From the NCBI GenBank assembly GCA_001179505.1, contig CDMY01000691.1, positions 1 through 30,058 on the forward strand: DNA of 30,058 nucleotides. Direction: 5' to 3'. Every line of letters starts with the position of its first letter. The first letter of the stretch is position 1. The translations under genes were made by a program, and so were the position numbers. Shown in pieces: positions 1 to 30,058 of the stretch. This DNA comes from Vitrella brassicaformis CCMP3155. Its lineage: Eukaryota > Protista > Chromerida. The notes under the pieces are model-generated. The model worked only from the letters and a program-made list of their open reading frames with translations. It made no database searches and had not been told where the DNA came from.

Positions 1-50
1 GGCCCCGACACACACACACCTGCGGCCCTTGGTTGTGATCGGACCCACAG

Positions 51-1746
51 GTGCCTCATGTGGTGGAGGTGGTCAAGGAGGTCCCCAAGGCGGTCCCCAT
101 CGACGTAACCGACCCACAGGCACACACAGGGAGGGCATCATGCATGCATGCCTTATCCCCCCTCCCTCCCTGTATGTGTCCATGTGTGCAGATCCACGTG
201 CCGGTCATCAAGTACGTCCCCAAGGTGGAGGTCAAGACCATCGAGCGCGTGCAGGAGGTCCCCGTGCCCCACTACGTCGACGTGCCCGTCGAGGTCGTCA
301 AGGAAGTGCCCAAATACATCGTCAAAGAGGAGGTCAGTCAGCCAGGCAGAGGGAACACGCACTCGGGGCCACTTATTTCCTTGTGTGAGTGGATGTTGTG
401 TGTTCCGCAGGTGCGTCATGTGCCTGTGCCCGGTGAGGTGGTGCCGATCTGGAAAGAGGTCGTCGTCGAGAAGTATGCAGTCACCACACCCCGCATGCAA
501 TAAGACTTCCCTGCCATCACATCTCTGTGTGTGTCTTTCTTTGTGTGTCCTCTCACAGAGAGGTGGTGGTCGACCGAGAGGTGGAGGTCGTCAAGTCAGC
601 ACATCTCATGAGACAAACGGCCACAAGCAGGACACGCAGACATGGGCTGGCCGGTGTCTCGATGTGCAATGTGTTTGTGCAGGTACAAGGACATTGAGAA
701 GCCCTATGAGGTGCCCGTCTACGAATATAAGTACAACAAATACCCCGTGGTCTGTCTGTCAGCACACACACACACACACACACACCCCCCACAACACAGC
801 ACAGGTGCCTCCCATGTGTCTGTGTGTTGATGTGTGTGTGTAGGTGATTCCCCACCGTACGACCACGATGCTGCCTCCCAGTCCCACCCACGTGGTCGTC
901 CCGCCAATCATCAAAGCCACACTCAACATTGACATACCTCCGGGTACACATGCCCGCACCTTCTCACATGGTCGTGTCTCTGTCTCTGTCTGTCCATTGT
1001 GTTGTTGCGATGTGTGTGCCCTGGTGTGTGGTGTCAGGTGTGAGCATCAGCCAGATGCAGTTGGTCGAGCTATTCGCCACGAACGGCATTGACCTCAACC
1101 TGTTCAAATACATCCAGGAGCCCATCCCAGCGGCCTTCCCGGAGCAGCTCAAGGACGCCAAGCCCTGGCCAACAGAAACCTTTGGCCCCCTACCGCCCAC
1201 CACACACATGCGCGACGGCCACACCTGGACCGGCAAACCCGAGCCGGTGGGCGACGTCATCGAGACGAAGCTCGAGGGGCCGCCCGCGGGATGGATACCC
1301 AACCAGGAACAGATCAACATCGTACGCTGCGATGCACATGACATACAGAGAAGAGAGAGACACGGGCGAGAGGGATGATGGACATGTATCTGTGTGTGTG
1401 TATGTGTGGGTTAGATGAACGAGCACAAGTTGACCCCCGAGCAGTGCGGCTACACCGGCCCCCAGCTCGTCGCCACAGCTGTGGTGAGGGGGAGACACAC
1501 TGACACATGTCGTCATATCGCCATTGCCTTGCTCTTATGAGTGTATGTCTCCATGGATGATGTCTTTGTGTACACAGCCAGTTCCCGCCCAGCCGGTCCA
1601 GCGCCCCCCAGGTCAGTCAGCCAAAGCACTGCACTGCCGACACACAACACAACCAACAGGATGTGAGTGTTTGTTGTGCCCTTTCCGATCTACCATCTGT
1701 GTGTGCAGTCCCTGCGCGCGCCTGCTGCACATCCCGATGCCGATAG
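51..1746 (+). CDS. Alveolin / IMC1-like cytoskeletal protein with V/P/E/K-rich repeats; 5' end lies upstream of the window
   Basis: GT-AG exons 51-104, 192-332, 411-472, 559-594, 683-749, 844-943, 1038-1321, 1415-1483, 1578-1611 and 1709-1746 join in frame (885 nt, TAG at 1744-1746). The product has alveolin/articulin-type repeats (VPHVVEVVKEVPK, VPVIKYVPKVEVKTIERVQEVPVPHYVDVPVEVVKEVPK, YKDIEKPYEVPVYEYK) and ends ...VPARACCTSRCR*. Confidence 0.85.
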
Positions 1747-2348
1747 AAGCCGACAGGCAGACAAACGGCTGCATCATATCGTCAATGTAATTGTGGGATG
1801 GCCGCACATGTGGAGAGACTGTCCTTAGTGTGTCGTGTTAGTCAGAAAGCCAGTATATCATAGACAGAGAGGCCGTTCGCGCGTGTCTTTTCTTTCTGGG
1901 TTTTTGGAGGCAGTATAAGGCCGGCCCGGCCAAAGTCAGCCGACACATCACATCAGACAATACCACACAATATCACCCACTCTGCTCTCACTCTCTCTTT
2001 TTGCCTGCTGACCGGAGTCTGCTCTTGGTCTGTCAAGTGAAGTCAGTCGACCACCACACACCACAAGGCATCCACACACACACACATACTGGACTATTGG
2101 GAGGGAAGGGAAGGAGATCAGAGAAAGACATACAGTTTTGCCTCTGAGCCGGTCAGCCGGCTCCGGACAGACTCATTCGATAAATTGTGAGCCGGTCTCT
2201 GTTGTCTGTCTTGGTTTGCGTCTCCGCACGCCGCATTCCATCTGACAAAGACCCATGTATACGACCTGCTTGCCACGCCACACAGGAACGACCCCACACA
2301 GGTCAGCCACGAAGGCATCAATCAATCAATTTCAACGCCAATCAGATC

Positions 2349-5300
2349 TCAATGCTGCGGTGTCTGCATGTTGCTCCGCGCACTCGGCGAGTCCGCCTCT
2401 CCGGCAGACGACCCCTGCACCGACAGCACCGGGGTCGGCCGCTTCTGTCTCTCGTTGCCTCCGCCCTTCGCACCCGATCCATTGGAGGGCGTCTTGGGCT
2501 GCCCGCTCGACGACTGGCCAAGCGCGTGGCTCAGCACATCCACCTCACTCAGCAGCGGCACAGCAGGCCCGCCACTCTGCTGCAGCGACCGCTTGCCCGC
2601 CTCTTTTCGCTTGTTGGTCGTCGCGCTGCCCCTCACCCGAGGGCCCGACGGCGGGATCATAGCGCGGTTCGCCGGCTCAGACGGCCTGGCAGTGAACAGC
2701 GGGCCGAAGCGGCCGGCTTGCTGGCTCTCTGACGACATGAGCTGGTCTCTGCTCTCAGAAGGCATGTCGGCGTCCTGTGAGGCGGCGCTGGCTGGTGGCC
2801 GTCGTGTGGTAGATGGGGCAGTGGCGAAGAGGGGGATGGTGGAGGGCATCGGGGGAGAGGGCGGGCGCCCCGGCTGCTGCTGCAGCTGCTGTAGGGGGAG
2901 TGTTCGGGTGCTGCTGGCCTGGGTGGCGGCGGCGGCCCCCATTTCTCGCGGTTCCCCTCTCTGTCTCGCTCGCTGATAGTAGTATGAAGTCTCGAGCTCG
3001 TACTCGGTCAGCTTCTCCTTTGTGGCAGCCAAATCGGCCTGCATTCGTTCCACGATAGACGTTTGCAGAGGGGGTGCAATCAATCAGCTGCCCATCGACA
3101 CGTTAAACTTTACCGTGAGCAGTTGGTTTTGCTGTTCGAGTTTGTCGATTTTGTCCTTCCAGTGTGAGGCCAGGCTCTCGGGGTCGAAGCCGCCCATTTC
3201 CATCTCGGCCCTGATGAGGTCCAGCTTGCCTATCGCCTGCTGCTTCAAATACGTCTCGCGCTTCAGAGCCTCCTGCAGACGACGCACTGACACACACCGG
3301 GGGGGGNNNNNNNNNNNNNNNNNNNNNNNNNNNNNNNNNNNNNNNNNNNNNNNNNNNNNNNNNNNNNNNNNNNNNNNNNNNNNNNNNNNNNNNNNNNNNN
3401 NNNNNNNNNNNNNNNNNNNNNNNNNNNNNNNNNNNNNNNNNNNNNNNNNNNNNNNNNNNNNNNNNNNNNNNNNNNNNNNNNNNNNNNNNNNNNNNNNNNN
3501 NNNNNNNNNNNNNNNNNNNNNNNNNNNNNNNNNNNNNNNNNNNNNNNNNNNNNNNNNNNNNNNNNNNNNNNNNNNNNNNNNNNNNNNNNNNNNNNNNNNN
3601 NNNNNNGGGGGGGGGGGGGGGGGCATAGGAAGAGACACCTAGTTCGGATGACTGCAAGCGCCCGTGTTGTGTGTGGTGTGTCGGTGGGTCGGTGGGGTCA
3701 CCAACGTACCTTCCTTTGAGTGTTGTGTGTGTATGGAGGTCTGTTGGTCCTGGTGTGCGGCGGTCTGTCTCTCGAGGTGCTCGAGCCGCGTGTCGCGGTC
3801 GCGGATGGTCAGCAGCAACTTCTCCACATCCAAACCACTCGTCCGGGTCTTCTTCTGCAAAGTCGTCTCCAACTCCTCCAGACGCCTTATCCATATCGCA
3901 CACACGACAGACGTGGATGTCTCACCAACAGTGGAGGGATGGATCGATGGATCTTAAGATGGCTTACTTGGTCTTGGACATTTTCCACTTCTGGAGCTTC
4001 TTGGTCTGCTGCTGCGCCATGTTGACCTGCCCCTTGAGCCGGTCAATGGTGAACTCGCAGGAACTCACGTTCTGCGTGGCCTTGATGAGCTCGCCACGCG
4101 CCGTCTGCTCCCGCGCACGCAGTTCGTGCAGCTGCGCCCACAGAGAGCTGTTGTCCGTCAGAGTCAGCCGCAGCTCGCGGACCTCCTTCTCGAATCGCTC
4201 CCGAGTGGTCAGCAGCCGCCAGGCCTGGAAGGTGCGCAGCTTGAGGTTGACGCTGTGCTGCTCGTGCAGCTGCACCGTACCGTCACAACACGCAGGCAGG
4301 CAGGATACACAGGAGTGTGCTTGTGCTTGTGCTGGTGGGGAATCCTTGTGTGGTGTGTGAGTGTACCTGTTGTCTCATTCTGAGGACCTCGGACTCGTCG
4401 TCTTGTGCCAGTCCCTTCATGAGCTTCTCCGCGCCCGTCATCGGCCGGTCACCGCGATCGACCTCTCTGTCCTTTGCTTCGGTCGCCGCGGCCACTGCAG
4501 CAGTGACCGAGGGAGCTTGAGTGACACGCCGCGATGTGTCCGTCACTGATTGATAGACGTGGATGCACAAATGACGGCCCTCCTGTGTGTGTGTCTGTGT
4601 GTTGTGGCTCACCAGCAAAGCTGGCCTTGTGCATGAGCCTGCCGGAAGCGTGCTGCTGTAGCGAGTCCGCCTCGTCCTCAAGTGCCTTCTGCGCCCTGAG
4701 CAGTGAGGCGGGGTGTCCGATATGGTGTCTGTCGGCCAGGTCGGCCAGCTCCTGCAGCGCCCTCTCCTTGAGCTGCCGCAGGGCCACAACCAGCTCGTGG
4801 TGCAGAGTCTCGCGGTACTCCTGGGACGAATCGATCGTGTGCGCTAGGTCGTTGCGAAGGCCCTGCAGCCAGACAGACACACAGACAGACAGACAGACAT
4901 GGAGAGACAGACAGAGACACAGAAATGGGGAGAGTGTGCGTGGGACCTGCAGTTCTTGCTGGACACTCCTGGTGATTTCGTCTTTGAGTTTTCGTTCGGT
5001 GGTGTGGGCGGCGCTTTGTATGTCGACGATCAGCCGGTGGAGGCGGTCGATCTCAAACACCAACTTGTACCCCTTCTCAGCCACCTCGGCATTCACCTGC
5101 AGTGAGTGCACCACACACTAAGTCGAACGAAACACTGCTGCTTGTCGATCGCCTTGCCTGACTCTCCCTCTCCCTCCCTCCCTCCCTACTAAGTACCTGT
5201 GTGGCGAGCTGTGTCTTGAGGTGTTTGGTCTCGTGGCGGAGAGCGCGTGTCTTGTGCTCTTGGTTCATCAGGCTGGGCAGGCAGGCAGACAGGAAGAGAC

Positions 5301-8300
5301 ACACAGATTCGCACAGGTGAGCAACCTGTCGGTGTCTGTCATGTCTGCCCACCTCTGGCTGAGTCCGTCGATGAGCCCCTGGGCCTGGTGCTGCCGGCCG
5401 GCCAGGAAGTTGACAGCCCAGTAGAGCAGCTTCTTGCCCAGGTCCTCCACACACTCGTTCAGGTCACGCTCCAGAAACACATAGCCGCGCTCGCCCGAAT
5501 TGGTCCGCACAAAGGTGCCCCTGCACCCACCGCACCGCACCAGAAAAGACACAAGTCCGTCCGTCCAAGAGAGACACAGACACCTACCCACACACAGCGT
5601 ACCCACAGACCTGCTTCTGAGTCTCTGGATGAAGTTGAGTGTGATCTCGATCTTGGACACAAAGTGTCTGCGGTCGAGGAGTGCGATGGTGTGGTCGAAA
5701 ATCTCGCCCTGCGTCTTGCTGGAGAAGTCCGTCTCGGTGTAGCCCGCCTTGAGCACCTCCTCGGCCATCGGCTGCCGCGCCAGCCCCTCAGACACGTTGA
5801 TGCTGACCAGGGTCGATATGGTGTGCAGCTCGCCCTGGCACGCCGCAACCAGCAGCTCCAGGAAGATCTTGTCCAAACCAACCAGCATCAGGGATATCTG
5901 ACGGAGAAGGAAGGAGACATCGCGTGTGACGCGCGTGGCGGTCTCTCTCGTGGTTTCCCACCCATGCTTTGCTCACCCTACCGCTGCGTATGTGGTGGCC
6001 ATGCTTCGTGTGAGGTCCCGCTTGGCCCGCTCCAGCACCTCCTTTGGCAGCGATGTGTACTGCAGCTCCATGTCCTCCAAATCCATCGGCACCTCGTTCT
6101 CGTTCTCACCCTCCCCACCTTGACGCGCCACCGACGGGCCGGGGGCGGGGGGGAAGTCCTCCTCGGTCGCTGTGGCTGTGGGGGACGCCTCATCAGGCAG
6201 CATGGCGCCTCCCCCAGACCTGCAGCAGAATGGACATGACATCAGAGGTGTGGTGCAGTCTGTCTGGTGGGTGGGTTGGTTACTGACTTTCTGAGTATCG
6301 CCCTGCTGAAGGCGTCGATGTCCTCAGCTGGTGGGCCGAAGAGTGTGTGGAAGAGGGCCTGTGCGGCGCCCCGCTCCTCTCCACTCGCGAGCTGCTGCAT
6401 GTTGATGCTGCTGGGGAGGCGGCGAGTGACGAGGGCCATGAGCATCTCTTTCATGTAGGAGTGCACCAGCCGCGCCCGGATGAGCTCCTCCTCTCCCTGC
6501 ATGGCCTTCTCCACCTCCACCTGAGGCGATATCTCCAACACCTGCATCCAGTCGTCGAGCTCGATCTGCAGCTCCATGTGTGTGGCCGCCACCATCTGAC
6601 GGGACGCCGGGCGGAGGAACAGCAGCATCCCCGGGACATAACTTAAAGGCAAGTGCGGCAGACCCCTCAGCCCCCACTCCTGCAACGGACACTCACGGAC
6701 GCCCTCATGCTGCTGCTGCGGCACATGAGGCGCTCTCTTCTCGCCGTCACTGGGGGTCTCTCCCCCCCCTGTCGCAGCTTGGCTGAGGGGCCTGACCAGA
6801 TCGGGGCGGCACTGTGCTACCACCTCATGGAAGAACGGATGTAGGTAGGGGAAGGGGTGGGGGAGCGGTGCGTGCAGCTCTGAGAAGTACACGGCCATGG
6901 TCCGGTCGGAGCACTCGCCGTACTCGTCATAGTCCACCAGCAGCGGCTGCAGCGAGATGGAGTCGGCCATCAGGCTCACCCCGTGAGACAGCCGGTCAGC
7001 CGACCCCGCCAACGCCTCGTGCAGACCCAGGCCGGGCACACCACCACCACCACTACCGCTGGCTGCCCTCGCCTCCCCCTCTGCATGCTCCTTTGCCGTC
7101 GGGGACGACGGCACGGCCAGAGACAGCCCGTCTGTGAGGAAGGGTGACGCGCCCCAGTCAGGTGGCTTCTCCCTGTTGAGGCGTGATGCCGGCCGGCTGC
7201 CCGACTCCCTCCCTTGAGCAGAGGAGGGCGTCTTGGCGCCGTTCAGCTCAGGGAAGTACTGCAGCGGCGAGAGGCGGATGGTGAGGCCGCCAGCCAGCCG
7301 GGGCTTGCCCAGCAGGAGCTGCTGCCACAGGGCCAGCTCTGCCTTGTCGGATGTGTGGTGGGGCGACGCGGGGGGGAGGAACGAGGCGGCGTGGGTGGGA
7401 GGCTGGTTGAGGCGCTCCGAGAAGGCGTGTAGCAGCAACAGGCAGCGCCACAGCAGCAGCTGGGCCTTGCGGGCCAGGAAGCTGATGGAAAACAATGAAG
7501 AGTTCACTCATGAGTATATGGGGTGGGCACACGGATATGTATACCTACCTTTGTGTGACGTGTGCGGGGTCTTCCTTTGCGCTGATGATCATCTGTATCT
7601 GCTCCAGCTGCCGCTTCAGCGCCTCGAAGTCCCCCTCACACGCCATCAGAGACTCCACGGCGTTCCGCACCTCTATGTCCTCCACCGACTGATCCAAGAC
7701 AGACAGATGAGCGCGACACAAGGAAGGAGACATCACCCACCCACACAAACACACGAGACACGCAACCTCTCGCCCTCTCTCACCTCGAGCAGCGGCACGT
7801 CGACTGCCCTGGGCAGCCGCGTGCCGATGGGCAGCCCCGCTCGCTGGTCGGTGGACGCCCTGCGTGTGGGGCTGCTCCCGCCCCCCGCCGCCCGCAACAG
7901 CTCCTCATCGCTGCTGGATGCCTTGATAGCGGGGATCTCCAGCAGTGAGGGCTTCAGGGATGCCCGGCGCATCAAGAATATCATCGAGACGGGGTCGGAG
8001 TCGAGCAGTGCGAGGGCCATGTGCAGCGCGACGACGGCGTGGAGCCCGTGCAGGGTGTCCCGCATGTATCGCCCCTGCACGTCCTGCACCACCGGCACGC
8101 GCATCTCCAAAATCTCCCGGCAGCGATCGTCCTCCCCACTCCCACTCCCACCACCACCAGGCCCCCCACCCCCGTCGACGGACACGCCCCCCGTGACGAG
8201 CATTGGGTCGACCCGCTTGGGCGGCGCCTCCCCCCTGATGACCTTCATGTGGTGCTTGACGCGCTCGAACTCGTTGGCGGTGCCGAGGGGCACGACTGTG

Positions 8301-11300
8301 ATGGGCGAGAGGATCTTGTCGAGGAAGTAGAGCTGATCGGCCTCGTCCTCGCTGGGTGTGGCGAGGGGCTTGAGTGTGGGCGCCTGTGTGGCCTGGATGG
8401 TGGTGGGGAGGGTCAGAGGCGTGCGGATCGACAAAGTGTCCGGGTCGATGTACGGCTGGAAGCCGTGACGGTGGATGACCGACTCGCCCGACGTCAGCCT
8501 GACGACACGACACGAGGAACGAACGGTGTGCTATGTATGGGTCATATGTTTTCCCCTGTCTGTCGGTGTGCCTGTGTGGCTACGTGAGAGGCGAGATGTC
8601 TTCCGGGATGAGCTCTGCCAGCTCGAGCATGGCCTGTGCCACCCTCCCCCCCTCCAGCCGTAGGGCCACCTCACACGCCCGCCGCAGATGCAGCGCCCCG
8701 CCCAGCGACACCAGCCTGTACCGCAGCTGCCGCACCGACCGCATAAATGCCTCCTCAGTGCTCACAGCCTTGGGCAGCTGCTGGGCCTGCGCAACCAGCA
8801 CACGGCCCCGGTCCTTCCAGTACCCCAGGACGGCACCCCGCAGGCCGTGCAGGTGGTCGGGCACACGCACGAACTGCTTGGCCACTGCACGGCCCTCGTT
8901 CATGAGAAGGGTCTCCTTCTCCTTGGCTTGCTGCTCCAGCAGCGCCGCCCGCTGGGAGGACGTCATGGTGGCGCCGGAGGGGAGGGGGGCGGGGGAGGCC
9001 TGTGTGATGGTGGGGGGGCGTGTGTCGCTCTGTTGCTGGACTTGCTGCTGCTCCCATGGCCGCTTGGGGCGGTGCTGCTGTGTCTGCTGCTGGAACATGG
9101 CAGAGGGGCGCTGTTTCGACTCGCGCGCAGACCAGGAGAGCCGACGGAAGCGCTGCTCAAGGGCAAGCAAAGCCTGGGACAGCGCAAGAGAGAGAGAGAG
9201 AGAGAGAGAGAGAATACCGCTGGCTGCATCTCTCTCTCTGCGTTGATGGGGTGTGGAGAAATTACCTCTCGTCCTCTATTGTCGAGCTTGTTTGACCCGG
9301 TCTCTTCGAACAGGATGGTGGATCGCTCCCGCTGCAGAGGGGTCATGAGCAGCTGGTTCTCGAGCGTCGCCACGGTGAGGAAGGCATGATACGCCACCTG
9401 GTGCTGCAACACCTGCTGCAGCTCCACCACCCTTCAAAGACACACAAACAGACCAAACCAACCAACAAAACAGAAAACCAAAGGCACACAGACAGACAGA
9501 AGTGCCGTGTGTGGTCGTTCTCTCCCCCTCTCGGCCGCCAGCCCACCTGGGTGCGGTGGCGTACAACTGCACATGGCGGTCCGTCCATTGCAGCGCCACC
9601 CCCACCTCCCTGTCCAGCCGGGCGGCCGCGCCGTGCTCAGGGCCCGTGTAGACACCCGGTGCGTCGTCCTCTGCCCCCCCTCCCCCTGCTGCCGTTGAAG
9701 GGTGTGTGTAGATGCCTGTGGCTGGGTCGCCGAGAGGCGGGAGGGTGGCGGGGGGGAAGGAGAAGGGCAGGCTGATGCCGCAGTTATTGGCCTGCTCCGT
9801 GCAGAGGCGCTCTAGGATGGAACACTGGTACGATAGCAACCTGAAGGAACGAATGAATGGATGAATGATCAGACAGACAGACAGACACACACAGAGAGAG
9901 AGAGAGAGAGAGAAGACACAGATGGAGTGAAGAGCCGCCCTCTTTCCCTCTCCCTCTCCCTCTCCCTCTCCCTCCCCTCCCCTCCCTCTCCCTCCCCTTT
10001 CTCTTTCTATCTCTGCTACAGTGGCTGTGTGCTAACGTGATGGCGGCCCTGGTCTTGATCTGATGCACAATATTCGAGAAAATGGTCAGCACGCCCTCCA
10101 CCCTGGGCTTGCGTCTCAAGTCCACCATCTCCTTCTGCATGCTCAGGTCGAACTCCTTCTCCTCCCGCGCCACCTGGCTGTCCTCCCCCTTGCCCTTGCT
10201 GCGCGACGCGGCCACTGAGGACTCGACGGTGATGGGGAACTGGGAGGACGCTGAGGGGGGCCGAGGGTGGTCGGACGAGTGTGTGGAGGTGCCGGCAAGC
10301 TTGTCGAGACGGAGGGCCATCGACTGCCCCGCCAGGAGGAAGTCCACTGACCCCTGTGGGAACTGCTTGAAAGGGTCTGTGGATGTCGCCTGCGCTGCGA
10401 GGGTGGACTGGAGGCTCTCCTGCCATAATGAGTACGCCACCTGCTGCACGCAAAACTCTGTAGGTCAGTGCCCACACAGACACAAGGCGCAGGTGTGGGC
10501 CGACGGTCGTTGCGTGTGTGCGTGTGTGTGTGGCTGATCTGCCTGTGGCTGGCTGGGCGGCCGGCTGACCGATGGCTGTGGTGTGCAGGATGGAGGGCGG
10601 CTTGAGCTCCGCCAACAGCTGTGTCGTCACGCACTCGAGCACCATGTCGCCCCGCCACGCCATGCACAGCGACTCGAAAAACTCAAACACATCCACCTGC
10701 ATACAAACACACAAAAAGCCATTCGAATGCGGTCCTTACTCAGCTACTTACCTTTTCACCGCTCGGCACGATCCGCATCAGCGTGTTCTGCTGCAGCGAC
10801 GCCTCCATCTCCCCCGTCCGAGACATGTGCGAGAAAGGACATGGCGGTGGCAGCCCCTCGGTGGGATGCGCCAGGTTTCCGTGCACGTCGAGATGCACTC
10901 GCAACGGGCCGATGCGACGCTGGTGGCCGCCTGCACACACCCAAAGCATAGCACATGTGGCGGAACGAGCAGTCAGCAATGGTAGAGGGGAGGGAGGAGG
11001 TGAAGAGGACAGGACCTTCGGCGGATTCGCTGTCCCCCGGGCTGCGTGCAGCGCTGGGCGATGAGGAGCCGCTCTCGGCCGACTGGCCGCCGGCTGATGG
11101 GGGGGCACCTGCACTACGGATGCGGGCCGCCAGGGACACCCTACACACACATAAACAGCAGAGAGAGAGAGAGAGAGAGACATGGGAGGATTGCCTGGTG
11201 GCTGGGTGGTTGTCGGTGTGTAACTGACTTGGGTTGAAAGTCTGGTCTGTCTTTGATGTAGCGGTGGAAGACATCCAGCTGCTCTGAGGTCGCCCTGAAC

Positions 11301-12879
11301 ACCGCACGACACATACATTTCTCACACAATTGCCGGCCACAACAGCCTCCCCGTCTCTCCGTCGGCACTCACTCACCGTGCGGCCATCCTCTCCTGTTGG
11401 ATCTGCATGTGCAGCTGCTCCCGCATGAGCTGTGCCCGCCGGTCCATGGCGCTTACGGCCGCCGTGTAGGACAGGGCGAAGTACTCCTCCTTCAAGTCGA
11501 TACGCGGCCTGCCGGAGGCAGATAGAGGCACACCACACACACACAGACAGAGAGACAGAGAGAGAGAGAGAGATCGGCAGCCGTGCCTAAGTCAGTGGAG
11601 ACGAGAAAGAGAGAGAGAGAGAGAATTACCTCTGTGCCATGACGTCAGTGATCCTCTGTGACAGATCGCGACGCTCTGAAGGGGCCGTCAACACACGCAC
11701 ACACACACACACACACCCCATGTGTGGTGCGCCATCTACGCCTCAGCTGTCTGCAGCCCCCAAGCAACTCACTCCCCTACCTTTAGGATCGGTGGTGTGC
11801 TCATATATCTCCCAGTAGGCCTCCACCAGCCGCCCCTTGGCCTCATGGTAAGCCCCCTCACACTCATACGCGTCCAGCAACACGCCGCACCGGTCGATCA
11901 CCGGCGTCGGCAGCGACCCGCCTCCCCCGACCCCTCCTGACGACCGCCCAGACGCCGACACGGACGCACCCCTGCTGGCCCGGCTGGAGGTCGATCCCGC
12001 GCCAAGGGGCTTCTCGAATTTGCGGATGAAGAAGGTGCCGATGGTGAGGATCTCTTCCTGCAGCTGGTCGAGGTCGGCGAGAACGGCGTCGTGGACGACC
12101 AGCACGCCCAGGGGGTCGCGGACGGCGATGTCTGTGTCGCCCCCGCTGCCAGTGCCGCCGAGGGGTTCGTAGCTGTCCCGACCTGAAGGAGATGGACACC
12201 GGGAAGGGGCCGGGGAGGGGAAGGGGGGAGATCGTCTCTCTCTTCGTGTATGTGTGTACGTATTTGTGTGGTGTGCGTCACCTACCCACTCCGGTTTCCT
12301 GCAGGGCGACCTCGCATTTGTGGAAGGGCGCCCGGTGCTGTGAAGGGGTCTTCTGGGCTGAGTCGATCTGGCGGAGCGAAGACAAAGACGCATGTATGTG
12401 TGTGTGGGTGTGGGTGTGTGCGTCTGAGTGGATACCTGCGGCAGGACAGGATTTGACTGGTGTCTGAGGGTGTAGATCAGGTTGCCAATCACCACTTCAT
12501 TCGGCAAGACGCCTTCTGTCTGCAGCAGACACACACACCGTGGTGACACACAGACATCGACACCTCTATGTCTGACTTGGCCCGTTACCCTCTCAGTCTG
12601 CAGTTCCTTGACGCTTTTGGGCTGCGGCGGCCGCGCCCTCGCGTGTGCGCGCTGCACCGCCGCCCAGTCGAGCTTCTCCTGCTGCGTCACACGGTCGCGA
12701 CGGGGGTCTGCTTGGATACCATATGCACACACCACACCACTAATTGCACACCACACCACATGTGTGTGCACAGATGGGCGCTCTCGACCTAGTGGAATGT
12801 CTCTCAGCAGGTGCTGGTGCGCATCCAGGGCCAGCTGCCGCTGAATAGAACTGAGAGGGGAAGGACCATTGTGTTCTGC

Positions 12880-12912
<33 letters not shown>

Positions 12913-15835
12913 GTTCTCTCTCTGTGTGTGTGTATGTGTGTGTATGCGTGTCTGAAGGTCTCCCCTCCCCTCCCCTCCGCACCGGAAGAAGTTGAGTCTG
13001 CGGAGAAGCCGAGTGCGGAGTGCGCGGCACCTGAGGTGCCGCAGGTAGTAGAATGAGCGCACATTGTGGGAAGGCAGGAGATGCTCACGATCGGCCGGCT
13101 CCTCTACACACACCCCACACACGCACACACGCACAGAGCTCCTTGTGCAATCCAACAGACAGACTGCCTACCACACCACTGGACTGACCTGCAGGCCCTG
13201 AGGGCCCTATAGGTATGTGGTCGAACTGCGCCCCCGGCCCCCTCGCGACACCGCCACCTATACGGTGATAGCTCACCCCGCCATCCTCATTTACACCAAC
13301 ACCCACTCCCCTGCTGCCAGGCTTGCTCTGCGTGTGGTGGGTCTCCTGCCGGGAGAACGACCTCGACCGTGTCAGAGAAGTGCGTCTGCTTTTGTCGGTG
13401 TCGAAGGCGTGCAGCAGTCGCTGTGTGTGGGTGTCGGCGAGGTCATTGAGCCGCCGCAGGACGTACTTGAGGTCGTGCGACTTGAGGAAGTCGTGTTCGC
13501 TGCGGAGGAGGCCGTCGATGCCGCCCTCGTGCACACCGTCGCTTGACGACTGAGCTGACAACCATCCCTCCATCCATCCATCCGTCCATCCATATCACAA
13601 TGTGTCCCCCTCGCTCACCTCTGCGCGCAACGTCGTCCACATCCTGCGCGGCTGCCGATAGACCCGTGGCGGCACGGTCGCCTGTGCAGTAAAACGGGCA
13701 CGATCGCATTTGTGTGTGGATGTTTGTGGCGGGCAGATGTTGGGGCTCATACCGACCGGTGAGGCTAGCTGCCTTTTGTCTGCTGGGCAGCCGGGGCCGC
13801 GGGAGGTGCTCATAGTAGTAGCGCAGGATGTGACGCTGGTGAATGACAAGACACACAGGGATGTGCCTGTGTCTGTGGTGTGCGACCTACCTGTTCGAGG
13901 ACGACCGGGTCGACTCGGGGGATGTAGCAGACGAAGGGCAGCCAGTTGCACGCCTTCAAGTACTGCGATGATCAACCGATGGATGCACACGCACAGAGAC
14001 AAGGAGTGTAAGTAAGCACGCAGCTCATCTCTCTGTGCTGACTGACTGACCATGGTGGGCTGCGGCTCGTCGCCCTCCTCCCTCCCCAGCGACAGCCCAG
14101 CGTCACCCTCTACCACACCCACCATCCATCCATCCATCCATCCATTCATCCATCCATGCCAACACAACCGATTCTCTCCGTTCCTTGCTCACCGTCGTCG
14201 ATTCCCTCACTCTCCAGCAGCCTCTGCAGCGACGAGGGGTCATCGCCGCCCCCCTTACCCCCGCCCCCTCCAGCACTCTGCGGCCTCGTCTGGGGGGCGC
14301 GCATCGTCACTGACCGCACCGCGGCCGCAGCTGCCGCCACCTTCGCACCGTGGCTGTGCTGCTGCTGCTGGTGGTGGGGCTGGTGGGGGTGGCCACCCGA
14401 TGACGTGGCCGGGCGGCCAGTGCCGCCACGCTTGTCCGCTGGGTGCTCGTCTGAGAGGGGAGACAGACAAGCGGCTTGGGGGTGGGGTGTCTATGCGTGT
14501 GCGTGTATGTGTGTGCAGTTACCAGTGTTTGCGGATGTGTTTCGCCTGTCTGGTTGAGCCTTTGAGTGATAGGGGGGGAAGCGCGTCTGGCGGATCTGCC
14601 GCTGGAAGTGGTGCGGGAACTCCATGGACACCTGTGCCGCACCCACACCACACCACACACAGAGGGAGGAACACATGATGAGTGTGAGTCTGTCTGTCTG
14701 TCTGTCTGTCGGTGTGTGTGTGTGCATTGATTGATATACCTGGTGCAGGAAGGCGTGTCCGCTGTCAGTGTGGATGGAGGTGGTGATGTCGAAACACGCT
14801 CCAAGCTTCACCAACAGACGCTCCAGCTGATCGAGGGAGGGACCAATCGATGGATCGATCAGCTGGCCTGGCGGCAAATTGGCCATGTCGCCAGTCAGTC
14901 GTGTTGCCCCTACCTGTGGTCGCGAGTACACCAGCAGGGGCAGTTGCGTCCTGTCAGCACGGGCCAGCAGCTCGGCGCTGCCCCTCGTGTGGTGATGACG
15001 CTCCTCGTCGCCCTCCTGATGTATACGATGACGCACACACAGCTGATCTGCTCTGGTGTCTGGCCACCCACCCCTCCCACCCTCCTCCCACCGTGTGTGG
15101 CCATCGCTGCTGTGTCTGCGTGTCTTTGTCTTTGTTGCTGTGCAGCATCTTGACGACCTCCAGACACATGAGCCTGACGCAGCACTAACACCAGTAAGTG
15201 CCGGATGTGTCAGGCGGGGTCCACTCTATCACGCACACGCACACAGGTACACTCACACATCGTGTGTGTGTTCACCATATGGTCTGGCGGTGGGTGAGGC
15301 CCACATACTGGAGCTGCGCGATGAACCTGCATGACATGAGACAAACAAACAGGGTGTGGTTATTGTGTTTGTTGTGTCTAGGTCGATTGGTCAAGAAAGA
15401 CACACGCACTTTTTGAGGTGCCACGTGAGGTGGTGGTGTGACACCAGCTGCCGGATGTGCACCACCAAATCAGCTGGATGGATGGATGGATGTGGGCAGA
15501 CGTCGGTGAGACACACACACACACACACATACACACGGTGAACGACCACAACCAAGCGGGCCATCTCTCACCGAGGAAGAGACAGCTGGTGGATTGAGAC
15601 ACAGGAAGGTCTGCAACACAATTGATTGGTCGTGGTTTGTGTGTTTGCGTGTGTGTCTCTAGCAGCGCACGTCTATCTGTGTCGGTCCACGGCTTGCTTA
15701 CTGGATGAGTAGAGTGGCTGGTTTGAGGCCGACACGGCCACCGGCGGGCGATGCCGCTCTGAACACACACCACACCAGACCAGACAGACCACACATAAAT
15801 GTCTTCCTGCCTGTCCTCCATCTCTCTCCCTCCCT

Positions 15836-15866
<31 letters not shown>

Positions 15867-16712
15867 ACGCGGTGGGTCGATCGGCTGCAGCCGCACCGTC
15901 CGGGCATCATTCACCTCTATCTGCAGCAAGACACCACGAATCAGCACATGCGTCCGTCATATACACACACACGACACTCTCGTTGCCTACTTCAGCCTGG
16001 AGCGTCCTGAGGTGGTGTGTGGCGGCCTCCGAGATCCTCGTCCACTCCACAGCGTCGTGAACCATACGACCCAAGCTGCAAGGCGCACAGGCACACAGAT
16101 ACATATTTATTGACACACTGAAACATATGTACGCAACGACCGGTTCTGCGCACCGGTCGAGTAGAGCGACCTTCTGGCTGACAAGCGCGTCTCTCCTGCG
16201 CGCAAACACCATCAGCAGCCGCCGCTGCGTTGACTCGAGATCCATGTCGAGACGCCCAGCGTCCTCCCACGCCTGCACACACACAGACACGGATCTCGTC
16301 CGGACGATTGCCATGGCAATCAATCATTGCATGCCTTGACGATCTTGTGGACGCTTGAAGTCGGCTCCGGCACCTTTGGCAGCTCCGTCAGCACCCGCCT
16401 CACCTCCTGCCGCCTCTCCCTGAAGCGCTCCACCGACTCGAGCAGCTCGAGGTGGGGCGGCACGTACATGGCCTTGCCCTTGCCCGCTGCTGCACCGCCC
16501 TGGGCCCCTGGGGCTGTGGCGGCCGCGAACGCGTCATCGCGCTGCTGGCGGTCCTCTGCAAAAACCTTGTCGATGCGCCACTTTTTGCAGAGCTCGAGGT
16601 AGCGCTTGTGCGTGTCGATGAACTTGCTCTCGAGCAGCTGCACGCCCTCGTCGATGGGCGTGGGGCCGCTGCCCTGCAGCAGCTGATCCAACAGGGAAGC
16701 AAACGACGCCAT
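2349..16712 (-). CDS. Giant multi-exon coiled-coil protein (roughly 3000 aa), CCDC162/DUF4549-like
   Basis: ATG at 16712 (MASFASLLDQLL), stop TGA at 2351-2349, with several dozen exons; the many junctions I checked join in frame. Segments FYYLRHLRCRALRTRLLRRLNFFRSIQRQL, VRDPLGVLVVHDAVLADLDQLQEEILTIGTFFI, DRCGVLLDAYECEGAYHEAKGRLVEAYWEIYEH and RRDLSQRITDVMAQRPRIDLKEEYF match my recollection of CCDC162/DUF4549 blocks. The C-terminal third is heptad-rich. The family call is from memory, and not every exon boundary was verified. Confidence 0.7.
3307..3606. other. Assembly gap (300 N) flanked by poly-G runs, inside an intron of the giant gene
   Basis: N-run 3307-3606 with G6 before it and G17 after it. 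The minus-strand donor at 3709 (GAA G|GTACGT) and acceptor at 3287 (CAG|TG CGT CGT CTG) are phase-compatible and give ...SKEVRRLQEALKRE... Confidence 0.9.
9187..9212. repeat. (AG)13 microsatellite, intronic; representative of many (CA)n/(GA)n/(CAGA)n/(GGAT)n/(CCCT)n tracts in the window
   Basis: Read directly from the sequence. Similar tracts occur at about 764-785, 12885-12912, 15842-15866 and 21804-21852. Confidence 0.9.
9936..10012 (-). repeat. Intronic polypurine tract (GGGAGA/GGGGA repeats on the sense strand)
   Basis: The + strand reads ccctctttccctctccctctccctctccctctccctcccctcccctccctctccctcccctttctc, which gives many G3-G4 runs in the pre-mRNA. Confidence 0.8.
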
Positions 16713-16859
16713 CCTTTTCGCTTTCTTTCCCCCACCGTCCTTTGCTGCGCGCTTAGCTTCGAGGCCCCCTTCAAGCTCGCAGTTCCTCTTGAAGAATCGC
16801 GCGGAGATCTTCCCGCCTGTCACGTGTTGATTGAGTCTGTCGGTGCGTCGATTTTCGTC
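16713..16859. promoter_or_regulatory. Candidate compact bidirectional promoter/5'UTR region (147 bp between divergent ATGs)
   Basis: Divergent ATGs at 16712 (-) and 16860 (+). The interval has no microsatellites and contains CACGTG at 16821-16826. The function is inferred from gene geometry only. Confidence 0.45.
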
Positions 16860-17087
16860 ATGAGCGCCAAGGAGGAGCCGAAGAGCTCTTCTGCTGCGGA
16901 GGAGGAGGCCAAGGAGGAGTCTGAGAAGGGCAAGGAGGAGGACAAGCCGAAGGAGAAGCCGCGGCCCAAGACGCCGCCCAAGAAGAAGTTCGAGCAGCCC
17001 AAGCCGGAGCTCGTCGACTGGCAGCACTACATCTCCTGGAAGGTCATCGGGACACCGGGCAGCAAGACGCGCACGCTCCAAAACTGA
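16860..17087 (+). CDS. Intronless 75-aa small protein with an E/K-rich N-terminus and an aromatic-containing C-terminal block
   Basis: ATG 16860 to TGA 17085-17087: MSAKEEPKSSSAAEEEAKEESEKGKEEDKPKEKPRPKTPPKKKFEQPKPELVDWQHYISWKVIGTPGSKTRTLQN. Strong G/C third-position bias (GAG, AAG, CCG, TTC) like the other genes, followed by GT/GGAT-rich 3'UTR-like sequence. Confidence 0.7.
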   Translation: MSAKEEPKSSSAAEEEAKEESEKGKEEDKPKEKPRPKTPPKKKFEQPKPELVDWQHYISWKVIGTPGSKTRTLQN

Positions 17088-17805
17088 CGGCTTACTCGAC
17101 GGACGGCATCACATCAAGAGCAACCACAAGGCCAGACCACTCGTTTGTTGATGTCTTGTCAGCTGGGAGGGAGCTGCGTGATGGGCGGTGTCTGGGAGGG
17201 AGGGAGGGAGGGGATCTTTTTCCCCGCTGCGCGTGTCTGCTGATAAACGAGCCTTTCACTCACTCGTTGAGGGGGGTGGTGGGGGGAGGGGGGAAGGATG
17301 TGGGTGTGATGAGGTTAATGTGCTGCCGGCAAGTGTTTTTTCCCTGTGTCTGAATTGCTGGATGGTTGATGGATGGATCATCGATGTGTGAGCTGTCTGT
17401 CAGGCAGACAGGGGGTGTGGTGTGTGCATGGTATGTGACGTGACGTGACGTATGCTGCACTAACGTCTACACGTTCTAGTGACTGACTAGTCACATGTGA
17501 TCAACGTTGGTTGTACAACTATTAACGCGTGTTTGATCTCAACACACTCATGGCTGAATGGATGGATGGACAATCAACCCGTCTGTCGTTGTGCGAGTTG
17601 CAAACATACCACACCACACACAGTGCACAACACCCACCAGCAGTCTATCCACCCCCAATCCCAATCAGCCAGACGCACCCACAATCAGGCACTGTCAATC
17701 AATCACCCTTCAATGGCACCGCACACGCCATCACTATACCCCGCCCGCCCACCCACCCACCCACAATTGCCCCTTCCCTGTCCCGTAGCTATTTCTGCTA
17801 TCTAT

Positions 17806-20507
17806 CTACTTGTAGTGTATGCCCTCAGTGTTGTAGGGGTGGTGGTGGCTGTGGTGGTACTGTGCCTGGTAGGCCGTGATCTGCGCCTCGGCCGACAGCA
17901 ACGGCGTGGGCTGCAGCTGATGCGGCGCACCGGGCGGACCGTCACCACACACCTGAAACCATTGAATGGAGGAACGAACCAACGAACCAACGAGACGCAC
18001 ACCACACCCGTAGACAGACGGAGCCACAGGCCGACAGACAGACAGACAGACGTTCATTGCGTCCGTCTCCCCTCATCCCTCCCTCCCCCATCTGTCTGTG
18101 CTCACTGACCTCCTCGCTATCGTCCTTCTCCTCTTCCTCTTCCTCTATGTCGTCATCCTCCTCCTCTCCCTCCTGGTGCTCGGGGTGCGACTCGTCGTGG
18201 CCCAGGGTGTGGCGACTGCCCCCCCGCCGCGACACCGACACGCGACCCGCCCAACTCAGCACCGCCATGGCGTACTCCATGTCCTCCTCGGCCGGCGGCT
18301 GGTTGTTGGAGGAGGCCTTGTCCACACCCACACCACCACTGGTCAGTGGCAGGTAGGATGACCGGCGACTCTTGGGCTTGTTCTTGGTCTTGTCCCTTTT
18401 GGATTTGGTCTGGCCGGCCTGGCCGGCCTTGTCCCGGTCTCTTGCGCCCATCTTGGAGCGGATTGCCTGGTGGAGCGGCGACATCGGCAGGCCGTTGTTG
18501 GAGTGCTCTTGGTAGAGACGGCACACCATCGGCCACAAACCACTGATCGGACAGACGGGACAGTGGAGGGAGAGGGAGGACAGAGATCAGGAGGCTGGTC
18601 GATGTATGTCTGTGTGCCTGCCTGTGTGCCTGTCTTCACACCACCCGGGTAGACTGACCGCTTGTGAGCGAGGCGCAGGAGCTCCGGGTTGCGGAGCAAG
18701 CAGATACGATGGCCAGACATACCTGACACGCATCAACCCAATAAGCCAAGAAGAACGGGCTGCTTTGCTGCCTTGCCTTGATGGTGGGTGCATTCTGTGT
18801 GTGGTGTGGCGTGTGCGTCCACCGTCCACCATCCACCCACCCACCCGCCCACCTGTGAGCCGTACGGCCTTTCTGACGATCTCCCTGCCCGCCTCGCCTA
18901 TGGTCAGCTGCATACCGCTCTGGTAACGGATCATCTGCACACACATGAGCATGACACACAACACACTCGTGGAGTGCATCGCATCCTACACCTCCTCCCT
19001 CCCTCCCCTCTCCCCTCTGGACAGACAGCAAGCATACCGCTTCAGCTGGGCAGTGGTTGAGCTCCTGCATCTCTGCGCAGGTGGCCCGGTGCCCCCGGAT
19101 GCTAATCGACGCCGTCACGTCCGCACTGTCACCATCGAAGATGCTACCGCCCTTCTCCCCCTTCTCCCCCTCCCCCTCGTCCTCTCCCCCCTCGGAAGCC
19201 TCCAACTGCTGGTCCGCCTCCTCTTCGTCAACATGGTCATCGTCACAGCTATCTGCTATCGCATGTCTGCCACCGCGCCGGCTCCGCTGCTTCTTGGCGG
19301 CCTGCTTGGTGCGGGACTGCCGGCGGCTCCTCTTGCGGCTCTTGACCCTGATGCCCTCGAGCCAGCCGCCGCTCCCGCTCCCACTCCCGCCGTCCTCCCC
19401 CTCCTCCTCACTCCTGATACCTGACGACGCACACTCACACACACACGGTGTGACGTACGTATGTGCCTTATTGGCTTGCGAAACGTTCTGTGCGATGGGT
19501 GGGTGCGTGGCTGGTCAGTCACTGACTGAACTCACTTTGAGCAGAGGCCAGCAGGGGGTCGGTGAAGGCCAAGGCGGGGTCCTTGAGGAGGTCCATCTTG
19601 CTCCTCTTCTTCATGACGGGCGCGGCGATGACGGCGAGGGGCACCAGCCGCCGCTGCCAGTAGGCGCTGTCGTCGGCCATGGTCATACCCATGCCCATCG
19701 CCACAGCCGCCACGTCGCCCCTCTTGCCTCGCCACTTGCGCTGGCCGTGGTAGCGTCGGTACTCCTCCTCTCCCTCCTCCTCTTCTTCCTCGACGGCCGT
19801 GGCGAGCATGTTCAGCCCATGGAGGTCGCTATCGGTGCGTGTGGTGTTGGGCCGCTTCTTCTGGCGCGGCAGCGGTGGCATGGCCTGGTCCAGGGCGCCC
19901 TTGAAGGCTGCACAAAACTCAGAGGCACCGCCCGGCAAAACCCCTGGACACACAGCCCACAGAGACACACACACGCAACTTTGTGAGAGAGAGGGAATGG
20001 CGCCGCGCCCTCCTCGCCCAAGCGTAGGGTCTTTACTCCTCCTCCTCCTCTGCTGCGCCGTGCTGTGCTGTGCTGTGCTGACCCAAGCGTGGCGCTTCTC
20101 CCTCTACCTCCTCCATCCTGCTCATCCGCTGCTCATCGTCAGTAGCTATCCCGAAACCACCACCTTGCCCTCGCCCACCGCAGATCCCCGCAGCCAGCCT
20201 GCTGGTGGTGCCCTCAGCGGCTGCTGAGCGGCCGTCCGTGGGATGGTGGGCGCGCAACACGGAGCTGTGGAGGTCATTGGTGTGGTTGGTGTGCGCGTCG
20301 GGTGCTTTGGAGAGGCCGGGGGGACCCTCCGAGGCCACCAGGGCGGGGCTGAAAGGCGGCACAGGGCACGCAGCAGGGATCGTGGGAGGAAGATGCATAT
20401 TCGGTAGTACGAGAGCGTGGAGGTGAAACGGCTTCCTACCTGCGATATTGGTGGGCTGGAGCTGAGGAGGTGTACGCCACCTCCCCCTCCATGCCCTGCT
20501 CCTCCAT
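17806..20507 (-). CDS. Uncharacterised ~616-aa low-complexity protein, probably nuclear
   Basis: Exons 20507-20440, 20348-20083, 19943-19536, 19420-19038, 18934-18853, 18722-18659, 18542-18110 and 17952-17806 join in frame (1851 nt) with GT-AG sites. It has basic NLS-like clusters (RQKKRP, KSRKRSRRQSRTKQAAKKQRSRR) and acidic tracts. An upstream in-frame ATG at 20669 is an alternative start. Confidence 0.7.
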
Positions 20508-21767
20508 TATCCTGCTAATCGTTCTGGTTGTTGTGTTCTGGGTTCTGTTTAACGAGACTCGTAACCCCGGAGATCCTCTTCTTGGCCAGGTCGCGAGTTT
20601 CTGGCCCGGTGCGGAGGAACGGCACAAGCCCCCGCAGGCATCTGGCCAGTGAGTGCGGTTGAATGACATGATGCTTTTGACACCTGTTAGTGCGTGTGTG
20701 CTGGCATACGCGCAGGGATGGCTGAAAAGGAGGGAGGCATGACCAGGTCTGTAAGTAAGGCAGCTGCACAATTGGTGAGTGAGAGTTAAGTCTGTCTGCC
20801 TGTTTTTCTGTCTGTCTGTCTGTCCGTTTACAAATTCCCCCCAAAGTCTCCCTCCCTCCCGTGGCAGGCAGGCAGGCAGGCAGGGATGTGAATGCCTGCC
20901 TGCTGCTTCCGGTCCCCCCATCGCCCCATATGAATGAAAGTGACACATACACCACACAGACCCGCAGAGAAAGATACACACACCACAAACCGCACTCAAG
21001 GCACACACACATTCAAAGGAGGCAGCTCCGGCACACAGAGTCAGTCAGTCAGTCGTTCACACACACCCACACACCCACACACACGCGCTGGAGCCACACA
21101 CATACACACACACGCGCTCTTCTCCTTCTCTCGTTCTCTCTGTGGGTGCTCTGAGGGGTGGGTCGACGGGCCATATATCGCCCCACAGACGCATCGACAC
21201 ACCGCTCATCTCATCTCATCGCTCATTCACTTCTTCATTCGCTGCACTCTCACTCACACAAGCCTCCACAAAACCAGTGCCAACCGATCCCTCAGACCCA
21301 CCCATCCCCTGTGTGTCTGCCTGTGACGGTCACTGCACTAGGTAACAAAGACAGGCGCCAAGGTGGGAGGGGAGGGGGAGAGGGGAGAGGGGAGAGAGGA
21401 GAGAGGAGAGAGGAATCACACGCGCACACCACAAATCGGCCAGAAATCTCCGCATTCAAATACCCCCCCACCCCAGTCAGTCTGGCAGCTGCCTGGCAGT
21501 GCCAATGCCTGTCTGTCTGTCCCTCACTCGTCAATCCATCCATCCATCCGACCAGCTCATCTCCCAGTGAGTGTGCTGGCGCAAAAATCAGTCAGGCCTC
21601 AGCTTGCCTGACCGTCCACAGCCAGGCAAAGCGACGGAAAAGGCGCTCATACAGAGAGCAGTCGCATGGCATGGTGGCCATGCCGGCAGGCCGGCAGCCA
21701 GGAACTAGGTAGCTCGGTGCGCATAGCCGGCTGGCTGGCTGGCTGCTCTGCTCCTGCAAAATGGATC

Positions 21768-21804
21768 GGTGGATGGATGGATGGATGGAAGGGCCCCCAT
21801 AGGC

Positions 21805-21836
<32 letters not shown>

Positions 21837-21852
21837 ACAAACACACACACAC
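21768..21852. repeat. Compound (GGAT)n and (CA)n microsatellite in the intergenic/3'UTR region
   Basis: Read directly from the sequence. Confidence 0.85.
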
Positions 21853-22084
21853 GCGCAGTCCATCCACAAATTAAGCCCACTCACATCACACTCAGACACA
21901 CACACCCCTCCCCCCCCACACACATGCATCGCACCACCATTCATCACTCACTCACTCACTCACACAACACATGCAGCGTACGCCAACAAATTGCCGTCAT
22001 CGTCTGTCTCATATCATCCCTCTCACCGACCCATACATATCCACGGCCAACACGACACACTCACTCTACAGACCCACGACGCCC

Positions 22085-24471
22085 TCAGTCCTCAGTGTAT
22101 GGCGGCGGCGGAGGCTGTGGCTGTGGTTGTGGCTGTGGCTGCGGCTGTGCGCCCCTCTCGCCCACCCCCTCCGCGTGTGCGCCTTCAGCTTGGCTGTACA
22201 AGGGATATGAGGGATACGAGGCCGCGTCGGGGGCCTGCTGCGCCCGTGGGGGCATGCGCAGGGGGGCTGGGGGCGCGAAGGAACTGTCAGTGGCTGCTCG
22301 GATGTACGTGGGCGGGGGGAGGGGGAGGGGGTAGGGGGAGGCGCCAGGCAACTCCTGCAAAACACCAGACGCAGAAAGAGAGAGGGAGTGAGGGGTGGAC
22401 CCCTGTCTGTCTGTCTGTCTGTGTCTGACCCTTGTTTGAATGGGAGCCCTGTGCGTCTGCACTTCCAGGTATTCGCGATGGTCGCGTATCCTTCGCGCAA
22501 CCGGCAGGGCAAACACCATCTCCCACGGATCATCATAGCCCCAAGACTGCACACCACACACCACACCACAAACAGCACCAGACAAACAGACTGGTTCCAT
22601 GGATGGCCGCATCGATCGCATCTGTGAGCCCCTCAGCCCCCCCAACCCCCCCAGCCCCCCCACCCCCCCACAACACACAACACACAACACACCTCATCTC
22701 TTCGGTCGATGGCGAATGGTCGCGACACGGCCTGTCCCTCGCGATAGTCCCGATTGAGCATCGCCTGCACCGCCTCGCTGAACCGCACCCACTGCCCCTC
22801 ACCCCCGCCGCCGCCGCCGCCCCGTCCCTGCTCCGACCTGTACCACCACACCGCATCTCTCGACGCCCTCCGCTGCGCCAGCGCCTCGCTGATCATCCGC
22901 TGCCGCACCAAACGATGCTCAGACGGATGGGAAGTCAGCTCAATGAACAGCAGACCCACAGCGGCGTAGTCGAAGGCTGCAGACGCCAGCCGGTCAGGCG
23001 AGTATGACGCCGGGGAGGCCGGCAACACCACCTCAGGGACAGGGTTGTGGTCGCCTCTCGGTTGCCGCCTCCTGCCCCTTCTGTGCGGGAGGGGAAGGAG
23101 GGAGATCTCCTCTCTCAGCTGGCCGGGGACGTGTGTGGCTGTGTTTGGTAGGAATGTGGCGGTGCGGTGAGCGGTGGGTGGCTGGGGCAGGGGTGGGAGG
23201 GAGAGGTCGGGGACCAGAGAGCACTGCAGACGGTCGACGGGATGGTGAAGCGTGTAGGGCAGGTCGGGCGGCCACAGAGTCGGGCTGGCCACACACACAC
23301 ACACACACACACACACCACACACACACCGATCCAGCATGTGCGCCCTTCCTCCCTCCCTCCCTCCCTCCCTTGCGACTCACTGGAGTGCGTCCGAGTAGG
23401 AGTGTCTGATCTGGTTCGGGTTGACGAGCAGCTGCAGGGCATACAGCACATACTTGCCGCCCAAAGAGAAGGGCTGCGACGACAGCGACGCCAGCTCCAG
23501 CGACGGACTCGCACACCTCATCCTCCCCGTCACACGCAGCGGGGGCAGCACCTCCCTCCCGATAAGGCTGCCGGGCGCCCTGTCGATGGGCATGCGGATC
23601 TGCTGCCTCCCGTCCTCCTTGCGCCGCACCGGCAGCAAAAGCGACGCCTCGAAGAAGCCGAGAGATGTGGAGAGGCCGCTGTAGACGACGTTGAAGGCGG
23701 CGTAGAGGTCGGGGGGCGGCAGCCGCAGACCGACCCGCGTCCAGCCGGCCGGCAGGCTGTATATGTCACCTGCAGAGCAGAGATGGACAGAGAGAGAGAG
23801 AAGGAGGGGAAGATGTGTCTAATTGGCTGGCGTGTCGGGTGTGTGGTGGCTGTGTGTGTGTTCAAGTCGATGTGCAGGGACGGCACTGTGCCGACCGTTT
23901 CTGAAGAGAACGGGGTCGTCGCCCGCCATGGCCCCTCCCTGGAGCACCCTGTCGCTGTCATCTAGCTCAAACACCTTATTGCCCGAGTGGTTGAAGAACC
24001 TGATATATGTATCATTGACATGACACACAGACCGACAGCCGCATGGCACGTGGGTGGGTGCAGCAGACATGTCCCTCCCTCCCTCCCTCCCTCCCTCCCT
24101 CCCCCACTGCCACTGACTCACCAAGGGTTGGGTGCGATGAAGGTCGATTCCTGCACCTCTTGCAGGATCTTGTCGGCATCGAAGGTTGCCACCTCCCACT
24201 CGCCCGCCCCCTCGCCCCACGCCAGCGCCTCGAACGGCTTGTCAAACGTCGATCGGCAAAAGATGCGCATGTGCTCGTAAAACCGCTGGACGACAGCCTC
24301 CTCAACCCCAGTGGGCCCAGCAGCAGCAGAAGGAGCAGGAGCATGGCCTGGCAGCTGACTCGATGAAGCGGCAGAGGCAGAGGTTGGCAGGGCGGATGCG
24401 CCTGAGGCGGATTGGTTCGTGCCGTGTTGCTGGGCAGGAGGGAGGGGAGGGACTCTGGGACTGTCTTGCAT
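22085..24471 (-). CDS. NEURL4-type ADP-ribosyltransferase-fold protein (apparently catalytically degenerate) with a C-terminal WWE-like domain and a Q/P-rich PPxY tail, ~606 aa
   Basis: Exons 24471-24122, 23999-23896, 23769-23382, 23284-22693, 22546-22430 and 22354-22085 join in frame (1821 nt). Motifs YSLPAGWTRVGLRL / FNVVYSG / ASPSLELA / YALQLLVNP / RLQC / AVGLLFIEL follow the order of the NEURL4-type ART domain as I recall it. VWWY..GQWVRFSEAVQAMLNRDYREG..WEMVF is WWE-like. The 5' end may extend to ATG 24830. Confidence 0.72.
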
Positions 24472-25327
24472 CCATCGTCACTCGGCCTCAGTGCGCATCG
24501 GGCCTTCTCTCCGCCTGTAGGCGGCGGCTGCCCATGGCGGCCCCAGAGCGGCCGTAGACACGCCTAGACGCCTGGATGGAACGTCTACGATGTATGTATG
24601 CCCTCAAGACGCACGCCAACAGAGAAGGAATCTCTGAGAGGTTGGATGGACCAGGGAGCCAAGGACAACACTGAGTTGTATGGATCTGATGCTTTTCTGG
24701 TTATCTGACGTACCTGTGGTTCGTCACGGCCCGTTGCGCGCCCACCTTCTTTCCCCTCCTGCCCGTCGCTGCTTGAGCTTGCAACCCCGCGTGAAACCTG
24801 GGGATGGGCGGTATCTACGTATGGAGTCATGGTGCCTGACGCACGCACGCACGCCGCCTTCAAGCTGCTGCTGGGGTGGCGTGTGTGCGACGCTGTGTGC
24901 CTGCTTGTATGTGGCCGTCGTTCGCAGCGCATTGCATATCCTCCTCTCTGCTGCATCTGCCCTCTGCGTGCTGCGTGTTGCGTGTCCGGGTTGCATGTTA
25001 GGGTGCCTGTTTCATGTTGGACAGACCGACAGGGGACTTGGCCGTCAGGCCACCTAGGGTGCTCCCTGAAACCGCTGCGAATGAACTGCGCGCGAAACCG
25101 CTCTCCTGCAGACCGCTTGAAGCCAAAGAGGCTACACAGCCGTCTGCCCGTCCGCACAAGGCCTTGTGCACCCCAGATCTCTCCTGACATCCCACTGATC
25201 TGCGTCCGGTGCGACCCTTGAGACCCTTCCCCTCTCCCTCCCTCCCTCCCTCCCTGCGCCTCCCCACCCCATCCCCCACCGACGTGTGCATCGCATTGAC
25301 CCGCCCTCGATCCGTCCATCTACCGAA

Positions 25328-26551
25328 ATGAGCGAGATCGCCGTGCTGGGTATGGGGAACCCCCTGCTGGACATCATTGCCGACGTGACGCCCGACTTCC
25401 TGGACTCGTACGGCATCAAGCCCAACAACGCCATCCTGGCGGAGGAGAAGCACCTGCCCATCTACGCCGACATGGACGCCAAGTTCTCCGTCACGTACGT
25501 GGCCGGCGGCGCCACGCTCAACGCCATCCGCGTGTGCCAGGCGCTGCTGGGTCGCCCCAAGGGCACGGCCTACATCGGGTGCATCGGCAAGGACAACTAC
25601 GGCTCGGTCATGAAGGGCATTGCGAGCAAGGAGGGGTTCATCCCGCTGTTCGCCGAGAGCGACAAGAACCCCACGGGCAGCTGTGCGGTGCCGGTGGTGA
25701 GCGGGGAGCGGTCGCTGGTGGCCAACATCGCCGCGGCCAACGACTACCCCATCGACCACCTCAAGTACAAGGTGTGGGAGCAGGTCGAGAAGGCCAAGAT
25801 CTGCTACTCGGCCTCCTTCTTCCTCACCGTCAACCCGCCCGCCATGCTGGCCATGGCCGACCACTGCGCCAAGACCAACAAGCTCTACTGCATGAACCTG
25901 AGCGCGCCCTTCCTGATAGAGTTCTTCAGGGAGCCCATGATGCAGGTCATGCCGTACGTCGACATCCTCTTCGGCAACGAGTCCGAGTGCGCCCACTTCG
26001 GCAAGGTCCACGGCATCGAGACCACCGACAACGTCGCCATCGCCAAGAAGATCGCCGAGATGCCCAAGGTCAACCACAAGCGGCCCCGCATGGTCGTCGT
26101 CACACAGGGCAGCGAGTCGACCATCGTCGCCACACAGTGGAAGGGCGCCGGCGTCAAGGTCACCACCTACCCCGTCGAGCCGCTCGAGCGGTCCAAGCTG
26201 GTCGACACCAATGGGGCGGGGGACGCCTTCGTGGGCGGGTTCCTCTACGGCCTGGCCATCGACAAGGACCTGGACTTCTGCGTCTTCATGGCCCACTACG
26301 CCGCACGGCACGTCATCCAGCGGAGCGGATGCACCTTTGATTTCACTGGTGAGGTACGTATGTGCCCATACACACACACAGCACACACAGCACGGAGAGA
26401 GAGGGGGAGAGAGAGGGGGCGGGTGGATGAAGGGAATACGGGAAATGGGCGCCACCATCCCATTCTCATCTCGTGGTGACACTGTGTGTGTGTGTGTGTG
26501 TGTGGTGGTTGTGTGGTTTTTGTGTGTTGTTCAGATCGCCCAGATCACTAA
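25328..26551 (+). CDS. ADK: Adenosine kinase (PfkB/ribokinase family), 345 aa
   Basis: ATG 25328. Motifs: GMGNPLLDI at the N-terminus, AGGATLN, PTGSCAV, RSLVAN, MNLSAPFL, YVDILFGNESE, and the PfkB signature DTNGAGDAFVGG with the catalytic Asp. Exons 25328-26348 + 26535-26551 give ...GCTFDFTDRPDH*. An alternative donor at 26354 gives a stop at 26576. Confidence 0.95.
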
Positions 26552-27950
26552 CATGCTGAACGGGGTGCCCAACTGACCACTCCACAAGAAGCGGACGGAC
26601 GGACGATCGTCACCTTTGAAATCTCTCGAAGAGAGCCTACACACACTCACACATGGCAGACATGGATGAATGGATGGATGTGGTGTCGTTTTGAGGCTGA
26701 CTGACACCGAGACAGCCAACCAATGATGTGGGTGGCGTGACGTGAGGGAGGTAGCAATGGCGCCGCTGTTGGCCAACAGCGGTTTCTGTGTTCGTGTACG
26801 TGCAGAGAGGTGCGCGTGGGGTCGGATGGCTGGATGGATGGCTGGATGGATGGATTTCATGTTGCGTGTGGGTTTAAGTGTGCATCTATCTGGGTACATG
26901 TGTGTGTGTGATGTTGCCGTACAAGTGGGAGTGTGAAGGGCTGGCCGGCCGGATGGCTGGCTGGCTGTCTCGTGTGGTCTGTCTGTCCCATTTCTCCCCT
27001 CTCTCTTGCTTTTCTTTTCCCCCGCCTGACCGACAGACAGTGGTGTTTGTGTTCGTCAAGCCCCCCTGTTGTCTCTCTACCTGTCTGCCTGCGTGCATGC
27101 CTGCGTGTGGGTGAGGTTGCGAGTTTTCCTGGCCGATGAGTGGATGGATGGGCCGAACAGCCAATTGCTCCCCGGCCGCTCACGCACCGACTCACTGGGA
27201 CTCGGCAGACACAGACAGACAGACAGACAGAGGCTTCTTCCGTTCTAATTACATGGGCGTGCGAGTGGGGGAGGTGGTTTGGTGTGTTGCGTGTGCGCAC
27301 CACGGCGGAATGCAGAGATGGCGGCATAGCGTAGATGCATAGAGGATACAGGTGTGCACTCGAATCACACGCACACACGGTTGGTTGGTCGATCGATGTT
27401 GGCATGACTCGTTTTATTTATCCAATGCATTCAATGCACGCCACGATGGCAAGGTGGTGCTTTCGTTTTGTGGACGCGTCGAGGTGCCTCACAATTGATT
27501 GATTGCCCGCACGTCTCTGCTGTGTGTCTGAGTGTCTGCATGAGTGTCTGTGTCTTCCGTGTGCGTGGGTGAGGACGCACAACGAGAATAAATCAGGACT
27601 TTGCAAGCACTCAGCCAATGCAATCGACGTGCGTGTGTCATCAGCGTTAAGGGCAAACTGTCAAAGTATCACATCACACACCACTCACCCGCCCGCACTC
27701 ATCGATGCGGCACGAACATGCTCAGACATGAGAAATGAGAAGACAGTCACGCCTCCACGCTGCCATTCTCACCCCAAGCCGCCTCACTCACCAGAATGTC
27801 GCCGTCTGATACATCCATCCCCCACAGCGACGCACCACCTACCAACACCAATGCAGCACGACACACAAGCAATGAGAGAATCCAATGCACTGTCACGAGC
27901 ACTCACTCTCCCTCAACCCAGCCCACCCCACCCACCGCTAAGGGAGAAAT

Positions 27951-29933
27951 TTATCCGAGGAGCGCTCGCTCCAGCCGATATTCGGTCAGCAGGGGCCGAG
28001 CGGCAGTCACACCGAGGGGGTACCGCTCGATGGCCGTGCGGTCCTCTGTCGGCGCCTCGGTCGTGTGAAGCCGGATGTTGCCATCTACCAGCCACAGGTA
28101 GGCCACGATGGTATCGGTTGCCTTGGTGCCCTTGAGGATGATGAGTCGCCGACGGTCGTCATCACCGTCGAACCCACGCTCCTCGATGAGGTCGACGATC
28201 TCGCAGCCCTCGACAGTTGCTGCCGTCAGCAGGGACCAATACCGAGTGTCGTCACGACCGACAAAAACAGCGGCCACCAGCTTCTGCTGCGCCCCCTCTT
28301 GGTCATACCACAGCAGCAGGACGGTCCGCTTGATGAAGGTCGTGAATGATGGGTAGAGATAGTCACCCCGGCGGATGGCGGGGTTGGCGGCATCGTATGT
28401 GGCTCGGTAGGGGTAGGTGGGCGGCAGATCGGACAGGGGGACGGTCGTGAAGTCGATATTGCCGATTCTGTAGCGCTGCCTCGTCACGCCACCACTGCCA
28501 TCGCCCGGCTGCCCTCCTCTGGGGCGCCCTGCTCCCTCCTCTATGGCACTTCCGCCGCCACCTTCTGCCTGATGCTGCTGGCCGATGTCGGCATCGTGTT
28601 GCTCGCTCCTGTCGTCCATGGCGCTGTCGCTGTCCTGGCCGCTCTCGTTGCCGCCATCGTCGGCATCCTCTTGCTCTTCATCCACCCGCTGCAGTGCCAG
28701 GCTGGTCCCTCGGTGGCTGAGCAAATGGCCGAACGTGCTGTAGACGGCCAGTGCGAGGGGCAGCTCATCGAAGGCCGTCTTGGTGGCCAGGTGGTCGGCC
28801 GTCCACTGTGGCGACAGCTGCAGGGGCAGTGCCTTGATGAGCTTGCGGTTGCGCGCCAGGTGGATGAAGTCGGCCATCTGCTGCCATAGCGCCCCTCCTC
28901 GCTCAAGCACAAAGGCGCATTTGCTGTAGTAGCCGAACATCGACCGATACACATCGACGAGGCCGGTCAAATGGTTGCTGTCGAGGGAGCCATCGATGCG
29001 CTTGAGCATGAAGGCCTCGTTGATGAGTTGTGTGCCGTAGTGCGTGTTTGTTGCCCGCGCCGGGCTGATGGCCACGTCGACAGGGAGGTACCCCACCACT
29101 CCATCCCGGTAAATTTCGGCCGGCAGCCGGTTGGCCGTCACGTCCACGGCATTGTTGCCACCAGCAGTAGTGGCTGTGGGTGGGGTGGTGGTGGTGGGGT
29201 GAGGGGGGCCAGGTTGCTGTGTGGTGTCTGGTTGACAGGGGGGAGGGGGCGGGGCGGCAGAGATGTGGTGGGCGATGGTCTGAATGGCAGCCGAGAGGGT
29301 CGACACGCTCGACTTGACGGATGACCACTCATGGGCAATGACGGACGCCTAAATCCATCACATAGACGACAGATAAAGCGGGATGTGTTGAGCCGCCCCT
29401 CCCACTGTGTCTGTGTGACTTCACCTGGTCAGCCGGGATGGACGTCATTTTCAGCGGGTCGACGGCAGACACCTCAGTGGCCACCTGACACACACACACA
29501 CAGAGCACACAAGTCATGGCATCCATCCCTCAGTGGGTCGATGTCTGTGTGTCCTTCACCTGCTCTATGAGTGAGTGTATGGCCGCCAGCCGACCACACA
29601 CATCGCCCGACCCGCCACACACAGGGGGGGATGCCTGCACAGAGAGCGACCATAGGCACACACAGTGAGACTCAGTGATTCACACAGTGGCGCGTTGTAT
29701 TTGCCTCACCGATGCTGCTTGACTGTGCCCCTGCTGGTGCTGCTCGTGGTGGTGAGCTGCCGCATCACTCATCACGCTGATGCCTGTGCAAGCAGATGTG
29801 GTCCGCACCACGTCTGTCCGTCAGTCAGTCAGTCTGTCCGCTGTGCTTCTGAGGTCTCACCTGCAGCATCAATCGCATGGCCGTCGACCCGCCGGCCCTT
29901 TGCGTCACCTCCAACAGAGTCATTGGAGGACAT
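27951..29933 (-). CDS. F-box-like lineage-specific hypothetical protein, ~559 aa
   Basis: Exons 29933-29861, 29783-29710, 29634-29560, 29484-29425 and 29348-27951 join in frame (1680 nt): MSSNDSVGGDAKGRR... The block RLPAEIYRDGVVGYLPVD resembles an F-box start (LP..I...I..YL). An acidic/Gly-rich linker is followed by a beta-rich C-terminal region. A probable 5'UTR intron acceptor lies at 29940. Confidence 0.72.
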
Positions 29934-30058
29934 TTCTTTCTGACTCACACATGAATGGTGACACACACAGTGAGAGTCAGCCGAGCATTTGTAGCACATG
30001 CAGCCGTTCGTGTGCCTCACCACCGGACGGTTTTGCTTCAAGGCGATATTGTCACTGC

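What the first reader, a model, noticed from the sequence alone, without database searches (positions are those of the whole stretch)
22085..24122. Pseudo-ADP-ribosyltransferase (NEURL4-type) fused to a WWE-like domain and a PPxY tail: candidate ADP-ribose-to-ubiquitin adaptor
The motifs align in order to the NEURL4 ART domain as I recall it: YALPFGWCRFNL vs YSLPAGWTRVGL, WHMAYHG vs FNVVYSG, LSPSLQYA vs ASPSLELA, AFQVCVRP vs ALQLLVNP, ELEW vs RLQC, and LCALLVRV vs AVGLLFIE. All three H-Y-E-type positions appear substituted (H->S, Y->L, E->Q), and a Pro-rich insert of about 70 aa precedes the last strand. Directly downstream (22851-22430) is a WWE-like domain, a family that includes poly(ADP-ribose) binders, and the protein ends QPQPQPQPQPQPPPPPYTED, containing a PPxY WW-domain ligand motif. 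I do not know of this architecture. It suggests a non-catalytic scaffold coupling ADP-ribosylation signals to NEDD4-type ligases (inference).
Basis: partly seen in the sequence, partly recalled or inferred. Interest (0 to 1): 0.72.

Follow-up and report, generated by a model that had tools for sequence, protein, structure and literature searches.

The report
Degenerate NEURL4-type ART–WWE gene
This is a real, spliced and transcribed alga gene for a very fast-evolving relative of a PARP-like ("NEURL4-type") ADP-ribosyltransferase family whose nearest relatives also carry a WWE domain. It has lost all three catalytic-site residues, so it is probably a non-enzymatic remnant or scaffold, and the proposed link to NEDD4-type ubiquitin ligases has no support.

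Summary
The observation largely holds. A six-exon, 606-codon minus-strand gene (24471-22085, five GT..AG introns) is confirmed by spliced public contigs from two studies.

- **ART-like domain:** exon 3 is significantly homologous to a PARP-like family. It gave a single hit among 1.84 billion proteins (E 3.3e-4), and hhalign gave 96.9 % (E 1.9e-10). One member of that family is named "neuralized 4". A folded representative matches only PARP ART domains.
- **Position in the family:** the window protein groups with the five members that carry a WWE domain after the ART domain. ART-then-WWE is therefore an inherited architecture, not a new fusion.
- **Catalytic sites:** family conservation is His 54/54, Tyr 51/54 and Glu 52/52. 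The window has Ser, Cys and, tentatively, Gln. The terminal branch is about 11 times the median.
- **WWE:** only the N-terminal half is detectable (3 of 1000 shuffles reach its score). Exon 5 shows no similarity, and Pfam WWE does not hit.
- **PPxY:** two motifs exist, but composition alone gives at least one in 37 % of shuffles. No WW-plus-HECT locus was found in this genome.

Verdict: a degenerate pseudo-ART with a WWE remnant. The adaptor mechanism is speculation.

The parts
24472..24636 (-). 5'UTR part of exon 1. It holds a short uORF, and an in-frame stop lies two codons before the start. A further 5'UTR intron lies upstream (about 24637-24713).
   Evidence: Spliced contigs X1 and X5 reach 24636, and their loose end continues at 24717.
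24122..24471 (-). Exon 1 coding part (ATG at 24471-24469). It encodes 116 codons plus 2 nt. The N-terminal region has no recognised domain.
   Evidence: Pfam was blank.
23896..23999 (-). Exon 2 (104 nt). It leads into the ART-like core.
   Evidence: Junctions 24122/23999 and 23896/23769 appear in spliced contigs. Both introns are GT..AG.
23382..23769 (-). Exon 3, the core of the NEURL4-type ART-like domain, running from the Y-x-x-P-x-G-W-x-R motif to the Q-L-L-V-x-P motif.
   Evidence: phmmer gave E 3.3e-4 against 1.84 billion proteins. BLASTP to P0001 gave 3e-14. hhalign to the ART-WWE subfamily gave 96.9 %, E 1.9e-10. The MAFFT alignment is A7.
23678..23680 (-). Ser at the position of the NAD-binding His of the H-Y-E triad.
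   Evidence: The family has His in 54 of 54 members. See the alignments, and the coordinates.
23513..23515 (-). Cys at the triad Tyr position, two residues before S-P-S. The next invariant Tyr (23494-23492) is Leu.
   Evidence: The family has Tyr in 51 of 54 and 54 of 54 members at these two positions.
22693..23284 (-). Exon 4. It contains the W-P..Y..L-Q-C block, an 81-aa Pro-rich insert, the last ART strand, a linker helix region and the N-terminal half of the WWE-like region.
23224..23226 (-). Gln at the inferred position of the catalytic Glu (family motif [IL]-E-W). This assignment is tentative.
   Evidence: The position comes from a gapless extension from the W-P anchor. The block scores 4.7 bits with p 0.015 against the subfamily profile only. 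The family has Glu in 52 of 52 members.
22972..23214 (-). 81-aa Pro/Leu/Arg-rich insert in the loop before the last ART strand.
   Evidence: Relatives have 5-20 residues in this loop.
22936..22971 (-). Last ART strand (G-L-L-F-I-E, then H-P).
   Evidence: It aligns colinearly in hhalign and HMM comparisons.
22693..22851 (-). WWE-like region, N-terminal half (W-W-Y ... W-V-R-F ... L-N-R-D-Y), interrupted by a Gly run.
   Evidence: It scores 5.4 bits against the relatives' WWE N-half, reached by 3 of 1000 shuffles. hhalign is colinear with E 0.003. Pfam WWE does not hit.
22430..22546 (-). Exon 5 (39 codons). It sits where the WWE C-terminal half should be, but no sequence similarity is detectable.
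   Evidence: p 0.59. No paralogue was found in the genome.
22085..22354 (-). Exon 6 coding part. It is a Pro/Gln-rich, low-complexity tail with the stop at 22087-22085. The 3'UTR continues to at least 21973.
22304..22315 (-). PPxY motif 1 (P-P-T-Y).
22097..22108 (-). PPxY motif 2 (P-P-P-Y), three residues from the C-terminus.
   Evidence: In 3 % of shuffles a PPxY falls within the last 9 residues.

Best explanation
The locus is a genuine, expressed six-exon gene of a chromerid-type alga. The 72.7 Mb, 1064-contig genome is called Vitrella brassicaformis in other notes of this scan. Its 606-residue product is a highly diverged member of the PARP-like 'NEURL4-type' ART family, within the subclade in which a WWE domain follows the ART domain.

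The scaffold motifs of the fold are kept: Y-x-x-P-x-G-W-x-R, S-P-S-x-E, Q-x-x-V-x-P, and the G-hydrophobic last strand followed by H-P. The residues that bind NAD+ and catalyse transfer are replaced (His to Ser, Tyr to Cys, probably Glu to Gln, plus further invariant Tyr, Arg and Thr). An 81-aa Pro-rich loop is inserted. Only the first half of the WWE is still recognisable.

- **Shown:** the gene structure, its transcription, its homology, its placement in the family and the loss of the conserved catalytic positions.
- **Inferred:** the protein no longer binds or uses NAD+ and acts, if at all, as a non-catalytic binding module or scaffold. Whether the WWE remnant still reads ADP-ribose is open.
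For: - **Gene model:** spliced contigs from two studies carry the junctions (X5 record 5, 2298 nt, all five coding-region junctions; X1 record 4, the three junctions joining exons 1-4). Genomic-type contigs from X8 run through intron 2 unspliced. All introns are GT..AG and the phases give one 606-codon frame.
- **Homology:** the sole hit of exon 3 among 1.84 billion representatives is P0001 (E 3.3e-4, 40 % identity). BLASTP gives 3e-14 and hhalign gives 96.9 %, E 1.9e-10.
- **Family identity:** 54 members were collected. P0038 is named 'neuralized 4', and P0038 and P0031 pass the Pfam PARP cut-off. The published NEURL4 triad triplets HGS, LLS and ELE (PMC7955679) fit the family motifs. The AF2 model of P0002 (ART part pLDDT mostly 85-96) matches PARP16, PARP4, PARP2, PARP1 and other PARP ART domains in all top 50 Foldseek rows.
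- **ART-WWE relatives:** P0002, P0012, P0048 and P0052 hit Pfam WWE at 1.9e-6 to 1.8e-10. In P0001 the WWE continues after an in-frame TAG.
- **Tree:** the window row plus the five ART-WWE rows form a split supported at 96/93. The window's end branch is 2.87, against a median of 0.25.
- **Catalytic loss:**
- **Signalling context:** the genome has PARP (7 or more loci) and PARG (10 or more loci) genes, so ADP-ribose signalling exists there.
Against: - The whole spliced protein could not be folded or scanned, so fold retention in this protein itself is not shown. Exon 3 folded alone, with the family alignment, gave pLDDT 53.6 and no meaningful Foldseek match.
- The Glu-to-Gln assignment is weak.
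- No orthologue was found, so purifying selection cannot be measured. The very long branch, the low-complexity inserts and the undetectable WWE second half are equally compatible with a gene drifting under relaxed constraint.
- No bona fide NEURL4 sequence could be fetched for a direct comparison.
Confidence: 0.72

Rival explanations
1. One reading: a non-catalytic adaptor. Its WWE would bind poly- or mono-ADP-ribose, and its C-terminal PPxY motifs would recruit NEDD4-type (WW-HECT) ubiquitin ligases to ADP-ribosylated targets.
For: - The region derives from a WWE.
- Two PPxY motifs are present, one at the extreme C-terminus.
- Two relatives (P0002, P0012) carry an N-terminal Cys/His-rich, RING-like region before ART-WWE (Pfam zf-RING_5 E 0.055, below threshold). 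A ubiquitin link within this clade is therefore conceivable.
- PARP and PARG genes are present in the genome.
Against: - Pfam WWE does not recognise the region, and the half that carries most ligand contacts in known WWE domains (my knowledge of RNF146) is undetectable.
- PPxY arises from composition alone in 37.5 % of shuffles.
- No WW hit shares a locus with a HECT hit in this genome. These counts are lower bounds.
- The window protein has no RING-like region.
Confidence: 0.1
2. An expressed but functionally decaying relic. After losing catalysis the gene evolves nearly neutrally, and the domain remnants and the low-complexity Pro, Gly and Gln runs have no specific role.
For: - The end branch is 2.87 against a median of 0.25.
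- The protein departs from about half of the family's near-invariant positions.
- It carries a Gly run inside the WWE, an 81-aa insert and a (QP)n tail that coincide with microsatellite-like DNA.
- No orthologue was detectable among 1.84 billion representatives beyond one distant relative.
Against: - A 606-codon frame is kept open across six exons with correct phases, and the transcript is spliced in two studies.
- The structural, non-catalytic motifs of the fold are selectively kept while the catalytic ones are lost. That is the usual pattern of a pseudo-enzyme under selection.
- A second paralogue (contig C409) has also lost the His yet is intact over three colinear exons.
Confidence: 0.15
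3. Still an active ADP-ribosyltransferase that uses a non-canonical active site (Ser/Cys/Gln, or a nearby Asp).
For: - H-Y-[EDQ]-type ARTs tolerate Gln or Asp at the third position (stated for NEURL4-type domains in PMC8932523).
- Asp residues lie near the Gln.
Against: - The His is invariant in 54 of 54 relatives and the Tyr is kept in 51 of 54. [quoted passage not shown] Here both are gone, along with three further invariant or near-invariant residues of the pocket.
Confidence: 0.03

Closest known systems
NEURL4 C-terminal ART-like domain (PARP-related, H-Y-[EDQ] class; de Souza & Aravind 2012 as cited in PMC8932523; PMC7955679; PMC10450202)
   Same: The motif order is the same: P-x-G-W-x-R, then the [WY]-x-V-A-Y-H-G-[TS] strand, then S-P-S-x-x-Y-A, Q-V-x-V-x-P, [IL]-E-W, and a hydrophobic last strand. 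The family found here includes a rotifer protein named 'neuralized 4'. A folded member matches PARP ART domains.
   Different: There are no neuralized (NHR) repeats. The triad positions are Ser, Cys and Gln, where the relatives found here have H-Y-E (human NEURL4 is tabulated as H-L-E). A WWE-derived region follows the domain. There is an 81-aa insert.
Uncharacterised ART-WWE proteins P0002, P0012 (RING-like + ART + WWE), P0048, P0052 (EukProt transcripts) and P0001 (metagenome)
   Same: They are the closest relatives by sequence and on the tree. They have the same ART-then-WWE order and share a two-residue deletion after the S-P-S-I-E-Y-A motif.
   Different: They keep His and Glu and an aromatic residue or Leu at the Tyr position. 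Their WWE passes Pfam. They lack the long insert and the PPxY tail. Two of them have an N-terminal RING-like region, which the window protein lacks.
PARP13/ZAP and other WWE-containing PARPs (PARP7, 11, 12, 14)
   Same: They combine a PARP-type ART domain with WWE. In PARP13 the ART domain is inactive (my knowledge; the paper read here says only that some PARP-family proteins may be inactive) and one WWE reads PAR (PMC10450202). This shows that pseudo-ART plus WWE is a known design.
   Different: The domain order is reversed: WWE comes before ART in PARPs. The ART belongs to a different subfamily. No zinc fingers are present. The WWE here is degenerate.
RNF146 / Deltex / TRIP12-HUWE1 (WWE coupled to ubiquitin ligase domains)
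   Same: WWE is the known bridge between ADP-ribose and ubiquitylation. The WWE of relative P0002 is nearest to the DTX1 and TRIP12 WWE domains in the PDB.
   Different: The window protein has no RING, HECT or DTC domain. Any ligase link would have to act in trans.

Membership tests
NEURL4-type / PARP-like ART-like domain family | Significant sequence homology to family members | tested here: met
   phmmer gave E 3.3e-4 in 1.84 billion proteins. BLASTP gave 3e-14. hhalign gave 96.9 %, E 1.9e-10.
NEURL4-type / PARP-like ART-like domain family | Colinear set of family motifs, including the last strand | tested here: met
   See alignment A7. Exon 4 matches the last strand and linker colinearly. 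The [IL]-E-W block is only weakly matched.
NEURL4-type / PARP-like ART-like domain family | ART (PARP-like) fold | tested here: inconclusive
The family representative P0002 matches only PARP ART domains in all top 50 Foldseek rows. The window's exon 3 folded alone gave pLDDT 53.6 and no match.
NEURL4-type / PARP-like ART-like domain family | H-Y-E (or H-x-E) catalytic positions | tested here: not met
   The window has Ser, Cys and Gln, against His 54/54, Tyr 51/54 and Glu 52/52 in relatives.
NEURL4-type / PARP-like ART-like domain family | Direct similarity to a bona fide NEURL4 protein (with NHR repeats) | not tested
   No NEURL4 sequence could be obtained by reference. The link rests on the database name of P0038 and on the published triplets HGS, LLS and ELE (PMC7955679). 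None of the 10 long members scanned has an NHR domain.
PARP catalytic domain (Pfam PF00644) | Pfam model over its gathering score | tested here: not met
   No hit at E up to 1 on any exon. The genome scan with PF00644 did not hit this locus. Relatives P0038 and P0031 do pass.
WWE domain (Pfam PF02825) | Pfam model over its gathering score | tested here: not met
   The domain is split by intron 4, so only exon-wise tests were possible.
WWE domain (Pfam PF02825) | Homologous position and similarity to the WWE of the closest relatives | tested here: inconclusive
   The N-terminal half scores 5.4 bits (3 of 1000 shuffles) and is colinear after the last ART strand. The C-terminal half (exon 5) gives p 0.59.
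WWE domain (Pfam PF02825) | Binding of iso-ADP-ribose, ADP-ribose or PAR | not testable with these tools
   This needs ITC or a pull-down with the recombinant region.
PPxY ligand of WW domains / NEDD4-type adaptor | PPxY motif present in an accessible region | tested here: met
   PPTY lies at 22315-22304 and PPPY at 22108-22097, in a low-complexity tail.
PPxY ligand of WW domains / NEDD4-type adaptor | Motif occurrence beyond what composition predicts | tested here: not met
   At least one motif appears in 37.5 % of shuffles and at least two in 6.8 %. No orthologues are available to test conservation.
PPxY ligand of WW domains / NEDD4-type adaptor | WW-HECT (NEDD4-type) ligase encoded in the same genome | tested here: not met
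   WW domains occur at 24 or more loci and HECT domains in about 10 genes, with no shared locus. Six-frame scan counts are lower bounds.

The most novel reading that the evidence does not exclude
Chromerid algae keep a dedicated, catalytically dead NEURL4-type ART module. The dead NAD+ pocket, the WWE remnant, or both would still read ADP-ribose marks, and the Pro-rich insert and PPxY tail would dock WW or SH3 partners. That would be a trans-acting version of the RING-ART-WWE proteins seen in its relatives.
Probability: 0.12. Interest if true: 0.5.

Novelty: new variant of a known kind. Interest (0 to 1): 0.3.

Why it matters
The NEURL4-type ART domain has no Pfam model and is barely studied outside one human protein. 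This work shows that it forms a sizeable eukaryotic family, with 54 members collected here from rotifers, euglenid-type and other protist transcriptomes, and metagenomes. One subclade has the recurrent, apparently undescribed order ART then WWE, sometimes preceded by a RING-like region. Those intact relatives are the better candidates for linking ADP-ribosylation to ubiquitylation.

The window's own gene is the degenerate end of that clade. It is a useful example of how a pseudo-enzyme arises. It is not evidence for a new signalling mechanism.

Tried and rejected
- Pfam on every exon was blank.
- phmmer of exons 3 and 4 against PDB sequences gave only chance hits.
- An ESM Atlas feature search with exon 3 gave no usable hit.
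- Building a two-paralogue profile for the big search was abandoned because MAFFT misplaced the short exon fragments.
- The broad 54-sequence HMM scores exon 3 lower (14 bits) than the subfamily profile, because it rewards exactly the invariant residues this protein has lost.
- AF2 of exon 3 alone with the family alignment gave pLDDT 53.6, and its Foldseek rows are meaningless.
- The Atlas structure search with the P0002 model gave no named NEURL4 cluster.
- The de Souza & Aravind 2012 paper and the Aravind 2015 review are not held.
- A third word search aimed at true NEURL4 proteins was not run. The length window (at most 1.75 times a 744-aa query) and the lack of shared 5-residue words made success unlikely for its cost.
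- All tests were exon by exon.
Full report
**1. The gene**

The window belongs to a 72.7 Mb assembly of 1064 contigs. Other notes of this scan call it Vitrella brassicaformis. I did not verify that name.

Laying public contigs on 21700-24700 gave a 2298-nt contig (run X5, record 5) and a 1520-nt contig (run X1, record 4, from another study) that skip the gaps between those stretches. Contigs from X8 run through intron 2 unspliced, so they are genomic.

Reading the junctions gives the following model:

| Feature | Coordinates | Note |
|---|---|---|
| Exon 1 | 24122 up to at least 24636 | ATG at 24471; in-frame stop two codons upstream |
| Exon 2 | 23999-23896 | |
| Exon 3 | 23769-23382 | |
| Exon 4 | 23284-22693 | |
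| Exon 5 | 22546-22430 | |
| Exon 6 | 22354 onward | stop at 22087-22085 |

The five introns are 122, 126, 97, 146 and 75 nt long and all are GT..AG. The phases add up to 1818 nt, or 606 codons. The fusion of all parts in one transcript is therefore shown. The refutation 'different splicing breaks the fusion' did not occur.

**2. The ART-like domain**

Pfam has no model for this domain and gave nothing on any exon. PMC7955679 likewise lists NEURL4's ART domain as 'Undetected'.

- An exhaustive HMMER search with exon 3 against 1.84 billion representatives returned exactly one protein, P0001 (285 aa, metagenome), at E 3.3e-4 and 40 % identity over query residues 3-121. BLASTP for the pair gives 3e-14.
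- Word and profile searches seeded with P0001 collected 54 relatives. They include 'neuralized 4 [Brachionus plicatilis]' (P0038) and several proteins that UniRef names 'PARP catalytic domain-containing'. P0038 and P0031 pass the Pfam PARP cut-off.
- The family profile's weak PDB hits are all ARTs, namely Tpt1/KptA and PARP15, and they centre on the Y-H-G-T strand.
- An AF2 model of P0002 built with the 54-sequence alignment has pLDDT mostly 85-96 over the ART part. All 50 of its top Foldseek PDB matches are PARP ART domains; the best is PARP16 6hxs at E 9e-6.
- The published NEURL4 triad triplets HGS, LLS and ELE coincide with the family's Y-H-G-[TS], [x]-Y-x-S-P-S and [IL]-E-W motifs.

I therefore accept 'NEURL4-type, PARP-like ART-like domain'. 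The caveat is that no real NEURL4 sequence could be compared directly.

**3. Position in the family and catalytic residues**

hhalign of the five ART-WWE members against exon 3 gives 96.9 % probability and E 1.9e-10. A 32-row MAFFT alignment (A7) agrees with it column for column.

In a maximum-likelihood tree the window row and the five ART-WWE rows form a split supported at 96/93. The window's end branch is 2.87 changes per site, against a median of 0.25. Placement of such a long branch is never fully safe.

| Position | Family (54 relatives) | Window |
|---|---|---|
| Triad His | 54/54 | Ser, 23680-23678 |
| Triad Tyr | 51/54 (2 Phe, 1 Leu) | Cys, 23515-23513 |
| Triad Glu | 52/52 | Gln, 23226-23224 |

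- The Gln position comes from a gapless extension from a W-P..Y anchor. That anchor is only weakly supported (4.7 bits, p 0.015, subfamily profile only). No Glu exists in that 30-residue segment.
- The structural motifs are kept.
- An 81-aa Pro-rich insert sits in a loop that is 5-20 residues long in relatives.
- A paralogue on contig C409 matches the profile in three colinear exons. It has Ala for the His but keeps E-L-E-W.

The pseudo-enzyme reading is therefore well supported by sequence. It remains untested biochemically.

**4. The WWE-like region**

All five closest relatives have a WWE after the ART domain.

- P0002, P0012, P0048 and P0052 hit Pfam WWE at E 1.8e-10 to 1.9e-6.
- In P0001 the WWE continues in frame after a TAG codon.
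- The WWE of P0002 is nearest to the DTX1 and TRIP12 WWE domains.

In the window, the last ART strand, the linker and the first half of the WWE align colinearly with the relatives. hhalign gives E 0.003 at low probability. The HMM score is 10.7 bits, reached by 0 of 1000 shuffles. The WWE N-half alone scores 5.4 bits, reached by 3 of 1000.

The part that should form the second half, the end of exon 4 plus exon 5, is not distinguishable from shuffled sequence (p 0.42 and 0.59). Pfam WWE hits three other places in this genome (on two contigs) but not this one.

The region is therefore a WWE by descent, and a degenerate one. Ligand binding cannot be inferred.

**5. The PPxY tail and the ubiquitin idea**

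- Exon 6 is 28 % proline and contains PPTY and a near-terminal PPPY.
- Shuffles of exon 6 give at least one PPxY in 37.5 % of cases, at least two in 6.8 %, and one within the last nine residues in 3 %.
- The genome encodes WW domains at 24 or more loci and HECT domains in about 10 genes. No WW hit lies at a HECT locus, so a NEDD4-type ligase is not evident. These counts are lower bounds.
- Two relatives (P0002, P0012) carry an N-terminal Cys/His-rich, RING-like region. It is below the Pfam threshold and was modelled with low confidence. This is the only hint of a ubiquitin link in the clade, and the window protein lacks it.
- PARP (7 or more loci) and PARG (10 or more loci) genes exist in the genome, so ADP-ribose signalling is available.

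**6. Comparison with what is known, and verdict**

ART plus WWE is a known pairing in PARP7, 11, 12, 13 and 14, and PARP13 pairs an inactive ART (my knowledge; not stated in the paper read) with a PAR-reading WWE (PMC10450202).

Two things are different here. The ART subfamily is NEURL4-type, and the order is ART then WWE. I found that order in five uncharacterised relatives, and no held paper that mentions both NEURL4 and WWE has it in its title or abstract; I read parts of two of them.

The window's gene is the most degenerate member of that clade. I rate it a new variant of a known kind, of modest interest. The intact RING-like-ART-WWE relatives are the more promising objects for study.

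**7. Limits**

- HHpred-like and AlphaFold tests of the whole protein remain to be done.

Noticed in passing
G000:C409:43.0-44.3 kb (L002 975-1860; L010 1194-2201): A second NEURL4-type ART-like gene in the same genome. It matches the family profile in three colinear exons. It has Ala in place of the invariant His but keeps the E-L-E-W motif. No WWE was detected downstream.
   Followed up: partly
L019 2179-3198 (JGI metagenome contig Ga0498942_028061): In the closest relative, P0001, the ART-WWE reading frame is interrupted by a single in-frame TAG inside the WWE domain. This could be a reassigned stop codon, read-through, a sequencing error or a pseudogene. The neighbouring genes encode Sel1 repeats.
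   Followed up: no
P0002 residues 46-90; P0012 residues 38-80: Two ART-WWE relatives begin with a Cys/His-rich, RING-like region (Pfam zf-RING_5 E 0.055, AF2 pLDDT below 50). This would make a RING-ART-WWE architecture, which I could not find described.
   Followed up: partly
G000 contigs C718, C298, C406, C238, C424, C385: The PARG catalytic domain (PF05028) hits at least 10 separate loci, six of them on contig C718. This is an unusually large set of poly(ADP-ribose) glycohydrolase genes for a unicellular alga.
   Followed up: no
window 24472-24720: The 5'UTR contains a short upstream ORF (seven codons) ending two codons before the main ATG. It also contains a further intron of about 75 nt (roughly 24637-24713), shown by the loose ends of the spliced contigs.
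   Followed up: partly
window about 3310-3610: A run of N (an assembly gap) explains the apparent low-GC block at 3001-4000. ORFs across it read as X.
   Followed up: yes
window 25286-26479 (+): A long open stretch whose translation looks like a ribokinase-family or adenosine kinase protein (with a D-T-N-G-A-G-D-A-F motif). It is divergently oriented to the gene studied here. This rests on my reading only; no search was run.
   Followed up: no
window 24072-24103, 23290-23327, 22629-22671, 22100-22149: Microsatellites sit in introns 1, 3 and 4: (TCCC)8, (CA)n and a C-rich 8-9-mer. An 18-nt or 6-nt repeat encodes the (QP)n stretch of the C-terminal tail, so part of the low-complexity protein sequence comes from repeat expansion.
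   Followed up: partly
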